Sequence record: PV173775
Length of the DNA: 64,000 nucleotides
Strand: one strand, 5' to 3'
Source of the DNA: Escherichia phage GEP001
Part shown: in pieces, positions 1 to 64,000 of the stretch
How the letters are laid out: each line of letters begins with the position of its first letter
Numbering within the stretch: position 1 is the first letter of the stretch
Program-made: the position numbers and the translations under genes
Notes under the pieces: generated by a model
The model's input: only the letters and a program-made list of their open reading frames with translations
What the model was told of the DNA's origin: nothing
The model's database searches: none

Positions 1-1
1 T

Positions 2-301
2 TTAAGCGATGAAGCCCATTTTAATTATCTGATGGCTGCTGTTCCTCAGGGTAAAAGATATGGTAAATGGGCAAAACTGGTTGAAGATTCTACCGAAGTA
101 TTGATTATTAAGTTACTTGCTAAGCGGTATCAAGTTAATACAAATGATGCAATTAACTATAAATCAATTCTTACTAAAAATGGAAAACTTCCTTTAGTAT
201 TAAAAGAACTAAAAGGTTTAGTCACGGATGATTTTTTGAAAGAAGTGACTAAGAACGTAAAAGAACAGAAACAACTCAAAAAACTAGCATTGGAATGGTA
301 A
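2..301 (+). CDS. 62: clamp-loader small subunit gp62, C-terminal part (5' end lies outside window)
   Basis: Frame is open from the window edge to TAA at 299-301; lies immediately upstream of regA as in T4-type order 62-regA-43. Assignment is positional. Confidence 0.6.
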
Positions 302-302
302 A

Positions 303-671
303 ATGATTGAAATTACTCTTAAAAAACCTGAAGATTTTCTGAAAGTTAAAGAAACCTTGACTCGCATGGGAATTGCTAATAATAAAGATAAAGTTCTGTA
401 TCAATCCTGTCATATTCTCCAGAAAAAAGGACTATACTATATCGTCCATTTTAAAGAAATGCTTCGTATGGATGGCCGTCAGGTTGAAATGACAGAAGAA
501 GATGAAGTTCGTCGTGATTCGATTGCATGGCTGTTAGAAGATTGGGGACTGATTGAAATCGCTCCAGGTCAAAGAACTTTTATGAAAGATTTAACTAATA
601 ACTTCCGAGTTATTTCTTTTAAGCAAAAACATGAATGGAAACTCGTTCCTAAATATACGATTGGAAATTAA
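303..671 (+). CDS. regA: RegA translational repressor
   Basis: 122 aa; sequence MIEITLKKPEDFLKVKETLTRMGIANNKDKVLYQSCHILQKKGLYYIVHFKEM... recognised as T4 RegA; located between 62 and 43. Confidence 0.9.
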   Translation: MIEITLKKPEDFLKVKETLTRMGIANNKDKVLYQSCHILQKKGLYYIVHFKEMLRMDGRQVEMTEEDEVRRDSIAWLLEDWGLIEIAPGQRTFMKDLTNNFRVISFKQKHEWKLVPKYTIGN

Positions 672-673
672 GC

Positions 674-691
674 AAGGGGCTTCGGCCCCTT
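674..691 (+). terminator. stem-loop aaggggc-ttcg-gcccctt after regA (weak U tract)
   Basis: 7-bp GC-rich inverted repeat with UUCG loop read directly from sequence. Confidence 0.45.
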
Positions 692-699
692 ATTTGGAG

Positions 700-749
700 T
701 ATAATATATCAAGAGCCTAATAACTCGGGCTATAAACTAAGGAATATCT
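700..749 (+). promoter_or_regulatory. gene 43 5' leader with small hairpin and RBS (candidate gp43 translational operator)
   Basis: Sequence gagcctaataactcgggctataaactaaggaatatctATG; T4 DNA polymerase is known to autoregulate via an operator hairpin just upstream of its RBS. Confidence 0.4.
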
Positions 750-3446
750 ATGAAAGAATTTTATATCTCTATCGAAACAGTCGGAAATAATATTGTTGAA
801 CGTTATATTGATGAAAATGGAAAGGAACGTACTCGTGAAGTAGAATATCTTCCGACTATGTTTAGGCATTGTAAGGAAGAGTCAAAATACAAAGACATTT
901 ATGGTAAAAATTGCGCTCCTCAAAAATTTCCATCAATGAAAGATGCACGAGACTGGATGAAACGAATGGAAGATATCGGTCTCGAAGCTCTCGGTATGAA
1001 CGATTTTAAACTCGCTTATATCAGTGATACATATGGTTCAGAAATTGTTTATGACCGAAAATTTGTTCGTGTAGCTAACTGTGACATTGAGGTTACTGGT
1101 GATAAATTTCCTGACCCAATGAAAGCAGAATATGAAATTGATGCTATCACTCATTATGATTCAATTGACGACCGTTTTTACGTCTTTGATTTGTTGAATT
1201 CAATGTACGGTTCAGTATCAAAATGGGATGCAAAGTTAGCTGCTAAGCTTGACTGTGAAGGTGGTGATGAAGTTCCTCAGGAAATTCTTGACCGAGTAAT
1301 TTATATGCCATTCGATAATGAGCGTGATATGCTCATGGAATATATTAATCTCTGGGAACAGAAACGACCTGCTATTTTTACCGGTTGGAATATTGAGGGA
1401 TTTGACGTTCCGTATATCATGAATCGCGTTAAAATGGTTCTCGGTGAACGTAGTATGAAACGCTTCTCTCCAATCGGTCGAGTAAAATCTAAACTAATTC
1501 AAAATATGTACGGTAGCAAAGAAATTTATTCTATTGATGGCGTATCTATTCTTGATTATTTAGATTTGTACAAGAAATTCGCATTTACTAATTTGCCATC
1601 ATTCTCTTTGGAATCAGTTGCTCAACATGAAACCAAAAAAGGTAAATTGCCGTACGATGGTCCTATTAATAAACTTCGTGAGACTAATCATCAACGATAC
1701 ATTAGTTATAACATTATTGACGTAGAATCAGTTCAAGCAATTGATAAAATTCGTGGGTTTATCGATCTAGTTTTAAGTATGTCTTATTATGCTAAAATGC
1801 CTTTTTCTGGCGTAATGAGTCCTATTAAAACTTGGGATGCTATTATTTTTAACTCATTGAAAGGTGAACATAAGGTTATTCCTCAACAAGGTTCGCACGT
1901 TAAACAAAGTTTTCCAGGTGCATTTGTGTTTGAACCTAAAGCGATTGCCCGTCGATACATTATGAGTTTTGACTTGACGTCTTTGTATCCTAGCATTATT
2001 CGTCAGGTTAACATTAGTCCTGAGACTATTCGTGGACAGTTTAAAGTTCATCCAATTCATGAATATATCGCAGGAACAGCTCCTAAACCAAGTGATGAGT
2101 ATTCATGTTCTCCGAATGGATGGATGTATGATAAGCATCAAGAAGGTATCATTCCAAAGGAAATCGCTAAAGTATTTTTCCAACGTAAAGATTGGAAAAA
2201 GAAAATGTTCGCTGAAGAAATGAATGCCGAAGCTATTAAAAAGATTATTATGAAAGGTGCAGGGTCTTGTTCAACTAAACCGGAAGTTGAACGATATGTT
2301 AAGTTCAATGATGATTTCTTAAATGAATTATCGAATTACACCGAATCTGTTCTTAATAGTCTGATCGAAGAATGTGAAAAAGCAGCTACACTTGCTAACA
2401 CAAATCAGCTGAACCGTAAAATTCTTATTAACAGTCTTTATGGTGCTCTTGGCAATATTCATTTCCGTTACTATGATTTGCGAAATGCTACTGCTATCAC
2501 AATTTTTGGTCAAGTTGGTATTCAGTGGATTGCTCGTAAAATTAATGAATACCTGAATAAAGTATGTGGAACTGATGGTGAAGATTTCATTGCAGCAGGT
2601 GATACTGATTCGGTATATGTCTGTGTAGATAAAGTTATTGAAAAAGTAGGTCTTGACCGCTTTAAAGAACAAAATGATTTAGTTGAATTCATGAATCAGT
2701 TTGGTAAGAAAAAGATGGAACCTATGATTGATGTTGCATATCGTGAGTTATGTGATTATATGAATAACCGCGAGCATCTGATGCATATGGACCGTGAAGC
2801 TATTTCTTGCCCTCCACTTGGTTCAAAGGGTGTTGGTGGATTTTGGAAAGCGAAAAAACGTTATGCTCTAAACGTTTATGATATGGAAGATAAGCGATTT
2901 GCCGAACCGCATCTAAAAATCATGGGTATGGAAACTCAACAAAGTTCAACACCAAAAGCAGTACAAGAAGCTCTCGAAGAAAGTATTCGTCGTATTCTTC
3001 AGGAAGGCGAAGAGTCTGTCCAAGAATACTACAAGAACTTTGAGAAAGAATATCGTCAACTTGACTATAAAGTTATTGCTGAAGTAAAAACTGCGAATGA
3101 TATAGCGAAATATGATGATAAAGGTTGGCCAGGATTTAAATGCCCGTTCCACATTCGCGGTGTGCTAACTTATCGTCGAGCTGTTAGTGGTTTAGGTGTA
3201 GCTCCAATTTTGGATGGAAATAAGGTAATGGTTCTTCCATTACGTGAGGGAAATCCATTTGGTGATAAGTGCATTGCTTGGCCGTCGGGTACGGAACTTC
3301 CAAAAGAAATTCGTTCTGATGTACTGTCTTGGATTGACTACTCAACTTTGTTCCAAAAATCGTTTGTTAAACCGCTTGCGGGTATGTGTGAATCGGCAGG
3401 TATGGACTATGAGGAAAAAGCTTCGTTAGACTTCCTGTTTGGCTGA
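750..3446 (+). CDS. 43: DNA polymerase gp43 (family B, 3'-5' exonuclease)
   Basis: 898 aa, same length as T4 gp43; N-terminus MKEFYISIETVGNNIVERYIDENGKERTREVEY...; polymerase motifs DxxSLYPS and YGDTDS present. Confidence 0.97.
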   Translation: MKEFYISIETVGNNIVERYIDENGKERTREVEYLPTMFRHCKEESKYKDIYGKNCAPQKFPSMKDARDWMKRMEDIGLEALGMNDFKLAYISDTYGSEIVYDRKFVRVANCDIEVTGDKFPDPMKAEYEIDAITHYDSIDDRFYVFDLLNSMYGSVSKWDAKLAAKLDCEGGDEVPQEILDRVIYMPFDNERDMLMEYINLWEQKRPAIFTGWNIEGFDVPYIMNRVKMVLGERSMKRFSPIGRVKSKLIQNMYGSKEIYSIDGVSILDYLDLYKKFAFTNLPSFSLESVAQHETKKGKLPYDGPINKLRETNHQRYISYNIIDVESVQAIDKIRGFIDLVLSMSYYAKMPFSGVMSPIKTWDAIIFNSLKGEHKVIPQQGSHVKQSFPGAFVFEPKAIARRYIMSFDLTSLYPSIIRQVNISPETIRGQFKVHPIHEYIAGTAPKPSDEYSCSPNGWMYDKHQEGIIPKEIAKVFFQRKDWKKKMFAEEMNAEAIKKIIMKGAGSCSTKPEVERYVKFNDDFLNELSNYTESVLNSLIEECEKAATLANTNQLNRKILINSLYGALGNIHFRYYDLRNATAITIFGQVGIQWIARKINEYLNKVCGTDGEDFIAAGDTDSVYVCVDKVIEKVGLDRFKEQNDLVEFMNQFGKKKMEPMIDVAYRELCDYMNNREHLMHMDREAISCPPLGSKGVGGFWKAKKRYALNVYDMEDKRFAEPHLKIMGMETQQSSTPKAVQEALEESIRRILQEGEESVQEYYKNFEKEYRQLDYKVIAEVKTANDIAKYDDKGWPGFKCPFHIRGVLTYRRAVSGLGVAPILDGNKVMVLPLREGNPFGDKCIAWPSGTELPKEIRSDVLSWIDYSTLFQKSFVKPLAGMCESAGMDYEEKASLDFLFG

Positions 3447-3459
3447 TAGAATAAATCTA

Positions 3460-3481
3460 GGGACCTCCGGGTCCCTTTTTC
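3460..3481 (+). terminator. intrinsic terminator gggacc-tccg-ggtccc + T5
   Basis: Perfect 6-bp stem, 4-nt loop, followed by ttttt, directly after gene 43 stop. Confidence 0.7.
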
Positions 3482-3563
3482 ATACAAGTAATATAAATCT
3501 ATACTTAGGAAAAATAGATGATTCTGGACCTCTGGAATTCATTAAAAAATTTTTCACAAAATG

Positions 3564-3594
3564 GTTTACAAGACTGTTCCTCTGTGGTACTATA
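3564..3594 (+). promoter_or_regulatory. early promoter (GTTTAC -35, 18-bp spacer, TACTAT -10)
   Basis: gtttacaagactgttcctctgtggtactatac; matches the T4 early promoter pattern; 30-bp block nearly identical to promoter at 32737. Confidence 0.6.
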
Positions 3595-3627
3595 CAACTA
3601 TCAACTGATGCGGATTTGGAGAATGAA

Positions 3628-4008
3628 ATGAAAATCGCTATTTTGGTTATTGCATTGGGTCTTACTGGTTGTGTAGCTCAAGGACCAGTAGTAAATCAGT
3701 CTGATGTAGGAAAAATTGTAAACTGCTCAAGCAAATTTTATAATCCTAATGTTAAGTGTTATAAAGAAGCTCCAAAACAGACAGTAGAACAAATGCAGGC
3801 GAATTTTGACGAAGCTATTCGTCCAGATGAATCTGCCCAAGCATATCGTAATTCAGATGTAATTACACGCGAAGAAAAAATTGAAAGCTACTGCGCTGAA
3901 CTTTGGGCTAATTGGGCTAATAATTACCAATGGCGTACTGGTAAAAATGCTCCGATGGAGTATGTAGTGAATTCTTATAATTCATGTGTAAAAAATTTGA
4001 CTAAGTGA
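3628..4008 (+). CDS. small lipoprotein (imm.1-like), internal start of the 189-codon track ORF
   Basis: MKIAILVIALGLTGC signal peptide with lipobox; the track ORF start at 3439 overlaps gene 43 and includes the promoter, so the Met at 3628 is preferred. Confidence 0.55.
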   Translation: MKIAILVIALGLTGCVAQGPVVNQSDVGKIVNCSSKFYNPNVKCYKEAPKQTVEQMQANFDEAIRPDESAQAYRNSDVITREEKIESYCAELWANWANNYQWRTGKNAPMEYVVNSYNSCVKNLTK

Positions 4009-4015
4009 GGAAAAC

Positions 4016-4267
4016 ATGGAAACTTTAGTAGCAGGTTCAATTTTTATGGTTTTAGTTTCAGGCGTGTTGGCTATTATTATATACATGCTTCCATGGTTCA
4101 TCGCCTTGATGCGTGGGTCAAAATCGACAGTAGGAATCTTTTTCACATCTTTACTGTTTAACTGGTCAATTATTGGTTGGTTTATTACATTTATTTGGTC
4201 AATTGCGGGTGAAACTAAAAAATCTGCACAGCAAAACCAAGTAATTATCATCAGAGAGAAGGAATGA
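4016..4267 (+). CDS. imm: Imm superinfection immunity membrane protein
   Basis: 83 aa, two hydrophobic segments, position between 43 and 42 as in T4. Confidence 0.8.
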   Translation: METLVAGSIFMVLVSGVLAIIIYMLPWFIALMRGSKSTVGIFFTSLLFNWSIIGWFITFIWSIAGETKKSAQQNQVIIIREKE

Positions 4268-4413
4268 AAAGCAAAATTATAGCAGTGTTGCTTTTAATCT
4301 TGATGATTATAATAAGTATATACTATAGTGTAACGGTTCCTCTTATGATTCCAACGCTTATTATAGGGTGGAGTTTATTACTGTTACAAGTTAAATATGA
4401 ATGTATCAATTGA
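4264..4413 (+). CDS. small hydrophobic protein (49 aa)
   Basis: ATG overlaps imm stop (ATGA); MKSKIIAVLLLILMIIISIYYSVTVPLMIPTLIIGWSLLLLQVKYECIN; below the ORF-track size cutoff. Confidence 0.4.
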   Translation: MKSKIIAVLLLILMIIISIYYSVTVPLMIPTLIIGWSLLLLQVKYECIN

Positions 4414-4420
4414 GGTTTAA

Positions 4421-5161
4421 ATGATTAATGACTCTATGACAGTTGAAGAAATCCGTCTTCATTTGGGAATTGCATTAAAGGAAAAAGATTTCGTAATTGA
4501 TAAAACCGGTGTTAAAACTATTGAAATTATTGGTGCATCATTTGTAGCAGATGAACCTTTTATTTTTGGCGCTCTTAATGATGAATACATTCAGCGTGAA
4601 CTTGAATGGTATAAGTCTCAAAGTTTGTTTGTTAAAGATATTCCAGGTGAAACGCCGAAGATTTGGCAGCAGGTAGCATCTTCTAAAGGCGAAATTAACT
4701 CGAATTATGGTTGGGCCATCTGGTCAGAAGATAACTATGCCCAGTATGATATGTGTTTAGCTGAACTTGGTCAAAATCCTGATTCTCGCCGCGGTATCAT
4801 GATTTATACTCGTCCATCCATGCAGTTTGACTACAATAAAGATGGCATGTCAGATTTCATGTGTACGAATACAGTGCAGTACCTGATTCGTGATAAGAAA
4901 GTCAATGCAGTGGTTAACATGCGTTCAAATGACGTGGTCTTCGGATTCCGTAATGATTATGCATGGCAAAAATACGTACTAGATAAATTAGTATCTGATT
5001 TGAATGCAGGTGATTCAACTCGTCAGTATAAAGCAGGTTCCATTATATGGAATGTCGGGAGCCTTCATGTGTATTCCCGTCATTTTTATTTGGTTGACCA
5101 TTGGTGGAAAACTGGCGAAACTCATATTGCGAAAAAAGATTATAACGGTGAGTGGAAATGA
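4421..5161 (+). CDS. 42: dCMP hydroxymethylase gp42
   Basis: 246 aa; sequence recognised as T4 gp42 (thymidylate-synthase fold). Confidence 0.95.
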   Translation: MINDSMTVEEIRLHLGIALKEKDFVIDKTGVKTIEIIGASFVADEPFIFGALNDEYIQRELEWYKSQSLFVKDIPGETPKIWQQVASSKGEINSNYGWAIWSEDNYAQYDMCLAELGQNPDSRRGIMIYTRPSMQFDYNKDGMSDFMCTNTVQYLIRDKKVNAVVNMRSNDVVFGFRNDYAWQKYVLDKLVSDLNAGDSTRQYKAGSIIWNVGSLHVYSRHFYLVDHWWKTGETHIAKKDYNGEWK

Positions 5162-6000
5162 TTCAATTCGTAATTCCAAGCTATCAACGCGTAGGGGCAG
5201 TTTCTGCCCTTGATATGTTTCCGACTGATTATGAACCTCATATTGTAGTACGTGAACACGAAGAAAAAGCTTATTATGACGCTTACGGGTCTAGAGCTAA
5301 AATTATAACTATTCCTGATGATGTTAATGGAATTGCTGGTACTCGTAAAGCAATTACTGATATGTATGCAGGTCAACGAATCTGGATGATTGATGATGAT
5401 ACTACTATTCGTATGAGTTCAATGCGAAAGAAAGATGATCGTCGCTGCGTAGATAAAATTAATCAATTAACCCGTGAACAGTTCTATGAATTGATTCAAT
5501 ACGTGGAAGATGCCATGGATTGCGGGTATTATCATGGTCATGCTCGTTTACCAATTTTTAAAATTACTTCATCTTGGGGTAATTATCGTGAAAATTCATA
5601 TGGATTCACGAATACCTGGTATGATTTAGGAAAACTTACAACAGAACAAATTGGGTATGGAAAAATTGATTTATGCGAAGATATGTATGCATTTCTCAAT
5701 TTAATTAATCAAGGTTATCCGCATTTGGCCTTGTTCAAATATCTGGTTGTATCTGGAAAAGCACAAGCTCCTGGCGGGTGCAGTTCAATTCGTAGTAATT
5801 CTAAACATAATAGAGCGCTTGAGCAAATCAATAGAGAGTTTCCAGAGCAAGCTCGTTGGAAAACTTCTAATATTGAAAAACGAAAATCGTTGGGTGAAGA
5901 AGACGAGCCATTAAAGGTTCTTCGCATGTGTGTTTCGCGCAAAGAAAAGTCAGAAGCATTTCATAAGTTTAATGCTATTCATCCAATAGCAGTTGATTAA
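5158..6000 (+). CDS. putative HMC-DNA glucosyltransferase (GT-A, DxD motif), at the locus where T4 has beta-gt
   Basis: 280 aa from the ATG overlapping the gene 42 stop; WMIDDDTTI DxD motif; not the 351-aa T4 beta-gt; T2/T6 are known to carry a beta-alpha-glucosyltransferase here. Confidence 0.55.
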   Translation: MIQFVIPSYQRVGAVSALDMFPTDYEPHIVVREHEEKAYYDAYGSRAKIITIPDDVNGIAGTRKAITDMYAGQRIWMIDDDTTIRMSSMRKKDDRRCVDKINQLTREQFYELIQYVEDAMDCGYYHGHARLPIFKITSSWGNYRENSYGFTNTWYDLGKLTTEQIGYGKIDLCEDMYAFLNLINQGYPHLALFKYLVVSGKAQAPGGCSSIRSNSKHNRALEQINREFPEQARWKTSNIEKRKSLGEEDEPLKVLRMCVSRKEKSEAFHKFNAIHPIAVD

Positions 6001-6077
6001 TGCCTAAATTTATTGTGTTATAATTACTCTATCTTTAACCAGTGAGGAAAATATAATGATGCCTATGGAAAAAATGA

Positions 6078-7259
6078 ATGTCTATTGCAGATTTAAAATC
6101 CCGTTTGATTAAAGCTTCCACTTCTAAAATGACTGCTGAACTGACTACATCTAAATTCTTTAATGAAAAGGATGTAATCCGTACAAAAATCCCAATGCTT
6201 AATATCGCTATTTCTGGTGCGATTGATGGTGGTATGCAGTCTGGTTTAACCATTTTTGCAGGTCCTTCTAAACACTTTAAATCAAATATGTCTTTGACTA
6301 TGGTTGCGGCGTATTTGAACAAATATCCTGACGCAGTTTGTCTATTCTATGATAGCGAATTTGGTATTACTCCAGCTTATTTGCGATCCATGGGAGTTGA
6401 CCCGGAACGAGTAATTCATACACCAATCCAGTCAGTTGAACAACTGAAAATTGATATGGTGAATCAGCTTGAAGCTATTGAGCGTGGTGAAAAGGTTATT
6501 GTATTCATCGACTCAATCGGTAATATGGCTTCTAAGAAAGAAACGGAAGATGCCTTGAATGAAAAATCTGTGGCAGATATGACTCGTGCTAAATCACTGA
6601 AGTCATTATTCCGTATTGTTACTCCTTATTTTAGTATTAAAAACATTCCATGTGTTGCGGTTAACCATACAATTGAAACAATTGAAATGTTTAGTAAAAC
6701 CGTGATGACAGGTGGTACAGGCGTAATGTATTCGGCTGATACTGTATTCATTATCGGTAAACGTCAGATTAAAGATGGTTCTGATCTTCAGGGGTATCAA
6801 TTTGTTCTAAATGTAGAAAAATCTCGTACTGTCAAAGAAAAAAGTAAATTCTTTATTGATGTTAAATTTGACGGTGGTATCGATCCTTATTCTGGATTGT
6901 TAGATATGGCTCTTGAATTAGGATTTGTGGTAAAACCTAAAAATGGCTGGTATGCTCGTGAATTTCTTGACGAAGAAACCGGCGAGATGATTCGCGAAGA
7001 AAAATCTTGGCGTGCAAAAGATACCAATTGCACTACATTCTGGGGTCCTTTATTTAAACATCAGCCATTCCGAGATGCTATTAAACGTGCTTATCAGTTA
7101 GGTGCTATTGATAGCAATGAAATTGTTGAAGCTGAAGTTGATGAATTGATTAACTCAAAGGTTGAAAAATTTAAATCTCCAGAAAGTAAAAGTAAATCAG
7201 TAGCTGATTTAGAAACTGACCTAGATCAGTTAAGTGATATGGAAGAATTTAATGAATAA
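6078..7259 (+). CDS. uvsX: UvsX recombinase (RecA/Rad51 family)
   Basis: 393 aa; Walker A GPSKHFKS; sequence recognised as T4 UvsX. Confidence 0.95.
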   Translation: MSIADLKSRLIKASTSKMTAELTTSKFFNEKDVIRTKIPMLNIAISGAIDGGMQSGLTIFAGPSKHFKSNMSLTMVAAYLNKYPDAVCLFYDSEFGITPAYLRSMGVDPERVIHTPIQSVEQLKIDMVNQLEAIERGEKVIVFIDSIGNMASKKETEDALNEKSVADMTRAKSLKSLFRIVTPYFSIKNIPCVAVNHTIETIEMFSKTVMTGGTGVMYSADTVFIIGKRQIKDGSDLQGYQFVLNVEKSRTVKEKSKFFIDVKFDGGIDPYSGLLDMALELGFVVKPKNGWYAREFLDEETGEMIREEKSWRAKDTNCTTFWGPLFKHQPFRDAIKRAYQLGAIDSNEIVEAEVDELINSKVEKFKSPESKSKSVADLETDLDQLSDMEEFNE

Positions 7260-7596
7260 AGATGATTTAGATTTAGATCTAGAAATTATCGATGAATCCC
7301 CCTCTTCGGAGGGGGAAGAAGAAAGAAAAGAACGTCTTTTTAATGAATCTCTTAAGATAATTAAATCTGCCATGGAAAATGTTATCCAGGAGATTGTCAT
7401 TAAACTAGAAGATGGTTCTACACACATTGTGTATGTGACAAAATTAGATTGGGTTGATGGAAAAGTCGTAATGGACTTTGCTGTTCTTGATCAAGAAAGA
7501 AAAGCTGAGTTAGCTCCTCATGTAGAAAAATGTATTACAATGCAACTACAAGATGCATTTAATAAAAGGTCAAAGAAAAAATTTAAATTCTTTTAA
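7252..7596 (+). CDS. 40: gp40 head-vertex assembly chaperone
   Basis: 114 aa from internal Met (MNKDDLDLDL...), matching T4 gp40 length; lies between uvsX and 41. Confidence 0.65.
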   Translation: MNKDDLDLDLEIIDESPSSEGEEERKERLFNESLKIIKSAMENVIQEIVIKLEDGSTHIVYVTKLDWVDGKVVMDFAVLDQERKAELAPHVEKCITMQLQDAFNKRSKKKFKFF

Positions 7597-7605
7597 GGAG
7601 TAAGT

Positions 7606-9033
7606 GTGGTAGAAATTATTCTTTCTCATCTCATATTTGATCAAGCTTATTTTTCAAAAGTTTGGCCATATATGGATTCAGAATATTTTGAAAGTGGTCC
7701 AGCTAAAAATACATTCAAATTAATTAAATCTCATGTCAATGAGTACCATAGCGTTCCATCTATTAATGCGTTAAATGTTGCATTAGAAAATAGTTCATTT
7801 ACTGAAACAGAATATTCTGGTGTAAAAACACTTATTTCGAAACTAACCGATTCTCCAGAAGACCATAGCTGGTTAGTAAAAGAAACAGAAAAATACGTTC
7901 AGCAAAGGGCGATGTTTAATGCTACGTCTAAAATAATTGAAATTCAAACTAATGCTGAGCTTCCTCCGGAAAAACGCAATAAGAAAATGCCAGATGTAGG
8001 TGCTATTCCTGACATCATGCGCCAAGCATTATCAATTTCATTTGATAGTTACGTTGGTCATGATTGGATGGATGACTACGAAGCACGTTGGCTATCTTAT
8101 ATGAATAAAGCTCGTAAGGTTCCATTTAAACTCAAAATTCTAAATAAAATTACTAAAGGCGGAGCTGAAACTGGAACACTGAATGTTTTAATGGCTGGTG
8201 TTAACGTTGGTAAGTCATTAGGTCTGTGTTCATTGGCAGCAGATTATTTGCAGCTCGGACATAATGTTCTTTACATTTCCATGGAAATGGCTGAAGAAGT
8301 CTGTGCTAAACGTATTGATGCTAATATGCTTGATGTTTCTCTTGATGACATTGATGATGGGCATATTTCTTACGCTGAGTATAAAGGAAAAATGGAAAAA
8401 TGGCGTGAGAAATCTACTCTCGGTCGTTTAATCGTTAAACAGTATCCTACTGGTGGAGCAGACGCTAATACATTTCGATCGCTTTTAAACGAATTGAAGC
8501 TCAAGAAGAATTTTGTTCCAACAATCATTATTGTCGACTATCTAGGTATTTGTAAATCTTGCCGCATCAGAGTTTACTCAGAAAATAGTTACACAACTGT
8601 TAAAGCCATCGCAGAAGAATTGCGTGCTCTGGCTGTTGAAACCGAAACTGTTCTTTGGACTGCAGCACAGGTTGGTAAGCAAGCTTGGGATTCTTCTGAT
8701 GTTAACATGAGCGATATTGCAGAATCTGCCGGTCTTCCAGCAACAGCCGATTTTATGCTTGCGGTCATTGAAACTGAGGAGTTAGCAGCTGCTGAACAAC
8801 AACTCATTAAGCAAATCAAATCACGATATGGCGATAAGAATAAATGGAATAAGTTTTTGATGGGTGTTCAAAAAGGAAATCAGAAATGGGTAGAAATTGA
8901 ACAAGATTCTACTCCAACTGAAGTGAACGAAGTGGCAGGTTCACAGCAGATTCAAGCTGAGCAGAATCGCTATCAAAGAAACGAATCCGCTCGAGCTCAG
9001 TTAGATGCTTTGGCAAACGAATTAAAATTTTAG
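7606..9033 (+). CDS. 41: replicative DNA helicase gp41 (DnaB-like)
   Basis: 475 aa; GTG start; Walker A GVNVGKS; sequence recognised as T4 gp41. Confidence 0.95.
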   Translation: MVEIILSHLIFDQAYFSKVWPYMDSEYFESGPAKNTFKLIKSHVNEYHSVPSINALNVALENSSFTETEYSGVKTLISKLTDSPEDHSWLVKETEKYVQQRAMFNATSKIIEIQTNAELPPEKRNKKMPDVGAIPDIMRQALSISFDSYVGHDWMDDYEARWLSYMNKARKVPFKLKILNKITKGGAETGTLNVLMAGVNVGKSLGLCSLAADYLQLGHNVLYISMEMAEEVCAKRIDANMLDVSLDDIDDGHISYAEYKGKMEKWREKSTLGRLIVKQYPTGGADANTFRSLLNELKLKKNFVPTIIIVDYLGICKSCRIRVYSENSYTTVKAIAEELRALAVETETVLWTAAQVGKQAWDSSDVNMSDIAESAGLPATADFMLAVIETEELAAAEQQLIKQIKSRYGDKNKWNKFLMGVQKGNQKWVEIEQDSTPTEVNEVAGSQQIQAEQNRYQRNESARAQLDALANELKF

Positions 9034-9073
9034 TTTACAAGCCGACAAGACTATGGTATAGTAGTCTTGTCGG
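9033..9073 (+). promoter_or_regulatory. early promoter with 11-bp perfect inverted repeat (ccgacaagact / agtcttgtcgg) bracketing the -10
   Basis: GTTTAC 9033-9038, TATAGT 9057-9062, arms 9042-9052 and 9063-9073. Confidence 0.55.
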
Positions 9074-9091
9074 TTAAATGAGGAGATTTTT

Positions 9092-9274
9092 ATGGAATTG
9101 GTAAAGGTAGTTTTTATGGGGTGGTTTAAGAATGAAAGCATGTTTACTAAAGAAATCACAATGATGAAAGATGACGTTCAATGGGCTACTACTCAATATG
9201 CTGAAGTTAATAAAGCGCTAGTTAAAGCTTTCATTGATGACAAGAAAGTATGCGAAGTGGATTGCCGAGGATAA
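9092..9274 (+). CDS. dmd: Dmd antitoxin (inhibitor of RnlA/LsoA RNase toxins)
   Basis: 60 aa; MELVKVVFMGWFKNESMFTKEITMMKDDVQWATTQYAEVNKALVKAFIDDKKVCEVDCRG recognised as T4 Dmd (61.5). Confidence 0.8.
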   Translation: MELVKVVFMGWFKNESMFTKEITMMKDDVQWATTQYAEVNKALVKAFIDDKKVCEVDCRG

Positions 9275-9275
9275 T

Positions 9276-9533
9276 ATGCATATTGTTTTATTTAAACCTA
9301 CTCCGTATAACGTCAGGAAAAATACTCAATTCAAAGCACTTATCGCAGATACGTGGGAATTGGTATTAGATATTCCAGCAGAAGAAAGCCCTCCATTTGG
9401 TCGAGTGGAATTTATTAAGTTTGCTGTGCGCCCTACAAAGCGGCAGATTCGCCAATGCAAAAGATACTTTCGTAAAATCGTCAAGTTAGAGAAACAGTTT
9501 GTAACATGTGATTATACAGAAGTTTTAAAATAG
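9276..9533 (+). CDS. hypothetical protein (basic, 85 aa)
   Basis: ATG preceded by GAGGA RBS immediately after dmd stop; the track ORF start at 9234 overlaps dmd. Confidence 0.55.
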   Translation: MHIVLFKPTPYNVRKNTQFKALIADTWELVLDIPAEESPPFGRVEFIKFAVRPTKRQIRQCKRYFRKIVKLEKQFVTCDYTEVLK

Positions 9534-9535
9534 TA

Positions 9536-9578
9536 GTTTACAAGCTGATAGAGTTGTGTTATAGTAATTCTATCAGCT
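9536..9578 (+). promoter_or_regulatory. early promoter with 10-bp perfect inverted repeat (agctgataga / tctatcagct) bracketing the -10
   Basis: GTTTAC 9536-9541, TATAGT 9560-9565, arms 9543-9552 and 9569-9578. Confidence 0.55.
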
Positions 9579-9596
9579 AATCGCGGAGAAAAGAAA

Positions 9597-9851
9597 ATGA
9601 TGCTAGTTAATAGAGAATATCAGTTTAAATCAGAAGAAGATTTGGAAAAATTCGCGAGCGGTTGTGAACTGAATAGACGCACAGCTAAAGTCATAGGATT
9701 AAAACCCTTTACAGTTCTAGATTGTGAAGTTTCTAAATTCCGCAGAGGGTGTTCTATTAGCGGTCATGCTCTGGTTGATGGGAACACATTTTTCTTTGTT
9801 TTTAGCGTCAGAGAACTTTTATTGATTAACGAACTTGAGGAAATAAAATAG
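9597..9851 (+). CDS. hypothetical protein (84 aa)
   Basis: ORF with RBS-like gcggagaaaag upstream. Confidence 0.5.
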   Translation: MMLVNREYQFKSEEDLEKFASGCELNRRTAKVIGLKPFTVLDCEVSKFRRGCSISGHALVDGNTFFFVFSVRELLLINELEEIK

Positions 9852-9879
9852 TTTACTTTTGTTTTAAACATGTTATTAT
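9851..9879 (+). promoter_or_regulatory. early promoter (GTTTAC, 17 bp, TATTAT)
   Basis: gtttacttttgttttaaacatgttattat. Confidence 0.5.
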
Positions 9880-9903
9880 AGACCTATCAAAACAAACGAG
9901 TAA

Positions 9904-10095
9904 ATGGAGAATAAAATGTCTAAAGTATCAGGTTATCAATTATTAACACAAGAACAACGTTCAGAGATGGATTCTTTACAAGAACGGTGTCAGCATAGAA
10001 ATAACGCACTTGATTCATTTTTATTAGTTGAATATGAAAACTTGTGCTCTAGACTTGAAAAAGAATATGTTCATCAACATGGAGGAGAAGAATGA
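9904..10095 (+). CDS. hypothetical protein (63 aa; alternative start at 9916)
   Basis: Two in-frame ATGs; GGAG RBS favours the ATG at 9916. Confidence 0.5.
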   Translation: MENKMSKVSGYQLLTQEQRSEMDSLQERCQHRNNALDSFLLVEYENLCSRLEKEYVHQHGGEE

Positions 10096-10142
10096 AACTG
10101 AAATCACCAATTATTGTAATTTGTCTGTTTGCTTCTACTAGT

Positions 10143-10171
10143 GTTTACTTTTGTTGAAAATTGAGATACTA
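10143..10171 (+). promoter_or_regulatory. early promoter (GTTTAC, 17 bp, TACTAT)
   Basis: gtttacttttgttgaaaattgagatactat. Confidence 0.5.
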
Positions 10172-10198
10172 TAAACATAAACTACTGAGGAGATTATC

Positions 10199-10492
10199 AT
10201 GAAAAAATTTATCTTTGCTGCAATTTTTGCTTTATCTTCTTGCGCTGCTCAGCCTGCTATGGCGGGTTATGACAAAGATTTGTGTGAGTGGTCTATGACT
10301 GCAGATCAGACTGAGGTTGAAACTCAGATTGAAGCCGATATTATGAATATCGTTGAGCGTGATCGTCCTGAAATGAAAGCTGAAGTGCAAAAACAACTTA
10401 AGTCTGGTGGTGTAATGCAGTATAATTATGTTCTGTATTGCGATAAAAACTTTAATAATAAAAATATCGTAACCGAAATCACAGGCGAATAA
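10199..10492 (+). CDS. sp: Spackle periplasmic protein (superinfection exclusion, lysozyme inhibitor)
   Basis: 97 aa with N-terminal signal peptide MKKFIFAAIFALSSCAAQPAMA; recognised as T4 Sp. Confidence 0.75.
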   Translation: MKKFIFAAIFALSSCAAQPAMAGYDKDLCEWSMTADQTEVETQIEADIMNIVERDRPEMKAEVQKQLKSGGVMQYNYVLYCDKNFNNKNIVTEITGE

Positions 10493-10493
10493 T

Positions 10494-11126
10494 ATGATTT
10501 ATTATATGCACAAAAATCCACCGTTTAAATATGGTAAATTTCCTGATGCACAATGTTATAATATAACACCTAATGAAAATAACCGTGGATATCTTATTGG
10601 CACAATTTTTGTAATTGTTAAAGATAACGAAATCGTTGCCTGGGCAGATTTTAAAGGTACAACATATGATGTTAATCCGGTGCCTTTCACATATTACAAT
10701 TTAATGGATTTGGCATACGATTATAATTGGTTTAATCATGATACTTTGGCTCATATTGAAGGTGTAGGATTTGATATTTCATATTCGGAATACACTTTAA
10801 GCCCTATGAGTCGAGCCCATAAAGAACCTGAATATTTTTCATTTAGGAAACGTGTAAACTTTAAACGCAGCACAGAGTATATCGGTGGAATCTTTGTTAA
10901 AGATAATCGAATTATTCGTATTAATTATCCTTTGAGCGTTAGTCAAAAAGATATTGATGTTGATTTAGATTTCACTGAAAATAATATTAATAATATTGCT
11001 TCTGTGTATTTTGGTATCGATCACAAAATTGTAATATGTGGATATGAATTACCGTTTGAAGAACAGCCTAAAGTAAAAGTTTCTATTGACGATCAAATTT
11101 TTAATGCTTTTATGAATAAAGGTTAA
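10494..11126 (+). CDS. hypothetical protein (210 aa) with two internal VKDN-type repeats
   Basis: C-terminus SIDDQIFNAFMNKG is shared with the next ORF. Confidence 0.6.
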   Translation: MIYYMHKNPPFKYGKFPDAQCYNITPNENNRGYLIGTIFVIVKDNEIVAWADFKGTTYDVNPVPFTYYNLMDLAYDYNWFNHDTLAHIEGVGFDISYSEYTLSPMSRAHKEPEYFSFRKRVNFKRSTEYIGGIFVKDNRIIRINYPLSVSQKDIDVDLDFTENNINNIASVYFGIDHKIVICGYELPFEEQPKVKVSIDDQIFNAFMNKG

Positions 11127-11127
11127 T

Positions 11128-11484
11128 ATGTATAGTTCTGAATTTTCATATTTAAAAATGGAAAAAATTTCATACGATTTTATAGATGAAAAGGTTTATT
11201 ACAGTTTCCATGAACCGCGTTTTAATAGTGAGGTTGGGTTTATTGTAGTAAAAGACAATTTCATTTTAAAGATATATTCGGCATTAAAGGATTTTCACTA
11301 CGAAAATATTAACCTAAAATTTGATAAAGAAAACGTTCGTAATTGTGCAGTAACAATTACAGGAAATAAAGGTACATGTGTTATGCTATCTGATGAAATT
11401 AATGATTTGCTAAATGATGTAGAAAAGGTTGCTGTTCCATCGATTGATGACCAAATTTTTAATGCTTTTATGAATAGAGGTTAA
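11128..11484 (+). CDS. hypothetical protein (118 aa), paralog of the preceding ORF
   Basis: Shares the VKDN repeat and C-terminus SIDDQIFNAFMNRG. Confidence 0.6.
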   Translation: MYSSEFSYLKMEKISYDFIDEKVYYSFHEPRFNSEVGFIVVKDNFILKIYSALKDFHYENINLKFDKENVRNCAVTITGNKGTCVMLSDEINDLLNDVEKVAVPSIDDQIFNAFMNRG

Positions 11485-11485
11485 T

Positions 11486-11650
11486 ATGAAAACATATAAA
11501 GAATTTATCAAAGAAGATATGGTAGCTGGAGATTCGGGTGGTAATCCTGAAAATATCTCTACTGGAACAACGTCAGGCGCTGTAGTAAATAAAGGCCCTG
11601 AACAGATTCCTAAAAAGAAAAAAGAGGAATCTAAAGAAAAAGAAGAGTAA
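11486..11650 (+). CDS. small hypothetical protein (54 aa, lysine/glutamate-rich C-terminus)
   Basis: ATG overlaps the preceding stop (TAATATG); below track cutoff. Confidence 0.35.
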   Translation: MKTYKEFIKEDMVAGDSGGNPENISTGTTSGAVVNKGPEQIPKKKKEESKEKEE

Positions 11651-11652
11651 AA

Positions 11653-12681
11653 ATGTCATCAATACCTTGGATTGATAATGAGTTTGCATATCGTGCATTA
11701 GCTCATTTACCTAAATTTACACAAGTAAATAATAGTTCAACTTTTAAATTGCGGTTTAGATGCCCTGTTTGTGGAGATTCAAAAACCGACCAAAATAAAG
11801 CTCGTGGATGGTATTATGGCGATAATAATGAAGGAAATATTCATTGTTATAACTGTAACTATCATGCACCAATCGGAATATATTTAAAGGAGTTTGAACC
11901 CGATTTATATCGTGAGTATATCTTTGAAATAAGAAAAGAAAAAGGTAAAAGTCGTCCAGTAGAAAAACCTAAAGAACTTCCTAAACAACCTGAGAAGAAA
12001 ATAATTAAATCTCTTCCGTCATGTGTTAGATTAGATAAACTGGCGGAAGACCATCCAATTATAAAATATGTAAAAGCTCGCTGTATTCCAAAGGATAAAT
12101 GGAAATATCTTTGGTTTACATCTGAATGGCCTAAATTAGTTAATAGTATAGCACCAGGAACATATAAAAAGGAAATACCTGAGCCTCGTCTTGTTATTCC
12201 AATTTATAATGCTAATGGAAAAGCTGAGTCTTTTCAAGGACGTGCATTAAAGAAAGATGCTCCTCAAAAATATATCACCATCAAAGCTTATCCTGAGGCA
12301 ACAAAAATCTATGGTGTTGAACGAGTTAAAGATGGTGATGTATATGTTCTAGAAGGACCTATAGATTCACTTTTTATTGAAAATGGTATAGCTATTACAG
12401 GTGGTCAATTAGACCTAGAAATTGTTCCATTTAAAGATAGACGAGTATGGGTTTTGGATAATGAACCTCGTCATCCTGATACTATTAAACGAATGACTAA
12501 ATTAGTTGACGCAGGAGAAAGGATTATGTTTTGGGACAAATCTCCATGGAAATCAAAAGATGTTAATGATATGATTAGAAAGGAAGGTGCAACCCCTGAA
12601 CAAATTATGGAATATATGAAAAATAATATTGCGCAGGGGTTGATGGCTAAAATGCGGCTATCTAAATATGCTAAGATTTAA
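11653..12681 (+). CDS. 61: DNA primase gp61
   Basis: 342 aa; zinc ribbon CPVCGDS...HCYNCNYH; TOPRIM motif VLEGPIDSLF; recognised as T4 gp61. Confidence 0.95.
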   Translation: MSSIPWIDNEFAYRALAHLPKFTQVNNSSTFKLRFRCPVCGDSKTDQNKARGWYYGDNNEGNIHCYNCNYHAPIGIYLKEFEPDLYREYIFEIRKEKGKSRPVEKPKELPKQPEKKIIKSLPSCVRLDKLAEDHPIIKYVKARCIPKDKWKYLWFTSEWPKLVNSIAPGTYKKEIPEPRLVIPIYNANGKAESFQGRALKKDAPQKYITIKAYPEATKIYGVERVKDGDVYVLEGPIDSLFIENGIAITGGQLDLEIVPFKDRRVWVLDNEPRHPDTIKRMTKLVDAGERIMFWDKSPWKSKDVNDMIRKEGATPEQIMEYMKNNIAQGLMAKMRLSKYAKI

Positions 12682-12878
12682 ATTAACCCAACTAAAGCAA
12701 ATGCTAAATCTACGAATGTATCAAGAGTAATTACTGGAATACTAACGCCATGAGCAATAGCAACTGGCGATAAAACAAAATTCCAAAGTAAAATTCCTAT
12801 CATAGCAGAAATAGTAAAAGCTATACGTTTTTTATTACCTTTGATGGCATTAACAAGTGCCATTAATTTTTGTACCAT
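12678..12878 (-). CDS. antisense small membrane protein (66 aa)
   Basis: Strong Shine-Dalgarno AAGGAGG 7 nt upstream of ATG on the minus strand; two hydrophobic segments; the only convincing minus-strand gene in the early region. Confidence 0.55.
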   Translation of the reverse strand: MVQKLMALVNAIKGNKKRIAFTISAMIGILLWNFVLSPVAIAHGVSIPVITLDTFVDLAFALVGLI

Positions 12879-12927
12879 GTGTCGTCCTCCTTTAAATTAA
12901 ATATTTATCGCAAATTTTACAAAATTT

Positions 12928-12957
12928 GTTTACTTTCTCAGCTTGTTGTGGTATTAT
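12928..12957 (+). promoter_or_regulatory. early promoter (GTTTAC, 18 bp, TATTAT)
   Basis: gtttactttctcagcttgttgtggtattat, upstream of the 186-aa ORF. Confidence 0.55.
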
Positions 12958-12982
12958 AAAATAAACTGCTGAGGATAATATA

Positions 12983-14322
<1,340 letters not shown>

Positions 14323-14382
14323 CTGCTTATATATTCAAATGATATAATTATTTAACTTATTAATGAATTGAAAGGAAAAATA

Positions 14383-14901
14383 ATGGCATACTTTAATGAA
14401 TGTTCACAACTGATCGAAGGCGCTGATAAAGCTCAAAATGAATACTGGGATATTCTCGGTGATGAAAAAGACCCGCTGCAGGTTATGCTTGATATGCAGA
14501 AATCTTTGCAGGTTCGTTTAGCTAAAGATAAACCTGAATATAACCGTCATCCTGATGATTTGGCTACTGCAGGTGAAGTTGTTGATTGGCTGCGTAATCA
14601 GAAAGATTATATTGACGATGAATTCCGTGAACTTCTAACTTCTCTTGGCGGTATGAGTAATGGCGAAAAAGATGCATCTGCTGTATGGAAGCCTTGGAAA
14701 GCTCAACATGGTGAACGCCGTGAAACTCTAATTACTGATTTGTCTCCACAAGACCAGTTGGAAATTAAATTCGAAATGATTGATATTCTTCATTTCGTTT
14801 TGAACATGTTCCAAGGTCTTGGTCTTACGGCTGAAGAAATCTTTAAACTTTATTATCTGAAAAATGCTGAAAACTTCGCTCGTCAAGACCGAGGTTATTA
14901 A
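14383..14901 (+). CDS. 56: dCTPase/dUTPase gp56 (MazG-like pyrophosphatase)
   Basis: MAYFNECSQLIEGADKAQNEYWDILGDEKDPLQVMLDMQ... recognised as T4 gp56; ATG at 14383 with AGGA RBS. Confidence 0.9.
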   Translation: MAYFNECSQLIEGADKAQNEYWDILGDEKDPLQVMLDMQKSLQVRLAKDKPEYNRHPDDLATAGEVVDWLRNQKDYIDDEFRELLTSLGGMSNGEKDASAVWKPWKAQHGERRETLITDLSPQDQLEIKFEMIDILHFVLNMFQGLGLTAEEIFKLYYLKNAENFARQDRGY

Positions 14902-14945
14902 TAGCTCGTTTATTTAAACGACGACTTAAAAGCCGTGAGAATTAT

Positions 14946-14953
14946 TATAAATA
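14946..14953 (+). promoter_or_regulatory. late promoter TATAAATA for soc
   Basis: Exact TATAAATA about 30 bp upstream of soc ATG. Confidence 0.6.
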
Positions 14954-14983
14954 ATCATGTAATTTAAATAAAAGGAGAATTAC

Positions 14984-15229
14984 ATGGCTAGTACTCGCGG
15001 TTATGTTAATATCAAAACATTTGAGCAGAAATTAGATGGAAATAAGAAAATTGAAGGAAAGGAAATTTCAGTAGCTTTCCCTCTTTATTCTGACGTTCAC
15101 AAAATTTCTGGCGCTCATTACCAGACATTCCCTTCAGAAAAAGCAGCATATACTACTGTATATGAAGAAAATCAGCGTACTGAATGGATTGCTGCAAACG
15201 AAGATTTGTGGAAAGTAACTGGTGGTTAA
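14984..15229 (+). CDS. soc: Soc small outer capsid protein
   Basis: 81 aa; MASTRGYVNIKTFEQKLDGNKKIEGKEISVAFPLY... recognised as T4 Soc. Confidence 0.9.
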   Translation: MASTRGYVNIKTFEQKLDGNKKIEGKEISVAFPLYSDVHKISGAHYQTFPSEKAAYTTVYEENQRTEWIAANEDLWKVTGG

Positions 15230-15236
15230 TAATTCA

Positions 15237-15262
15237 AGGACTCCTTCGGGAGTCCTTTTTTC
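15237..15262 (+). terminator. intrinsic terminator aggactcc-ttcg-ggagtcct + T6
   Basis: 8-bp stem, UUCG loop, tttttt. Confidence 0.8.
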
Positions 15263-15272
15263 ATTTTACTGG

Positions 15273-15301
15273 TTTACTTTCCAAAATGAGTATGGTATAA
15301 T
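15273..15301 (+). promoter_or_regulatory. early promoter (GTTTAC, 17 bp, TATAAT)
   Basis: gtttactttccaaaatgagtatggtataat. Confidence 0.6.
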
Positions 15302-15327
15302 AAAATTATCTTATAGAGGAGAGCACT

Positions 15328-15540
15328 ATGTTAAATCGCTGGATTAAACCAAATGAAGACCTTCAGAAGGTTCTTGATAAAGCTATCTCTGATAAATGGG
15401 GTATGAAAAGCTGGGATTGTGATATCGTCACGCATTCATTCATGATGCATGCAGATGGTTCAGTCGAGTTCAATGCTGAAATGCGATACACTGACTGGGG
15501 TGGATTTCAAAGAGTCGAATTTCAAAGAGGCTTTTTGTAA
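15328..15540 (+). CDS. hypothetical protein (70 aa)
   Basis: ORF with GAGGAG RBS. Confidence 0.55.
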   Translation: MLNRWIKPNEDLQKVLDKAISDKWGMKSWDCDIVTHSFMMHADGSVEFNAEMRYTDWGGFQRVEFQRGFL

Positions 15541-15881
15541 TGTTTATCTTTAACTGGTTTAAAAATTTCTTTACGGATTTTTTCTTTACAGCTCCTGGAG
15601 AAGGTGTAGTTCCTATTTCAAACGACTACCTTCCTTTAACTGTAGTTGAATATGTTTATATGGGAGATGGAACAGTAGAAGCAGTTACTATGACTTATGA
15701 AGAAGCCCAAGAATATTATAAAAATCCTTGGCGCTGGTCAACACCTACTGCATCATCTAATACACAGAATACACAATCTAGTTCTGATTCATATGACACT
15801 AATGTTCCTGTTCATGTATGGGCGGGCGATTCATGTGGAAGTTCTTGTGATTCTAGTTGTTCATCTACATCTTGTGATTGA
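15540..15881 (+). CDS. hypothetical protein (113 aa, Ser/Cys-rich C-terminus)
   Basis: ATG overlaps the preceding stop. Confidence 0.5.
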
Positions 15882-15889
15882 GGAAAATT

Positions 15890-16375
15890 ATGGAAGCGAT
15901 TTTGTTTGAAATGTATATTAGTAGTAATAGTTTGTCGTTTGCTAAAGACGTTCCAATTACCGTAGCAGTAATGATTGATAAGGGTTATTGTGACCCAATG
16001 TATCTCGTAGAAAATTTCGTTTCAATGCCAGTTCCAGAAGATGCTGAAATAAAACTTAAAAAGATTGGTATTATTGAAACTGTACCAAATATTCCGTTTA
16101 GAGCAATTGAAGCATTTACTAAATCCGAATACATTAATGTTAGCGCAGAACAATATAATGATAAACCTTTATCTTTCTATTCGTATGATTCATTATATAG
16201 TTGGAAAATAGATAAAGGAAATAAATTTATAATTGCGAGTGAAGATGCGTTATCATACTTTATTTCTTCTATATGGAATAGTTTACATCCAAATTTGCTA
16301 AAAATTCATGAATTTGATGATGCTCCTACTGTTGTTTTAGGTAAAACAAATGAAAGTTCTGAAGAAAATGTTTGA
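15890..16375 (+). CDS. mrh: Mrh-like protein (modulator of host heat-shock sigma)
   Basis: 161 aa from ATG at 15890 with GAGGA RBS; size and position match T4 mrh; identity is positional. Confidence 0.45.
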
Positions 16376-16553
16376 ATGGTTCAATAGACCAAACTCAATG
16401 TACATTGATGATGGTTGGGTTGAACAGGCAAATAAAGAAATGCAGAACGAATCAGAAGAATGGATGAAATCAATGATTAGTGCCGAGAAAGAAAAGAAAT
16501 TAGAACGCTCAGCGCTTAAATTGATGAGAGACATCTATGGGGATAAATCGTGA
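16350..16553 (+). CDS. hypothetical protein (67 aa)
   Basis: Track ORF. Confidence 0.45.
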
Positions 16554-16714
16554 ACAGAGATATGACGCTAGAAGAGGCCAAGGCTAAAGCAAATGAAGCA
16601 CTGGATTTGCTTCTTAAAATTGGCAGTAAAATGATGGAAGAAAATGAGAAATATATCCAGGAAAACAAAATTCCTGACGGCCCATTAGTAGGCAAGAGGA
16701 AATCACATGATTGA
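16550..16714 (+). CDS. small hypothetical protein (about 54 aa, GTG start)
   Basis: Fills the gap between flanking ORFs; below track cutoff. Confidence 0.3.
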
Positions 16715-17177
16715 AGTAGCAAAACTATATTCAATAGAATTTATGTCTAAAGAAGGTAAATCTGTAAATACACTTGACAAAAAGTGCTCATTAATTATTC
16801 CTTTAGCAGAAAATCCGGATATTTTAATTAAAGATATAAAAGAAAGAAAATATCCAGAAGATGTTATTCTAATTATAAAGCATACTGAAGATATTTTGCA
16901 GCATATTGATTCACCATTTTCTTCTTCTGAGGCTTTAACTATCAAAGGCTATAAAAGAGCTCATGAATATGGTCTTTTTGACCTATTTGAAGACGATAAA
17001 GTTAAATTAGCGAGTCAACCTTCTAAAAGTAAAACATTCATTATTGAAGATATTAAAGATATAAATGCATTTGTTAAGATGGTCTGGGCTCATTTTGATG
17101 TTGGACTACGCTGGAGAATGTCCGAAGAAGAAAGAAAGATTATTGAAACTAATCGTTATTTTGGTTTTTATCGCTAG
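16707..17177 (+). CDS. hypothetical protein (156 aa)
   Basis: Track ORF. Confidence 0.55.
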
Positions 17178-17185
17178 GAATTAAT

Positions 17186-17368
17186 ATGGATTTATTTGAG
17201 ATGTTAGAAGATAATCATTCTACGAATATCCAGAATGATTCTAGTGATTATAAGAAAGAATACCGTATAGTATTACAGAATTATGGAATTGAAGCCCCAG
17301 ATGCTCTTCTAGAAGAACTAGCTTCATACCATCTTGACCCTCCGCCCTGGGCTCCCTGGGCAAAATAA
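17186..17368 (+). CDS. hypothetical protein (60 aa, acidic)
   Basis: Track ORF. Confidence 0.4.
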   Translation: MDLFEMLEDNHSTNIQNDSSDYKKEYRIVLQNYGIEAPDALLEELASYHLDPPPWAPWAK

Positions 17369-17379
17369 TTCAAAAAGTT

Positions 17380-17409
17380 GTTTACTTTCCTTCCTAACGA
17401 TGATATGAT
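17380..17409 (+). promoter_or_regulatory. early promoter (GTTTAC, 18 bp, TATGAT)
   Basis: aaaaagttgtttactttccttcctaacgatgatatgat. Confidence 0.5.
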
Positions 17410-17435
17410 AGCTTCTGAAGTATATGGAGGCTATC

Positions 17436-18059
17436 ATGATTATTAATCTTGCAGATGTTGAACAGTTATCTATAAAAGCTGAAAGTGTTGATTTTCAATA
17501 TGATATGTATAAAAAGGTCTGTGAAAAATTTACTGATTTCGAGCAGTCAGTTCTTTGGCAATGTATGGAAGCCAAAAAGAATGAAGCTCTTCATCGGCAG
17601 TTGAATAAAATCATTAAAAAGCATTTAACTAAATCACCTTATCAGCTATATCGTGGTATATCAAAATCGACAAAAGAGCTCATTAAAGATTTACAAGTTG
17701 GAGAAGTGTTTTCAACGAATAGAGTAGATTCATTTACTACTAGTTTGCACACAGCATGTGGTTTTTCTTATGTTGAGTATTTCACTGAAATAATATTTCG
17801 CTTAAAAACTGATAAAGCTTTTAATTATTCTGACCATATCAGCGATATTATACTTTCTTCTCCTAATACTGAGTTTAAGTATACATATGAAGATACTGAT
17901 GGATTAGATTCAGAACGTACTGATAACTTAATGATGATTGTGCGTGAACAAGAATGGATGATTCCAATTGGAAAGTATAAAATAACTTCTATTTCAAAAG
18001 AAAAATTACACGATTCATTTGGAACATTTAAAGTGTATGATATTGAGGTAGTTGAATGA
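17436..18059 (+). CDS. modB: ADP-ribosyltransferase ModB
   Basis: 207 aa from ATG with GGAGG RBS; R-S-EXE motifs (YRGIS, FTTS, EQEWMIP). Confidence 0.75.
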   Translation: MIINLADVEQLSIKAESVDFQYDMYKKVCEKFTDFEQSVLWQCMEAKKNEALHRQLNKIIKKHLTKSPYQLYRGISKSTKELIKDLQVGEVFSTNRVDSFTTSLHTACGFSYVEYFTEIIFRLKTDKAFNYSDHISDIILSSPNTEFKYTYEDTDGLDSERTDNLMMIVREQEWMIPIGKYKITSISKEKLHDSFGTFKVYDIEVVE

Positions 18060-18658
18060 AATATTCAGCAATGCAATTAAAAGATTTTAAAATCAAATCA
18101 ATGAATGCATCGGTGCGTGCTTCTATTCGTGAAGAATTACTTTCTGAAGGATTTAATTTATCCGAAATTGAACTTTTAATTCATTGTATTACTAATAAGC
18201 CAGACGATCATTCTTGGTTAAATGAAATAATCAAATCTCGTTTGGAACCAAACGATAAACCTCTTTGGAGAGGTGTTCCAGTTGAGACTAAGCAGGTGTT
18301 AAATCAAGGAATTGATATTATTACATTTGATAAAGTAGTATCAGCTTCATATGATAAAAATATAGCTCTGCATTTTGCTTCTGGATTAGAATACAACACA
18401 CAAGTTATTTTTGAATTCAAAGCTCCTATGGTATTTAATTTTCAGGAGTATGCTATAAAAGCTCTACGTTGTAAAGAATATAGTCCAAGTTTTAAGTTTC
18501 CAGATAGCCATCGCTATCGTAATATGGAATTAGTTTCAGATGAACAAGAAGTAATGATACCAGCTGGAAGTGTATTTAGAATTGCAGATAGATATGAGTA
18601 TAAAAAGTATTCAACATACACTATCTATACTCTTGATTTTGAAGGATTTAATCTATAA
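18056..18658 (+). CDS. modA: ADP-ribosyltransferase ModA
   Basis: 200 aa; R-S-EXE motifs (WRGV, SAS, EQEVMIP); paralog of the preceding gene. Confidence 0.75.
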   Translation: MKYSAMQLKDFKIKSMNASVRASIREELLSEGFNLSEIELLIHCITNKPDDHSWLNEIIKSRLEPNDKPLWRGVPVETKQVLNQGIDIITFDKVVSASYDKNIALHFASGLEYNTQVIFEFKAPMVFNFQEYAIKALRCKEYSPSFKFPDSHRYRNMELVSDEQEVMIPAGSVFRIADRYEYKKYSTYTIYTLDFEGFNL

Positions 18659-18714
18659 TGGAAGGACTTAGATTCATTATACCATGAAAGTTTTAAAGCA
18701 TTTTTCATAAAGTT

Positions 18715-18744
18715 GTTTACAAGCTGAAGTAAAAATGATATAGT
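18715..18744 (+). promoter_or_regulatory. early promoter (GTTTAC, 18 bp, TATAGT)
   Basis: gtttacaagctgaagtaaaaatgatatagt. Confidence 0.55.
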
Positions 18745-18773
18745 ATAAGTAGTTAACCGTCCGTGAGAAAAAT

Positions 18774-19520
18774 ATGAAACTATCTAAAAATCAAATTCGT
18801 AAAATTACACGTCGTTTAGAGCATACTCAGGCATCAGCTAAAAGACGTTCTAAAGATTTTAACTTAGACTTCAATTACATTAAGAACATTTTAGATCAGA
18901 AAGTTTGCGCTTACTCGGGAGAACCTTTTGATAATCGTATTGAAGGAGAGAAATTATCATTAGAACGTTTTGATAATAACGTTGGATACATTAAAGGGAA
19001 TGTTATTGCAGTAAAGAAAAAGTATAATACATTTCGTTCTGATTATACTTTAGAAGAGTTGATTGAAAAGCGTGATTTATTTGCTTTGCGAATTGGTCGT
19101 TCATCTGCGAAAAAAGTTCATAAACTAAATTTAGATGAAAAGAAATGGGCTAAAATCAAAAAGACTTATAATCAAATTAAAGCTATACAGAAAAAACGTG
19201 AAAACCGAATTGAGCACATTTCTCAGCTTTCTAAGTCAAAACAAACATCTGACATTAAGCTAACGATTATAGCGCTTAAAGCTCGTATTGATGGTTCTCG
19301 TATAGCAGAAGGCGCTGAAGTTGTTAAATTGAACGTTCTTCTTAAAGGCTCGGATTGGAAAACTGTGAAAAAGTTGTCAGAAGCAGAAATGCAATATGAT
19401 ATGTGTGATAAAATTATTCAAGGTGTAGAGCGGTATCAAAACTTGTCTTTTATTGATAAACTTAAACTGAAAAGAGGATACCCGCTAAATTGTTCAATTT
19501 TTAAACTTATCCGAGGATAA
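18774..19520 (+). CDS. srd: Srd-like protein (sigma70-similar)
   Basis: 248 aa; position between modA and dda as in T4; identity is positional. Confidence 0.5.
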   Translation: MKLSKNQIRKITRRLEHTQASAKRRSKDFNLDFNYIKNILDQKVCAYSGEPFDNRIEGEKLSLERFDNNVGYIKGNVIAVKKKYNTFRSDYTLEELIEKRDLFALRIGRSSAKKVHKLNLDEKKWAKIKKTYNQIKAIQKKRENRIEHISQLSKSKQTSDIKLTIIALKARIDGSRIAEGAEVVKLNVLLKGSDWKTVKKLSEAEMQYDMCDKIIQGVERYQNLSFIDKLKLKRGYPLNCSIFKLIRG

Positions 19521-19521
19521 T

Positions 19522-19833
19522 ATGTTTTATGTATATGCGATAGTGTATAGAGATAAAGATGGATTTGCGGTGCCTGTTCCTCTTGATGAACATCGTCCTG
19601 CTATATTTTTTGAAAGGGAGATTGCTGATAAAGTATTTACAACTCTTAAAGAGCAGTATCAACTAGCTTTAGGTATGGGAATTCCGAGATTAGTTGAGAC
19701 TCCACGCAAGTTTTGGTTTAATAAAATAGAAGTTAAACATGTTAAGCCTGATGTAGACACACAAAGATTATATCGGCGAATTTTAGATACTGGGCGTATT
19801 GTTAGTATACCAATTGCAGGGAATTTACGATGA
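19522..19833 (+). CDS. hypothetical protein (103 aa, dda.1-like)
   Basis: Track ORF immediately upstream of dda. Confidence 0.5.
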   Translation: MFYVYAIVYRDKDGFAVPVPLDEHRPAIFFEREIADKVFTTLKEQYQLALGMGIPRLVETPRKFWFNKIEVKHVKPDVDTQRLYRRILDTGRIVSIPIAGNLR

Positions 19834-21149
19834 CATTTGATGATTTGACAGAAGGCCAGAAAAATGCCTTTAACATCGTTATGAGGGCTATCAAAGAAAA
19901 GAAACATCATGTAACTATTAATGGACCTGCCGGTACTGGTAAAACTACTCTTACTAAGTTCATCATTGAAGCTTTAATATCTACAGGCGAAACTGGAATT
20001 ATTTTAGCAGCTCCTACACATGCAGCTAAAAAGATTCTTTCAAAACTATCAGGGAAAGAAGCAAGTACTATTCACAGTATTCTCAAAATTAACCCAGTAA
20101 CATACGAAGAAAACGTTCTTTTTGAACAAAAAGAAGTACCGGATTTGGCTAAATGCAGAGTATTAATCTGCGACGAAGTGTCAATGTATGATAGAAAGCT
20201 ATTTAAAATTCTGCTTTCAACTATCCCGCCGTGGTGTACTATAATTGGAATAGGCGATAATAAGCAAATTAGACCTGTTGACCCAGGAGAAAACACTGCT
20301 TATATCAGTCCATTCTTTACGCACAAAGATTTTTATCAGTGTGAACTCACTGAAGTTAAACGCAGTAATGCTCCTATTATTGATGTAGCTACTGATGTTC
20401 GTAATGGTAAGTGGATTTATGATAAAATTGTTGACGGGCATGGAGTACGTGGATTTACTGGTGATACCGCTTTACGCGATTTTATGGTAAATTATTTTTC
20501 AATCGTAAAATCACTAGATGATTTGTTTGAAAATCGTGTAATGGCATTTACGAATAAATCTGTTGATAAGTTAAATAGCATTATTCGTAAAAAGATTTTT
20601 GAAACTGATAAAGACTTTATTGTCGGTGAAATTATTGTAATGCAGGAACCATTAATTAAAACATATAAAATTGATGGAAAGCCTGTGTCAGAAATTATTT
20701 TTAATAACGGACAATTAGTTCGTATTATAGAAGCAGAGTATACATCAACATTTGTTAAAGCTCGTGGTGTTTCTGGAGAATATCTAATTCGTCATTGGGA
20801 TTTAACAGTAGAAACTTACGGCGATGATGAATATTATCGTGAAAAGATTAAAATAATTTCATCTGATGAAGAGCTGTATAAGTTTAACTTATTTTTAGGT
20901 AAAACGGCAGAAACTTACAAAAATTGGAATAAAGGTGGAAAAGCTCCGTGGAGTGATTTTTGGGATGCTAAATCACAGTTTAGTAAAGTGAAAGCACTTC
21001 CTGCATCAACATTCCATAAAGCTCAGGGCATGTCTGTAGATCGTGCTTTTATCTATACGCCTTGTATTCATTATGCAGATGCTGAACTAGCGCAGCAGCT
21101 TCTTTATGTTGGTGTCACTCGTGGTCGTTATGATGTGTTTTATGTATGA
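19830..21149 (+). CDS. dda: Dda DNA helicase (SF1B)
   Basis: 439 aa; Walker A GPAGTGKT; recognised as T4 Dda. Confidence 0.95.
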   Translation: MTFDDLTEGQKNAFNIVMRAIKEKKHHVTINGPAGTGKTTLTKFIIEALISTGETGIILAAPTHAAKKILSKLSGKEASTIHSILKINPVTYEENVLFEQKEVPDLAKCRVLICDEVSMYDRKLFKILLSTIPPWCTIIGIGDNKQIRPVDPGENTAYISPFFTHKDFYQCELTEVKRSNAPIIDVATDVRNGKWIYDKIVDGHGVRGFTGDTALRDFMVNYFSIVKSLDDLFENRVMAFTNKSVDKLNSIIRKKIFETDKDFIVGEIIVMQEPLIKTYKIDGKPVSEIIFNNGQLVRIIEAEYTSTFVKARGVSGEYLIRHWDLTVETYGDDEYYREKIKIISSDEELYKFNLFLGKTAETYKNWNKGGKAPWSDFWDAKSQFSKVKALPASTFHKAQGMSVDRAFIYTPCIHYADAELAQQLLYVGVTRGRYDVFYV

Positions 21150-21170
21150 TTAAATTTGAGGAAGCTATTC

Positions 21171-21416
21171 GTGGAAATAACTAAAGACCAGTTTTATCTA
21201 CTTCAAGATAAAGTGAGTGAAATTTATGAAATAGCTTATAGTAAAAATCGCAAAAACGTGAAAATTGAATCAGGCAAGTTAATGCTTCAATTGGAAGAAA
21301 TTGAACGAGATTTGATTGCGTTAGAATTCTTTTGTGGTGAAGTTAAAACTGTTACAATCAGTGATTACATTTTAGGTGAAATTAGCCATCTTTATAAGGC
21401 GGTTATTAATGATTGA
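21171..21416 (+). CDS. hypothetical protein (about 81 aa, GTG start)
   Basis: RBS GAGGAAG; tandem paralog of the next ORF. Confidence 0.45.
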   Translation: MEITKDQFYLLQDKVSEIYEIAYSKNRKNVKIESGKLMLQLEEIERDLIALEFFCGEVKTVTISDYILGEISHLYKAVIND

Positions 21417-21651
21417 ATTAAGTTTGCATCAGTTTAAATCTCTTATGACAAATGTTAAAGCTGTCATTCAAGAAAATTCAGGACCTGATAATGTTACTAT
21501 TCGCGAAAAAGCTTTAAAGATAGTATACAGTCTTGAAGAGATACAAAAAGATATTGAATCTATGGCAAAATTTATTGATGAGCCCATTAATAAAGTTTAT
21601 ATCCAAGATTATACTGTAGGTCAAATTCGCGATTTAGCGAGGAAAATTTAA
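21409..21651 (+). CDS. hypothetical protein (80 aa), paralog of the preceding ORF
   Basis: ATG at 21409 overlaps the preceding stop; similar L..EEI..D...I.DY..G.I..L pattern. Confidence 0.45.
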   Translation: MIELSLHQFKSLMTNVKAVIQENSGPDNVTIREKALKIVYSLEEIQKDIESMAKFIDEPINKVYIQDYTVGQIRDLARKI

Positions 21652-22334
21652 TGTTTGATTTTATTATAGATTTTGAAACAATGGGAAGCGGTGAAAAGGC
21701 AGCTGTTATTGATTTGGCTGTTATTGCCTTTGACCCTAATCCAGAAGTAGTTGAAACGTTTGATGAATTAGTTTCACGCGGCATTAAAATCAAATTTGAT
21801 TTAAAAAGCCAAAAAGGACATCGTCTTTTTACTAAAAGCACTATCGAATGGTGGAAAAATCAGTCTCCTGAAGCTCGAAAAAATATTGCACCGTCAGATG
21901 AAGATGTAAGCACTATCGATGGTATTGTAAAATTTAATGATTACATCAATGTACATAACATCGATCCTTGGAAATCTCAAGGCTGGTGCCGTGGAATGTC
22001 GTTTGATTTTCCAATTTTAGTCGATCTCATTCGTGATATTCAACGTCTTAATGGCGTTTCTGAGAATGAACTTGACACATTTAAGTTAGAACCATGTAAA
22101 TTCTGGAATCAGCGTGATATTCGTACCAGAATTGAAGCACTTCTCCTTGTTCGTGATATGACCACGTGTCCTCTTCCAAAGGGAACTTTAGATGGATTCG
22201 TTGCACATGATTCTATTCATGACTGTGCGAAAGACATCCTGATGATGAAGTATGCTTTGCGATATGCTATGGGTCTTGAAGATGCTCCGTCAGAGGAAGA
22301 ATGCGATCCTCTATCTCTTCCAACAAAACGATAA
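21651..22334 (+). CDS. dexA: DexA exonuclease A (DnaQ-like 3'-5' exonuclease)
   Basis: 227 aa; MFDFIIDFETMG DEDD-type motif; recognised as T4 DexA. Confidence 0.9.
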   Translation: MFDFIIDFETMGSGEKAAVIDLAVIAFDPNPEVVETFDELVSRGIKIKFDLKSQKGHRLFTKSTIEWWKNQSPEARKNIAPSDEDVSTIDGIVKFNDYINVHNIDPWKSQGWCRGMSFDFPILVDLIRDIQRLNGVSENELDTFKLEPCKFWNQRDIRTRIEALLLVRDMTTCPLPKGTLDGFVAHDSIHDCAKDILMMKYALRYAMGLEDAPSEEECDPLSLPTKR

Positions 22335-22340
22335 AAAGTT

Positions 22341-22370
22341 GTTTACTTCCTCGGTTAGTTGTGGTATTAT
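22341..22370 (+). promoter_or_regulatory. early promoter (GTTTAC, 18 bp, TATTAT)
   Basis: aaaaagttgtttacttcctcggttagttgtggtattat. Confidence 0.6.
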
Positions 22371-22397
22371 AACACCATAGCTACTGAGGATAATAAA

Positions 22398-22901
22398 ATG
22401 AAAATTTATCGTGTTGAATCATCTTTTAGTATTCTTAATTATGAAGATGCTATAACAATACGTCGAAATCTTTGTGTTCAAATAACACCGTACAGGAGTA
22501 TAATAGATTCATGGAGCGAAGAGTGGTTATTACACGTAGGTTATGACAGACCTAATTTTATGCATCATAGCGATAATAATAATAAAAGAATTCCTTTACC
22601 ACACGAAGATAAACTATTAGTTAAAAACGCTAATATAGTAATTAATACTAAGTTCAAGAAAGATTATGTTGGAGTAGAATATCATATTCCAGGATGGTTT
22701 ATAGCTCTTTATCATTTTGCTTTCGCTAGTGAATATGATATGATGAGATGGTTCACACGAGAAGAGCGGGAAGAATTATCTTCTAAAGGATTTTATCTCG
22801 CTGTGTATGAAGTTCCAGATGATCAAGTTATCATTGGCGGGCACCAAGTAATGTTCCGCAAATCGCATGCTGAACTCATAGATTTTATTGAAATGAGATA
22901 A
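22398..22901 (+). CDS. hypothetical protein (167 aa)
   Basis: ATG at 22398 downstream of the promoter; the track start at 22359 lies inside the promoter. Confidence 0.55.
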   Translation: MKIYRVESSFSILNYEDAITIRRNLCVQITPYRSIIDSWSEEWLLHVGYDRPNFMHHSDNNNKRIPLPHEDKLLVKNANIVINTKFKKDYVGVEYHIPGWFIALYHFAFASEYDMMRWFTREEREELSSKGFYLAVYEVPDDQVIIGGHQVMFRKSHAELIDFIEMR

Positions 22902-22903
22902 TT

Positions 22904-23446
22904 ATGAAATTTAATTATAATCCTGAATACATACCAAATCCGGTAGCTAAACTGATTGATTTTGATGTTGTAAGCACTTATGTATGCCCTGTTAAACCAC
23001 TGGAAATTAAGGAATCTACTATGACTACCGCTATTGAAATCGGCAAAACCTACAAACTAGTTGAACCTGAAATTAAAACCAATGCCTTGATTTCCGGCTA
23101 TAAAACTTTGACTGGTGTTTTTGGCGAAGGCGAATTTACTGTTGAAGACTTTGAAAAAAGTAAATGGTTTACTAAATCTTATATTGTCCACGGTCGTCGT
23201 TTAGACAATAACAAAATAGAGAAAATCCTGGTTTATGAAGCAGAGTTCATCCTGTTCCAAGAAGTTGAAGAACAAGACCCTACAGACCTTCTAACTCGTG
23301 CGGTAGCTATCAAGACCCCATTTGTTTCGGTCTGTGGTTGGGTAACAGACCAGTGGATTGAAGATGGTGTTGAACTTCTGAACGTTGTTCATGCAGGTGA
23401 TTTTAGCGTAGTACCTCGTAGTACGGTGGTAGCTATTTTGAATTAA
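22904..23446 (+). CDS. hypothetical protein (180 aa) sharing a C-terminal domain with MotB
   Basis: C-terminal CGWVTDQWIEDGVELLNVVHAGDFSVVPRS resembles the next ORF. Confidence 0.6.
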   Translation: MKFNYNPEYIPNPVAKLIDFDVVSTYVCPVKPLEIKESTMTTAIEIGKTYKLVEPEIKTNALISGYKTLTGVFGEGEFTVEDFEKSKWFTKSYIVHGRRLDNNKIEKILVYEAEFILFQEVEEQDPTDLLTRAVAIKTPFVSVCGWVTDQWIEDGVELLNVVHAGDFSVVPRSTVVAILN

Positions 23447-23448
23447 TA

Positions 23449-23484
23449 GTTTACAAACTCTTGGGACCAGAGTATAATGGTCCC
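23449..23484 (+). promoter_or_regulatory. early promoter with 7-bp perfect inverted repeat (gggacca / tggtccc) around TATAAT
   Basis: GTTTAC 23449-23454, TATAAT 23473-23478. Confidence 0.6.
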
Positions 23485-23522
23485 GCGGAGTATAAAATCT
23501 TTTTAACAAGTGAGAGATAACT

Positions 23523-24020
23523 ATGATTATTAATATTGGTGAAATTGCTCGTGTATCTGATAAATCTCGTTCTAAAGCAGCAGGAAAATTGGTCGAAATT
23601 GTAAGCATTCAGCTTAAACACGGCGTTAAAGATGAAGATTCTGAAGTAAAAGTGCGTATCATTCCTAAAGATGGAAAGTCTAAACCTCAGTTTGGCTATG
23701 TTCGTGCGAAATTTCTTGAATCTGCGTTTTTGAAAGCTGTTCCCGCTAAAGGAATTGAGACGATTGATACTTCACATGTAGGTGTAGACTTTAAGTGGAA
23801 ACTCGGTCAGGCTATTAAGTTCATTGCTCCTTATGAATTCGAATTTACCGAAGATGAGGAAGGGGTTGTTCAAAAACATCGTACTCGTGCTATGTGTGCA
23901 TACATTACCGATCAATGGGTAGAAGATGGCGTTAAGTTGTACAACGCGGTATTTTTAGGAACATACAAAGTCATTCCTGAAAGTTGGATTAAACACTATA
24001 GCAAAGCTCGCTGTGCATAA
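23523..24020 (+). CDS. motB: MotB-like protein
   Basis: 165 aa; position between dexA and cef/goF as in T4; identity is positional. Confidence 0.5.
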   Translation: MIINIGEIARVSDKSRSKAAGKLVEIVSIQLKHGVKDEDSEVKVRIIPKDGKSKPQFGYVRAKFLESAFLKAVPAKGIETIDTSHVGVDFKWKLGQAIKFIAPYEFEFTEDEEGVVQKHRTRAMCAYITDQWVEDGVKLYNAVFLGTYKVIPESWIKHYSKARCA

Positions 24021-24050
24021 AGTTTAAAATTTTTTCATAAAACTATATAC

Positions 24051-24093
24051 ATCAGTAGTTGATTATGGTACTATATCAATATCAACTACTGAT
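24051..24093 (+). promoter_or_regulatory. promoter-like element with 13-bp perfect inverted repeat (atcagtagttgat / atcaactactgat) and TACTAT in the loop
   Basis: Read directly from sequence; no GTTTAC -35. Confidence 0.45.
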
Positions 24094-24105
24094 ACAGAAA
24101 ACAAC

Positions 24106-24387
24106 TTGGAGAATAAAATGGAAAACTTAATTATCATCGAACAATCTTTCAACGATTATGGTATGGCTTATGGTTATCGTGCGATAATGGAAGATTCTCG
24201 TGGATGTGTTATCGATATTGCTGAATGTAAAGATTTACTGCAGCTTTTGAAGATTGTTCGCAAAAATTGGGATTGTGAAAACATTAAAGTTCGTGTTGTA
24301 ACGGAAGAAGAAACTGTTTTTCATGATGTAAAATTTGCCAAAGGTGCTGCTACTCTTCTGAAACGCATCGCTCCACTGTTCAATTAA
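24106..24387 (+). CDS. hypothetical protein (93 aa)
   Basis: Track ORF. Confidence 0.5.
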   Translation: MENKMENLIIIEQSFNDYGMAYGYRAIMEDSRGCVIDIAECKDLLQLLKIVRKNWDCENIKVRVVTEEETVFHDVKFAKGAATLLKRIAPLFN

Positions 24388-24400
24388 TGAGGAAATTGTA

Positions 24401-24616
24401 ATGAAACGTAAAATTGTTCAGAACTGCACTAATGACGAATTTGAAGATGTATTATTTGATCCAGATTTGGTAGTGGTTCAAAAGGAACATACCGTTAAGT
24501 TTACTCACTTGACTTCGGTTTATGTGTATGAAAAGGTTGGTGATAAACAGCCGATTTACGGTGTATTCCGTGAAATTACTGAAGATGGCACAACTTACTG
24601 GAAGGAAATTTATTAA
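24401..24616 (+). CDS. hypothetical protein (71 aa; Cef-like by size and position)
   Basis: Same length as T4 Cef; sequence not recognised. Confidence 0.35.
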
Positions 24617-25035
24617 TGGCTATTAAATTTGAAGTTAATAAATGGTATCAATTTAAAAATAAACAAGCTCAAGAAAATTTTATTAAAGACCATACTGATA
24701 ACGGAATCTATGCACGACGTTTAGGTATGGAACCTTTTAAAATTTTAGATGTTGACTATTACGGGCGTCCTACTAAAATTGTGACATCTACTGGCACAAT
24801 TGGATATTCAACATGTGGTACAGTCATTGACGAAAACTTTATCTGGCTCTCTACTAACGAAGCTGAGTTCTTTGATGAAGTTGAAAATCCATACCAGGCT
24901 GCTGAAGAACAAGAGCAGGAAGAGCAAGAACAAATAGAAGATTTCACAGAATTCCCGGTAATGAAAGTTACTATTGAAAATAATGAACAGGCATGGTCTT
25001 TGTATCAGATGTTGAAAGCACATTTTAAGGAATAA
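24616..25035 (+). CDS. hypothetical protein (139 aa; GoF-like by position; acidic [10 protein letters not shown] tract)
   Basis: Track ORF. Confidence 0.35.
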
Positions 25036-25037
25036 TT

Positions 25038-25214
25038 ATGCCAATGTATGATTATAAATGCCAATCCGAAGATTGCGGGCATGAATATGAAAAAATTAAA
25101 AAGATTTCTGAACGAGAAAATGATGTTTGCCCTAAATGTCATCGTTTGTCTACTCGTCGGCCTTCTGCTCCTAAGCATGTGAATGGTGGATTTTACGACT
25201 TACTTAAAGGGTAA
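25038..25214 (+). CDS. zinc-ribbon protein (58 aa; CxxC...CxxC)
   Basis: MPMYDYKCQSEDCGHEYEKIKKISERENDVCPKCHRLSTRRP...; below track cutoff. Confidence 0.45.
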   Translation: MPMYDYKCQSEDCGHEYEKIKKISERENDVCPKCHRLSTRRPSAPKHVNGGFYDLLKG

Positions 25215-25216
25215 TT

Positions 25217-25588
25217 ATGTTTAAAATTGGTAAGAAATATCGTGTTCGCGAAGGTGAAGAAAAGAAATATCTACTTTCTTCTATTTATAGGAATGGTTCT
25301 ATTAATGCCGTAATATCTACAAGCGAATTTATCGTTGAAGATATGAAAGGCCATAATGTTACAATGATTAGTACAGCATCTGGAAATGATGGAAAAATTC
25401 TTCACAGTTTTCAGAGTAATGTTCTAATTTATGATGAAGAATTTGACTTCTTCGAAGAAGTTCCTGAAGATTTTGATTTTGAATGCACCATCACTATGAA
25501 ATCTGGTGACCCTCTTTCATTTACGGTTAAAGATGAAAGAAGTCGCTTGAGAATTATTAGTCTCCTTCAAGCCATTAAATTTGAGTGA
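25217..25588 (+). CDS. hypothetical protein (123 aa)
   Basis: Track ORF. Confidence 0.5.
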   Translation: MFKIGKKYRVREGEEKKYLLSSIYRNGSINAVISTSEFIVEDMKGHNVTMISTASGNDGKILHSFQSNVLIYDEEFDFFEEVPEDFDFECTITMKSGDPLSFTVKDERSRLRIISLLQAIKFE

Positions 25589-25592
25589 AATT

Positions 25593-25853
25593 ATGAAATA
25601 TGTTAATCGTTCTATCGCGGCATTAGTATTAGCAGTATCTTTAGTAGGATGTACTGATGCTGATAATGCAACCAAAGTTTTGTCTTCAAGTGGGTTTACT
25701 AATATTGAAATCACTGGATACAATTGGTTTGGTTGCTCTGAAAATGATTTCCAACACACTGGATTTCGTGCTATTGGACCTACCGGGCAAAAAGTAGAAG
25801 GAACCGTGTGTTCTGGTCTATTCTTCAAGGATTCGACTATCCGTTTTAAATAA
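25593..25853 (+). CDS. lipoprotein (86 aa)
   Basis: MKYVNRSIAALVLAVSLVGC signal peptide with lipobox. Confidence 0.55.
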   Translation: MKYVNRSIAALVLAVSLVGCTDADNATKVLSSSGFTNIEITGYNWFGCSENDFQHTGFRAIGPTGQKVEGTVCSGLFFKDSTIRFK

Positions 25854-25870
25854 AAGGCCTTCGGGCCTTT
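25853..25870 (+). terminator. stem-loop aaaggcc-ttcg-ggccttt
   Basis: 7-bp stem with UUCG loop; weak U tract. Confidence 0.5.
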
Positions 25871-25922
25871 AGCTTTATGATTACCGGAGTATAATATTCC
25901 CGAAACCAAACGAGGATAAGTG

Positions 25923-27740
25923 ATGATTAAGAATGAAATTAAAATTCTGAGCGATATTGAACATATCAAAAAGCGTAGCGGCATGTACATTGGTTCTTCT
26001 GCTAATGAAATGCATGAGCGCTTTCTGTTTGGTAAATGGGAAAGTGTTCAGTATGTACCTGGTCTTGTTAAGCTTATTGATGAAATTATCGATAACTCAG
26101 TAGATGAAGGTATTCGTACTAAGTTTAAATTCGCAAATAAAATTAATGTTACCATTAAAAATAATCAGGTAACAGTTGAAGATAACGGTCGTGGTATTCC
26201 ACAAGCGATGGTTAAAACACCTACCGGTGAAGAAATTCCTGGTCCTGTTGCTGCCTGGACTATTCCAAAAGCAGGTGGTAACTTTGGTGATGATAAAGAA
26301 CGCGTCACCGGTGGTATGAATGGTGTTGGTTCTAGTTTAACTAACATTTTTTCTGTGATGTTTGTCGGTGAAACTGGCGATGGTCAAAATAATATTGTTG
26401 TTCGTTGTTCAAATGGCATGGAAAATAAATCATGGGAAACTATTCCTGGAAAATGGAAAGGAACTCGCGTTACTTTCATTCCTGATTTTATGTCATTTGA
26501 AACTAATGAGCTATCTCAAGTTTATCTTGACATTACGTTAGATCGTCTCCAGACACTTGCAGTAGTTTATCCTGATATTCAATTTACCTTTAATGGTAAA
26601 AAGGTTCAGGGTAATTTTAAGAAATATGCACGCCAATATGATGAACACGCCATCGTTCAAGAACAAGAAAACTGTTCTATTGCGGTTGGTCGTTCACCGG
26701 ACGGTTTTCGTCAATTAACGTACGTCAATAACATTCATACTAAGAATGGTGGCCATCACATTGACTGCGTTATGGATGATATTTGTGAAGACCTTATTCC
26801 ACAAATCAAACGTAAGTTCAAAATTGATGTAACTAAAGCACGTGTTAAAGAATGTTTGACTATCGTTATGTTTGTTCGTGATATGAAAAACACGCGATTT
26901 GACTCTCAAACTAAAGAGCGTCTGACTTCTCCATTTGGTGAAATCCGTAGTCATATTCAGCTTGATGCTAAAAAGATTTCACGTGCTATTTTAAATAATG
27001 AAGCAATTTTAATGCCAATTATTGAAGCTGCCTTGGCTCGTAAATTGGCGGCAGAAAAAGCAGCAGAAACTAAAGCAGCTAAAAAGGCTTCTAAAGCTAA
27101 GGTTCATAAACATATTAAAGCGAATCTTTGTGGTAAAGATGCTGACACTACTCTTTTCTTGACTGAGGGTGATTCTGCTATCGGATATCTTATTGATGTT
27201 CGTGATAAAGAACTTCATGGCGGTTATCCATTGCGTGGTAAAGTTCTCAACAGTTGGGGTATGTCATATGCTGATATGCTTAAAAACAAAGAACTGTTTG
27301 ATATTTGCGCAATCACTGGATTAGTTCTTGGTGAAAAAGCCGAAAACTTGAATTATCATAATATTGCTATTATGACCGATGCTGACCATGATGGTCTAGG
27401 AAGCATTTATCCTTCTTTGCTCGGATTTTTTAGTAATTGGCCAGAACTGTTTGAACAAGGAAGAATTCGCTTTGTCAAAACTCCTGTAATCATCGCTCAG
27501 GTCGGTAAAAAACAAGAATGGTTTTATACAGTCGCTGAATATGAGAGTGCTAAAGATGCTCTACCTAAACATAGCATCCGTTATATTAAGGGACTTGGCT
27601 CTTTGGAAAAATCTGAATATCGTGAGATGATTCAAAATCCAGTATATGATGTTGTTAAACTTCCTGAGAATTGGAAAGAGCTTTTTGAAATGCTCATGGG
27701 AGATAATGCTGACCTTCGTAAAGAATGGATGAGCCAGTAG
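25923..27740 (+). CDS. 39: DNA topoisomerase II large subunit gp39 (ATPase, GyrB-like), 39 and 60 in one ORF
   Basis: 605 aa; GHKL ATPase and TOPRIM motifs; single ORF with no split or bypass element, as in T2/T6. Confidence 0.9.
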   Translation: MIKNEIKILSDIEHIKKRSGMYIGSSANEMHERFLFGKWESVQYVPGLVKLIDEIIDNSVDEGIRTKFKFANKINVTIKNNQVTVEDNGRGIPQAMVKTPTGEEIPGPVAAWTIPKAGGNFGDDKERVTGGMNGVGSSLTNIFSVMFVGETGDGQNNIVVRCSNGMENKSWETIPGKWKGTRVTFIPDFMSFETNELSQVYLDITLDRLQTLAVVYPDIQFTFNGKKVQGNFKKYARQYDEHAIVQEQENCSIAVGRSPDGFRQLTYVNNIHTKNGGHHIDCVMDDICEDLIPQIKRKFKIDVTKARVKECLTIVMFVRDMKNTRFDSQTKERLTSPFGEIRSHIQLDAKKISRAILNNEAILMPIIEAALARKLAAEKAAETKAAKKASKAKVHKHIKANLCGKDADTTLFLTEGDSAIGYLIDVRDKELHGGYPLRGKVLNSWGMSYADMLKNKELFDICAITGLVLGEKAENLNYHNIAIMTDADHDGLGSIYPSLLGFFSNWPELFEQGRIRFVKTPVIIAQVGKKQEWFYTVAEYESAKDALPKHSIRYIKGLGSLEKSEYREMIQNPVYDVVKLPENWKELFEMLMGDNADLRKEWMSQ

Positions 27741-27769
27741 TTTACTTTACCACAAGGATGTGGTATAAT
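27740..27769 (+). promoter_or_regulatory. early promoter (GTTTAC, 18 bp, TATAAT)
   Basis: gtttactttaccacaaggatgtggtataat. Confidence 0.65.
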
Positions 27770-27794
27770 TAATTAGGCAAATGAGGATATTGAA

Positions 27795-27998
27795 ATGAAA
27801 TCATATAAAGTAAATTTAGAACTTTTTGATAAAGCAGTTCATCGAGAATATAGAATCATTCAACGCTTTTTCGATATGGGAGAAGCCGAAGAGTTTAAAA
27901 ACCGCTTTAAGAATATTAGAGATAAAATTCAATCCGACACCGCAACTAAAGATGAACTACTAGAAGTTGCCGAAGTTATTAAACGCAATATGAATTAA
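27795..27998 (+). CDS. hypothetical protein (67 aa, rIIA.1-like position)
   Basis: Track ORF. Confidence 0.5.
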
Positions 27999-28008
27999 TG
28001 AGGAAATT

Positions 28009-30186
28009 ATGATTATCACCACTGAAAAAGAAACAATTCTTGGTAATGGTTCTAAATCAAAAGCATTTAGCATCACAGCGTCTCCTAAAGTATTTAAAAT
28101 TCTGTCATCTGATTTGTATACAAACAAGATTCGCGCAGTGGTTCGTGAATTGATTACCAATATGATTGATGCCCATGCTCTTAATGGAAATCCTGAAAAA
28201 TTTATCATTCAAGTTCCAGGACGATTAGATCCGCGATTTGTTTGCCGAGATTTTGGTCCAGGTATGAGCGATTTTGATATTCAGGGTGATGATAATTCTC
28301 CTGGGTTGTATAATTCATACTTTAGTTCATCTAAGGCTGAATCTAATGATTTCATTGGTGGATTTGGTTTAGGTTCTAAATCTCCGTTTAGTTATACTGA
28401 TACATTTAGTATTACTTCATATCATAAAGGTGAAATTCGTGGTTATGTAGCTTACATGGATGGTGACGGTCCGCAGATTAAACCTACATTCGTAAAAGAA
28501 ATGGGTCCAGACGATAAAACTGGCATTGAAATCGTAGTTCCGGTTGAAGAAAAAGACTTTAGAAACTTTGCTTATGAAGTTTCTTATATCATGCGACCAT
28601 TCAAAGATTTGGCTATTATTAATGGTCTTGACCGCGAAATTGATTATTTTCCGGATTTTGATGACTATTACGGTGTAAATCCAGAAAGATACTGGCCAGA
28701 TCGTGGTGGATTGTATGCTATCTATGGCGGTATTGTTTATCCTATTGATGGCGTTATTAGAGACCGTAACTGGTTAAGCATTCGCAATGAAGTGAATTAT
28801 ATTAAGTTTCCAATGGGTTCACTTGATATTGCTCCATCGCGTGAGGCTCTTTCGCTGGATGATCGTACTCGTAAAAATATTATTGAGCGTGTTAAAGAGC
28901 TCAGTGAAAAGGCATTTAATGAAGATGTAAAACGATTTAAAGAATCTACATCTCCTCGTCATACATACCGTGAATTGATGAAGATGGGATATTCTGCTCG
29001 AGATTATATGATTAGTAATTCGGTCAAATTCACGACTAAAAATCTGTCATATAAAAAGATGCAGAGCATGTTTGAACCTGACAGTAAGTTATGCAATGCA
29101 GGGGTTGTGTATGAAGTAAATCTTGACCCTCGACTGAAACGCATTAAGCAAAGTCATGAAACTTCAGCCGTTGCATCAAGTTATCGTCTGTTTGGTATTA
29201 ATACGACAAAAATTAATATTGTTATTGATAATATTAAAAATCGTGTTAATATTGTCCGTGGATTAGCGCATGCGTTAGATGATAGCGAATTTAATAACAC
29301 CTTAAATATTCATCATAACGAGCGTCTTCTGTTTATTAATCCGGAAGTAGAATCGCAAATTGATTTACTTCCTGATATTATGGCAATGTTTGAAAGTGAT
29401 GAAGTTAACATTCATTATTTGTCAGAAATTGAAGCTTTAGTTAAAAGTTATATTCCAAAGGCAGTTAAAAGTAAAGCTCCTCGTCCTAAAGCTGCTACTG
29501 CATTTAAGTTCGAAATTAAAAACGGGCGCTGGGAAAAAGAGGAACTGTTTACGCTCACATCAGAAGCAGATGAAATTACTGGTTATGTAGCATACATGCA
29601 TCGTTCTGATATTTTCTCTATGGATGGTACTACATCGCTTTGTCATCCATCTACGAATATTTTGATTCGTATGGCTAATCTTATTGGCATTAATGAATTT
29701 TATGTTATTCGTCCGCTTTTGCAGAAAAAGGTAAAAGAACTTGGTCAGTGCCAATGTATTTTTGAAACTTTGCGTGATTTATATGTAGATGCTTTTGATG
29801 ATGTAGATTATGATAAGTATGTAGGTTATTCAAGTTCAGCTAAACGATATATTGATAAAATTATCAAGTATCCTGAGTTAGATTTTATGATGAAGTACTT
29901 CAGTGTAGATGAAGTTTCTGAAGAATATACACGACTCGCTAATATGGTTAGTTCATTACAGGGTGTATATTTCAACGGTGGAAAAGATACCATCGGTCAT
30001 GACATCTGGACAGTAACTAATCTTTTTGATGTATTATCAAATAATGCTTCAAAAAACAGTGATAAAATGGTTGCTGAGTTTACCAAGAAATTCCGTATTG
30101 TTTCCGACTTCATCGGTTATCGCAATTCTTTAAGTGATGATGAAGTTTCCCAAATCGCTAAAACTATGAAGGCCCTTGCGGCCTAA
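28009..30186 (+). CDS. rIIA: rIIA protein
   Basis: 725 aa; N-terminal GHKL-like motif (DFGPGM...GGFGLGSKS); recognised as T4 rIIA. Confidence 0.95.
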
Positions 30187-30197
30187 TAAGGAAAATT

Positions 30198-31136
30198 ATG
30201 TACAATATTAAATGCCTGACCAAAAACGAACAAGCTGAAATTGTCAAACTGTATTCAAGTGGTAATTATACTCAGCAGGAATTGGCTGATTGGCAAGGTG
30301 TATCGGTTGATACCATCCGTCGTGTTTTGAAAAATGCTGAAGAAGCTGAGCGCTCCAAAGTTACCATTAGCGGTGACATTACAGTTGAAGTTAAGAGTGA
30401 TGCAGTTATTGCTCCAGTTGCTAAATCTGACATTATTTGGAATGCATCTAAAAAATTCATTTCAATTACTGTTGATGGCGTAACTTATAACGCAACTCCT
30501 AATACTCATTCAAACTTCCAGGAAATTCTTAATCTGCTTGTTGCAGATAAATTGGAAGAAGCGGCACAAAAAATTAATGTTCGTCGCGCTGTTGAAAAAT
30601 ATATTTCCGGCGATGTTCGAATTGAAGGTGGAAGCCTGTTCTATCAAAATATTGAATTGCGGTCTGGTTTAGTTGATCGTATTCTCGATTCGATGGAAAA
30701 AGGTGAAAACTTTGAATTTTATTTTCCATTCCTGGAAAATCTGCTGGAAAACCCAAGCCAAAAAGCAGTATCTCGACTCTTTGATTTCTTGGTAGCAAAC
30801 GATATTGAAATTACAGAAGACGGCTACTTCTATGCTTGGAAAGTAGTTCGCAGCAATTACTTTGACTGTCATTCAAATACTTTTGATAACAGCCCTGGTA
30901 AAGTAGTTAAAATGCCACGTACTCGTGTGAATGACGATGATACACAAACTTGTTCTCGTGGTCTGCATGTGTGTTCTAAATCTTATATTCGTCACTTTGG
31001 TAGTTCAACCAGTCGAGTTGTAAAAGTTAAAGTGCATCCGCGTGATGTAGTATCAATTCCGATTGATTACAACGATGCTAAAATGCGTACCTGCCAATAC
31101 GAAGTAGTTGAAGACGTTACTGAACAATTTAAATAA
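30198..31136 (+). CDS. rIIB: rIIB protein
   Basis: 312 aa; follows rIIA; recognised as T4 rIIB. Confidence 0.9.
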   Translation: MYNIKCLTKNEQAEIVKLYSSGNYTQQELADWQGVSVDTIRRVLKNAEEAERSKVTISGDITVEVKSDAVIAPVAKSDIIWNASKKFISITVDGVTYNATPNTHSNFQEILNLLVADKLEEAAQKINVRRAVEKYISGDVRIEGGSLFYQNIELRSGLVDRILDSMEKGENFEFYFPFLENLLENPSQKAVSRLFDFLVANDIEITEDGYFYAWKVVRSNYFDCHSNTFDNSPGKVVKMPRTRVNDDDTQTCSRGLHVCSKSYIRHFGSSTSRVVKVKVHPRDVVSIPIDYNDAKMRTCQYEVVEDVTEQFK

Positions 31137-31164
31137 GGGCTTCGGCCCTTAACTAAGGAAAATT

Positions 31165-31359
31165 ATGTTAGGTTATCAAGCACGAGTAAAAGAAGAATAC
31201 GATCAATTAATGCTCAAAATTAATGCACTGAGCAAATTTTTAGAAAGCACAAAGTTTCTAACGATTAATGAAGTTGAGCAAGAACTGCTGCTTTCACAAT
31301 TTACCTCAATGAAATCTTATGCAGATTGTTTAGAAAAAAGAATTGCACAATTCAAATAA
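31165..31359 (+). CDS. hypothetical protein (64 aa)
   Basis: Bracketed by UUCG stem-loops. Confidence 0.5.
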   Translation: MLGYQARVKEEYDQLMLKINALSKFLESTKFLTINEVEQELLLSQFTSMKSYADCLEKRIAQFK

Positions 31360-31364
31360 AATAA

Positions 31365-31388
31365 GGGCTTCGGCCCTTTTGTTTTAAG
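31365..31388 (+). terminator. intrinsic terminator aagggc-ttcg-gccctt + T-rich
   Basis: Read directly from sequence. Confidence 0.7.
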
Positions 31389-31395
31389 GGAAATT

Positions 31396-31725
31396 ATGAT
31401 TTATTGTATGAATATCGGTGATTCCGACATAAAAGAGATTAATCTACACGGAAATCATCACGCTAATATTGTGTACTGCAATAAATTTGAGTTTGGTCAC
31501 GAAAAACTTGGGTTTCTTTACTGTAATGATGTTATAGTCATGGATAAAAAGGAACTCGATGAACTCGACCGTGAGTCTTTAGATGAAAATGACAGAATTT
31601 ATTATGGTACTCTTAAAGTATATAACGCTTATCTCAGCGGTAAAAAGGAAAGTCTAAATGCAGAAAACGAATCCGGGTTTACAGAGACTATTTCAGATTC
31701 CGACATTTACCCTATCGAACAATGA
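31396..31725 (+). CDS. hypothetical protein (109 aa)
   Basis: Track ORF; overlaps denB start out of frame. Confidence 0.45.
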   Translation: MIYCMNIGDSDIKEINLHGNHHANIVYCNKFEFGHEKLGFLYCNDVIVMDKKELDELDRESLDENDRIYYGTLKVYNAYLSGKKESLNAENESGFTETISDSDIYPIEQ

Positions 31726-32215
31726 TTTGACTAGTGAAATGAAGGTCAAAATTGCTGATACAGCAAGATACTCTTTAAAACAAAACCCGAACCAGGATAA
31801 AGCAGAAGTTATTGAAAGATGCCGTATCGCTGTGTATGCAGAGTTTTTTGTAGCAGATTGGCTGAGCGGGTATGTTAATAAAGGTCAAGAGGATGTTAAT
31901 GACCCGTATACATATGCGTGGGATGTACTGGCGCATCCAAAATACTGCGGGCTTCGTGTAGAAGTCAAAACACATCAAACTGACTCACGTTGGATTTCGA
32001 TAACAACCGGATGCAGCGGAGAATATCCATACGGTTCTGGAATAAATCTAGGGCCCATTCTGAATCATCAAGTCGCTGACTGTATAATTATATTCAACAC
32101 TAAAGAAATTCATCCAGGTGTCATCCAGTACACTCCGAAGTTCATCGGTGATAGAGAAGACCTTCGCAAGGTTGTAAGAAAAAGCAACTACAACGGATGG
32201 TATCTTTCCATTTAA
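31658..32215 (+). CDS. denB: DenB endonuclease IV (dC-specific)
   Basis: 185 aa, same length as T4 EndoIV; position between rIIB and ndd. Confidence 0.7.
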   Translation: MQKTNPGLQRLFQIPTFTLSNNDLTSEMKVKIADTARYSLKQNPNQDKAEVIERCRIAVYAEFFVADWLSGYVNKGQEDVNDPYTYAWDVLAHPKYCGLRVEVKTHQTDSRWISITTGCSGEYPYGSGINLGPILNHQVADCIIIFNTKEIHPGVIQYTPKFIGDREDLRKVVRKSNYNGWYLSI

Positions 32216-32231
32216 AAATTTTCACAAAACG

Positions 32232-32261
32232 GTTTACATACCACAAGGACCGTGGTACTAT
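32232..32261 (+). promoter_or_regulatory. early promoter (GTTTAC, 18 bp, TACTAT)
   Basis: ggtttacataccacaaggaccgtggtactat. Confidence 0.6.
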
Positions 32262-32288
32262 ACAACTATCAGCTACGGAGGAGTAAAA

Positions 32289-32552
32289 ATGAAATTTAAA
32301 TTTTATTACGCTAAACATAAAATAACTGATGAGTTTGTGTCAGTTGAATATTCTAGCGATGATGAAGGTATGATTTATACTCGCTTGGGACTATCGCATT
32401 GGGAGTCTGATACGCCTTATTTTTCAACTCCTGAAGAAATTACACGCTTAGTTAATGGTCATATGAATGACCACTGGGATGTAATTCTTACAGATAGTCT
32501 TAAAGCGGCTATTAATAGTAATGAAATGAAAATCGCTGAGATTGAACTATGA
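32289..32552 (+). CDS. hypothetical protein (87 aa)
   Basis: Track ORF. Confidence 0.5.
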   Translation: MKFKFYYAKHKITDEFVSVEYSSDDEGMIYTRLGLSHWESDTPYFSTPEEITRLVNGHMNDHWDVILTDSLKAAINSNEMKIAEIEL

Positions 32553-32736
32553 GTTCATTATGGTGGTGTTTTGTTTGGTTAATTAGTATTCCATTAATTT
32601 GTTTAACATTTACTTTTGTGATGAGGTTATTATGAAAATTTTGAATTCTGTACTTATTGCTTGTGCGTGGTGGGTTGCGCAAGTTTCGGCAGTAGTGATT
32701 GGTATTCACATTTATTACGAATATTTTTAAAAAAGT

Positions 32737-32767
32737 TGTTTACAAGACTGTTCCTCTGTGGTACTAT
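32737..32767 (+). promoter_or_regulatory. early promoter (GTTTAC, TACTAT), near-identical copy of the promoter at 3564
   Basis: aaaaagttgtttacaagactgttcctctgtggtactat. Confidence 0.6.
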
Positions 32768-32795
32768 TACCCTATCAACTACGGAGGAACAGAAA

Positions 32796-32909
32796 ATGAA
32801 AAAGATTGTTAAAGCTATATGGAATGTAGTTATAATACTAGTAGTTTTGAGTATATTCCCAATCGTTTTAATGATTGATGTATTAAACGCTTACTTTGGA
32901 TTTATGTGA
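32796..32909 (+). CDS. small membrane peptide (37 aa)
   Basis: ATG after GGAGG RBS; hydrophobic; the track ORF 32661-32909 extends upstream through the promoter. Confidence 0.4.
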   Translation: MKKIVKAIWNVVIILVVLSIFPIVLMIDVLNAYFGFM

Positions 32910-32916
32910 GGAAAAT

Positions 32917-33114
32917 ATGAAGCGTAAACGCAGTGCTTTTACATTTATGGAATGGTTTTTCGATAATATTTTTCCAGCTTTATTCATTTTCATGCTGATT
33001 TTTGCCTTGGGTTCAGTTGTGGTTGGAATCTATTTGATGGCGGTTGTCGGAATGGATATTCACCAAAATGGTTTAAAATCTGTGGTTGAAACAATTTGGA
33101 ATGGTGTAAAATAA
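32917..33114 (+). CDS. small membrane protein (65 aa)
   Basis: GAGGA RBS; two hydrophobic segments. Confidence 0.5.
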   Translation: MKRKRSAFTFMEWFFDNIFPALFIFMLIFALGSVVVGIYLMAVVGMDIHQNGLKSVVETIWNGVK

Positions 33115-33221
33115 TGAATTTACTAAGCATTTGGTTTTATATTCTTGTATTTTACATTGGCGCAAATATCCCATATTGGATGGGATGGTCAACAACTGCA
33201 TTTGGATTTTATACTCCCTGA
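33114..33221 (+). CDS. small membrane peptide (35 aa)
   Basis: ATG overlaps the preceding stop (TAATG); hydrophobic. Confidence 0.3.
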   Translation: MNLLSIWFYILVFYIGANIPYWMGWSTTAFGFYTP

Positions 33222-33229
33222 GGTGAATT

Positions 33230-33445
33230 ATGAAAATTTTTAAAGATGTAAAAGTTGGTGAAATTTTCTGTTTAGATAATGGTGATCAGTTAATTCGTAT
33301 TTCACCTCTTAAGAGCACTAGCGAGAAAATGACAGTTAACTCTACTTTAGCAAATAACAGTAATGAACGTTTCTGTATTGAAAATGATACTGAAACTTAT
33401 ACTGTAGAAGAATTCTGGGAATTAAGTGTCGACTGCGACGATTAA
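33230..33445 (+). CDS. hypothetical protein (71 aa)
   Basis: Track ORF. Confidence 0.5.
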   Translation: MKIFKDVKVGEIFCLDNGDQLIRISPLKSTSEKMTVNSTLANNSNERFCIENDTETYTVEEFWELSVDCDD

Positions 33446-33505
33446 TTTATCGGCCGTATGTATTCATGCGGCCTTGGAGTAGAAAATAATTTAGAGGAAA
33501 TCAAT

Positions 33506-33961
33506 ATGAAATACATGACTGTTACTGATCTGAATAATGCAGGCGCAACTGTTATTGGTACAATCAAGGGCGGTGAATGGGTTTTTGGAACTCCACATAA
33601 AGACATTTTGTCTAACCCTGGATTTTACTTTTTAGTGAGTAAATTTGGTGGTCCATTTGATAGTCCGTGTGTATCTGCGCGATTTTATGTAGGTAATCAG
33701 CGTTCTAAGCAAGGATTCAGCGCAGTTCTAAGTCATATTCGTCAGCGTCGGTCTCAGCTTGCGCGTACTATTGCAAATAACAATGTTCCATACACAGTAT
33801 TTTATCTACCTGCTTCTAAGATGAAACCTCTGACGACAGGATTTGGAAAGGGTCAGTTAGCTTTAGCGTTTACTCGTAATCATCATTCTGAGTATCAAAC
33901 ACTTGAAGAAATGAACCGTATGTTGGCTGATAACTTTAAATTTGTTTTGCAGGCATATTAA
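33506..33961 (+). CDS. ndd: Ndd nucleoid disruption protein
   Basis: 151 aa from internal Met; [25 protein letters not shown]... recognised as T4 Ndd. Confidence 0.85.
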
Positions 33962-34038
33962 TGAGTAATTTCCATAATGAACATGTGATGCAGTTCTATC
34001 GTAACAATCTTAAAACTAAAGGCATCTTCGGACGCTAG
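33961..34038 (+). CDS. stp: Stp peptide (modulator of host EcoprrI/PrrC)
   Basis: 25 codons, [25 protein letters not shown]; ATG overlaps ndd stop; recognised as T4 Stp. Confidence 0.75.
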
Positions 34039-34048
34039 TGAGGAAAAT

Positions 34049-34204
34049 ATGAATATCGCAAAATTATTAGGAGTTATTTCATTTATTTGTTGGATAGTAG
34101 CATGTGTTTTAACTATCTGTATTGATGTCAGCAGCGTGTTTTCGCAAGCTTTAGCTCAGGGTATGTGTGCATGTTTAACATTTGCGTTGTTATCTAATGA
34201 TTAA
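34049..34204 (+). CDS. small membrane protein (51 aa; Ac-like by position)
   Basis: MNIAKLLGVISFICWIVACVLTICIDVSS...; lies between stp and 52 where T4 has ac. Confidence 0.45.
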   Translation: MNIAKLLGVISFICWIVACVLTICIDVSSVFSQALAQGMCACLTFALLSND

Positions 34205-34337
34205 GAAAATCTTGGGCTACTCAGTAGCCCTTGCTGCTTTACTGGTAGCACTATATTATGGAGTAATGTTCGGATTAATTCAAGTCGTGCTTTTCATTTC
34301 TGATGTTATTATGGCACTACATTCACTAGTATGGTAA
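34197..34337 (+). CDS. small membrane peptide (46 aa)
   Basis: ATG overlaps the preceding ORF; hydrophobic. Confidence 0.35.
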   Translation: MIKKILGYSVALAALLVALYYGVMFGLIQVVLFISDVIMALHSLVW

Positions 34338-34341
34338 ATTT

Positions 34342-35670
34342 ATGCAACTGAATAATCGCGATTTAAAAAGTATCATTGATAATGAAGCACTGGCTTATGC
34401 TATGTACACGGTTGAAAATCGTGCTATTCCAAATATGATTGATGGATTTAAGCCAGTCCAACGATTTGTTATTGCTCGAGCTCTTGATTTGGCGCGAGGA
34501 AATAAAGATAAGTTTCACAAACTCGCTTCTATTGCAGGTGGTGTAGCTGACCTTGGATATCATCATGGTGAAAACTCTGCGCAAGACGCGGGGGCTTTGA
34601 TGGCTAATACTTGGAATAATAACTTTCCTTTGTTAGATGGTCAAGGAAACTTTGGTTCTCGTACTGTTCAAAAAGCAGCAGCAAGTCGTTATATTTTTGC
34701 TCGTGTAAGTAAAAATTTCTATAACGTATATAAAGATACTGAATATGCTCCGGTACATCAAGATAAAGAACACATTCCGCCTGCTTTCTATTTGCCTATT
34801 ATTCCTACTGTTCTTCTTAATGGTGTTTCCGGTATTGCAACTGGTTATGCAACTTACATTCTTCCTCATAGTGTTTCTTCTGTTAAGAAAGCTGTATTAC
34901 AAGCTCTTCAAGGAAAGAAAGTAACTAAACCGAAAGTAGAATTCCCAGAATTTCGTGGTGAAGTCGTTGAAATTGACGGTCAATATGAAATTCGTGGAAC
35001 GTACAAGTTTACCTCACGAACCCAAATGAATATCACTGAGATTCCGTATAAGTATGATCGTGAAACTTATGTGAGTAAAATCTTAGACCCGCTTGAAGAT
35101 AAAGGCTTCATTACATGGGATGATGCTTGTGGTGAGCATGGCTTTGGCTTTAAAGTTAAATTCCGTAAAGAATATTCTTTGAGCGATAACGAAGAAGAAC
35201 GTCACGCGAAAATTATGAAAGACTTCGGGTTGATTGAGCGTCGTTCCCAGAATATTACCGTTATTAATGAGAAAGGAAAGCTGCAAGTTTACGATAACGT
35301 AGTTGATTTAATTAAAGACTTTGTTGAAGTTCGTAAAACTTATGTCCAAAAACGAATTGATAATAAAATCAAAGAAACTGAATCAGCATTTCGTTTAGCC
35401 TTTGCCAAGGCACATTTCATTAAGAAAGTGATTTCGGGTGAAATTGTTGTACAAGGTAAAACTCGCAAAGAACTGACCGAAGAACTTTCTAAAATTGAGA
35501 TGTATTCTTCTTATGTTGATAAACTAGTCGGAATGAATATTTTTCATATGACTTCTGATGAAGCAAAGAAACTTGCTGAAGAAGCTAAAGCTAAGAAAGA
35601 AGAAAACGAATATTGGAAAACTACTGATGTAGTTACAGAATACACCAAAGATTTAGAGGAAATCAAATGA
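34342..35670 (+). CDS. 52: DNA topoisomerase II medium subunit gp52 (GyrA-like)
   Basis: 442 aa; recognised as T4 gp52. Confidence 0.95.
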   Translation: MQLNNRDLKSIIDNEALAYAMYTVENRAIPNMIDGFKPVQRFVIARALDLARGNKDKFHKLASIAGGVADLGYHHGENSAQDAGALMANTWNNNFPLLDGQGNFGSRTVQKAAASRYIFARVSKNFYNVYKDTEYAPVHQDKEHIPPAFYLPIIPTVLLNGVSGIATGYATYILPHSVSSVKKAVLQALQGKKVTKPKVEFPEFRGEVVEIDGQYEIRGTYKFTSRTQMNITEIPYKYDRETYVSKILDPLEDKGFITWDDACGEHGFGFKVKFRKEYSLSDNEEERHAKIMKDFGLIERRSQNITVINEKGKLQVYDNVVDLIKDFVEVRKTYVQKRIDNKIKETESAFRLAFAKAHFIKKVISGEIVVQGKTRKELTEELSKIEMYSSYVDKLVGMNIFHMTSDEAKKLAEEAKAKKEENEYWKTTDVVTEYTKDLEEIK

Positions 35671-35816
35671 GTCCATTCATTGGTATTACAAGTGCGGCGT
35701 TAGTATCTGGTAGCATTTTACTGGCGGGTTTAGGCGTTGTTCCAGCCGTAGCAGGAGGTCTTCTTGCGTTCGGCATTCAACGTGTTATCATGACAGTTAT
35801 CACAGTCATGCAGTAA
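35667..35816 (+). CDS. small membrane peptide (49 aa)
   Basis: ATG overlaps gene 52 stop (ATGA); hydrophobic, Gly/Ala-rich. Confidence 0.35.
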   Translation: MSPFIGITSAALVSGSILLAGLGVVPAVAGGLLAFGIQRVIMTVITVMQ

Positions 35817-35822
35817 TTTTAG

Positions 35823-35840
35823 GGAGAGCCTCGGCTCTCC
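35823..35840 (+). other. RNA stem-loop ggagagc-ctcg-gctctcc (no U tract)
   Basis: 7-bp perfect stem read from sequence. Confidence 0.5.
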
Positions 35841-35869
35841 AAAGCATACTGTGGTACTATACAACTATC
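35839..35869 (+). promoter_or_regulatory. motA promoter-like element (TACTAT -10, no GTTTAC); 31-bp copy also at 52406-52436
   Basis: ccaaagcatactgtggtactatacaactatc. Confidence 0.5.
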
Positions 35870-35901
35870 AAATACTGATACAGAATTACGGAGATTAGAA
35901 A

Positions 35902-36537
35902 ATGTCTAAAGTAACTTACATCATCAAAGCTTCTAACGATGTTCTGAATGAAAAAACTGCTGCGATTTTAATTACCATTGCTAAGAAAGATTTCATTACA
36001 GCTGCAGAAGTTCGTGAGGTGCATCCAGATTTAGGTAATGCAGTAGTTAATAGTAATATTGGGGTATTGATTAAAAAAGGCCTAGTGGAGAAATCCGGTG
36101 ATGGATTAATCATTACAGGTGAAGCTCAGGATATTATTTCAAATGCGGCAACTTTATACGCACAGGAAAACGCTCCTGAACTGCTGAAAAAACGAGCAAC
36201 TCGTAAAGCTCGCGAAATTACTTCTGATATGGAAGAAGATAAAGACTTCATGTTAAAACTTTTAGATGAAAATGGATTTGTTCTTAAAAAAGTTGAAACT
36301 TATCGTAGTAACTATCTCGCTATTTTAGAAAAACGCACTCACGGAATTCGCAATTTTGAAATTAACAACAATGGAAATATGCGAATTTTTGGATACAAAA
36401 TGATGGAACATCATATTCAGAAATTTACTGATATCGGAATGTCATGTAAAATCGCTAAAAACGGTAATGTGTATCTTGACATTAAACGCTCGGCAGAAAA
36501 CATTGAAGCTGTAATCACCGTAGCATCTGAACTGTGA
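35902..36537 (+). CDS. motA: MotA middle-transcription activator
   Basis: 211 aa; recognised as T4 MotA. Confidence 0.95.
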   Translation: MSKVTYIIKASNDVLNEKTAAILITIAKKDFITAAEVREVHPDLGNAVVNSNIGVLIKKGLVEKSGDGLIITGEAQDIISNAATLYAQENAPELLKKRATRKAREITSDMEEDKDFMLKLLDENGFVLKKVETYRSNYLAILEKRTHGIRNFEINNNGNMRIFGYKMMEHHIQKFTDIGMSCKIAKNGNVYLDIKRSAENIEAVITVASEL

Positions 36538-36547
36538 GGAATAAATA

Positions 36548-36877
36548 ATGAACAAGTTAGAAATTATCAATGAACTTCGTCGTTGTGCAGAACCTACTCA
36601 AGAGGGATGGGGCATCTGGTACCACGGGGCTTATCTTGGAACTATCGTAAAGATTAAGACCGGTAAATACATGATTATTCGTGAAAGTAAAGATGCTCCA
36701 GTAGGTATTCGCAATAATTTTATGGCAGCGATAAGTTCATTTACGGATGCAGCTTACGAAATTTACCTTGCTGATTATAAAGAATTCCAGGAATCTCAAC
36801 CAGTTATTCGCTCAATTGGTGTTAACAAAGCTCAACAGAAAACTTTGTGGCAGCGTATTAAAGGATGGTTTAAATGA
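36548..36877 (+). CDS. hypothetical protein (109 aa)
   Basis: Track ORF. Confidence 0.5.
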
Positions 36878-37335
36878 ATCCATTTATTAATCGTTTAAAA
36901 ATGCTGAATGTTCCTTTATCTCGTGAAACTCCAGAAAGTCTTGTTCAAAAATTTAAAGCACATGGTTATAAATGCACAGAAGAAGATATTCTTGCAGAAG
37001 TTCCGGAAATTTGTTGGCAAACCGCATACTGGGATGAAAACCAAAAGTACCAACGACGGATTGTTTGCGCAGCCAACCGTTTTAAATTAAAAGATGGACG
37101 AACTCTTGTTATTCCAGGTGCTCGTCATTATTCTAAAGATATGGCAGCAGTTTTAGATGTAGTTAAACCCCAATTAGTTACTCAGCAAGTTTGTGATGAT
37201 GACCAAGGGTTTATTGACCAATATAGTAATTATTGGACACGTGAAGAAGCAATGATTATTGCAACTTACGCTGGACAAGTACGTATTGAACGCGGCGGTA
37301 GTGAAAAAGAACTTTACTCTGAGGACCTTTACTAA
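36874..37335 (+). CDS. hypothetical protein (153 aa)
   Basis: Track ORF. Confidence 0.5.
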
Positions 37336-37403
37336 TGAATATTAAAAAGTTTCAAATTGATGGAATTACTAATCAAATCCAGGCGTTGTAATATGCCAAT
37401 AAA

Positions 37404-37631
37404 ATGATGTCAACTAATTGGGGAATTTATGCTAATGAACCTGCATTTCAGTTTTGTGATATGGAATTAACTAAAAAGCTCGTAGGAAAAGATTATGTAT
37501 GTCCATTTAGTTCCCCAATAAATGGAATGTTAAAACCTGCTTTACGCGATCTTTATATTGCGATGAACGAAGAGATGATAAAAGAGCTAAAACGTCAACT
37601 GAAGGTGATTCAATTTGGCCAGGGAAATTAA
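37404..37631 (+). CDS. hypothetical protein (75 aa)
   Basis: Track ORF. Confidence 0.45.
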   Translation: MMSTNWGIYANEPAFQFCDMELTKKLVGKDYVCPFSSPINGMLKPALRDLYIAMNEEMIKELKRQLKVIQFGQGN

Positions 37632-37833
37632 TTCAAAATCCGATTATTTTAACTCTCTCAATGATAAAGATAAAAATCTAATACGGCACTTTATCGTTGA
37701 GATGGGATATACTGACACACGTGATTTAAGAGAACATATATTTGAATGTGGTGTAGCTAAAAAGTTTTCATTCACATGCAAATGTTTAAGAGAGGTGATT
37801 CAGCACTATGAACAATTTAGTCGCAAAACATAA
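37615..37833 (+). CDS. hypothetical protein (72 aa)
   Basis: Track ORF. Confidence 0.45.
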   Translation: MAREINSKSDYFNSLNDKDKNLIRHFIVEMGYTDTRDLREHIFECGVAKKFSFTCKCLREVIQHYEQFSRKT

Positions 37834-37916
37834 TTTTAATAAAGCTTCTGTTCATAAAGATAAGAAGAAAGCGTTTAAAGAATCTAATCGCAAACAGAAA
37901 CATAAGGGGAAGGTCT

Positions 37917-38195
37917 ATGATTATTGATTCTCAATCTGTGGTTCAATATACAATCAAAATTGATATTCTAGAAAAGCTATATAAGTTTCTACCAAATTTA
38001 TACCACTCAATTGTTAATGAATTAGTTGAAGAACTACATCTTGAGAATAATGATTTCTTGGTTGGAACTTATAAAGACCTCTCAAAAGCAGGATATTTTT
38101 ACGTAATTCCAGCTCCAGGAAAAAGTATTGATGATGTATTAAAAACTATAATGATTTACGTCCATGATTACGAAATTGAAGATTATTTCGAATGA
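37917..38195 (+). CDS. Arn-like protein (candidate anti-McrBC), by size and position
   Basis: 92 aa, acidic; T4 Arn is 92 aa and sits near asiA; sequence not recognised. Confidence 0.35.
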   Translation: MIIDSQSVVQYTIKIDILEKLYKFLPNLYHSIVNELVEELHLENNDFLVGTYKDLSKAGYFYVIPAPGKSIDDVLKTIMIYVHDYEIEDYFE

Positions 38196-38344
38196 GTCAT
38201 AATCTTGAAAAGGTAATCGAGCATAATGTAGCTCAGGAACGTGAGTCGTTCAAGGAATTCGTAGAAAAAATTTTTGAAGAAAATAACACAGACCAGTTTA
38301 CAAATCAAGTGTCTGATGGTATTATAATAAAGTCAACTAATTGA
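38192..38344 (+). CDS. small hypothetical protein (50 aa)
   Basis: ATG overlaps the preceding stop. Confidence 0.3.
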   Translation: MSHNLEKVIEHNVAQERESFKEFVEKIFEENNTDQFTNQVSDGIIIKSTN

Positions 38345-38356
38345 GTGGTATAGTTA

Positions 38357-38629
38357 ATGAATAAAAACATTGATACAGTTCGTGAAATTATTACTGTTGC
38401 GTCTATTTTGATTAAATTTTCCAGAGAAGATATTGTTGAGAATCGTGCTAATTTTATTGCATTTCTGAATGAGATTGGAGTAACGCATGAAGGTAGAAAG
38501 TTAAATCAGAATTCATTCCGTAAAATTGTTTCTGAATTAACCCAAGAAGATAAGAAAACCCTCATCGACGAATTCAACGAGGGTTTTGAGGGTGTATATC
38601 GATATCTAGAGATGTATACAAACAAATAA
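38357..38629 (+). CDS. asiA: AsiA anti-sigma70 factor
   Basis: 90 aa; MNKNIDTVREIITVASILIKFSREDIVENRANFIAFLNEIGVTHEGRKL... recognised as T4 AsiA. Confidence 0.9.
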   Translation: MNKNIDTVREIITVASILIKFSREDIVENRANFIAFLNEIGVTHEGRKLNQNSFRKIVSELTQEDKKTLIDEFNEGFEGVYRYLEMYTNK

Positions 38630-39286
38630 TTATTTAGCCCTTCCTAATATTCTGGCCGCCTGAGAACATATTGATTCAAGGCGGTCATTACTTATATGAT
38701 CATTTCTATACCAGTACATGGTTATTGTTCCAGCATAGATATTATCCAAATTGAAATATGGACAACTATACATGTAATTTATTTCGGGAGTAGGCTTTTT
38801 AGTTGGTAAAAAAGCAAATTTTGAATTGGAATAATAGTGACGTCCATTTAAATGAACTGTATATTCATCCATAGTTTTATCAACAGGATATCCTCCAAGT
38901 GATTTTTCGCTTATTGTTGAAGGTAATTTTCCTTCATATGCTATGATATCAACAAAATAGTTTAAGTTTTTAGGGCGGAAAGAATACACCGCACTAAAGT
39001 CTGCCTCAGATGATATATGAACTATCTGGAGTTGTTCCAGGGCGACAGATTCAAAGCGTGCATTTCTTTCCTTTTCAATAATTTCACTGTATGTTTCATA
39101 CTTTGATTGCTTATAGTACTCAAAGAAACTATCTCCCCTATACCAAACAATCGCCATCATAAATAAAAGAATTACGACAGCTACTCGGGAAGCAAGAACC
39201 TTCCCGGTAGCGTTATCTTTGAACAAGCGATCTAGAACACCCAACAGAATATCAGAGGGCGAAAATGATATTCTAGGTGCTGCCAT
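38630..39286 (-). CDS. t: holin T
   Basis: 218 aa; one N-terminal TM segment and large periplasmic domain; convergent with asiA as in T4. Confidence 0.85.
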   Translation of the reverse strand: MAAPRISFSPSDILLGVLDRLFKDNATGKVLASRVAVVILLFMMAIVWYRGDSFFEYYKQSKYETYSEIIEKERNARFESVALEQLQIVHISSEADFSAVYSFRPKNLNYFVDIIAYEGKLPSTISEKSLGGYPVDKTMDEYTVHLNGRHYYSNSKFAFLPTKKPTPEINYMYSCPYFNLDNIYAGTITMYWYRNDHISNDRLESICSQAARILGRAK

Positions 39287-39316
39287 AGACCCTCCTTTTA
39301 AGGATATTTATTCAAA

Positions 39317-40105
39317 TTATACTCTTGGACCATATATTGCTCCAACGTTTTGCCATGTCGGTGTAGACCCTATGACGGCATAACCAGCAGCACCGCCATC
39401 GTATTCATATCCTTGACCACGAATATTACATCTACCTCCTGCGGAGCCAACTTCACCACCAGACCCGCCGCTATAGATACCGTTCACAGACCCTGCGCCA
39501 GGCGCAGAAATAGTACCAGCAGTTGCTCCTGATTGCATATCAATAGATCCGCCGGGCGCGCCAAACGGACGACCGCCGCCACCGCCAAAGGTCAATCTCA
39601 TTTGTGAAAAAGGAGAATAATATCCGCCGCCACCGCCGCCGCCGCCGCCAGCAATAGCTCCGCCATTATTAATTCTTAGTCTCCCACCAATATCATTTTG
39701 AATACAATGACCCCCAGCTGAGCCAGGACTATTGCTACCGCCATTCCCGCCACGGCCATACATCGTTACACCATGTATATTCAGTTGAACATATTCATTC
39801 GGTGTATCTCCGTACATGAAGAATAAAGGAACATCTTTAGAATATGATACTAAATCTCCAGTGATATTAAACACTATAGGTGCACTACCTGCCTCAAAAC
39901 ATCTATCTCGGAACCATTGGCCATTGAAGTTATGGTCTGCTCCAAGCGTGTGAATTATTTCAACAGATCGACCTATCATATTACTCATCCAGAACGGAAT
40001 GCCCATTCTTAATCGTTGGGCCGCGCCACCCATCCAATTTTGTCCTGTATTAACTACTGCAGACGATCCTACCCACGGTCCTGTTACTGCCATATAAACC
40101 TCCAA
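39317..40105 (-). CDS. 38: gp38 receptor-recognising adhesin (T2-type, glycine-rich motifs)
   Basis: 262 aa; GGGGGGGGG and GGxGG tracts; T4 gp38 is shorter and lacks these, T2/T6-type is about 260 aa. Confidence 0.8.
39625..39651 (-). repeat. (GGC/GCC)n simple repeat encoding the poly-Gly tract of gp38
   Basis: ccgccgccaccgccgccgccgccgcca on the plus strand. Confidence 0.8.
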
Positions 40106-40124
40106 GGGGCCGAAGCCCCTCTTA

Positions 40125-43100
40125 TTATTTTAACAACGATTTAACTAATGCTTTAAGTTCTTCGATTTCTGATTTAAGTTCTGCAATTTCTGCAGTATGC
40201 TCATTGATTGCAGCTGTATTTAAACCAATTATACCGTTATAGTTCAAACGAAGTAAAGCTTCACCATCAGGGTCACCTTCAACCAATTCAGGTAAAATAG
40301 CTTGAACTTCTTGAGCTATCAAACCGGCGTTAGGTTCCCATTTCTGATTGCCTTCTTCATCTAGGCCTCGCTTCTGCATATAAGTGTAACCGTTAATTTT
40401 AGAAAGCTTCTCAGAAGCATTTTCAAATTTAACAAGGTCTTTTTTAACACGAATATCAGAACGGACATAAACATCGCGGACAAATGTGGAATAGGCATCG
40501 CTTTGTTGGATTAAATGACCAAAAGAAATAATAGCTCTTCCTTGTTCAGTCCACAAAGCACCAGTGGTATCCCAAAGACCTTCATGGAGATGGTAAGCGG
40601 ACGACCATGAAGCAATATGCATTCCATTTGCAACCATGTTAATACGACCGTCACCGCCATGAACTAACCCAGTGTCATTATCACCAATAACAACACATGC
40701 GCCTGTCCATGCAGGGTCACCTCCACCAGCTGATATTCTTACTCCAGCTTTAACCATGTCAGGAACGTACATGTTTCCATTATGGTGGAATTCGAAGATA
40801 GCTTGCGGATCGCTAGCATTTTCCTGGTTACCAACACGAATAATAGCCTGAGCCCATTGGTTAGTGATACGGCGCATACCAAAATCTACGCCTGATACGT
40901 ATCCTTCGTTAGTAATGACAGATTTCCCTTTGATAATTGGATAATAGCTATCATTACCTACGTAGCCAAAATCCACAAATATCGGTGCTTCTTGTCGCCA
41001 TTGGTTTGCCCAATCGCCAGCTTGGTGCGCAATCCAGTATGCTCCATTTATATAAAGACGGTCCCTATTAAAATTAAAAGTAGCAGACCCTTGAGGAGAT
41101 AAAGTAATTTCTCCGACATCATTAATGTTAACACCGCTGTTAGTTTGAAAACTATAAAACGATATAGCATTATCAGCGCCGCCATTGCCTACATACCAGT
41201 TATTAACACCACCTTTTTTACCTTTAACATAGCCAGCTTCATCTGCTGGATAATCAATAACAACAGCGTCTGAGTTGGTTTTAAGAGTTAAACGGCCTGT
41301 CATCGTGTCGCCTTCTTTAGCCACACGGGAGGCAATAGCATCATGAAGGTTGGTTATATCACCAGCAGAGCTAAATAATTTCCAAATATCAGAGAAGATA
41401 TTACCATTTCGAGCAATAGTAGCTTCACCACCACCAACCTGTACGTTATCTGGGAAGTTAACAGTACCGTCCTGATTAAAACGAGACGTATGGCCTTGTG
41501 AACCATCTTCTTTCAGATGATGAATAACGAATGTACCTGAATTAATTTCAGTACCTAAAGACCAAACGGATTTACCGTTTAGAAACTTCTGTTTAACAAT
41601 AGGATAATATTTGCTTACAGCATCATCATCGATTTCCTGGAAAATAGGAGCCGCTTGAACATATTGAATGTCATAACCGCCGGCACCCGCTCCATGACCA
41701 GTAAATTTAATATAACCGTTTGCTGCGAACGTATTGTAACTTGATTGTAAATCTGGAATAGTAACTTTACCAGTATCTAAAGCCATACTAAACGGGCGAA
41801 GTGGACCGATATCGCCATGTTTACCTTCGCCATAAGCAGTTGGAATAATATGAAGACTGCCTTCTGAACGTCTAAAAATAGCTCCATAATCTGCGTTCCA
41901 AATGCGAAGCGCATTCACTGCTCCAGATGAAATTTCGCCTGTTGTGTGAACTCCTCTATTTCCAGCAGTAACACCGGATGATTCAAATGAACCATTGACG
42001 TTCATTTCTACTTCACCAGTAGTAAGTCTTTGAATATAACTCATCCAGCTAGTTGCATCAGAAATTTCCATGACATTTTTACGATTACCTACACTAGGAT
42101 TAGTAAACGTATTACCCCATACAGAAATTGTCATATTATCAACTGAACTGCTACCAGTTGTGTTACCTCTAAACAACAGCGTAGAAGCATTATTACGACC
42201 ATCAATATTAACAGAACCACCAATAACGTCAATATTACCTGGAGTAACTAACAAACCGCCATGAGTATTAATGTTTGTGGTACCCTTACCGCGGAAATAA
42301 TGATGATAATTACCACCTTGGTAATATCCTAAAAGAGTCTGACCGTCACCGTATGCGTTATTATCATGGTAAGTAACAACAGTAGCCAAAGCATAGTTTT
42401 CAGTCGGAGGAGTAGTTAAATCTGTTCCATTAGTAGAATATCCAGCTACAAATTTTCTTAGGCTAGTTGTTTCGCTAGGGCTAAATAAAAATGTTTTCGT
42501 TCCATTATTGACGCTGAAATAATATCCATCCTGATGCCATTTAAATCCGGTATCATTATCGCCAAGAGAAATTGAAGCAGTCCCTAATTCAGAGTATCCT
42601 TTATTGCCACCAGGAGTACCAACAGAAATAGAATGGCCTGCTTTCAATCCACCGGACCAGGTAAACGACCAAAGATAAGTGTCTAAGCCATCTCCAGTAT
42701 ACCAAGTTATTCCATCATTATCTTTAACTTCATGGAATACACCAGCGCCTACAGCATTGCGCATAACACGGAGATGATTAATAGCAGTAGTGCTTTCAGA
42801 CAATGGAACGTTGTCTGCCATAGAATAAATGTCATAATCGCTCGTAGATTTATTATTAGTAATAACTCTATTTGTCAAAATCTGAGGAGTTGACATAGAT
42901 TTCCATGCTGATACTTCAGGTGAAGTAAATAGGCCACTGCCTGAAAATGCATAGGTGCTTTCATCACCCGCGGCGTAGTCTTTAACGCGGATATTAACTA
43001 CTTGCGTAGTTAATCCATCATTAGCCGGTGCATAAATGATTCCACGTTCACGATCAGCTGAATCATGAAAACGAACATGTGCTGTACCTGAACTTTTTGT

Positions 43101-43436
43101 AATAAGTTCTCCGCCTTCGGTCATAATCTGCCCGGCGGCAATAATATCGCGAGTTACTCGAGCAATACCAGTTAAATTAAAATTACCTGTCTGAGTGAAG
43201 GTGCCATTTAAAGTATAATCACCAGTTTGATTATAGTTTCCTATATGAATAACATTCCCGTCAATACTACCGCCCTTAGCAAAACCAAGATCAATGATAT
43301 TTCCTTGGTCGTCTTTAGTAAAAAGTACGCGGTCTTTTAAGTTTATAGCCAATTCACCTTCGGCTAATACTGAAGCGGCAGGACGTGCTCCTGCAGTTTT
43401 GCTTCTTTTAAATTGTATTTGTTTTAAAGTAGCCAT
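40125..43436 (-). CDS. 37: gp37 long tail fiber distal subunit
   Basis: 1103 aa; N-terminus [40 protein letters not shown]...; the C-terminal about 100 aa resemble an intramolecular chaperone domain with coiled-coil tail. Confidence 0.85.
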
Positions 43437-43444
43437 AAGTCCTC

Positions 43445-44101
43445 TTAATAATAGCCGAAATCTTGAACAGAATCCTTAATAACAATTTGATCAAATCGTG
43501 GAACATGCGAAGGTTGAGATGCAGGATTCTGTGAAAAAAGGTTTGGCGCAGTTAAATTTCCTGTCATAGTATCTCCAGAGCGTAATACTCTAGAGTTTGC
43601 GTTTGCTGTAACAATATTTATTGCTCCATCAACATAATCTTTCCGTGTAAGGTCATAATTATTTACTGGAGATAATGAAGCTGCGCGTATTTGTGATGCT
43701 TCAATTACACCCTTTGAGCTAATATCTCCATTTCGCGTGTTAATTACTACAGTTCTACCTGCTGTTCCTTGTGATGATTTAAAACCAATACCATACCACG
43801 AAACAATATCCATATTTGTAGTATCATACGTGGCATTATCACCAGGACCAGCAAAAATACCATTGTCACCTGACCCTGCACCAGGAACAGTCATTCCTTT
43901 ATTAAAAATTACTTTATTTAAATACGTACCACCATTAGCTTTAGAAACGAAATCGTTATCAGTAGCTTGTGGTTTATTATATTCTGAATATATTTTAAAT
44001 GATTTATAGAGTACATCGTCACCGGCTGGATTCAATGGAAAATTTCCTTGATGCCAAATGACAGAGCCTCCAGTTGTTGAACCTACTTTTAAATCAGCCA
44101 T
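43445..44101 (-). CDS. 36: gp36 long tail fiber distal connector
   Basis: 218 aa; position between 35 and 37. Confidence 0.8.
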   Translation of the reverse strand: MADLKVGSTTGGSVIWHQGNFPLNPAGDDVLYKSFKIYSEYNKPQATDNDFVSKANGGTYLNKVIFNKGMTVPGAGSGDNGIFAGPGDNATYDTTNMDIVSWYGIGFKSSQGTAGRTVVINTRNGDISSKGVIEASQIRAASLSPVNNYDLTRKDYVDGAINIVTANANSRVLRSGDTMTGNLTAPNLFSQNPASQPSHVPRFDQIVIKDSVQDFGYY

Positions 44102-44124
44102 TGTATGCCCCTTTATTTTAATAG

Positions 44125-44132
44125 TATTTATA
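44125..44132 (-). promoter_or_regulatory. late promoter TATAAATA for gene 36
   Basis: Exact TATAAATA on the minus strand 24 bp upstream of the gene 36 ATG. Confidence 0.6.
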
Positions 44133-44133
44133 A

Positions 44134-44158
44134 AGAAAAAGGGAACCCGAAGGCTCCC
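44134..44158 (-). terminator. terminator hairpin gggagcc-uucg-gguuccc + U tract after gene 35
   Basis: 7-bp stem with one G-U pair and UUCG loop, read on the minus strand. Confidence 0.55.
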
Positions 44159-44163
44159 TCAAT

Positions 44164-45279
44164 TTAAACTTCTCTAAATTCTTGCCCAAACACTTTACCA
44201 GTTTTAGACGATGCTTGCGTAGGAAGTACCATTATATCCGGAGGTGAAGCAGATTCACAGACATAATTAACTCGAATACCATTGACGCCAAATTCAGCAG
44301 GTTTTGAAATTCCGCCATTTCTTGATACTTCAGAAAAACTTAAATTCCTCATGCCACCTTGACCTGCTTGTGCAGTTCTTTGTGCATATATCGTAAATCC
44401 TACTGCATTTTCTGGAATAACTACATAATCTTCCTTTAATTCCCATGACTCAGCTTGTCCAGTAAACTCAGCATGTGTTGAAGAAATATATCCATTCGAT
44501 TCATCATAAAAACGGATAGATATATTTGTAGTTCCAAGCGCAAGTAAATCGGCATCAGCATATAGCTGTGCTTTAAGATAAAGAACATCGCCAGGAATTA
44601 AATTATAATCAGAGAGTTTACTTATCGCAGATGAAGTTGGTAAACGTGCAATTTCGTTATTAGTTCCACCAACCGCTGACATAAATTGCTCAACGCTTTC
44701 GTATGTTCTTTTAGGAAATCCTGTAGCTCCAACGTCTTCTAAACTATCAAATACAACATCTAAAATAGTTTGATAGTCATCTGTGCTTTTTCTATTACTT
44801 AGTTTAACATGTTCTAATGCAATAGCTCTTTTAGAAGAAGTGTAAAAAGCAGCATATGATACGTCAAATCTTGACAATATAGAATCAGATGGAAAAGCAG
44901 ACGTTCCTGTGGCTCTTAGCCAAGATACTACCTCAGGAGGAAAATTAACCTTTCCACTAGTTAATATAGCAACAAGTCTATTATTCGTCAAAGAGTTCAT
45001 GAAACCAACAAAAGCAGCTGATGTAGTATCATCTGAAGTCGAAAAAGCATATGACTTACTATCAACCAATGCTCCTGTAGAAGGATCAAAAACTCTTAAA
45101 TGAAGACCTGCGTTAAATGTTTGGCTTCCGATAAGATTATCCTGAAATTTGACATATGGTCCTGCTGTAGAAAGCGGGCAAGAACCCGCTATGCTTATTT
45201 TATATCTTACTGAATTGCTTTCCGATAAAAATGGCGTTTGGACATATCCTTGTCCAAACTCTGCCATAAATTTTTCCAT
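44164..45279 (-). CDS. 35: gp35 long tail fiber hinge connector
   Basis: 371 aa (T4 gp35 is 372 aa). Confidence 0.8.
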   Translation of the reverse strand: MEKFMAEFGQGYVQTPFLSESNSVRYKISIAGSCPLSTAGPYVKFQDNLIGSQTFNAGLHLRVFDPSTGALVDSKSYAFSTSDDTTSAAFVGFMNSLTNNRLVAILTSGKVNFPPEVVSWLRATGTSAFPSDSILSRFDVSYAAFYTSSKRAIALEHVKLSNRKSTDDYQTILDVVFDSLEDVGATGFPKRTYESVEQFMSAVGGTNNEIARLPTSSAISKLSDYNLIPGDVLYLKAQLYADADLLALGTTNISIRFYDESNGYISSTHAEFTGQAESWELKEDYVVIPENAVGFTIYAQRTAQAGQGGMRNLSFSEVSRNGGISKPAEFGVNGIRVNYVCESASPPDIMVLPTQASSKTGKVFGQEFREV

Positions 45280-45287
45280 AATACCTC

Positions 45288-48200
45288 TTATTCAACCCAT
45301 TCAAATTTAACCGTTTTATTCACTGGGTCAGGAATAATACGAACATTACCAATTCGTAAGAAATCACGAATAGTAAGATTCCCCATTATAGCATTATCAG
45401 ATGGTAAAGCACCAATATCAGATGGCTGAGGAGGGTTACCCCCATCAAATACCTGAACAAAACTTGACCAAGAGTTTTTAGTTTTCTGCCATGTACGCGT
45501 CCAGCGAGTGGTGCGCGCTTCTGGGGTCGTTGGATAAGTAATCCAATCTTGGTAAAGCGAATCGAGTGTGTTACCAAACTGAGTCAACGTACCAGGAGAT
45601 TTAACCTCTTCGCCGCGTTCTAAGTATGGAAGACCAGTCACTTCATTAGTTTTTTCAACCATCTTAAAATAACCCGGGAATTGGTTATAAGTGGCTGAAT
45701 CATTAATATCGATTGACCAGAATCCTACAGTATCAGATGTTGGCGCACGAGTATATAAATCAGAGGTTTTAGTACCCTGAGAACGAATTCTCGAGTTGAC
45801 AGTTAAACCACCTGAAGTTATAGTAGCACCTTTGGCAATGATTAAGCTTTCACCAATTGTAACCTGACCAGATTGATTATTAATAGCTAAAGGACGTAAT
45901 CCATTAAATCCACCAGTCTGATCGCCAGATGCAGTAAGCATAAAATAGGTGTTAGCAGCATCATTGCGAATAAAGAATCCATAATCACCGTTTATTGCTC
46001 TAAAAGCATTCGACGATTTACTGATAAATTCGCCATTAGCAGTAACTGAACTACCGAATGTTGCAACGCCATTCGCATTCAATGTTCCTGAAGCATTCAC
46101 ATTTATCGGTGTTACTGTACCATTAATGCTAAATGCTATATTACCATCTTTATTGCGTTGAGAATAAAAGTGATAAGATGTGTCATCACTAACTTCAAAT
46201 ACAGTAGAACGTGTTGTATCTGACCCGCCACCAAACTGATTTCCCCAAACTGTGATATTCATCGTCTGTGCTGGGTTAGTTCCAGTTTGAGGTCCTTTTT
46301 CAAAAATCAATTGAGTTGCTGTTCCAGTATTAGAAATAGTCAATGTACTATTTGCTGAAACTGATCCACCGAACGTAGCAGTACTAGATGATACAAGAGG
46401 GGCACTCAGATTCGTTTGTTGGGTTAAGGTTAGTGAACCATTAACCGTTTGTGCAATATCCCTACGAATGAACTGAGATGAATCTAGACCATCCAGTAAA
46501 TTACTATCTACAGCTTTTGCTTTTAACGGCAAATAATTTGCTAATACACGGTTTAATTCGTATGGCGATACTGCATAACTATTTTTCTCGTACAATTCTA
46601 ATGACTGTGTTGAACCAACTGTATCATTACCAACGAATGTAATTGAACCAGATGAAGTTTTAACAAAACCTCTTACCAGAGTAGTAGCTGCCCAAGTAGG
46701 TTCACTCTGCACAATCCATTTTAAATTTTTTGGAGATACAGCAGTATTTGCTGACGTTCCAGCTACAGTTTCAGACTGAGTTGCAACTTTAATAACGCCT
46801 TCCTGTGCTTCAGTAGATTTAGTACCTAAAAGCTTTTTAGGAGTTATTAAAACATTATCTAATGTTCCTGCAGCAGCTTCAACTTGTGTAGCCACACGAA
46901 GTGTACCACGCTGTGTCTCATTTGCTTCAAGAATATTAAGGGTATAATGGTCCCAGAGAGTTCCTGATTCAACTAATCCAGATAGAGCAACAACAGAAGT
47001 ACGATCAGTACTGTTAAATCTAGTTTTAATTTTTAATGGTGTAGAGATACGAGTATCGTCGACGCCTGCGTCGAATTCAACTTGCGTAGCAATTTCAGCT
47101 ATACCACTTAAACTTTCAGTTGCTTTACGGTCATTTAAAGTTTTAGGAGTGACTGCGCGAGTATAATCAGTTCCTGTATTAACTTCACTTTGCGTAGCAA
47201 TTTCAATTAAACCAATTCTTCCATCAGTTGATGTCTTTTTATGTAACGTTTCTGGCGTTACAACAGCATTTGCCCATCCTTCTTGGCTTTGTCCAGCAAT
47301 TACTTCACTTTCAACCGCTAAAATTACTGCACCTTGTTGCGTTGGAGTAGCTTTATACTGATCCAGAGCTTTAGGCGAAACAACTAAATTATTAGTGTTT
47401 TTATTATAAACGTTTGTACCATTTAATTCACGACTAGAAGCTGGAGTAGCTCCTGCGGTAGATACAAAGGTTACAATACCAGATAATGATTCAGAACCTT
47501 GACGAGCTTGAAGCTTTTTAGGAGTGATGATTGTAGCATCATCAGTACCTGCATTAGTTTCTTGCTGTGTAGCAATTTCAGCAACACCTCTACGAGTTTC
47601 TGTGGCAGTTCTTTCATTCAGCTTTTTAGGAGTGATGATAATATCATCAGCAAAAGAGAATGTAGTATCCTGGTTCACTTGGGCAGTAGTTGCTATTCTT
47701 GCGATACCTCTACGAGTTTCTGTAGCAGTACGGTTAGCTAATGTTTCTGGTGTAATTGCTAATTCTTTTTGTGGAGAATTTTCTAAATCAGCATTTGCTT
47801 GAGCTTGTGTAGCTAAAGCTATTACGCCTAATCTTGCTCTAGTAGAATCATTTAAAGAATCAACTCTTTCAACAGTTGGAACGTTTTGTTGTACAACCCA
47901 GTATTTTCCGTCAGAATCTTCTATGTAAGCAAGCTGTAAAACTGGAACATAATTAGTTTCACCGTTAAAAACTAATTCTTGAACAGTCACCCATTCAGCT
48001 TCAGGCGGATACTCTGAACGTTTTGGGAATTGCAACAATTGAACTGAAGAAGCAATTTTATCTTCACCGGCAGCTTTGATTTTAACTGTTTGGCCTTTTC
48101 TCATGTAATTCATGGAAATTTTAACAGTATCACCAATGGAAATATCGGTTGGAAGTTGAAGTTCAATTGTTTGGGTTGTTCCGTTATTCGCTCCAAATAC

Positions 48201-49157
48201 CATGACTTCTTCATTTGGACGAATACTAGAATTAGTTGTTATAATACGTAAACGTGCTTTACTATCCCCGTCAAACAATCTCCACAATTTTTCATTATCA
48301 TCATACATCAAGAAACCGTCAATCGATGTACGTCCTTCAATAGAATGAGTTCCATCTTCTTGTATTGAAGTAGTTTCATCGTATGTAGTAACAATTGTAT
48401 GATAAAGTGGATTTAGTTTATCTAAATCGACGAAATTAATAATATCGCCATGATTAGCAAATCTCGGAAGTTTAATATTAATCGGCGCAGCGGAAGTAAA
48501 TCTACGCACGATAAAATCGTTAGATTGCGCCTGATAAAGACTTGCCGGTGTTACAATTGCAGCTTCTCTGCTATAATCAGCAACGTACATTTGCCACAGA
48601 CGATTACTAAAAATTAAAACTATCTGTGATTTTGGATGAGTCATTAGTACTGATCGTACTTGCTGACCTCTAAAATTTACAATGCTTTGCACCGGAGCTG
48701 TAATTAAAACTTGGTTAACTCCAGGTTTTCCTCCAATGTCTTGGAGAACGATAGTATCTCCATCAATTGGGGAAGATGGTAAAGTAAATGTAATGTCATT
48801 ACCAGCTGCAGTATCAACTGAAATTGATTCGCCTGACTTTAATTGATAAGGTCCTGATGAAACAGTTGTCCAATTAGCATCAGTACGTAATGCTCTCCAG
48901 CGTACGCTATTAAAAGCTCCTGCCGGTTTTGGAATATCATTTATAGCAGCCCAAAAGCGGTTATCATAAATGATTACAAAATCTTTTAAATATCCACGAG
49001 TTGGATCGTATTGTTGAACTGTGTTTTCTTGAATTAAGTAATCAACGTTAACACCGTCAGTTCCTACGGTACGATCAGCTAAAGCTACGTTGATTATTTT
49101 ATCGCCACCTGCGTCCAGACCGTCTTCTGCTCTGAACTTTCTTTTAATCTCGGCCAT
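45288..49157 (-). CDS. 34: gp34 long tail fiber proximal subunit
   Basis: 1289 aa, same length as T4 gp34; internal repeated T..G..R.AT..E motifs. Confidence 0.9.
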   Translation of the reverse strand: MAEIKRKFRAEDGLDAGGDKIINVALADRTVGTDGVNVDYLIQENTVQQYDPTRGYLKDFVIIYDNRFWAAINDIPKPAGAFNSVRWRALRTDANWTTVSSGPYQLKSGESISVDTAAGNDITFTLPSSPIDGDTIVLQDIGGKPGVNQVLITAPVQSIVNFRGQQVRSVLMTHPKSQIVLIFSNRLWQMYVADYSREAAIVTPASLYQAQSNDFIVRRFTSAAPINIKLPRFANHGDIINFVDLDKLNPLYHTIVTTYDETTSIQEDGTHSIEGRTSIDGFLMYDDNEKLWRLFDGDSKARLRIITTNSSIRPNEEVMVFGANNGTTQTIELQLPTDISIGDTVKISMNYMRKGQTVKIKAAGEDKIASSVQLLQFPKRSEYPPEAEWVTVQELVFNGETNYVPVLQLAYIEDSDGKYWVVQQNVPTVERVDSLNDSTRARLGVIALATQAQANADLENSPQKELAITPETLANRTATETRRGIARIATTAQVNQDTTFSFADDIIITPKKLNERTATETRRGVAEIATQQETNAGTDDATIITPKKLQARQGSESLSGIVTFVSTAGATPASSRELNGTNVYNKNTNNLVVSPKALDQYKATPTQQGAVILAVESEVIAGQSQEGWANAVVTPETLHKKTSTDGRIGLIEIATQSEVNTGTDYTRAVTPKTLNDRKATESLSGIAEIATQVEFDAGVDDTRISTPLKIKTRFNSTDRTSVVALSGLVESGTLWDHYTLNILEANETQRGTLRVATQVEAAAGTLDNVLITPKKLLGTKSTEAQEGVIKVATQSETVAGTSANTAVSPKNLKWIVQSEPTWAATTLVRGFVKTSSGSITFVGNDTVGSTQSLELYEKNSYAVSPYELNRVLANYLPLKAKAVDSNLLDGLDSSQFIRRDIAQTVNGSLTLTQQTNLSAPLVSSSTATFGGSVSANSTLTISNTGTATQLIFEKGPQTGTNPAQTMNITVWGNQFGGGSDTTRSTVFEVSDDTSYHFYSQRNKDGNIAFSINGTVTPINVNASGTLNANGVATFGSSVTANGEFISKSSNAFRAINGDYGFFIRNDAANTYFMLTASGDQTGGFNGLRPLAINNQSGQVTIGESLIIAKGATITSGGLTVNSRIRSQGTKTSDLYTRAPTSDTVGFWSIDINDSATYNQFPGYFKMVEKTNEVTGLPYLERGEEVKSPGTLTQFGNTLDSLYQDWITYPTTPEARTTRWTRTWQKTKNSWSSFVQVFDGGNPPQPSDIGALPSDNAIMGNLTIRDFLRIGNVRIIPDPVNKTVKFEWVE

Positions 49158-49191
49158 TCTCCCGGGCTCCTATTGTGTTTTCAATAATAAG

Positions 49192-49199
49192 TATTTATA
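49192..49199 (-). promoter_or_regulatory. late promoter TATAAATA for gene 34
   Basis: Exact TATAAATA on the minus strand about 35 bp upstream of the gene 34 ATG. Confidence 0.6.
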
Positions 49200-49261
49200 C
49201 TTGTTTACTTTAAGATTCGGATGGTATATAATAGAAATCTCACTAATTGAACGAGGTTCAT

Positions 49262-50179
49262 ATGGATTTAGAAATGATGCTGGATGAAGATTACAAAGAA
49301 GGAATTTGCTTAATTGACTTTAGTCAGATTGCGCTTTCAACTGCTTTAGTAAACTTCCCAGATAAAGAAAAAATTAATTTATCAATGGTTCGTCATTTGA
49401 TATTGAACTCAATTAAGTTTAATGTCAAAAAAGCAAAAACTCTTGGATACACTAAAATTGTGTTGTGTATCGATAACGCGAAATCTGGATACTGGCGTCG
49501 TGATTTTGCTTATTATTATAAGAAAAACCGTGGAAAAGCACGAGAAGAATCTACTTGGGACTGGGAAGGTTATTTTGAATCCAGTCATAAAGTTATAGAT
49601 GAATTGAAAGCTTATATGCCATACATTGTTATGGATATTGATAAGTATGAAGCAGATGACCATATTGCTGTTCTTGTTAAAAAGTTCTCTTTAGAAGGGC
49701 ACAAGATTTTAATCATTTCATCGGATGGTGACTTTACTCAACTTCACAAGTATCCAAATGTTAAGCAATGGTCACCGATGCACAAGAAATGGGTTAAAAT
49801 TAAAAGCGGTTCTGCTGAAATTGACTGCATGACTAAAATCCTTAAAGGCGACAAAAAGGATAACGTTGCTTCAGTTAAAGTACGATCTGACTTTTGGTTT
49901 ACCAGAGTTGAAGGTGAACGAACTCCTTCAATGAAAACATCTGTTGTTGAAGCTATTGCTAATGACCGTGAGCAAGCTAAGGTGCTTCTCACTGAATCTG
50001 AATATAATCGATATAAAGAAAATTTAGTTCTAATTGATTTTGATTATATTCCTGATAATATTGCTTCAAACATTGTGAATTACTATAATTCATATAAATT
50101 ACCACCGCGTGGCAAAATTTATTCATATTTTGTAAAAGCGGGTCTTTCTAAATTAACTAATAGCATTAATGAATTTTGA
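49262..50179 (+). CDS. rnh: RNase H (5'-3' exonuclease, FEN-1 family)
   Basis: 305 aa from MDLEMMLDEDYKEGICLIDFSQIALSTALVNF...; recognised as T4 RNase H. Confidence 0.9.
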   Translation: MDLEMMLDEDYKEGICLIDFSQIALSTALVNFPDKEKINLSMVRHLILNSIKFNVKKAKTLGYTKIVLCIDNAKSGYWRRDFAYYYKKNRGKAREESTWDWEGYFESSHKVIDELKAYMPYIVMDIDKYEADDHIAVLVKKFSLEGHKILIISSDGDFTQLHKYPNVKQWSPMHKKWVKIKSGSAEIDCMTKILKGDKKDNVASVKVRSDFWFTRVEGERTPSMKTSVVEAIANDREQAKVLLTESEYNRYKENLVLIDFDYIPDNIASNIVNYYNSYKLPPRGKIYSYFVKAGLSKLTNSINEF

Positions 50180-50187
50180 GGTGAATA

Positions 50188-50457
50188 ATGGCTAAAAAAG
50201 AAATGGTTGAATTTGATGAAGCTATCCATGGCGAAGACTTGGCTAAATTTATCAAAGAAGCATCTGATCATAAACTGAAAATTTCTGGTTATAATGAATT
50301 GATTAAAGATATTCGAATTCGCGCCAAAGATGAACTTGGCGTTGATGGTAAGATGTTTAATCGTCTTTTAGCTTTGTATCATAAAGATAACCGTGATGTG
50401 TTTGAAGCTGAAACCGAAGAGGTAGTTGAACTTTATGACACAGTTTTCTCTAAATGA
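50188..50457 (+). CDS. dsbA: DsbA dsDNA-binding late transcription enhancer
   Basis: 89 aa; position between rnh and 33. Confidence 0.75.
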   Translation: MAKKEMVEFDEAIHGEDLAKFIKEASDHKLKISGYNELIKDIRIRAKDELGVDGKMFNRLLALYHKDNRDVFEAETEEVVELYDTVFSK

Positions 50458-50773
50458 TATTCGTCCGGTCGATGAGACCGGTCTTTCAGAAAAAGAACTT
50501 TCAATTAAGAAAGAAAAGGATGAAATAGCAAAGCTTCTTGATCGTCAAGAAAATGGATTTATTATTGAAAAAATGGTAGAAGAGTTTGGAATGAGTTATC
50601 TTGAAGCTACAACAGCATTCTTGGAAGAAAATTCTATTCCTGAAACTCAATTTGCTAAATTTATTCCTTCGGGTATAATTGAAAAAATTCAGTCAGAAGC
50701 TATTGACGAAAATCTTTTACGTCCTTCTGTTGTTCGTTGTGAAAAAACTAATACATTAGATTTTCTACTATGA
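50435..50773 (+). CDS. 33: gp33 late transcription co-activator
   Basis: 112 aa from MTQFSLNDIRPVDETGLSEKELS...; recognised as T4 gp33. Confidence 0.85.
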   Translation: MTQFSLNDIRPVDETGLSEKELSIKKEKDEIAKLLDRQENGFIIEKMVEEFGMSYLEATTAFLEENSIPETQFAKFIPSGIIEKIQSEAIDENLLRPSVVRCEKTNTLDFLL

Positions 50774-51423
50774 TTAAACTCCGCATGCCTGCTGGTGGTG
50801 AAAGATATATTGATGGTAAATCAGTTTATAAATTATACTTAATGATAAAACAACATATGAATGGAAAGTATGATGTAATTAAGTATAATTGGTGCATGCG
50901 GGTGTCTGATGCCGCTTATCAAAAGCGAAGGGATAAGTATTTTTTCCAGAAGTTATCAGAAAAATATAAATTAAAGGAACTTGCTTTAATCTTTATAAGC
51001 AATCTTGTTGCTAACCAAGATGCTTGGATTGGTGACATCTCTGACGCTGATGCACTTGTGTTTTATCGTGAATATATCGGACGCTTAAAGCAAATTAAAT
51101 TTAAGTTTGAAGAAGATATTCGCAACATTTATTATTTTAGTAAAAAAGTTGAAGTTTCTGCTTTTAAAGAAATCTTTGAATATAATCCAAAAGTTCAATC
51201 AAGTTATATTTTTAAACTACTTCAATCGAATATAATTTCGTTTGAGACGTTTATCTTGCTTGATTCGTTTTTAAATATAATTGATAAACATGATGAACAG
51301 ACTGATAATTTAGTCTGGAATAATTATTCTATAAAGTTAAAGGCTTATAGAAAAATTTTAAATATTGATTCGCAGAAAGCTAAAAGTGTTTTCATTGAAA
51401 CTGTGAAATCCTGCAAGTATTAA
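50770..51423 (+). CDS. 59: gp59 helicase loader
   Basis: 217 aa, same as T4 gp59; MIKLRMPAGGERYIDGKSVYKLYLMIKQ... Confidence 0.9.
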   Translation: MIKLRMPAGGERYIDGKSVYKLYLMIKQHMNGKYDVIKYNWCMRVSDAAYQKRRDKYFFQKLSEKYKLKELALIFISNLVANQDAWIGDISDADALVFYREYIGRLKQIKFKFEEDIRNIYYFSKKVEVSAFKEIFEYNPKVQSSYIFKLLQSNIISFETFILLDSFLNIIDKHDEQTDNLVWNNYSIKLKAYRKILNIDSQKAKSVFIETVKSCKY

Positions 51424-51445
51424 TTGCTTATTATAAATAGATTAT
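51424..51445 (+). promoter_or_regulatory. gene 32 promoter cluster: MotA-box-like TTGCTTA plus late TATAAATA (51432-51439)
   Basis: taattgcttattataaatagattataat. Confidence 0.5.
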
Positions 51446-51489
51446 AATTATCTCACTGACCAGCTATGAGGTCATACATCGTCATAGCA

Positions 51490-51522
51490 CCAACTGTTAA
51501 TTAAATTAAAAAGGAAATAAAA
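51490..51522 (+). promoter_or_regulatory. gene 32 AU-rich translational operator and RBS
   Basis: ttaattaaattaaaaaggaaataaaaATG; gp32 is known to autoregulate its own translation. Confidence 0.5.
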
Positions 51523-52701
51523 ATGTTTAAACGTAAATCTACTGCTGAACTCGCTGCACAAATGGCTAAACTGGCTGGAAATAAAGGTGGTTTTTCTTCT
51601 GAAGATAAAGGCGAGTGGAAACTGAAACTCGACAATGCGGGTAACGGTCAAGCAGTAATTCGTTTTCTTCCGTCTAAAAATGATGAACAAGCACCATTCG
51701 CAATTCTTGTAAATCACGGTTTCAAGAAAAATGGTAAATGGTATATTGAAAACTGTTCATCTACCCACGGTGATTACGATTCTTGTCCAGTATGTCAGTA
51801 CATCAGTAAAAATGATTTGTATAACACTGACAATAAAGAGTACGGTCTTGTTAAACGCAAAACTTCTTACTGGGCTAACATTCTTGTAGTAAAAGACCCA
51901 GCTGCTCCAGAAAATGAAGGTAAAGTATTTAAATACCGTTTCGGTAAGAAAATCTGGGATAAAATCAATGCAATGATTGCAGTTGATGTTGAAATGGGTG
52001 AAACTCCGGTTGATGTAACTTGTCCGTGGGAAGGTGCTAACTTTGTACTGAAAGTTAAACAAGTTTCTGGTTTTAGTAACTACGACGAATCTAAATTCCT
52101 GAATCAATCTGCGATTCCAAACATTGATGATGAATCTTTCCAGAAAGAACTGTTCGAACAAATGGTTGACCTTTCTGAAATGACTTCTAAAGATAAATTC
52201 AAATCGTTTGAAGAACTGAGCACTAAGTTCAGTCAAGTTATGGGAACTGCTGCTATGGGTGGTGCCGCAGCAACTGCCGCTAAGAAAGCTGATAAAGTTG
52301 CTGATGATTTGGATGCATTCAATGTTGATGACTTCAAAACAAAAACTGAAGATGATTTTATGAGCTCAAGTTCTGGCAGTTCATCTAGTGCTGATGACAC
52401 GGACCCCAAAGCATACTGTGGTACTATACAACTATCGGCAATACTGCTGATGATGATTAAAGAGGAAAATAACATGGCTAAAATTGATATTGATGTTGTT
52501 GATTTTGAATATATTGAAGAAATTATTCGTAATCGTTATCCTGAACTCCGTATCATAAGCGCACTAAATGATCCTAATTGCAATGTTTCAGTTGTTATTG
52601 AAGGTCCTTTAAATCGTCTTAAACAATTTATGATTAATGAATATTGTGACGGTATGGATGCTAAAGATGTAGAATTTTACACAGGATTTATTGAGCAGTA
52701 A
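51523..52701 (+). CDS. 32: gp32 ssDNA-binding protein, as encoded a 392-codon read-through ORF
   Basis: First 294 aa recognised as gp32 (zinc site, ...[14 protein letters not shown]); no stop follows and the frame continues into the 75-codon ORF beginning MAKIDIDVV. Confidence 0.85.
52474..52701 (+). CDS. 75-codon ORF with its own RBS (AAGAGGA), in frame with gene 32
   Basis: [75 protein letters not shown]. Confidence 0.5.
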
Positions 52702-52707
52702 TTATCA

Positions 52708-52725
52708 AGGGGCTATCAAGCCCCT
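52708..52725 (+). terminator. stem-loop aggggc-tatcaa-gcccct
   Basis: 6-bp GC stem; weak U tract. Confidence 0.4.
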
Positions 52726-52745
52726 ATTAAAATGAGGAAAAGAAA

Positions 52746-53111
52746 ATGTATATCGGTAAAAAGTATGAACTTGTTCCAAGACTTATTGATACATTTATTA
52801 ATTATCGTCCACGTTCTAATTCAGCAATAGTTAAAATTATTCAAGAAAATGGCGGATGGTTTGAAGTTAAAGAAGCTTTCTTTGTTGATGGATTTAGAGT
52901 AATAAAACACATTGAATGCGCAAATGGAAAGCATTTTTACTTTAACGTTTGCGAAGACGAATTTCATTGTTTTCGTGAGTATAAAGAACCGACTTTTGAA
53001 GAAGATGAAGTCGAAGACAAGGTTTCTGGCGTAACAAAAATTCACTGCATTGTAGATGAAAACAATGTAGACGAAATCATTGAACTTTTGCGAAAAACTT
53101 TCAAAAAGTAG
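52746..53111 (+). CDS. hypothetical protein (121 aa)
   Basis: Track ORF. Confidence 0.5.
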   Translation: MYIGKKYELVPRLIDTFINYRPRSNSAIVKIIQENGGWFEVKEAFFVDGFRVIKHIECANGKHFYFNVCEDEFHCFREYKEPTFEEDEVEDKVSGVTKIHCIVDENNVDEIIELLRKTFKK

Positions 53112-53140
53112 TTTACAGTAGGGTAGTAGTGTGATACTAT
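53111..53140 (+). promoter_or_regulatory. early promoter (GTTTAC, 18 bp, TACTAT)
   Basis: gtttacagtagggtagtagtgtgatactat. Confidence 0.6.
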
Positions 53141-53165
53141 TACCCTATCAACTAAGGAGAATAAA

Positions 53166-53408
53166 ATGAGATTACAACGCCAGAGCATCAAAGATTCGGA
53201 AGTTAGAGGTAAATGGTATTTTAATATCATCGGTAAAGATTCTGAACTTGTTGAAAAAGCTGAACAACTTTTACGTGATATGGGATGGGAAGATGAATGC
53301 GATGGATGCCCTCTTTATGAGGATGGAGAAAGCGCAGGATTCTGGATTTACCATTCTGACGTCAATCAGTTTAAAGCTGATTGGAAAATTGTGAAAAAGT
53401 CTGTTTGA
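53166..53408 (+). CDS. hypothetical protein (80 aa)
   Basis: Track ORF. Confidence 0.5.
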   Translation: MRLQRQSIKDSEVRGKWYFNIIGKDSELVEKAEQLLRDMGWEDECDGCPLYEDGESAGFWIYHSDVNQFKADWKIVKKSV

Positions 53409-53418
53409 GGAAAATATT

Positions 53419-53754
53419 ATGTCTGACATTCACGTAACTGGAATTGCCCAAGTAAATATCCGCTGCCAATTTAAAACTGTACCTGGGGTGACTCATATTA
53501 CTTTATCACACGACCCATATTCTCGTGGAAGACAGTTAACTGGCGTAATTAAGTTTTTTGGTGGAATTGGCGGAAACGAATTTACTATAGGCGATGACGA
53601 AATTGTTGGCTGTAAATTAAAAGTTCAGAAGGGCGTGTTAGAACTTTTTAGTGATGAAGTTTTTGATGAAATTTCACAAGCAGTTAATAAAGGAATGTTA
53701 ACGTTAATTAAAATGATTAAAGCTAGTGGATATGTTCCCGATCCTTTATATTAG
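53419..53754 (+). CDS. hypothetical protein (111 aa)
   Basis: Track ORF. Confidence 0.5.
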   Translation: MSDIHVTGIAQVNIRCQFKTVPGVTHITLSHDPYSRGRQLTGVIKFFGGIGGNEFTIGDDEIVGCKLKVQKGVLELFSDEVFDEISQAVNKGMLTLIKMIKASGYVPDPLY

Positions 53755-53762
53755 GAGATAAT

Positions 53763-54005
53763 ATGATTTTTGTTTTTGAATTTATGAATGATGAATTTGA
53801 TTATGCAATTTTTAACGCATTGCATAATCCTGATTTAAATGAATTTAATGAAATGTTTTCTGACGCTTTGAGTATGTCAGAAGAATACTGTGGAGAATGT
53901 CAACGTGTTTGCGTGACAGTCTTTGAAAACAAAGAAAAGACATATGAAGAATTATTCTTTGATGCTAATAAAGCCACTGAATGGTTTATTGAAAGGGGGT
54001 TTTGA
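53763..54005 (+). CDS. hypothetical protein (80 aa)
   Basis: Track ORF. Confidence 0.5.
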   Translation: MIFVFEFMNDEFDYAIFNALHNPDLNEFNEMFSDALSMSEEYCGECQRVCVTVFENKEKTYEELFFDANKATEWFIERGF

Positions 54006-54593
<588 letters not shown>

Positions 54594-54613
54594 AATAACA
54601 CGTGGCGGAAAAT

Positions 54614-54961
54614 ATGAATTTTAATTACTACCCTATTCTATTAGAAAAAGACGCGAAACAACCAAAATGGCAGGGTCCTCAGTTTATTAAAGGTGTCTAT
54701 CAATTAGTAGTTCCTAAAGACAAAATTTATAGCAGTTGTTTCACTGAATCCGCTTGTAGTATTTTTGGTAATAATTCTCCGTATTGGAATTTTGATATAA
54801 AGCTTGACAGAAATATCGATATTTGGTTGAAAGCTATGGATATCGGCAATATCACGTTTGATGAGAATAATTATCATATTATTGGTCGCTTTTCCAAGCG
54901 TGGTAAAGAATTGTATTTTACGCCTGAAATTGAAAGAAAATTTGATGCTAAACCGTATTGA
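54614..54961 (+). CDS. hypothetical protein (115 aa from ATG; 119 from GTG at 54602) between frd and td
   Basis: Track ORF; sequence not recognised. Confidence 0.5.
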   Translation: MNFNYYPILLEKDAKQPKWQGPQFIKGVYQLVVPKDKIYSSCFTESACSIFGNNSPYWNFDIKLDRNIDIWLKAMDIGNITFDENNYHIIGRFSKRGKELYFTPEIERKFDAKPY

Positions 54962-55006
54962 TTATTTAGCTTCATAAAATGTATTATAATTTATATAAGG
55001 TACTAA

Positions 55007-55867
55007 ATGAAACAATACCAAGATTTAATTAAAGACATTTTTGAAAATGGCTATGAAACCGATGACCGAACAGGCACAGGAACAATTGCTTTGTTCGGTA
55101 CTAAATCACGCTGGGATTTAACTAAAGGTTTTCCTGCAGTAACGACTAAGAAACTCGCTTGGAAAGCTTGCATCGCTGAGCTAATATGGTTTTTATCAGG
55201 AAGCACAAATGTCAATGATTTGCGTTTAATTCAGCATGATTCATTAATTCAAGGCAAAACAGTCTGGGATGAAAATTACGAAAATCAAGCAAAAGATTTA
55301 GGATATCATAGTGGTGAACTTGGTCCAATTTATGGAAAACAGTGGCGTGATTTTGGCGGTGTAGACCAAATTGTAGAAGTTGTTGATCGTATTAAAAAAC
55401 TGCCAAATGATAGACGTCAAATTGTTTCAGCATGGAATCCAGCTGAACTTAAATATATGGCATTACCGCCTTGTCATATGTTCTATCAGTTTAATGTGCG
55501 TAATGGCTATTTGGATTTGCAGTGGTATCAAAGAAGTGTTGACGTGTTCTTGGGCTTGCCATTCAACATTGCATCATATGCTGCATTAGTTCATATTGTA
55601 GCTAAGATGTGTAATCTTATTCCAGGAGATTTGATATTTTCTGGTGGTAATACTCATATCTATATGAATCACGTGGAACAATGTAAAGAAATTTTACGTC
55701 GTGAACCTAAAGAGCTTTGTGAACTGGTAATAGGCGGATTGCCTTATAAATTCCGCTATCTTTCTACTAAAGAACAATTGGAATACATTCTTAAACTCAG
55801 GCCTAAAGATTTCGTTCTTAAAGGTTACGAATCACACCCTCCTATTAAAGGAAAAATGGCGGTGTAA
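55007..55867 (+). CDS. td: thymidylate synthase Td (uninterrupted)
   Basis: 286 aa continuous ORF with TS active-site region (PPCH); no intron. Confidence 0.95.
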   Translation: MKQYQDLIKDIFENGYETDDRTGTGTIALFGTKSRWDLTKGFPAVTTKKLAWKACIAELIWFLSGSTNVNDLRLIQHDSLIQGKTVWDENYENQAKDLGYHSGELGPIYGKQWRDFGGVDQIVEVVDRIKKLPNDRRQIVSAWNPAELKYMALPPCHMFYQFNVRNGYLDLQWYQRSVDVFLGLPFNIASYAALVHIVAKMCNLIPGDLIFSGGNTHIYMNHVEQCKEILRREPKELCELVIGGLPYKFRYLSTKEQLEYILKLRPKDFVLKGYESHPPIKGKMAV

Positions 55868-55890
55868 TTAATTATTAATTGTGAGGATAT

Positions 55891-56154
55891 ATGATTTTAC
55901 GATTTAAAGATACTTCTGGTGTAGTTCTTTTTACACTTCCTAACCCAAGCGAATTAGAAGTTCCAGGACCAAATCAGCCTATTATCATTTACGGCAAAAA
56001 ATATTATACTCATAAAATGACTCGTGAGTATTTTGATAATAAAATTTCTACAGTTAAAACTTCTTCAGATTGTTACTATGATATTACTGTTTTAACGGAA
56101 AAACAATATGACGAATTATTACCGCGCGGGCCGTCTATGCCAAGTAGTGAATAA
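55891..56154 (+). CDS. hypothetical protein (87 aa)
   Basis: Track ORF. Confidence 0.5.
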
Positions 56155-56434
56155 ATATAAATCCGACTTTGATGTTAATATTCACCGTGGTACATTTTGG
56201 GGAAATTACGTCGGTAAAGATGCTGGCAGCCGGGAGGCTGCCATTGAATTATTCAAAAAAGATTTTATACGTCGAATTAAATCCGGAGAAATAACTAAAG
56301 CACATTTAGAGCCTTTACGTGGAATGAGGCTAGGATGCACATGTAAACCAAAGCCGTGTCATGGTGATATAATAGCTCATATAGTTAACCGATTGTTTAA
56401 AGACGATTTTCAAGTTGAGGACTTATGCAATTAA
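56108..56434 (+). CDS. hypothetical protein (108 aa) with C-x-C-x5-C-H cluster
   Basis: [12 protein letters not shown] motif; overlaps neighbours out of frame. Confidence 0.5.
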
Positions 56435-58689
56435 TTAATGTTATCAAAAGTAGTGGTGTTTCTCAAAGCTTTGACCCGCAAAAAATTATTAAAGTTTTAT
56501 CTTGGGCAGCTGAAGGAACATCTGTAGATCCTTATGAATTATATGAAAATATTAAATCATATCTCCGTGATGGAATGACCACTGATGACATTCAAACCAT
56601 TGTAATTAAGGCTGCTGCGAATTCTATTTCAGTTGAAGAGCCTGATTACCAATATGTAGCTGCACGCTGTTTAATGTTTGCTCTTCGTAAGCATGTTTAC
56701 GGGCAATATGAACCACGTTCATTTATTGACCATATTTCTTACTGTGTAAATGAAGGTAAATATGACCCTGAATTGTTGTCAAAATATTCAGCAGAAGAAA
56801 TTACATTTTTAGAATCAAAAATTAAGCATGAGCGGGATATGGAATTTACTTATTCCGGAGCGATGCAATTAAAAGAAAAATATCTAGTTAAAGATAAAAC
56901 CACTGGTCAAATTTATGAAACTCCACAGTTTGCATTTATGACTATTGGAATGGCATTGCATCAAGATGAACCTGTTGACAGATTAAAACACGTTATCCGT
57001 TTTTATGAAGCAGTATCCACTCGACAGATTTCATTGCCAACTCCTATTATGGCTGGATGTCGTACTCCAACTCGGCAATTTAGTTCATGTGTTGTTATTG
57101 AGGCAGGTGATTCGCTGAAGTCTATCAATAAGGCTTCTGCTTCAATTGTTGAATATATCTCCAAACGAGCTGGAATCGGCATTAACGTTGGTATGATTCG
57201 TGCCGAAGGTTCTAAGATTGGCACAGGTGAAGTACGCCATACTGGTGTTATTCCTTTTTGGAAACATTTTCAGACTGCTGTTAAATCATGTTCACAGGGC
57301 GGAATTCGTGGCGGCGCTGCTACTGCTTATTATCCTATTTGGCATTTGGAAGTTGAAAATCTTCTCGTTTTGAAAAATAACAAAGGTGTAGAAGAAAACC
57401 GTATCCGTCATATGGATTATGGCGTCCAGCTGAATAACCTAATGATGGAACGTTTTGGAAAGAACGACTACATTACTTTGTTCAGTCCGCATGAAATGGG
57501 TGGCGAGCTTTATTATTCTTATTTTAAAGACCAAAACCGTTTCCGCGAATTATACGAAGCAGCAGAAAAAGACCCTAATATTCGCAAAAAGCGTATTAAA
57601 GCCCGTGAACTATTTGAATTACTCATGACTGAACGATCAGGAACAGCAAGGATTTATGTGCAGTTCATTGATAATACGAATAATTATACTCCGTTTATTC
57701 GTGAAAAGGCACCTATTCGTCAGAGTAACTTGTGTTGTGAAATTGCTATTCCAACAAATGATGTGAATAGTCCTGATGCCGAAATTGGATTGTGTACGTT
57801 ATCTGCATTTGTGTTGGATAACTTCGATTGGCAAGACCAAGATAAAATTAATGAATTAGCAGAAGTTCAAGTTCGCGCTCTTGATAATCTTTTGGATTAC
57901 CAAGGATATCCAGTTCCTGAAGCAGAAAAAGCTAAAAAGCGTCGAAATCTTGGTGTAGGTGTTACCAACTATGCAGCTTGGCTGGCAAGTAACTTTGCTT
58001 CTTATGAAGATGCTAACGATTTAACACATGAACTATTTGAGAGATTACAGTATGGACTCATTAAAGCATCCATTAAGCTCGCCAAAGAAAAAGGACCTTG
58101 CGAATATTATTCAGACACTCGTTGGTCTCGAGGCGAATTACCTATCGACTGGTACAATAAAAAGATTGACCAAATCGCAGCTCCAAAATACGTTTGTGAC
58201 TGGTCGTCGCTGCGGGAAGACCTTAAGCTCTTTGGCATCCGTAATAGCACATTATCAGCACTTATGCCATGTGAGTCATCTTCCCAAGTTTCTAACAGTA
58301 CAAACGGTATCGAGCCTCCACGTGGACCAGTCTCTGTTAAAGAGTCAAAAGAGGGCTCCTTTAATCAAGTCGTGCCCAATATTGAGCATAACATAGACCT
58401 ATATGATTATACATGGAAATTAGCTAAGAAAGGTAATAAACCTTATCTTACGCAGGTAGCTATTATGCTTAAATGGGTATGTCAATCAGCTTCAGCGAAT
58501 ACATATTATGACCCGCAGATTTTTCCAAAAGGAAAGGTTCCAATGTCTGTAATGATTGATGACCTTTTGTACTTTTGGTATTTTGGCGGAAAAAATTTCT
58601 ATTATCATAATACCCGCGACGGTTCTGGTACTGATGATTATGAAATAGAAACTCCAAAAGCTGAAGATTGTTCATCCTGTAAATTATGA
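56425..58689 (+). CDS. nrdA: ribonucleotide reductase large subunit NrdA
   Basis: 754 aa; N-terminal ATP-cone; recognised as T4 NrdA. Confidence 0.95.
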   Translation: MQLINVIKSSGVSQSFDPQKIIKVLSWAAEGTSVDPYELYENIKSYLRDGMTTDDIQTIVIKAAANSISVEEPDYQYVAARCLMFALRKHVYGQYEPRSFIDHISYCVNEGKYDPELLSKYSAEEITFLESKIKHERDMEFTYSGAMQLKEKYLVKDKTTGQIYETPQFAFMTIGMALHQDEPVDRLKHVIRFYEAVSTRQISLPTPIMAGCRTPTRQFSSCVVIEAGDSLKSINKASASIVEYISKRAGIGINVGMIRAEGSKIGTGEVRHTGVIPFWKHFQTAVKSCSQGGIRGGAATAYYPIWHLEVENLLVLKNNKGVEENRIRHMDYGVQLNNLMMERFGKNDYITLFSPHEMGGELYYSYFKDQNRFRELYEAAEKDPNIRKKRIKARELFELLMTERSGTARIYVQFIDNTNNYTPFIREKAPIRQSNLCCEIAIPTNDVNSPDAEIGLCTLSAFVLDNFDWQDQDKINELAEVQVRALDNLLDYQGYPVPEAEKAKKRRNLGVGVTNYAAWLASNFASYEDANDLTHELFERLQYGLIKASIKLAKEKGPCEYYSDTRWSRGELPIDWYNKKIDQIAAPKYVCDWSSLREDLKLFGIRNSTLSALMPCESSSQVSNSTNGIEPPRGPVSVKESKEGSFNQVVPNIEHNIDLYDYTWKLAKKGNKPYLTQVAIMLKWVCQSASANTYYDPQIFPKGKVPMSVMIDDLLYFWYFGGKNFYYHNTRDGSGTDDYEIETPKAEDCSSCKL

Positions 58690-58740
58690 TATAATTTGAC
58701 TCACGGACGAGTCACTATCTATTAACTAAGCGGAAAATTT

Positions 58741-59919
58741 ATGAGCACAGTTTTTAATACAAATCCAGTTGATGTTTTAAAAGAACCTATGTTCTTCGGT
58801 TCAGGTCTTGGTATTGCGCGTTATGATATTCAACGTCATAAAGTTTTTGAAGATTTAACCGAAAAGCAGTTGTCATTTTTCTGGCGTCCTGAAGAAGTAA
58901 ACTTAATGATGGATGCTGCACAATTTAACAAGCTTCCTCAATATCAGCAAGATATTTTTACTAATAATCTGAAGTATCAATCACTTCTAGATAGCATTCA
59001 GGGTCGTGCGCCATCTGCTGTACTTATGTCATTAATTTCAGACCCAAGTCTTGATACATGGGTTGCTACATGGACTTTTAGTGAAACTATTCACAGTCGT
59101 TCATATACTCATATCATGCGAAATCTTTATACTGATCCATCGAAGGTATTTGATGAGATTGTACTAGATGAAGCTATCATGAAACGTGCTGAATCTATCG
59201 GTCGCTATTATGATGATGTTCTGACTAAAACCCGTGAATGGGAAAATGCTAAAGAATTTACAGAACTAGCTAAAGAATCTCCTGATGCTGTTTTTCGTTT
59301 AAATCGAGCTATTAAACAAGAAGCCGAAGCTAAACGAGCACTAATGAAATCTCTTTACCTCTGTTTGCACGTTATTAATGCCTTAGAAGCTATTCGTTTT
59401 TATGTATCTTTTGCATGTACCTTTAACTTCCATAAGAACATGGAAATCATGGAAGGTAATGCCAAGATTATGAAGTTCATTGCACGTGATGAGCAGCTTC
59501 ACCTTAAAGGCACCCAATATATTATTCGTCAACTTCAATCCGGTACTGATGGCGATGAATGGGTTAAAATTGCTCAAGAGTGTGAACAAGAAGCAGTTGA
59601 TATTTTCATGGAAGTTAACCGCCAAGAAAAAGATTGGGCAGTTCATTTATTTAAAGATGGCGATGTTCCTGGATTAAATACAAATAGCATGTGGAGCTTT
59701 ATTGATTACTTAACTGTATCTCGTATGAAACAGTGTGGTCTTCCATGCCCAATTACCGATGCTCCGGTTAAACATCCATATCCTTGGATTCGTGAATACC
59801 TTAATTCTGATAATGTTCAATCCGCGCCACAAGAAGTAGAACTGTCATCTTACCTTGTTGCACAGATTGATAATGATGTTGATGATAAAGTTATGATGAG
59901 TTTTAAAAAATACTTTTAA
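58741..59919 (+). CDS. nrdB: ribonucleotide reductase small subunit NrdB (uninterrupted)
   Basis: 392 aa continuous ORF; di-iron motifs; no intron. Confidence 0.95.
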   Translation: MSTVFNTNPVDVLKEPMFFGSGLGIARYDIQRHKVFEDLTEKQLSFFWRPEEVNLMMDAAQFNKLPQYQQDIFTNNLKYQSLLDSIQGRAPSAVLMSLISDPSLDTWVATWTFSETIHSRSYTHIMRNLYTDPSKVFDEIVLDEAIMKRAESIGRYYDDVLTKTREWENAKEFTELAKESPDAVFRLNRAIKQEAEAKRALMKSLYLCLHVINALEAIRFYVSFACTFNFHKNMEIMEGNAKIMKFIARDEQLHLKGTQYIIRQLQSGTDGDEWVKIAQECEQEAVDIFMEVNRQEKDWAVHLFKDGDVPGLNTNSMWSFIDYLTVSRMKQCGLPCPITDAPVKHPYPWIREYLNSDNVQSAPQEVELSSYLVAQIDNDVDDKVMMSFKKYF

Positions 59920-59923
59920 GGAG

Positions 59924-59946
59924 TGGGCCGCAAGGCCCATTTTATT
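59924..59946 (+). terminator. intrinsic terminator tgggcc-gcaa-ggccca + TTTTATT
   Basis: Read directly from sequence after nrdB stop. Confidence 0.75.
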
Positions 59947-61534
<1,588 letters not shown>

Positions 61535-61537
61535 GCT

Positions 61538-61567
61538 GTTTACAAGTCCCTCGTGTTGTGTTATAGT
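61538..61567 (+). promoter_or_regulatory. early promoter (GTTTAC, 18 bp, TATAGT)
   Basis: gtttacaagtccctcgtgttgtgttatagt. Confidence 0.55.
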
Positions 61568-61598
61568 AGACTTACTGACATAACATGAGGACTTTATG

Positions 61599-62102
61599 AT
61601 GGATTTACAGCTTATTACTACTGAAATGGTCGTTGAAGCATACGGTGATACTACAGATGGGATTTCTGTATTTAAAGGAAATCGTCGAGTTGGATATATC
61701 ACCGATCTTAAGAAAGATTTAGCTAAGCAAGTCAAGCGGAAAACGACCATCAAAGAATATCGAAATCGTCGTCTTGAGCAAGCCCGTGATATGCTTCCTG
61801 ACGCAGTTGAGGAGATGAAAGTCTTTTTAGAAAATCAGCTTGCGAAATATGATTGTGATGTGTTCATTAATCAGACTCAACCTAATGTTCATATTAACAA
61901 CTGTAAATGCTACATCATCGTTAATCCTTTGACGGGAAAACATCGTCTTGGAATTAGTAATCCAAATCGTAGTGCATCAGATATGGCAGAAGATGTTGAG
62001 GCATGCTTTAAAATTTCTAAATCTCCGGCTGAACATCATATTTTAATTAACGGTCTTTCTCAAGACGATATTGTAGAGGTTATTAAAACTTTATGCATGT
62101 AA
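61599..62102 (+). CDS. alc: Alc (blocks host transcription on cytosine DNA)
   Basis: 167 aa from second Met; position between rnlA and pseT as in T4. Confidence 0.7.
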   Translation: MDLQLITTEMVVEAYGDTTDGISVFKGNRRVGYITDLKKDLAKQVKRKTTIKEYRNRRLEQARDMLPDAVEEMKVFLENQLAKYDCDVFINQTQPNVHINNCKCYIIVNPLTGKHRLGISNPNRSASDMAEDVEACFKISKSPAEHHILINGLSQDDIVEVIKTLCM

Positions 62103-62446
62103 GTAATTTTACAGCTGGATTGCTATTACTTGTAATAGCATTTGGCGGAACATCTATTATTTTAAAAAATAAGGTAGAAAGATTAGAAACATCGGTTACT
62201 GAAATTACAAAAACGGCCAATGAAAACGCTTTAGCATTAGATAATTTGCGAATTCAGTATAATTATATTGATGCGATGAATAATAAAAATCGTGAGGCAA
62301 TTGCTGCTATTGAGCGTGAAAATGAAAAACTGCGCAAAGATGCAAAGAAGGCGGATGTGGTGGCTCATAAGCCAGGATTGGTTGAAAAACAAATCAACAA
62401 CTCCTTCAACAAGTTCGCAGAAGACATCCAGGACCTTTCTAAATGA
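62093..62446 (+). CDS. hypothetical membrane-anchored protein (117 aa)
   Basis: N-terminal hydrophobic segment. Confidence 0.5.
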   Translation: MHVSNFTAGLLLLVIAFGGTSIILKNKVERLETSVTEITKTANENALALDNLRIQYNYIDAMNNKNREAIAAIERENEKLRKDAKKADVVAHKPGLVEKQINNSFNKFAEDIQDLSK

Positions 62447-62742
62447 TTAAACTATCAGCAGTAATATTATCTATTGGTCTTCTAGTTGGTTGTTCGACAA
62501 AGCCTCTAGAAGTAAAGAAAGAAACAGTTCATCCTAATTGGCCTGTGCAAATAAAGTCATATGATGAAGCTAAACTATCCTGGCAAGTTAAAGTTATTGA
62601 TGGTAAAGCTTGGGTTGGTATGCCATTCGAAGATTCCCAGGAATTTCGTATTTGGCTTAATGATGTAAAACGATATGTACATGATCAGAAAACTATGATA
62701 TGTTATTATCGTCAAGAGCTAAAAGAGGATAAATGCAAATGA
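62443..62742 (+). CDS. lipoprotein (99 aa)
   Basis: MIKLSAVILSIGLLVGC signal peptide with lipobox. Confidence 0.55.
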   Translation: MIKLSAVILSIGLLVGCSTKPLEVKKETVHPNWPVQIKSYDEAKLSWQVKVIDGKAWVGMPFEDSQEFRIWLNDVKRYVHDQKTMICYYRQELKEDKCK

Positions 62743-62965
62743 TTTCATGGCATCAATTTGAACATCTCAAAGGATTGATTTATGAATCCGAAATGGCTGC
62801 AATGATTTATGGACGCCAGATTCAACGATTAGAATCTTTACCTCCAACTAATGATGTTTTATTAGCTCAATCTCGGGCTAATCTTAAAAATGAATACCAA
62901 AATAAGTGGGGTAAAGCATCTAAAGACCTGCATGATTATATTCAATCATTGGTTGAGAAAAATAA

Positions 62966-62969
<4 letters not shown>
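62733..62969 (+). CDS. hypothetical protein (78 aa)
   Basis: Track ORF. Confidence 0.5.

Positions 62970-64000
<1,031 letters not shown>

Follow-up and report, generated by a model that had tools for sequence, protein, structure and literature searches.

The T4 reference genome (NC_000866, T4p263-T4p275) already catalogues a run of very short genes between denB and motA, mostly as predicted membrane proteins. T4 transcripts of this run are classed as 'early' (PMC9697503, Table S2), and a phage lacking 52.1, ac, stp, ndd, ndd.1-6 and denB (deletion saΔ9) is viable and reaches 50% of the wild-type yield (PMC6071114). Within the run only ac has a phenotype on record, acriflavine sensitivity, shown in T4: expression of Ac sensitizes cells by 3 logs, Δac phage is resistant and so is the G38R mutant, and on the basis of phenotypes and a predicted structure Ac is presently modelled as a blocker of AcrAB-TolC efflux (10.1101/2025.06.30.662393). 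In T4-like phages, PeSL cassettes with a promoter followed by a Shine-Dalgarno (SD) sequence and a start codon precede small variable ORFs (PMC2839356, PMC4122927), and an exchange of ndd.4 and ndd.5 is among the published examples (PMC4122927).

The window analysed here, 64 kb of Escherichia phage GEP001 (PV173775), belongs to a T4-like (Tequatrovirus) genome and is 97.6% identical to Tequatroviruses by megablast. The original prediction had claimed at least seven very small hydrophobic ORFs in the denB-ndd-52 interval. All of these are present at the stated coordinates on the plus strand and in exactly this gene context, the total being eight (Table 1), and they are the orthologs of T4 ndd.6, ndd.5, ndd.4, ndd.3/ndd.2a, ndd.2, ac, 52.1 and motA.1. 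Gene order, strand and neighbours (denB ... ndd, stp ... 52, motA) are the same as in T4, as are junctions and ribosome-binding sites, with protein identities of 89-100%; position, strand and order from denB to motA are also kept in RB32, RB68, HP3 and others. Hence, the run is real and conserved but consists of already-known T4 genes, and because T4 small membrane-protein genes have been catalogued before, the prediction is correct but ordinary, a restatement of existing annotation. We are confident that the interval represents the 'D region' of a T4-like phage, a dispensable cluster of micro-genes with orthologs from ndd.6 to motA.1.

Table 1. Features of the micro-gene run and its surroundings in the GEP001 window.
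Feature	Position	Strand	Description	Family or closest match
T4 early-promoter-like site	32233..32261	+	upstream of 87-aa ORF; TTTACA, 17 nt, TACTAT, TG extension	
87-aa ORF	32289..32552	+	soluble, not hydrophobic; heads the run	PHROG 2390
ndd.6 ortholog	32549..32635	+	28 aa, one hydrophobic segment	PHROG 8851, E=3e-17
ndd.5 ortholog	32632..32730	+	32 aa, ATG start, one hydrophobic segment	PHROG 5011
T4 early-promoter-like site	32739..32767	+	upstream of ndd.4; TTTACA, 17 nt, TACTAT, TG	
15-bp stem	32748..32792	+	inverted repeat I8	
ndd.4 ortholog	32796..32909	+	37 aa	PHROG 3098
65-aa gene	32917..33114	+	T4 'ndd.3' + 'ndd.2a'	Pfam DUF7248, PHROG 2401
ndd.2 ortholog	33114..33221	+	35 aa	PHROG 4135; 89% identical to T4 ndd.2
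stp	33961..34038	+	25 aa, PrrC-activating peptide gene, not hydrophobic	96% identical to T4 Stp
ac	34049..34204	+	51 aa, two hydrophobic segments	PHROG 2501; 94% identical to T4 Ac
52.1	34197..34337	+	46 aa	Pfam DUF7396, PHROG 3595
gene 52	34342..35670	+	DNA topoisomerase II medium subunit; context	
motA.1	35667..35816	+	49 aa, Gly/Ala-rich, hydrophobic	PHROG 3487; 100% identical to T4 MotA.1

The run ORFs are protein-coding genes under purifying selection. Each of the eight fits its own PHROG essentially full-length, both as protein and as profile (E values from 3e-17 to 2e-31), and the 65-aa protein and 52.1 score 73.4 and 79.8 bits against DUF7248 and DUF7396, respectively, each family having a gathering threshold of 27. 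Start, stop and frame are kept in all sampled relatives, and by tblastn every ORF is intact in eight of eight Tequatroviruses. Variable sites summed over the eight ORFs distribute as 30/18/72 over the three codon positions (p about 2e-9), with 2/1/8 in ndd.5, 4/2/19 in the 65-aa gene, 4/4/11 in ndd.2 and 6/3/19 in motA.1. Values of pN/pS range from 0.09, found for both ndd.5 and motA.1, to 0.46 in six of the seven members for which one was read, the exception being ndd.4 with too few substitutions. As within-genus substitutions in ndd.4, ndd.6 and 52.1 are too few for a codon-position signal of their own, the coding evidence for these three is their conservation across genera, which at the protein level extends to ac and, in the 65-aa protein, to the C-terminal half. 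Ndd.6 is 96% identical to its T4 counterpart, 54% in Mosigvirus and 40-44% in Dhakavirus; the corresponding figures for ndd.4 are 92% for T4, 58% for Dhakavirus and 39% for CC31, and ndd.5 is 97% identical to T4. The five members searched each occur in 459-812 deposited phage genomes, with 595 phage records for ndd.4, 494 for the 65-aa gene, 812 for 52.1 and 492 for motA.1, all of the latter at 80% identity or more.

The predicted products agree with the claim of one or two transmembrane-like segments each. Kyte-Doolittle maxima over 19 residues reach 2.2-3.05 in seven ORFs and charge-free runs span 20-38 residues, so that each protein contains at least one predicted bilayer-length hydrophobic segment, as in the class of small inner-membrane proteins; the aromatic-rich ndd.2 product, which has no charged residue at all, is the weakest case (maximum 1.64). 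In ndd.4 a basic N-terminus (KK..K) precedes a single transmembrane segment, and in the 65-aa protein a KRKR N-terminus is followed by an extended hydrophobic core (residues 17-46) and, at the C-terminus, by a polar tail. The overlapping start/stop junctions noted in the original prediction were likewise found. ATGA overlaps lie at 32549, where the 87-aa ORF is coupled to ndd.6, at 32632 and at 35667 between gene 52 and motA.1; a TAATG at 33114 joins the 65-aa gene to ndd.2, and ac and 52.1 overlap by 8 nt (34197-34204). Gene 52 is thereby flanked by coupled micro-ORFs on either side. Most members either have a ribosome-binding site of the GAGG type or are coupled through ATGA or TAATG: ndd.5 is preceded by GAGG, ac by GAGGAAAAT and motA.1 by AGAGGAAAT, and no SD precedes ndd.6 or 52.1. 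The run is positioned for translation either from its own GAGG-type sites or by termination-reinitiation at the overlaps.

Judged by promoter sequence, transcription of the run proceeds in a single direction and starts from promoters of the T4 early type. The site upstream of ndd.4 fits the PST/T4 PeSL consensus TTTACW-N17-TAYWAT (quoted in PMC4122927), and the one upstream of the 87-aa ORF belongs to a GTGGTACTAT... cassette present in three copies (family D1); both sites conform to this consensus and are followed by GGAGG and ATG. In published PeSL cassettes the stem-loop is located upstream of the promoter (Arbiol 2010; Comeau 2014), whereas the 15-bp stem of GEP001, the only strong one, spans promoter and SD instead, and terminator and inverted-repeat scans detected no stem ahead of either promoter, in the stretch from the preceding stop codon to the -35 hexamer. 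The stem pairs the promoter spacer/-10 region with the SD of ndd.4. Its RNA fold has a predicted energy of -23.2 kcal/mol (z=-6.1; matched by none of 200 shuffles), and it is maintained in Dhakavirus and Karamvirus despite different arm sequences. According to this fold, the conserved stem is predicted to hide the ndd.4 ribosome-binding site.

Each product would be a peptide of 28-65 residues comprising little beyond one or two membrane-spanning helices, and the basic N-termini of ndd.5, ndd.4, the 65-aa protein and 52.1 would face the cytoplasm. The reading that we regard as most likely, at roughly an even chance, is that these peptides enter the host inner membrane within minutes of infection and bind host envelope machines, rather than acting as enzymes. 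The single worked example is Ac, which renders infected or expressing cells hypersensitive to acriflavine, putatively by the modelled AcrAB-TolC block; the other members are accessory genes, dispensable in the laboratory. Sequence comparison identifies GEP001 ac as the ortholog of the T4 acridine-sensitivity determinant, and to this extent the original interpretation is supported, one member of the run being the classical drug determinant. The two-helix layout with D26 between the hydrophobic segments is the same as in T4 Ac, from which the protein differs by the substitutions A27V, Y42C and V46A. G38 and the SV.xQAxAQG core are present in GEP001 Ac and conserved across divergent Ac alleles. 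In some relatives there is a second allele type with 40% identity, at times in tandem; the window harbours the T4 type only. Escherichia coli itself encodes AcrZ, a 49-aa inner-membrane protein that binds AcrB. By functional analogy only, AcrZ and Ac may be compared in their similar size, their transmembrane helices and their common proposed target complex; AcrZ, however, has only one helix and tunes pump activity, while the model for Ac is that of a two-helix inhibitor.

The original prediction had named conserved reading frames and detectable peptides as the evidence on which the run would stand or fall. The frames are conserved in relatives, whereas LC-MS of T4-infected cells yielded no peptide from any of the eight proteins, which are listed as NA, a result that the authors attribute to small size (PMC9697503). 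We found no T4 ribosome-profiling dataset in the literature. In a T2 record both ac and the 65-aa gene are interrupted by in-frame stops, and at least some members can thus be lost at no obvious cost.

The saΔ9 deletion also bears on an alternative function, namely that one or more of the micro-proteins is the T4 factor sustaining host phospholipid synthesis after infection. Phospholipid synthesis after infection all but ceases with this deletion but not with rIIΔDD2, which overlaps it in part, and the authors remark that several products of the saΔ9 region are hydrophobic (PMC6071114). However, the stimulation of phosphatidylglycerol is likewise missing when the phage lacks just dCTPase, endonuclease IV (denB) and Alc (PMC6071114), and hence the lipid phenotype may be due in part to denB or to an indirect effect. 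Moreover, the effect was mapped to the whole deletion and not to single genes, and motA.1 lies outside saΔ9. We therefore consider this explanation rather unlikely.

The 52.1 gene, at the gene-52-proximal end of the saΔ9 region, stands out by its constraint. Its product is 94-96% identical between Dhakavirus and GEP001, compared with 81% for gp52 and 63% for Ndd, and third-position bias is evident against distant orthologs. Among 5.8 billion proteins the family comprises 13 clusters only, all of them PF24129, and AlphaFold2 models the protein as one continuous helix (residues 2-45, pLDDT 96.5). In five genera 4-5 nt separate the gene from gene 52 downstream of it, and its 8-nt overlap with ac is common to Escherichia and Klebsiella phages. 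It is conceivable, if quite unlikely, that gp52.1 is a specifically constrained membrane partner of the coupled Ac or of topoisomerase II (gp52) and not a passive element. If so, gp52.1 could tether the T4 topoisomerase/replication complex to the membrane, or underlie the saΔ9 lipid phenotype.

The same arrangement could be taken to mean that the act of translation matters and not the peptides, the ORFs being coupling or leader cistrons that feed ribosomes downstream, from 52.1 to gene 52 or from the 87-aa ORF via ndd.6 to ndd.5. The tight junctions and the missing SDs of ndd.6 and 52.1 agree with this notion, and gene 52 starts only 4 nt past the 52.1 stop without a good SD of its own (TATGGTAAATTTATG). 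This spacing is equal in Mosigvirus and two of three Dhakaviruses (an estimate based on tblastn), and annotated coordinates give 4 nt in the third Dhakavirus and 5 nt in a Klebsiella phage. Yet the amino-acid sequence of 52.1 is itself conserved, with variable sites of 3/0/12 by codon position against JS98 and 11/9/24 against Mosigvirus, and half of the protein (23 of 46 residues) does not vary among 12 cluster representatives. Furthermore, point mutations in Ac have phenotypes, and hydrophobic helices would not be kept by a pure spacer, which makes a role in translation alone very unlikely.

The suggested link to superinfection exclusion found no support. Like the run members, Imm (4016-4267) and Sp (10199-10492) are early, small envelope proteins, and they lie about 22-28 kb from the run in the window. 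In a three-sequence database without composition correction, the best blastp scores of the run proteins against them were 15 and 18.5 bits, and no score in the comparison exceeded 21 bits, so sequence similarity is absent. Seven of the eight proteins had no match among the PADLOC-DB profiles; the match of ndd.4 to KwaA (13.8 bits over 28 residues, E=0.0085) reflects transmembrane-helix composition and not a defence family. Imm is itself trailed by a hydrophobic 49-aa ORF coupled directly behind it. That some run peptides exclude secondary phages or counter host defences would fit with their early, small, membrane-type character, which resembles that of T4 Imm, and with the adjacent stp, which targets a host restriction and anticodon-nuclease system. 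In addition, this stretch is on record as a hot spot where accessory genes are exchanged (PMC4122927), as is typical of genes that interact with the host. However, given the lack of similarity and of a credible PADLOC match, and with no exclusion phenotype reported for saΔ9 (PMC6071114), we regard such a role as improbable.

As a control for chance, we collected from the plus strand of the whole window all ATG-initiated ORFs that encode 25-75 aa and whose hydrophobic maximum reaches 2.0 or more. Eight of the 22 such ORFs fall inside the 3.3-kb interval, compared with about 1.1 expected for an even spread; seven of these are the claimed ones, and the eighth (34745-34924) lies out of frame within gene 52. 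An SD motif precedes five of the eight ORFs in the interval and none of the 14 elsewhere on this strand. Short hydrophobic ORFs do occur as background, namely these 14, a further 13 on the minus strand and the one within gene 52, but the notion that the run arose by chance from AT-/T-rich sequence yielding Phe/Leu/Ile/Val-rich frames is refuted by frame conservation across genera, and also conflicts with the third-position substitution bias, the matches to curated families, the roughly 7-fold clustering over the window average and the presence of SD motifs or coupling junctions, which are missing from the background ORFs.

The claim that most of these ORFs fall below the cutoffs of ORF callers holds in part. 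The T4 reference annotates all of them; in RB32, by contrast, stp and 52.1 bear the remark 'not predicted by GeneMarkS or Glimmer', several compared records lack ndd.6, stp or 52.1, and 52.1 has no CDS in 11 of 29 annotated records of an even sample. The GEP001 sequence further differs from the T4 reference in its gene models. The 65-aa gene is intact in GEP001, as in T4T, where it is annotated as a 198-nt CDS, whereas the T4 reference misses one base in codon 2 and lists two fragments; the ndd.3/ndd.2a split is thus a one-base discrepancy in the reference. T4 retains just the last 10 codons of the 87-aa ORF, which among Tequatroviruses occurs in two allele classes of about 95% and about 52-55% identity. 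Ndd.4 has 37 residues in GEP001 and in the T4T annotation compared with 42 in that of T4, because a C-to-T change inside the SD creates an ATG, and Stp comprises 25 residues in GEP001 compared with 26 in T4.

The denB-ndd-52 interval was predicted from the sequence to hold a run of very small hydrophobic ORFs, and every one of them is present at the predicted position, eight in total (see table). In seven of the eight, the 19-residue Kyte-Doolittle maximum is 2.2-3.05; the ndd.2 ortholog reaches only 1.64 but has no charged residue at all. As a chance control, we collected all ATG-initiated ORFs of 25-75 aa with a hydrophobic maximum of at least 2.0 throughout the window. The + strand contains 22 such ORFs, eight of which fall inside the 3.3-kb interval where about one is expected, and a Shine-Dalgarno (SD) motif is found in five of these eight versus none of the 14 elsewhere on that strand. 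The clustering of hydrophobic ORFs therefore exceeds what composition would give, and the observation is confirmed. One of the eight control ORFs in the interval (34745-34924) is spurious, lying out of frame within gene 52.

Micro-ORFs and early-type promoter-like sites of the denB-ndd-52 interval
Feature	Position	Strand	Length or elements
ndd.6 ortholog	32549-32635	+	28 aa
ndd.5 ortholog	32632-32730	+	32 aa
ndd.4 ortholog	32796-32909	+	37 aa
65-aa gene (T4 ndd.3/ndd.2a)	32917-33114	+	65 aa
ndd.2 ortholog	33114-33221	+	35 aa
ac	34049-34204	+	51 aa
52.1	34197-34337	+	46 aa
motA.1	35667-35816	+	49 aa
Promoter-like site before 87-aa ORF	32233-32261		GTTTACA, 17 nt, TGGTACTAT
Promoter-like site before ndd.4	32739-32767		GTTTACA, 17 nt, TGGTACTAT

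The eight ORFs are genes, because their reading frames are conserved in related phages. We compared the homologous interval of 14 phages by tblastn (eight Tequatroviruses including T4, one Mosigvirus, three Dhakaviruses, Karamvirus CC31 and one Klebsiella T4-like phage; T4T and T2 were brought in later for specific checks). All eight frames are intact, with start and stop conserved, in all eight Tequatroviruses, and the variable sites, summed over the eight ORFs, distribute as 30/18/72 over codon positions 1/2/3 (p about 2e-9). Relative to the window, pN/pS is 0.09 for ndd.5 and motA.1, 0.22 for ndd.6, 0.38 for 52.1 and 0.46 for ac. Within-genus changes in ndd.4 are too few to judge; its identity is 58% in Dhakavirus and 39% in CC31. 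Its within-genus pN/pS of 2.45 was not read as positive selection, since it comes from conservative I/V/A changes, about 16 when all comparisons are added up. Further afield, ndd.6 retains 54% identity in Mosigvirus and 40-44% in Dhakavirus, and the 65-aa protein is matched in the Klebsiella phage at 51% identity over its C-terminal half. Each of the eight ORFs has a full-length PHROG family match, and Pfam assigns the 65-aa protein to DUF7248 and 52.1 to DUF7396. Matches by tblastn occur in 812 deposited phage records for 52.1, 595 for ndd.4, 494 for the 65-aa protein, 492 for MotA.1 and 459 for the T4-type Ac; genus-level matches to the region itself number about 480-490 records. No member of the run resembles another in sequence, and Ac and the 65-aa protein find no match among solved structures.

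Long-annotated T4 micro-genes make up the run, and they belong to the dispensable region that extends from rIIB/denB to motA. The stretch 32000-36500 matches 907 phage records by megablast, all of them from T4-like phages (hosts Escherichia, Shigella, Salmonella and Yersinia); query coverage is 80% or more in 482 of these records, and the top match has 97.6% identity. What is the + strand in the window is the minus strand on the T4 map, where the T4 reference lists, from denB to motA, ndd.6 (28 aa), ndd.5 (32), ndd.4 (42), ndd.3 (26), ndd.2a (40), ndd.2 (36), ndd.1, ndd, stp, ac (51), 52.1 (46), gene 52 and motA.1 (49), most of the small genes being labelled as predicted membrane, inner-membrane, outer-membrane or periplasmic proteins. 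Because T4 annotation and literature already cover the genes, their hydrophobicity and their dispensability, the observation is known and by itself adds little. Its practical value lies in annotation: these micro-genes are inconsistently annotated across hundreds of deposited T4-like genomes, with 52.1, ndd.6 and stp often missing, and one gene, intact elsewhere, is still split in the T4 reference.

This split concerns the 65-aa gene. The T4 reference (166432-166628) is one base short at its codon 2, with ATGAACGT where the relatives have ATGAAGCGT; T4 'ndd.3' (26 aa, +1 frame) and 'ndd.2a' (starting from Met26) are thus two pieces of one gene. The intact 198-nt gene is found in the independently sequenced T4T (166446-166643) and in all other sampled phages. 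The 42-aa annotation of T4 ndd.4 goes back to a C-to-T change within its SD site (ACTACGGAGG to ACTATGGAGG) that makes an upstream ATG; the 37-aa product, as in T4T and the window, is the likelier one. Wrong product names in the records reflect propagated gene-name confusion: motA.1 appears as 'flagellar motor protein MotA' or 'transcriptional regulator', ndd and ndd.1 as 'naphthalene 1,2-dioxygenase', ndd.2 as 'chaperone for long tail fiber formation' and T4 dexA.2 as 'dextranase'.

Several neighbouring genes also differ from T4. At the head of the run lies an 87-aa soluble ORF (PHROG 2390, 32289-32552), of which T4 keeps the last 10 codons only; in its place RB32 and T2 have a 68-aa gene unrelated to it, SF2-1 has both genes, and the Tequatrovirus versions fall into two allele classes of about 95% and about 52-55% identity. 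This spot looks like a cassette-exchange site adjoining an early-promoter cassette. Stp (33961-34038) has 25 residues (…KGIFGR) with V22I and is without the Gln that ends the 26-aa T4 peptide; 25-aa forms also occur in RB68 and the Dhakaviruses. A 109-aa ORF (31396-31725) that overlaps the denB start (31658) is absent from the T4 annotation and has positional counterparts in RB32 (RB32ORF268c, of equal length) and slur03.

The run is organised into chained cistrons within each transcription unit. GAGG or GGAGG stands at the right distance before the starts of ndd.5, ndd.4, the 65-aa gene, ac and motA.1, and the start codons of ndd.6 and ndd.2 form part of ATGA or TAATG junctions with the gene before. 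ATGA overlaps link the 87-aa ORF, ndd.6 and ndd.5; 7 nt separate ndd.4 from the 65-aa gene, whose end forms a TAATG junction with ndd.2, and stp joins ndd in this way too. The start of 52.1 lies in an 8-nt overlap with ac, gene 52 begins 4 nt past the end of 52.1, and motA.1 overlaps gene 52 by ATGA. The two promoter-like sites fit the PST/T4-type consensus of PeSL promoters (from the regulatory promoter/stem-loop cassettes of T4-like phages), and the extended -10 element occurs a third time, before motA. Comeau et al. illustrate PeSL-mediated cassette shuffling with the exchange of ndd.4 and ndd.5 (PMC4122927). In a 15-bp stem (32748-32792; -23.2 kcal/mol, z=-6.1), the SD site of ndd.4 is paired with part of the early promoter in front of it (spacer and -10 region); the stem is present in Dhakavirus and CC31 too, with unrelated arm sequences. 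Transcripts begun at the ndd.4 promoter would be without the 5' arm, so that their SD site stays free; in read-through transcripts from upstream, the stem would hide it. The promoter cassettes 32234-32293 and 35833-35905 (z = -0.57 and -0.05) and a hairpin-like sequence between stp and ac (34010-34055; z = -0.36) fold no better than shuffled controls. Directly 3' of the motA.1 stop, a 7-bp G+C-rich hairpin (GGAGAGC CUCG GCUCUCC, 35823-35840) lies just upstream of the third GTGGTACTAT element, itself before motA, which matches the stem-then-promoter order of PeSL cassettes; no T run follows the hairpin, and the longer cassette containing it folds no better than shuffled controls.

The most conserved member of the run is 52.1, with 94-96% identity between the window and Dhakaviruses, compared with 81% for gp52 and 63% for Ndd. 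Its nucleotide differences are mostly synonymous, falling by codon position as 3/0/12 versus JS98, 11/9/24 versus the Mosigvirus and 18/8/24 versus the Klebsiella phage. Among 5.8 billion proteins, 52.1 forms only 13 clusters, all of 46-47 aa and all with PF24129; those with a named source come from T4-like phages, bar one labelled Shigella sonnei, and 23 of the 46 positions are invariant among the cluster representatives. AlphaFold2 predicts one continuous helix (residues 2-45, pLDDT 96.5), a monomer model with which a membrane hairpin is still compatible. Conserved adjacency suggests that 52.1 may be a partner of ac and gene 52.

In a time-resolved T4 transcriptome and proteome (PMC9697503, Table S2), the transcripts of motA.1, 52.1, ac, stp and ndd.2 to ndd.6 are classed as 'early' and their protein class is given as NA. 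No peptides of the eight ORFs were thus detected in the published T4 proteome. Ndd and Ndd.1 were detected as early proteins, and Ndd.4 (P39249, 5 kDa) is named in the text as an example of a protein probably missed through its size (PMC9697503). Our literature search found no T4 ribosome-profiling study, and the CRISPRi-ART and HIDEN-SEQ papers on phage gene essentiality do not name the run's genes in their main texts. Genetic data come from T4 saΔ9, in which about 3400 bp between genes 52 and rIIB are deleted, removing 52.1, ac, stp, ndd, ndd.1-ndd.6 and denB (Kutter et al., PMC6071114). The phage yield of saΔ9 is 50% of wild-type and post-infection phospholipid synthesis is virtually abolished; the hydrophobicity of the run is explicit in the literature, as these authors place several of the region's products tentatively in the membrane on account of hydrophobic composition (PMC6071114). 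The lipid phenotype maps to the interval, and denB or an indirect effect may account for part of it, because phage lacking only dCTPase, endonuclease IV and Alc also fails to stimulate phosphatidylglycerol synthesis (PMC6071114).

The products of the run are most likely early peptides that would insert into the inner membrane and act on host envelope components. The sole, partly worked, example of such action is Ac and AcrAB-TolC. Expression of Ac from a plasmid makes E. coli about 3 logs more sensitive to acriflavine and sensitises it to ampicillin as well, and resistance is seen with T4 Δac and with the substitution G38R; from these phenotypes and a predicted two-helix structure, the authors proposed that membrane-inserted Ac blocks AcrAB-TolC (10.1101/2025.06.30.662393), a blockade restated as an assumption in a 2026 PNAS paper. 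Ac bears on how phages deal with efflux pumps and DNA-intercalating drugs. Ac of the window shares 94% identity with its T4 counterpart and has retained G38, which belongs to the core conserved among aligned divergent alleles (CW...T...SV.xQAxAQG). The alleles are of a T4 type and an RB32 type (3858-4013 of the RB32 interval), only about 40% identical, with SV.xQAxAQG common to all; both types stand in tandem in F26 (3652-3976 of its interval) and, by annotation, in phiC600P9 and ESh33. Lipoprotein readings were dropped both for Ac (IVAC), whose Cys is not kept in divergent alleles, and for ndd.5 (LIAC), whose would-be signal peptide has only 10 residues. The T2 sequence MH751506 carries in-frame stops at ac codon 11 (ac at 2453-2605 of the interval compared) and at codon 45 of the 65-aa gene (1308-1502), which fits dispensable genes or loss in laboratory stocks.

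The original prediction also suggested superinfection-exclusion or resistance determinants. The former finds no support: the true T4 superinfection-exclusion genes of the window are imm (4016-4267) and sp (10199-10492), and within the window no micro-protein of the run resembles Imm or Sp in sequence. None of the eight is represented by an NCBIfam model, and PADLOC gave nothing credible, its sole match, KwaA, being compositional. 'Resistance determinant' holds insofar as ac is the known acridine determinant, and not otherwise. A strongly hydrophobic 49-aa ORF (4264-4413) starts in an ATGA overlap with the end of imm, a micro-membrane-gene arrangement like that of the run, adjoining a true superinfection-exclusion gene.

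Follow-up and report, generated by a model that had tools for sequence, protein, structure and literature searches.

Two features in and around gene 38 of Escherichia phage GEP001 are best read together: the glycine run of the tail-fibre adhesin gp38 as a polyglycine-II (PGII) scaffold of fixed length, and the hairpin between genes 37 and 38 as a barrier to RNA decay at the end of gene 37, perhaps with weak attenuator activity. We consider this joint reading probable. The locus itself is already known; it is an ordinary T6/RB27-type gp38 tail-fibre adhesin gene in the Tequatrovirus late operon 36-37-38-t. The features on which the argument depends are listed here by their positions in the window, the whole 64,000-nt stretch of DNA that was analyzed.

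38630..39286, minus strand: holin gene t, directly downstream of gene 38 (Pfam Phage_holin_T, 2.4e-117)
39317..40093, minus strand: gene 38, encoding the T6/RB27-type receptor-recognising adhesin gp38 (Pfam, PDB and nucleotide matches)
39572..39586, minus strand: GGGGG of the invariant GGGGGRPFG motif, spelled GGC GGT GGC GGC GGT, residues 170-174
39587..39622, minus strand: hypervariable segment 2 (HVS2), residues 158-169, a T6-like variable loop adjoining the glycine tract (from alignments)
39623..39649, minus strand: nine consecutive glycine codons (five GGC, one GGT, two GGC, one GGA, in that order), residues 149-157, within GRM2
40099..40103, minus strand: Shine-Dalgarno (SD) sequence GGAGG of gene 38, 5 nt before the ATG (read directly; position conserved in related loci)
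40104..40121, minus strand, with its GC core at 40106-40119: C(UUCG)G stem-loop of sequence GAGGGGC-UUCG-GCCCCUU, between genes 37 and 38 (fold, pattern count, covariation)
40122..40127, minus strand: tandem stop codons TAA TAA of gene 37 (TAA 40127-40125 and TAA 40124-40122)
40125..43436, minus strand: gene 37, encoding the distal subunit of the long tail fibre, whose C-terminal domain is a Peptidase_S74 intramolecular chaperone
44125..44132, minus strand: perfect T4-type late promoter motif TATAAATA, upstream of gene 36
44139..44160, minus strand: a further UUCG hairpin with a T run behind it, where gene 35 ends and just ahead of the late promoter (-14.6 kcal/mol)

Gene 38 and its place in the late operon

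The identity of gene 38 is clear. A first-pass annotation of this DNA had described gp38 as a T2/T6-type adhesin with poly-Gly tracts, and Pfam, PDB and nucleotide matches bear this out. Judged by the curated cut-offs (25 bits for each family), gp38 belongs to Pfam GP38 (2.4e-71, 240.5 bits) and Gp38_N (1.5e-21, 76.6 bits), and in the PDB it matches PP01 gp38 (9v85, 4.5e-81) and S16 gp38 (6f45_D, 6.7e-52). Gene 38 is 95-98% identical at the nucleotide level to its counterparts in PD112 (98.4%) and RB27 (95.4%). From the gp38 of T6 and RB27 the GEP001 protein differs by a few substitutions only, with the same order of GRMs and HVSs and the same site between gene 37 and t, and the HVS2 of T6, YYSPFPQMRLTF, is nearly identical to the 12-residue HVS2 of GEP001. 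The protein is not 262 aa long, as first annotated; it comprises 258 aa plus stop and starts at the ATG at 40093, the 262-aa ORF (39317..40105, minus strand) arising only from a TTG start within the SD region. We take the ATG at 40093 as the true start because the homologues and the S16 crystal-structure protein open with MAV, because Pfam Gp38_N spans residues 1-40 when numbered from that ATG, and because GGAGG sits 5 nt upstream. Gene 38 is annotated as 777 nt in most GenBank relatives, and the TTG start appears in one record (IME537).

The N terminus of gp38 is an attachment domain with conserved tryptophans: W7 and W20 hardly vary in the homologue alignment, and PFWMS contains W35. The conserved tryptophans of this domain dock onto the gp37 trimer, with one gp38 per trimer (PMC6851490). 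The gp38 proteins of S16 (PDB 6F45) and PP01 (PDB 9V85), PGII-sandwich adhesins that GEP001 gp38 matches over its full length, both use OmpC, whereas the hypervariable loops of GEP001 differ from theirs, which suggests a different receptor. T6-like adhesins, RB27 included, bind Tsx and make up the Tsx-recognising gp38 group of Trojet et al. 2011 (PMC3157838). Given the likeness of its HVSs to those of T6 and RB27, Tsx is the expected outer-membrane receptor of GEP001 gp38.

Gene 38 lies downstream of the S74-bearing gene 37 (Pfam Peptidase_S74, 1e-12, residues 993-1052) and upstream of the holin gene t. Ahead of gene 36 stands the only perfect late promoter motif of the minus strand from 38600 to 45400. 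Genes 37 and 38 have no late promoter between them, and motifs with one mismatch occur only inside coding sequence. Because the sole perfect late promoter sits upstream of gene 36, we infer that 36-37-38(-t) form one late transcription unit, and the promoter and operon arrangement of T4 is the same.

A glycine run of fixed length

The nine glycine codons, assigned to GRM2 according to the five-GRM scheme, were first annotated as a (GGC)n-type simple repeat at 39625-39651. The repeat is present, with those coordinates 2 nt off, and TRF reports it at 39624-39649 with a period of 3, 8.7 copies and 91% matches. It is broken by GGT and GGA, the sites of interruption differ among relatives, and the closest relatives have at most (GGC)2-4 within the run; the repeat is neither long and unbroken nor kept as DNA. 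The description of gp38 as hypervariable and glycine-rich holds for the segments between the glycine motifs and fails for the glycine tracts themselves: in alignments of gp38 homologues the motifs G113-G118, G150-G154 and G170-P176 are invariant and the segments between them variable, and the columns of G170-G174, R175 and P176 are unchanged across 27 diverse homologues.

What is constant in the run is its length. The tract fills a fixed slot of nine positions in 114 of the 118 homologue clusters, with nine glycines in 55 clusters and a run of eight in 38; runs shorter than eight mostly reflect substitutions at the ends of the slot, and in-frame deletions within it occur in only four clusters, all singletons. 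Eight close isolates (95-98% nucleotide identity) all carry nine glycine codons and differ at third positions only. The tract aligns with G151-G158 of S16 gp38 (PDB 6f45_D), relative to which GEP001 has one extra glycine at the C-terminal end of the helix. In S16 this stretch is the long central PGII helix 3, given as 151-GGGGGGGG-158 (PMC6851490), and PP01 gp38 has the same fold as S16 gp38 (PMC12892980). Work on T6-like phages found the sequence and order of the GRMs to be strictly conserved, recovered no viable phage from T6 deletions of GRM2/3/4, and traced the T6-to-PST host shift to point changes in HVS2/HVS3 (PMC3157838). We propose that the nine glycines of GEP001 form the long central polyglycine-II helix of a "PGII sandwich," a rigid core from which the hypervariable receptor-binding loops would project. 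The length of the run would then be set by protein structure rather than by a contingency repeat, and host range would shift as the loops that separate the glycine motifs acquire substitutions and exchange cassettes; the choice among GGC, GGT and GGA along the run would drift or reshuffle quickly, with the number of codons held.

The first-pass annotation had proposed another role for the tract, namely that (GGC)n is a slippage-prone contingency repeat whose expansion or contraction alters gp38 and hence host range. Like the phase-variable repeats of bacterial surface genes, the GEP001 run is a trinucleotide repeat inside a surface-recognition gene, and several observations agree with this proposal: a pure (GGC)5 of 15 nt, the longest pure stretch in the run, is present; third positions in the run turn over ~5 times faster than the other four-fold sites of the gene, which is compatible with frequent misalignment; the pure glycine-run length ranges from 5 to 9 between receptor classes, though always together with a different HVS2; and two singleton database alleles have lost glycine codons in frame in otherwise intact genes (three in P0072, five in P0112). 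These contraction alleles also count against a strictly constant length. However, bacterial contingency loci differ from the GEP001 run, which is interrupted, has its length fixed by protein structure and shows no length polymorphism in close isolates. The comparison of repeat length among isolates that had been proposed as a check returned an invariant length, the outcome named beforehand as speaking against slippage. Since the slot length is fixed in close isolates and across receptor classes, changes fall only at third codon positions and host range resides in the loops, the slippage proposal is not supported. With the tract matching the central PGII helix and GRM deletions non-viable, we regard it as very unlikely, and it is already largely refuted by the length invariance.

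The glycine-motif repeats may nevertheless be mutationally hyperactive DNA whose length is frozen by selection on the PGII lattice, a possibility we raise tentatively. Units would be reshuffled by slippage or by short-patch gene conversion from one GGY run, or one co-infecting allele, to another. The corresponding signature would be a near-saturated synonymous change in glycine runs of at least four codons, in genes otherwise 93-98% identical, together with rare contractions. If this possibility is true, the glycine repeats would drive cassette exchange of the hypervariable loops, not length switching.

A conserved stem-loop at the gene 37/38 junction

The hairpin, noted as GGGGCCGAAGCCCC at 40106-40119 on the plus strand, had been placed exactly. 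The window contains its 14-mer pattern twice (expectation from 100 shuffles, 0.00), and the sense (minus) strand form folds at -12.5 kcal/mol, a stability reached by none of 200 shuffles; the antisense form, with a CGAA loop, folds at -11.0 kcal/mol. A fold of the whole region (81 nt) gave an uninformative z-score of -0.55, shuffles of the G5/C5-containing sequence themselves refolding, and was replaced by the pattern expectation, the short-hairpin folds and covariation as the basis for significance. Rfam covariance models gave no match at the gathering threshold anywhere in the window. The order at the junction is gene 37 stops, hairpin, SD and ATG. The GC stem ends two U residues short of the SD, and with the A-U and G.U extension counted the hairpin abuts GGAGG; it does not overlap the ribosome-binding site, as the first-pass annotation had it in its title. 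The SD is unpaired in both the minimum free energy and the centroid folds. Such tight packing of stop, hairpin, SD and ATG may be no more than a product of genome compaction.

The hairpin is a genuine feature maintained by selection and did not arise by chance. A metagenome scan added at least 13 extra loci. Of 43 related loci compared, 30 carry a hairpin at the same position, with at least 10 different stem sequences and, in 29 of the 30, a stem that ends 0-3 nt before the SD. In the alignment 86.7% of cells are paired, double changes affect three stem pairs (21-36, 22-35 and 25-32; 15 cells), the covariation score was reached by 0 of 500 shuffles, and controls with a slid register peak at 0. 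Only the sense strand has the G.U pairs and the UUCG loop. The remaining 13 loci lack any hairpin, and gene 38 there adjoins or overlaps the gene 37 stop codon; adhesin expression in general can therefore do without the element. The window holds eight UUCG hairpins, all on the sense strand, and seven of them begin 0-7 nt past a stop codon, with the next ATG 10 to ~70 nt away. The 37/38 hairpin is one of this class of highly stable gene-end stem-loops, which recur across the genome.

With a C-G-closed UUCG loop on a stable stem of the transcribed strand and compensatory changes in relatives, the hairpin is by its sequence a conserved, previously described T-even intergenic C(UUCG)G stem-loop. 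Such tetraloop hairpins were reportedly described in T4 mRNAs by Tuerk et al. in 1988. Like the T4 examples, that of GEP001 has a C-G-closed UUCG loop and a GC-rich stem and is intercistronic; it is a typical member with no difference from them. The history of the class has been reviewed (PMC4371310). The closest counterpart is the split initiation region of T4 gene 38, which lies at the same junction and shares an identical 16-nt core, AGAGGGGCTTCGGCCC, with its UUCG loop. In T4 the order is stop, SD (GGAG), hairpin and AUG, and the hairpin brings a GGAG located 22 nt from the ATG to within 5 nt of it (PMC3014915). In GEP001, by contrast, the order is stop, hairpin, SD (GGAGG), 5 nt and AUG, and the downstream adhesin-type gene 38 is unrelated to T4 gene 38. 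A split initiation region has its SD upstream and its AUG downstream of the hairpin, and GEP001 does not show this arrangement.

Candidate functions of the stem-loop

Intercistronic stem-loops can stabilize the mRNA upstream of them, as does the REP element between malE and malF of E. coli. The GEP001 hairpin has no sequence relation to that element and resembles it in being a stable hairpin right after the more needed upstream cistron. The most likely function of the GEP001 hairpin is likewise that of a decay barrier or weak attenuator. Acting in the sense RNA, it would delimit the gene 37 segment at its 3′ end in the late polycistronic 36-37-38-t mRNA and oppose 3′-to-5′ decay, perhaps with weak attenuation in addition. 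As a result, the phage would produce an excess of gp36 and gp37 (three gp37 per fibre) relative to gp38 (one per fibre) and the holin, and translation of gene 38 would start from a strong, unpaired SD of its own that directly follows the stem. A literature search on T4 late-transcript 3′ ends and terminators turned up none mapped at the 37/38 junction.

Alternatively, the hairpin could serve chiefly in the translation of gene 38, as a variant form of the "split" initiation region of T4 gene 38: it would keep the SD at the foot of a rigid helix, shielded from upstream pairing, or couple initiation to the termination of gene 37. The first-pass annotation had likewise suggested structured or coupled translation of the adhesin. 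Because the homologous T4 hairpin has a demonstrated translational role, in which shortening the SD-AUG spacing from 22 to 5 nt enhances initiation (PMC3014915), a role in the gene 38 initiation region deserves weight here as well. The identity of the 16-nt core with that of T4 and the near-constant distance between stem end and SD in the hairpin-bearing loci agree with it, and the 5′ arm, beginning 4 nt after the gene 37 stop, would be melted by a ribosome that terminates there. Against this, the SD lies 3′ of the hairpin at the normal 5-nt spacing and is unpaired, so that neither sequestration nor SD-AUG bridging takes place; the kinship with a translation-enhancing hairpin nevertheless makes some link to translation not implausible. 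We also modelled SD accessibility with disrupted, deleted and compensated stems. In some contexts it was 0.76 with the stem intact or compensated versus 0.2-0.56 with the stem disrupted, but the effect was inconsistent across context lengths and mutant designs, depended on context size and came partly from pairing of the mutant sequence with the loop CUUC. Moreover, hairpins of this type also follow other genes, where the next ATG is 37-70 nt away. We consider a mainly translational function unlikely. As for coupling as such, the layout of the junction neither requires nor excludes it.

Less probable still is a transcription terminator, either a partial one for the late sense RNA or a plus-strand stop for early antisense read-through from the asiA side. 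An ARNold-based annotation lists a putative terminator (-10.1) in MK327937 and MK327928, several lineages (L028, L042 and L047) have U4-U5 after the sense stem, our plus-strand scan flags AGGGGCCGAAGCCCCT followed by CTTATTATTT as terminator-like, and the early genes motA..asiA converge on the late cluster. On the sense strand, however, the same scan made no call. The tail after the stem, UUGGAGGU, is a poor U tract with 3 U in 8, and efficient intrinsic termination is therefore unlikely; strong termination would also starve gene 38 and t, which have no promoter of their own. For the antisense direction, the UUCG loop and the G.U pairs favor the sense RNA, the CGAA loop is less stable, and the A-rich sequence upstream of the hairpin is expected anyway from the stop codons and the AT-rich genome. 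That the hairpin is a DNA-level island of micro-homology promoting modular exchange of gene 38 or the gene 37 tip at the adhesin cassette boundary is exceedingly unlikely: T4 and GEP001 do share the 16-nt core next to an unrelated gene 37 3′ end and gene 38, in a locus known for modular shuffling (PMC3157838, PMC12032242), but 16 nt is a very short homology, the compensatory stem changes between lineages preserve structure rather than sequence, and the G.U pairs and loop asymmetry point to RNA.

The hairpin's conservation, covariation, strand bias, gene-end position and homology with T4 are matters of observation; that it acts where gene 37 ends as a barrier to decay or as a weak attenuator, with the stoichiometric rationale for this, is our most likely reading of them. 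The stem-loop of the T4 gene 38 "split" ribosome-binding site is thus conserved at the same junction in adhesin-type phages, on the opposite side of the SD. This suggests that the hairpin has its primary role where gene 37 ends and that T4 uses it only secondarily for translation. The 37/38 hairpin may also be portable, a junction element usable on either side of an SD. In most T-even phages gp38 is the main determinant of host range, and which of its parts can vary bears on receptor prediction and on the engineering of therapeutic phages. The glycine runs would be a scaffold of fixed length rather than tunable repeats, and the loops between them the parts to engineer.

Gene 38 and the late tail-fibre cluster

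The queried stretch shares 98.4% identity with phage PD112 and 95.4% with RB27, matches 492 phage records and belongs to a window that is a portion of a T-even (Tequatrovirus) genome. With the T4 map used for comparison, the early genes motA to asiA on the plus strand converge with a late cluster on the minus strand, and zero bases separate the convergent stop codons of asiA (end 38629, plus strand) and holin t (end 38630, minus strand), as in T4.

Late cluster of the window
44164-45279, minus strand, gene 35, late tail-fibre gene
43445-44101, minus strand, gene 36, late tail-fibre gene
40125-43436, minus strand, gene 37, late tail-fibre gene
39317-40093, minus strand, gene 38, late tail-fibre gene
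38630-39286, minus strand, holin t, listed with the late tail-fibre cluster

Between 38600 and 45400 the minus strand carries a single perfect late-promoter motif, at 44132 upstream of gene 36, so 36-37-38(-t) probably form one late transcript, with the hairpin of the 37/38 junction inside it. Preceding this promoter, where gene 35 ends, are a UUCG hairpin and a T run, exactly as in T4. In this interval between genes 35 and 36 (44125-44160, minus strand), the UUCG hairpin has a G·U pair and is followed by the T run and the perfect late promoter TATAAATA; the interval is nearly identical to that of the T4 locus (L075 3810-3845), the single change being on the 5′ side of the stem. Near its 3′ end (40152-40192, minus strand), gene 37 holds a 21-nt tandem duplication (2.0 copies, 90% identity) encoding a 14-residue heptad-like stretch at the extreme C terminus of the gp37 S74 chaperone domain.

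The gene 38 product matches the Pfam families GP38 (2.4e-71) and Gp38_N (1.5e-21), as well as the solved gp38 of PP01 (9v85, 4.5e-81) and S16 (6f45, 6.7e-52). Among the T6-like adhesins, already described, it is nearly identical to known members; Tsx is the reported receptor of that group, RB27 included (PMC3157838). The length of 262 aa given by the first-pass annotation results from starting at a TTG that falls within the Shine-Dalgarno (SD) region. Counted from the ATG at 40093, which follows a GGAGG after 5 nt, the protein has 258 aa and starts MAVTGPW, like the homologues and the crystal-structure protein. GenBank relatives mostly annotate 777 nt, and one record uses the TTG start. Among the homologues, the deposited gp38 of phages vB_EcoM_RZ (P0075) and Bp7 (P0092) shifts frame in the C-terminal glycine-rich region and ends in unrelated residues; frame errors at G-rich stretches, introduced by sequencing or annotation, are the likely cause, the alternative being that the genes are defective. 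One 303-aa ORF from an E. coli assembly (P0074) combines Peptidase_S74, Gp38_N and GP38, and resembles the product of read-through or fusion between genes 37 and 38, or else an artefact of the contig.

Length and synonymous turnover of the glycine tract

The tract (39649..39623, minus strand) consists of nine glycine codons (five GGC, GGT, two GGC, GGA). We aligned 118 homologue cluster representatives, down to 47% identity, and found that it fills a slot of nine fixed positions, with nine glycines in 55 of the 118 clusters and a run of eight in 38, shorter runs being due mainly to substitutions at the slot edges. Tract indels were absent from these clusters outside four singletons: P0072 lacks three glycines, P0112 lacks five, and P0008 and P0029 miss the whole stretch from the tract motif to the next glycine motif. 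P0112 (L076 318-1079) and P0072 (L077 322-1092) are JSE/RB49-like gp38 with in-frame contractions to four and six glycines, respectively, versus nine; both alleles come from Logan contigs, in genes intact elsewhere, and show that contraction can arise, whether in the phage or in the assembly. As for codon usage, about 40 loci keep the number of glycine codons and differ in the order of GGC, GGT and GGA, and eight close isolates (95-98% identity) each have exactly nine, differing at third positions only. The (GGC)5 run is specific to the window. G2133 and Pu-Krd-SF6, one codon shorter overall, carry another cassette of a hypervariable segment (HVS), and their tract is not shortened.

The glycine-rich motifs (GRMs) and their structure are already published. 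The tract aligns to G151-G158 of S16 gp38, described as a long helix, PGII helix 3, in a polyglycine sandwich of three layers, host-range adaptation taking place in the distal loops, which are the HVSs (PMC6851490); PP01 gp38 shares this fold (PMC12892980). Trojet et al. found the sequence and order of GRMs strictly conserved, recovered no viable phage from T6 deletions of GRM2, GRM3 or GRM4, and traced the T6-to-PST host shift to a small number of point changes across HVS2 and HVS3 (PMC3157838). Together with this structure and genetics, the constant length essentially refutes, by the first-pass annotation's own standard of invariant repeat length, its proposal that slippage of the repeat could alter host range.

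What varies is the third codon position. Among closely related gp38 genes (39572-39649 of the window and homologues in L014-L074), four-fold divergence increases with the length of the glycine run at constant codon number.

Four-fold divergence by site class
Non-glycine sites, 0.065
Isolated glycine, 0.108
Glycine run of 2-3, 0.195
Glycine run of 4-5, 0.325
Glycine run of 6 or more, 0.36

In seven close relatives, 36% of comparisons at four-fold third positions within the tract show a difference, versus 6.7% at non-glycine four-fold sites; when 37 distinct genes were sorted into bins of background divergence, values in the tract and in the GGGGG motif (39572..39586, minus strand) were already about 0.37 where non-glycine sites stood at 0.045-0.07. 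Long runs use 46% GGC and 45% GGT, with GGC at 22% in shorter runs. Since the sequence pairs are non-independent, we regard the apparently faster synonymous turnover as only a lead. It is compatible with the published idea that GRMs are recombination hotspots (PMC12032242), and also with repeat-associated misalignment followed by selection on length.

The hairpin at the gene 37/38 junction

The hairpin was correctly placed at 40106-40119 by the first-pass annotation. Its pattern occurs twice in the window versus 0.00 expected, and its sense RNA, GAGGGGC-UUCG-GCCCCUU, has a predicted folding energy of -12.5 kcal/mol. Rather than overlapping the ribosome-binding site, the stem stops two U before the SD, which it adjoins when A-U and G·U pairs are counted. 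At this junction the window and T4 have a 16-nt core, AGAGGGGCTTCGGCCC, in common, even though neither the chaperone gene 38 of T4 nor the 3′ end of its gene 37 is related to the counterpart here. The T4 junction reads TAA-GGAG-AGGGGCTTCGGCCCTTCT-AAAT-ATG, with the hairpin between SD and AUG, a textbook “split” initiation region in which folding brings the SD, otherwise 22 nt from the AUG, to 5 nt from it and promotes initiation (PMC3014915). In the window, by contrast, the order is stop-hairpin-SD-AUG; the SD lies 3′ of the hairpin and the T4 mechanism is thus ruled out. The SD, GGAGG(U), is strong, normally spaced and unpaired in predicted folds; in silico tests of its accessibility gave inconsistent results. 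An action of the hairpin in translation at the gene 38 start is unlikely on our estimate.

The window contains eight UUCG hairpins, all sense to the local genes. Seven of them begin 0-7 nt past a stop codon, and the next ATG is 10 to about 70 nt away, indicating that the constant of the class is the end of the upstream gene and not the next ribosome-binding site. The one at 674-691 (plus strand, AAGGGGC-TTCG-GCCCCTT), whose 16-mer GGGGCTTCGGCCCCTT is identical to the 37/38 hairpin, lies 2 nt past the stop of a 122-aa ORF (303-671) and 58 nt ahead of an 898-aa ORF (750-3446), whose sizes would be compatible with regA and DNA polymerase gene 43 of T4.

Other C(UUCG)G hairpins of the window
15236-15257, 25853-25870, 31134-31151 and 31363-31378, plus strand, sense, 0-6 nt after a stop codon or overlapping it
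7297-7316, plus strand, within ORF 7252-7596

T runs follow the hairpins at 15236 and 31363, as in true terminators. The 37/38 hairpin is a member of the C(UUCG)G class, first observed in T4 mRNA (PMC4371310), and a homologue of the T4 gene 38 hairpin, and as such was previously described. Two GenBank records annotate its sequence as a putative terminator, and the T tract is better when read on the plus strand; the sense strand, however, offers only a poor U tract, and we consider termination on either strand slightly less probable even than a translational role. Read on the plus strand (40104-40123), the palindrome is followed by CTTATTATTT and is flagged as terminator-like; early antisense transcripts arriving from the direction of asiA could be halted there.

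The gene 38 start could be determined in 43 related loci, and 30 of these carry a GC-rich stem-loop at the equivalent place after the gene 37 stop, 0-3 nt ahead of the SD with one type excepted; its stem varies by lineage (GGGGC/GCCCC, GGGCC/GGCCC, GAGGGC/GCCCTC, GGGC/GCCC, GCCCC/GGGGC and triloop forms). In the other 13 no hairpin was found at the junction, and the stop of gene 37 is adjoined or overlapped by gene 38. One lineage (L016, L017, L021 and L025) has an AAGGGG(C/G)...CCCCTT triloop-type hairpin with the SD region GGAGTATAAATTATG (GGAGATAAATTATG in L016), and three of these four loci show a near-consensus late-promoter motif, TATAAAT, over the gene 38 spacer and start codon. Aligning 20 distinct junctions, we found 86.7% of cells paired and double-sided changes at three of seven stem pairs (15 cells), a covariation score matched by 0 of 500 shuffles; sliding the 3′ arm by at least one column lowered all pairing and covariation measures. 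The G·U pairs fall on the sense strand and the tetraloop is predominantly UUCG (variants UUAG and CUCG), which points to an RNA element of the sense strand, not a DNA one; we rate a DNA-level recombination junction as very improbable.

Taken together, the observation behind the first-pass annotation stands and its interpretation is partly supported. The gene, its glycine motifs and the hairpin had all been described; modestly new are the finding that adhesin-type phages carry the SD on the opposite flank of the conserved hairpin, and the synonymous turnover that grows with glycine-run length. As the most likely mechanism, we infer that the hairpin would be an RNA element belonging to the end of gene 37, serving as a barrier against 3′ exonucleolytic decay and possibly also as a weak attenuator, a role that would suit the requirement for three gp37 per single gp38, and for little holin.

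Follow-up and report, generated by a model that had tools for sequence, protein, structure and literature searches.

An apparent gene 32-frd.3 fusion in a T4-like phage record is best explained as a record-cleaning artefact

The closest described counterpart of the locus considered here is the gene 32/frd.3 region of bacteriophage T4, in which gene 32 ends in an acidic tail and a stop codon and is followed by a terminator and the early promoter of frd.3. Two further systems bear on it. T4-type phages carry PeSL (promoter-early stem-loop) cassettes, and PeSL events are recombination events between homologous PeSL copies (PMC2839356, PMC4122927). The other system is man-made, the terminator ends of the Omega interposon and of mini-Tn5 elements (Prentki & Krisch 1984; Fellay, Frey & Krisch 1987), for which PMC6381291 mentions strong transcription terminators as flanks.

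The window, a stretch of 64,000 nucleotides from Escherichia phage GEP001 (PV173775), is a segment of a T4-like (Tequatrovirus) genome in the orientation opposite to that of the T4 map. Its gene 32/frd.3 region resembles that of T4 in its flanks, which are 96-99% identical, in the gene order 59, 32, frd.3, frd.2 and onwards, and in a 31-mer that forms the normal spacer/-10/+1 part of the promoter there too. In contrast to the window, T4 keeps 106 bp that hold the tail codons, the stop, the terminator and the UP/-35 region. Gene 59 directly precedes gene 32 in the window (Table 1); the homing-endonuclease gene segG, which lies between the two in T4, is absent, as it is from most of the relatives examined.

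The most conspicuous feature of the locus is a single open reading frame of 392 aa, in which gp32 residues 1-294 (ending ...SSSSADDTD) continue through 23 linker codons into the full 75-aa Frd.3 (MAKIDIDVV...). Both domains were recognised by Pfam within this one ORF: gp32 (PF08804) at residues 40-240 with E=2.9e-66, which places the Zn-containing OB-fold core domain in it, and Phage_FRD3 (PF05798) at residues 318-392, covering positions 1-75 of the 75-position profile. The gene 32 part is ~98-99% identical to gene 32 in JE01, P8 and others. The first-pass annotation had reported an in-frame join of gp32 to a downstream 75-codon ORF with a ribosome binding site and start codon of its own, and translation, the Pfam hits and the sequence agree with it on each of these points.

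That annotation had also pointed to a shifted frame reading ...GNTADDD-stop, which is indeed present as the -1 frame, and had named recoding as one way to read the locus. On this reading ribosomes would shift at GAC-CCC-AAA and gp32 would terminate at the -1 frame TAA, the fusion being either a minor product or a regulated one. Peptidyl-tRNA-Pro slipping back by one base on C-CCC would pair again without mismatch and enter the alternative tail. However, the zero frame (GAC-CCC-AAA-GCA) holds no canonical X-XXY-YYZ heptamer, a stimulatory structure is lacking, the position of the junction varies by 1 nt from record to record, and ~97% of relatives have a plain stop; the CCCC run itself is there because two unrelated ends were joined. 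A site of recoding is therefore very unlikely, and we rate it lowest among the readings considered.

Table 1. Positions of the features discussed, in window coordinates.
Feature	Position	Strand	Basis and remarks
motA.1 terminator hairpin (GGGAGAGCC tcg GGCTCT...), 3' end truncated, T-run absent	35822..35838	+	comparison with T4 and P8
motA scar (scar 2), 41-42 bp missing (CCCTTTTTTATTTTAAAAATTTTTTCACAAAACGGTTTACAA in T4)	35838..35839	.	indel list of window against P8; T4
motA early promoter remnant: spacer end, -10, +1; second copy of the 31-mer	35839..35869	+	
Gene 59	50770..51423		
Interval between genes 59 and 32, segG absent	51424..51522		
Run-on ORF, 392 aa	51523..52701	+	translation, Pfam
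Gene 32 codons 1-294 and first base of the next codon; core and most of the acidic C-terminal domain, end ...ADDTD	51523..52405	+	ORF list, Pfam, relatives
Gene 32 scar (scar 1), 106 bp missing	52405..52406	.	alignment with T4, JE01 and others; search with VecScreen parameters
frd.3 early promoter remnant: 13-nt end of spacer, extended -10 (TGG TACTAT), +1 region; first copy of the 31-mer	52406..52436	+	native, compare JE01
TACTAT of the extended -10	52422..52427		
frd.3 5' leader, read as linker codons in the run-on ORF	52437..52473	+	identical leader in intact relatives
TAA of the -1 frame (...GNTADDD-stop)	52458..52460		
frd.3 ribosome binding site AAGAGGA	52460..52466		
frd.3 ORF, 75 aa and stop, ATG at 52474	52474..52701	+	PF05798; separate gene of 228 nt, annotated in T4 and JE01
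TAA stop of the run-on ORF	52699..52701		
Indel of 10 nt in the hairpin 3' of frd.3	52710..52719		window against P8

Alignment with T4 and JE01 shows that the window lacks 106 bp, TGGATGACC...GTTTACAA, between 'acggacc' and 'ccaaagc'. Lost with them are the last 8 codons of gene 32 (LDDLLNDL) and the TAA, which T4 has in this place, the terminator hairpin GGGGACCCTAGAGGTCCCC with its T-run, and the A/T-rich UP region and -35 (GTTTAC) of the frd.3 early promoter. No terminator-like site and no -35/-10 promoter is left at the gene 32/frd.3 junction, and no second copy of the gp32 tail or of the terminator was found elsewhere in the window. The flanks are matched by ~500 Tequatrovirus records, in nearly all of which the match is interrupted by an extra ~105 bp; the tail and terminator segment is present in 482 of ~498-501 such records (~97%).

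The 31-mer CCAAAGCATACTGTGGTACTATACAACTATC that follows the junction occurs exactly twice in the window, where 0 copies are expected by chance, and the exact second copy upstream of motA had been correctly noted before. Its interpretation as a ~32-bp promoter-like insert in the acidic tail was mistaken. The intact JE01 has the identical 31-mer in the same place, directly after GTTTACAA, and in T4 the 31-mer follows the -35 of the motA promoter; the element is native, and it is the 106 bp 5' of it that are missing.

The tip that is lost is a conserved one, L-D-D-L-L-x-x-L, which can be followed from Tequatrovirus through Acinetobacter and Vibrio phages. In the form L-[DN]-[DA]-L-L-x-x-L, directly followed by a stop, it was found in gp32 of T4/JE01, Mosigvirus, Marfavirus, Gaprivervirus, Acinetobacter and Vibrio phages. 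Such conservation suggests that the extreme tip of gp32 may be functionally important, and one would not expect a viable phage to have lost it. The acidic tip and the stop that mark gp32 are absent from the run-on ORF, an absence that we attribute to excision. The tips themselves read LDDLLNDL, LDDLLAGL, LNDLLNGL or LDALLADL(ELDE), while the remainder of the tail varies freely among distant T4-like phages.

A second gap lies 16.5 kb away. Over the 46 kb compared between the window and its best relative, P8 (96.1%), there are only two sizeable non-coding gaps, the one at gene 32 and one of 41 bp upstream of motA. The order at motA in T4 and P8 is hairpin, T-run, UP region, GGTTTACAA and 31-mer, whereas in the window the 31-mer follows the hairpin directly. 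Here the hairpin has lost its end and its T-run and the motA early promoter its UP region and -35, and as written the record leaves motA without an early promoter.

Both affected loci are composites of terminator hairpin and early promoter and in this resemble PeSL cassettes. A collapse of the assembly graph at repeated promoter/terminator (PeSL) blocks could appeal to the 5' promoter block, repeated several times per genome, and to the long near-identical repeat that the gene 32 and motA loci share in T4-type genomes. Yet 64 nt of the missing gene 32 sequence (tail and hairpin) are unique, with no other copy in the window, and none of their k-mers occurs in the junction partner, so that a repeat collapse cannot delete them. 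Such a collapse would exchange flanks and not remove unique sequence, the other copies of the repeat are intact, and different laboratories and assemblers would not arrive at the same base-exact ends. We consider a de novo assembly error highly improbable, more so than the genuine deletions discussed below. Of the readings offered by the first-pass annotation, assembly error nonetheless came closest: the sequence record does appear to be wrong, but through excision of cassette-matching spans after assembly and not through mis-assembly. PeSL-mediated recombination was rejected as well, as the left junction at gene 32 lies in unique coding sequence and, in contrast to PeSL events, involves no homology between copies.

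The two gaps are not peculiar to the window. At least eight GenBank phages carry both: SP21535, ZN18, B1.1, phiC600P9, Sfk20, CrRp10, IME537 and TB004. A query made from the motA junction only, which finds a seed match solely where the motA gap is present, matched exactly SP21535, ZN18, B1.1, phiC600P9, Sfk20, CrRp10 and IME537, and TB004 has the gap with one extra base. The phages with the motA gap are thus the phages with the gene 32 gap, a co-occurrence of 8/8. In SP21535 and TB004, these are the only two gaps against P8 in the region compared. The gene 32 junction is the same as in the window or differs by 1 nt in phiC600P9, vB_Eco-B1.1 and CrRp10, annotated with a gp32 CDS of 1179 nt, and in TB004, Sfk20 and SP21535, where a gap of 105 nt gives gp32 a different C-terminus; IME537 and ZN18 share the left end and have a different right end. 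Each genome has one and the same right end at its two loci: an 'a' that TB004 keeps at both is dropped at both in the window. The count of 482 out of ~498-501 suggests some 4-7 further affected records beyond those named. An exact look-up of the run-on protein returned no match, and protein-homologue searches gave only Frd.3 or fragments. The junction was not found in IMG/VR and JGI metagenomes; IMG/VR holds a single intact Tequatrovirus junction, and its result is hence uninformative.

Recurrence of this kind could in principle reflect a real deletion hot spot in T4-like phages, which would remain viable after losing the gp32 tip, stop, terminator and promoter -35, with gp32 either fused to Frd.3 (the 106-bp form) or altered at its end (the 105-bp form). 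Eight phages, deposited independently and from several countries, do show the same type of junction. Moreover, gp32 keeps its Dda-binding helix (residues 248-270), and since defence systems, AbpAB among them, sense phage SSBs, selection could in principle act on altered gp32 tails. The distribution of the gaps argues against such a hot spot. Carriers do not cluster by flank SNPs and do not form a clade, and nearest relatives are intact: ECO07P4, nearest to SP21535, is 100% identical to it on both flanks, and pSs-1, nearest to Sfk20, is 98.9% identical. Every carrier of the gap at gene 32 also has the unrelated gap 16.5 kb from it, and the sequence lost there matches the same cassette (see below). 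Alignments with intact relatives revealed no microhomology at the ends of the gene 32 junction, the region shows no exceptional DNA folding (z = -2.0 and -1.3), and the tip that would be given up is conserved.

Several more specific routes to a deletion were rejected on the same comparisons. Slippage or microhomology-mediated deletion finds no repeat at the ends. Hairpin or cruciform excision could appeal to the imperfect inverted repeat that bounds the 105-nt segment; the folds, however, are unexceptional and do not consistently pair the ends. Among the carriers, three different and unrelated 16-nt promoter spacers adjoin the gene 32 junction, which rules out the spread of a single ancestral allele by homologous recombination, as do the lack of clustering among carriers and the intact near-identical relatives. 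Nor is a natural gp32-Frd.3 fusion inherited by a clade tenable, as the carriers are isolated, dispersed cases and the phages closest to them keep the two genes apart. Restriction sites (GGWCC, CCWGG) at the left end, hot spots for homing endonucleases or topoisomerases and excision of a PeSL circle were considered on paper only and are unnecessary given the cassette match.

This match was found in PLSDB, where the T4 gene 32 terminator segment is 100% identical, over exactly 117 nt, to sequence in three tagged or engineered plasmids, each with two inverted copies. In pIPO2T (mini-Tn5::luxABtet) the arrangement is ...gatccgg/TGGATGACC...GGTTTACAAGCATAAAGCTT/gctcaatcaatcaccggatccccgggaattc, the fragment ending in AAGCTT and polylinker standing on both sides, and the first base of the cassette fragment is the left edge of the gene 32 gap in the window. 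This is the make-up of an Omega-interposon-type end, in which polylinker adjoins the T4 gene 32 terminator fragment. The terminators of Omega and mini-Tn5 cassettes derive from T4 gene 32, as the identity computed here for the 117-bp TGGATGACC...AAGCTT fragment confirms. The cassette is a laboratory construct and the phage its natural source, so a 'vector match' in a T4-like genome is a false positive.

A vector screen was mimicked by comparing intact relatives with the cassette by blastn with VecScreen parameters (reward 1, penalty -5, gap costs 3/3, search space 1.75e12; an internal score of >=30 counts as 'strong'), the PLSDB copy of the cassette standing in for UniVec. In JE01 the search flagged 106 nt (1407-1512 of the extracted locus, L001) with a score of 88, strong, and cutting them out gives cacggacc/ccaaagcata, exactly the junction of the window. 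In P8 it flagged 104 nt (34954-35057; score 80), the removal of which gives ...acggacc/tctctgtt, the junction of SP21535. In pSs-1 the flagged span is 105 nt (score 87) and the right flank after the cut, tacaacaagg, is that of Sfk20. The region upstream of motA in T4 was flagged over 42 nt (CCCTTTTTTA...GGTTTACAA; score 42, strong), and here the cut gives ggctct/ccaaagcata, the motA junction of the window. Over 49 kb of P8, strong scores arose at the gene 32 and motA loci only, and the window lacks both spans. Scores of 19-20, below 'weak', were obtained for the remaining promoters of this family, which the window retains intact (3542-3572, 32219-32238). No residual match to the cassette turned up by the same search in the window, SP21535 or TB004.

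The missing spans are thus identical to cassette sequence, the search predicts the junctions of the window, SP21535 and Sfk20 base for base, only the strongly scoring loci are missing, and the two gaps occur together. Where the -35 block matches T4, the right end of the gap falls after GTTTACA(A); in ZN18 and IME537, in which the UP/-35 block has diverged from that of T4, it comes earlier, after the hairpin/T-run. That the right end tracks similarity to T4 fits a cut defined by similarity and not a biological hot spot. For a real deletion, the left end would have to match the boundary of a man-made fragment by chance and the right end the T4 similarity of each genome, at two loci. We accordingly regard a recurrent real deletion, and with it the real gp32 fusion that the first-pass annotation had considered, as very unlikely. 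The fullest version of that reading, in which the gaps are real and recurrent losses of the gp32 tip, the terminator/promoter cassette and the motA promoter block, the only SSB is a 44-kDa gp32-Frd.3 protein, perhaps selected by defence, and the match to the cassette boundary is chance, is slightly less probable again.

In our judgement the run-on gene 32 is an artefact of record cleaning and not a feature of the phage, which would have a normal gp32; we put the probability of this at roughly 0.93. The proposed course of events is as follows. A 117-bp stretch with the gene 32 terminator of T4 was built into the Omega interposon, mini-Tn5 and their vector descendants. As natural T4 sequence was borrowed for these cassettes, vector screens flag T4-like genomes that carry it, and screens of the VecScreen/UniVec type would report a strong internal 'vector' match at two places: the 3' end of gene 32 with the terminator and first half of the frd.3 early promoter, and a near-identical T-run/UP/-35 block 5' of motA. 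The flagged spans would then have been cut out and the ends joined, probably by a person or a pipeline acting on the screen. After a cut of 106 bp the frame by chance stays open through the promoter remnant and the ribosome binding site, in frame with frd.3; a 105-bp cut gives a different false tail. The phage itself would probably encode a 302-aa gp32 ending LDDLLNDL-stop, followed by its terminator, and have intact frd.3 and motA promoters.

Over-trimming after a vector screen accounts for gap ends that equal the ends of alignments made with VecScreen parameters and for the recurrence of the same pair of gaps in unrelated records. One detail sits less easily with it: TB004 keeps one extra base relative to the predicted cut at both loci, which would require an off-by-one cut. 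A search of the literature turned up no description of this VecScreen false positive.

Biologically, there is no consequence, as an ordinary gp32, terminator and promoters are almost certain in the phage. The case is rather a warning that natural T4 sequence borrowed for cloning cassettes triggers vector screens. T4-like genomes with base-exact holes have been deposited for at least eight phages, and three of the records belong to RefSeq: MG775043.2/NC_054899.1 (CrRp10), MT630408.1 and MZ681930.1 (phiC600P9), ON871820.1 (B1.1), MW822011.1 (TB004), MW341595.1 (Sfk20), PQ615101.1 (SP21535), MT179807.1/NC_054921.1 (IME537) and MN716856.1/NC_054945.1 (ZN18). The holes delete the motA promoter and create false 'single-stranded DNA-binding proteins' of 392 and 402 aa or false gp32 C-termini. 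The gp32 entries that we call artefacts are QNI20321.1, UTN90654.1 and AVX48065.1 (392 aa), QIW91319.1 (402 aa), QPP47024.1 (311 aa) and QIG57050.1 (false tail). Such entries can mislead surveys of domain architecture, catalogues of promoters and terminators, and training sets for machine learning.

The early promoters of the window deserve mention in their own right. The 3' block of the 31-mer, TGGTACTATACAACTATC, is common to four promoters in the window. It belongs to a sub-family in which a near-invariant 5' block, aaaattttttcacaaaacGGTTTACA, and this 3' block surround a hypervariable 16-nt spacer, with sites at 3542-3602, 24030-24083, 32210-32270, 32720-32776, 35839-35869 and 52406-52436. 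Spacers at one locus differ between close relatives, and the frd.3 spacer of Sfk20 resembles window positions 32238-32252, which hints at a possible PeSL-like exchange between early-promoter copies. In ZN18, a small ORF (MKFKIENEIV...) and not motA follows the motA.1 promoter remnant (200-350 of the extracted locus, L023); it looks like an extra gene inserted at the promoter cassette. Lastly, the window differs from P8 by a 10-nt indel, GGGCTATCAA, within the hairpin just 3' of frd.3 (aggggctatcaagcccct), the longer form of which is common to SP21535 and TB004.

Follow-up and report, generated by a model that had tools for sequence, protein, structure and literature searches.

A phrog_1928 gene between frd and td in Escherichia phage GEP001 and most of its relatives, missing from phage T4

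In phage T4, the genes for dihydrofolate reductase (frd) and thymidylate synthase (td) are joined through an ATGA overlap of stop and start codons, an arrangement known since the 1980s from the T4 sequence. Rearrangements of T4 DNA include, as a classical class, deletions between short direct repeats. In the T4 record NC_000866 (minus strand), the overlap amounts to 4 nt, with the end of frd at 145109 and the start of td at 145112, and td itself is joined from two pieces and contains I-TevI. In the review by Petrov (2010), frd and td appear only among the auxiliary metabolism genes, and literature searches on the gene considered here, its family and the frd-td junction returned no paper. Hundreds of GenBank genomes nonetheless already list the gene as coding for a hypothetical protein, and it is clustered in PHROGs.

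Here, we analyzed a stretch of 64,000 nucleotides from Escherichia phage GEP001 (record PV173775; hereafter, the window), part of a T4-like genome of the genus Tequatrovirus in which frd and td stand apart. A first-pass annotation had noticed an extra ORF between them, had taken the two genes to be directly adjacent in T4, and had suggested a possible lineage-specific insertion. The ORF listing of the window bears out the extra ORF, which we call gene A, and NC_000866 agrees with the adjacency in T4. The same annotation had called the sequence unrecognized, which holds in so far as no Pfam or NCBIfam family matched, though phrog_1928, a family of unknown function, does.

Gene A and its surroundings in the window

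The frd gene (54009..54593, + strand; 194 aa; Pfam DHFR_1, E 1.7e-18) encodes a protein with the same C-terminus as T4 Frd, ...TESVYK*, and its TGA stop lies within an ATGA, as it does in T4. Downstream, td (55007..55867, +; 286 aa) is uninterrupted, lacks both the group I intron and I-TevI, and covers the whole Pfam Thymidylat_synt profile (E 2e-95). The gap between the two genes measures 413 nt and holds gene A (54614..54961, +), which encodes 115 aa followed by a stop and is assigned to phrog_1928, with selection, conservation and an AlphaFold2 model as further evidence. An alternative GTG start at 54602 would give a protein of 119 aa (ORF 54602..54961, +); judging from the sequences compared, translation more likely begins at the ATG at 54614, because this is the codon annotated in most records, including T2, and because phage PTK has CTG at the position of the GTG.

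Gene A is flanked by a direct repeat whose copies lie 417 bp apart, share 13 of 15 positions and are perfectly matched over their first 9 nt. The left copy, TAAATGAAATAACAC (54587..54601, +), includes the frd stop together with ATG AAA TAA, a relic mini-ORF reminiscent of the td start, while the right copy, TAAATGAAACAATAC (55004..55018, +), covers the td start codon. Between gene A and td runs a 45-nt spacer (54962..55006, +), and a 32-nt segment of it, at about 54965-54996, is absent from phage PTK. The segment reads AGCTTCA-N10-TATAAT and could be a candidate middle or early promoter for td, since it resembles a MotA-box middle promoter or a sigma-70 promoter. A consensus scan also picked out TTGATT-18-TATTAT at 54958..54987, and in the promoter and terminator scan of the region, sites were no more frequent than expected by chance. 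Rfam covariance models applied to 53700-56200 returned one chance-level match only (Yar_1, 22 bits against a gathering score of 50).

Gene A is a genuine gene under strong purifying selection. A stop-free run of 120 codons in a gap of 413 nt is rarely reached by shuffled sequence (11 of 20,000 shuffles), and the frame is intact in 554 phage records. Compared with T2, the gene shows a single amino-acid change at a dS of 0.38, giving a dN/dS of 0.009; across further comparisons the ratio ranges from 0.03 to 0.15, being about 0.05 against both PTK and JQD51 and 0.08-0.15 against metagenomic homologues at 63-66% identity. Within Tequatrovirus, dS reaches 0.4-1.0, and the GC3 of gene A, 27.6%, matches that of the neighboring genes. 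Antisense ORFs in the same stretch (54704..54877 and others) were rejected as by-products, because selection acts on the + frame.

These data bear directly on the idea that the ORF is spurious, or the remnant of a decayed mobile endonuclease gene. Gene A is indeed unannotated in some GenBank records (phage 132 and the T2 record AY310907), and in T4 this region sits between the known homing-endonuclease loci segG, I-TevI and mobE. However, the low dN/dS throughout, the conserved frame and a confidently predicted fold all speak for a working protein, and gene A has no GIY-YIG, HNH or other Pfam match; searches for a nuclease domain or motif in Pfam (E up to 1) and NCBIfam (E up to 10) found none. 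We regard the idea as already refuted by selection and conservation, and what probability it retains as negligible.

GenBank records with annotation errors at the frd-td locus comprise MZ417521, PV204681, OK274152, OK272476 and AY310907. In the record of phage 132, gene A is omitted and two small overlapping ORFs are called instead, with the frame intact there. In JQD51 the product names are displaced by one gene, such that gene A is labeled dihydrofolate reductase, a label it also carries in APTC-EC-2A and JLBYU24, and the T2 record of 2003 (AY310907) leaves the whole 413-nt gap unannotated.

Two observations concern the region upstream. A second ORF that is extra relative to T4 (53763-54005, +; 80 aa) occupies the gap between frd.1 and frd; it belongs to phrog_3183, of unknown function, and is annotated as 'RB32ORF231c' in T2, at a place where T4 has a 71-nt gap. 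Further upstream, at 52405-52420 within the ORF 51523..52701, about 13 nt stand in place of about 118 nt of T2, a change that removes the terminator hairpin of gene 32 along with its final 8 codons (LDDLLNDL*), and also the -35 element of the frd.3 promoter. Consequently, gp32 runs in frame into Frd.3 to give a 392-aa fusion ORF, and the same contiguous gp32-Frd.3 junction was found, among the best matches, in phiC600P9 (two records) and vB_Eco-B1.1 only.

Distribution of the family and alleles of the junction

A tblastn search with the gene A protein retrieved 554 phage records, each with a single copy. At least 90% amino-acid identity was found in 362 of them, including T2, RB27, RB3, PP01 and wV7, while the other 192, at less than 60%, are phages of Klebsiella, Citrobacter, Enterobacter, Kosakonia, Edwardsiella and Salmonella. 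Residues 8-115 of gene A align with positions 2-125 of the 126 in the phrog_1928 profile (E 7.1e-36), which is also matched by the distant homologues of gene A and by those of a second ORF, B, described below. An exhaustive search of 1.84 billion representatives recovered only 22 clusters, nearly all of 95-116 aa (a word-indexed homology search had found 3), and a search of BFVD returned uncharacterized proteins of T4-like phages only.

Wherever a locus from other Tevenvirinae or from Marfavirus was examined, homologues at 26-66% identity occupy the frd-td slot; a distant homologue follows frd directly and precedes td in Kosakonia phage 305 and PEi26 (Kanagawavirus), Klebsiella phage RCIP0032, Marfavirus P545 and Moonvirus CF1, with stop and start codons overlapping in most of these distant loci. 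The same-strand placement between frd and td was seen in the window, in seven GenBank loci, in two Logan contigs that carry the closest homologues from outside Tequatrovirus (one of them, L012, ends before td), and in all 14 of the IMG/VR loci recovered with the family profile. The data show that phrog_1928 is an old family confined to T4-like phages and found only in the frd-td gap.

Seen against this distribution, the first-pass observation holds, and its suggestion of a lineage-specific insertion does not. The ORF is extra relative to T4 and missing from it, yet it is present in most relatives, in 362 records at high identity and across many genera, and the synteny comparison that places homologues in the same slot throughout those genera disposes of the term "lineage-specific".

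To count the alleles, we used a 120-nt probe across the T4 junction, which matched 514 records. Both halves of the probe were found in 381, of which 362 carry gene A, and about 20 records have the direct T4-type junction (T4 isolates, HY03, vB_EcoM_F1, JEP6 and ECO07P1). The frd half alone was found in about 133 records, and those that were opened (ACG-C40 and Shinka) have another ORF, C, between frd and td, overlapping both; C occurs at 95% identity or more in 134 records. Tequatrovirus therefore comprises three alleles, with gene A only in about 70%, C only in about 26% and neither, as in T4, in about 5%. Gene A is the majority state of the genus, and T4 belongs to the minority without it. 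A link between gene A and the td intron or I-TevI was considered and dropped, since A-type phages occur both with and without the intron, which is also present in C-type and direct-junction phages.

In many genera, gene A is directly followed by B, an ORF of about 115 aa whose similarity to A is weak by BLAST and, by hhalign, extends over the full length with a probability of 99.15% (E 4e-19). Every B locus examined has B immediately downstream of a copy of A, and Tequatrovirus has no B. The B-type members of phrog_1928, such as Citrobacter phage CF1 gp199 and Kosakonia phage 305 QYN80407, share with A the same gap and the QxKW and GRFxKxGxxxxF motifs, and differ from it by about 19 extra residues inserted after the QKKW motif.

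The third ORF, C (68-69 aa, pI about 10.2, phrog_9550), is present in Marfavirus P545, in the contig L013 and in two IMG/VR phages, and its copies in these phages are about 80% identical to those of Tequatrovirus, their Frd being about 45% identical to that of the window. C-type ORFs were located in L008 (2557-2763), in L009 and in L013 (3670-3879), and the full A-B-C cassette is extant in Marfavirus P545, L013, L020 and L021. In genera other than Tequatrovirus, overlaps of stop and start codons usually couple translation of the cassette to that of frd and td; in Tequatrovirus, unlike those genera, gene A overlaps neither frd nor td. The A allele keeps one member of the cassette and the C allele another, and the simplest account of the two is therefore differential loss from an A-(B)-C ancestor. 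Homologues of C at about 43% identity also occur in the unrelated phAPEC8-like phages (Phapecoctavirus), and the label 'DUF4858' carried by the C-type ORF in MZ502379 was set aside, a Pfam scan having given no such match.

Origin of the T4 junction

When one copy of the direct repeat and the sequence between the copies, 417 bp in all, are removed from the window, the T4 frd/td junction results. The T4 adjacency is most simply read, from this comparison, as a 417-bp deletion between the short direct repeats that flank gene A. The 5' sequence of T4 td is closer to that of A-type than of C-type phages.

The converse account would have gene A enter a T4-like ATGA junction recently and in one lineage, by illegitimate recombination, with duplication of some 15 nt from the start of td. 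It is equally possible to read the repeat as such a target duplication, the left copy having the look of a decayed td start, and the missing overlap between gene A and its neighbors, peculiar to Tequatrovirus, would fit a newcomer. Moreover, gene A is 63% identical to its metagenomic homologue in L013, where Frd is only 46% identical, the frd-A region is mosaic in PTK, and direct frd-td junctions also exist in Mosigvirus AV115 and Klebsiella phage Squirrel_ER27. A recent arrival is, however, hard to reconcile with a gene carried by about 70% of Tequatrovirus records, T2 among them, and with homologues at 26-45% identity in the same slot across many genera. Differential loss from an A-B-C cassette accounts best for the C allele found at this site, GC3 is equal to that of the neighbors, and the dS of 0.4-1.0 within Tequatrovirus indicates long residence. 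We therefore consider a recent insertion unlikely, and on either account, deletion or insertion, gene A is not specific to the lineage of this phage. Given the direct adjacency in Mosigvirus and in Squirrel_ER27, the deep ancestral state may have been either with or without gene A. For the identity and the evolutionary history of gene A as described here, our confidence is high.

PTK (L014, 740-860), which is classed as Mosigvirus, combines a Tequatrovirus-like frd (about 97%) with a gene A at 92%, an instance of local mosaicism. Its frd stop region carries two extra A residues, such that Frd is 205 aa long and overlaps gene A.

Predicted protein and comparison with known systems

An AlphaFold2 model of the gene A protein, built on an alignment with 23 homologues, reached a pLDDT of 89.6 and a pTM of 0.82, and replaced a four-sequence model with a pLDDT of 61. 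It places strands at residues 10-16, 31-38, 84-86, 90-100 and 103-108, short strands at 42-44, 52-54 and 66-68, and a helix at 72-81. A small beta-barrel is predicted, and the order of its elements, beta1-beta2-beta3-helix-beta4-beta5, fits an OB fold; comparison of the model with solved structures, OB-fold domains included, gave no significant match, and a sequence-profile search of the PDB gave chance matches only (E 0.04 or worse). The invariant positions are Q20, W23, G31, G95, K99 and G101, and L13, Y33, N83, F97 and F106 are nearly so. If their placement by secondary structure is correct, several of these conserved residues would map to what is usually the ligand face of an OB fold, made up of beta2, the beta1-beta2 loop and the beta4-beta5 hairpin. 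Among the conserved positions of the family alignment, none is acidic or a His, Cys or Ser, which makes catalysis unlikely. The A and B members range in pI from 6.6 to 9.6.

OB-fold proteins dominate the weak structural matches to the model. They include the subunits RPA14/RPA32, RMI1/RMI2 and Stn1-Ten1 and the ssDNA/RNA binders SSB, CspA and S1, which resemble A in size, at about 110 aa, and in the strand order predicted for it. By analogy with the paired subunits, the tandem A and B paralogues could associate with each other, and A may work as a dimer, either with itself or, in phages that have both paralogues, with B. On this reading, A would be a non-enzymatic binding protein whose ligand may be single-stranded nucleic acid or a protein partner, made early together with dihydrofolate reductase and thymidylate synthase, useful in nature and dispensable in the laboratory, since T4 has no gene A. 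This binding role is offered tentatively, as possible but doubtful.

Somewhat less credence still goes to a role in host takeover or counter-defense, in which A would bind and neutralize a factor of the host, with an arms race, and not nucleotide metabolism, behind its presence/absence polymorphism. A is a small early accessory protein lacking catalytic residues, dispensable in T4 and from a family duplicated into two paralogues, and it varies by presence, absence and replacement among close relatives, all of which such a role would accommodate. Its very strong purifying selection and limited diversification within Tequatrovirus are, by contrast, unlike many arms-race proteins, and its position beside frd and td is fixed in all genera. 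A PADLOC HMM scan of gene A matched 0 families at E up to 10, a weak test, given that PADLOC covers defense rather than anti-defense. That same fixed position, exclusively between frd and td, with stop/start overlaps in most genera that favor co-translation, would suit an accessory subunit or regulator of thymidylate synthesis that binds Td, Frd or the dNTP-synthesizing complex. However, the same pathway operates in T4, Mosigvirus and others that lack A, phages with and without it show no obvious compensating difference in Frd or Td, and gene order is conserved among T4-like phages in general, so we judge a role of this kind unlikely. What ties A to the T4 dNTP-synthesizing complex (Td, Frd, gp42 and NrdAB) is gene adjacency and translational coupling only. 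Unlikely as well is the prospect that phrog_1928 constitutes an undescribed OB-like family of paired A and B proteins, specific to T4-like phages and partnering thymidylate-synthesis enzymes or ssDNA at the interface of replication and dNTP synthesis; if true, decades of work would have overlooked such a component because it was deleted from T4, the model phage. Taken as a whole, the explanation that we consider best, and lean towards somewhat beyond an even balance, is that of an old phrog_1928 accessory gene, lost from T4 by deletion, that encodes a non-enzymatic binding protein.

As a finding, gene A is nothing out of the ordinary, T4 and its relatives being already known to differ in gene content in this way. 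The significance is modest and lies in the reference phage being atypical at a textbook junction. Further interest attaches to phrog_1928 itself, a family under tight constraint that has duplicated, keeps to a single locus and apparently has no relative among solved structures, and that makes a reasonable candidate for functional study; nothing points to a new kind of system. Compared with its closest known counterparts, namely T2 AYD82824.1 ('RB32ORF229c') and the orthologues of RB27, RB3, PP01 and wV7, which are 98-99% identical, 115 aa long and in the same frd-td position, gene A differs in nothing material: it is the same gene, for which no function is recorded. The T4 overlap, in turn, shares with the window the ATGA at the frd stop and the same first td codons, and differs in that, in the window, 417 bp with gene A part the two copies of the junction sequence.
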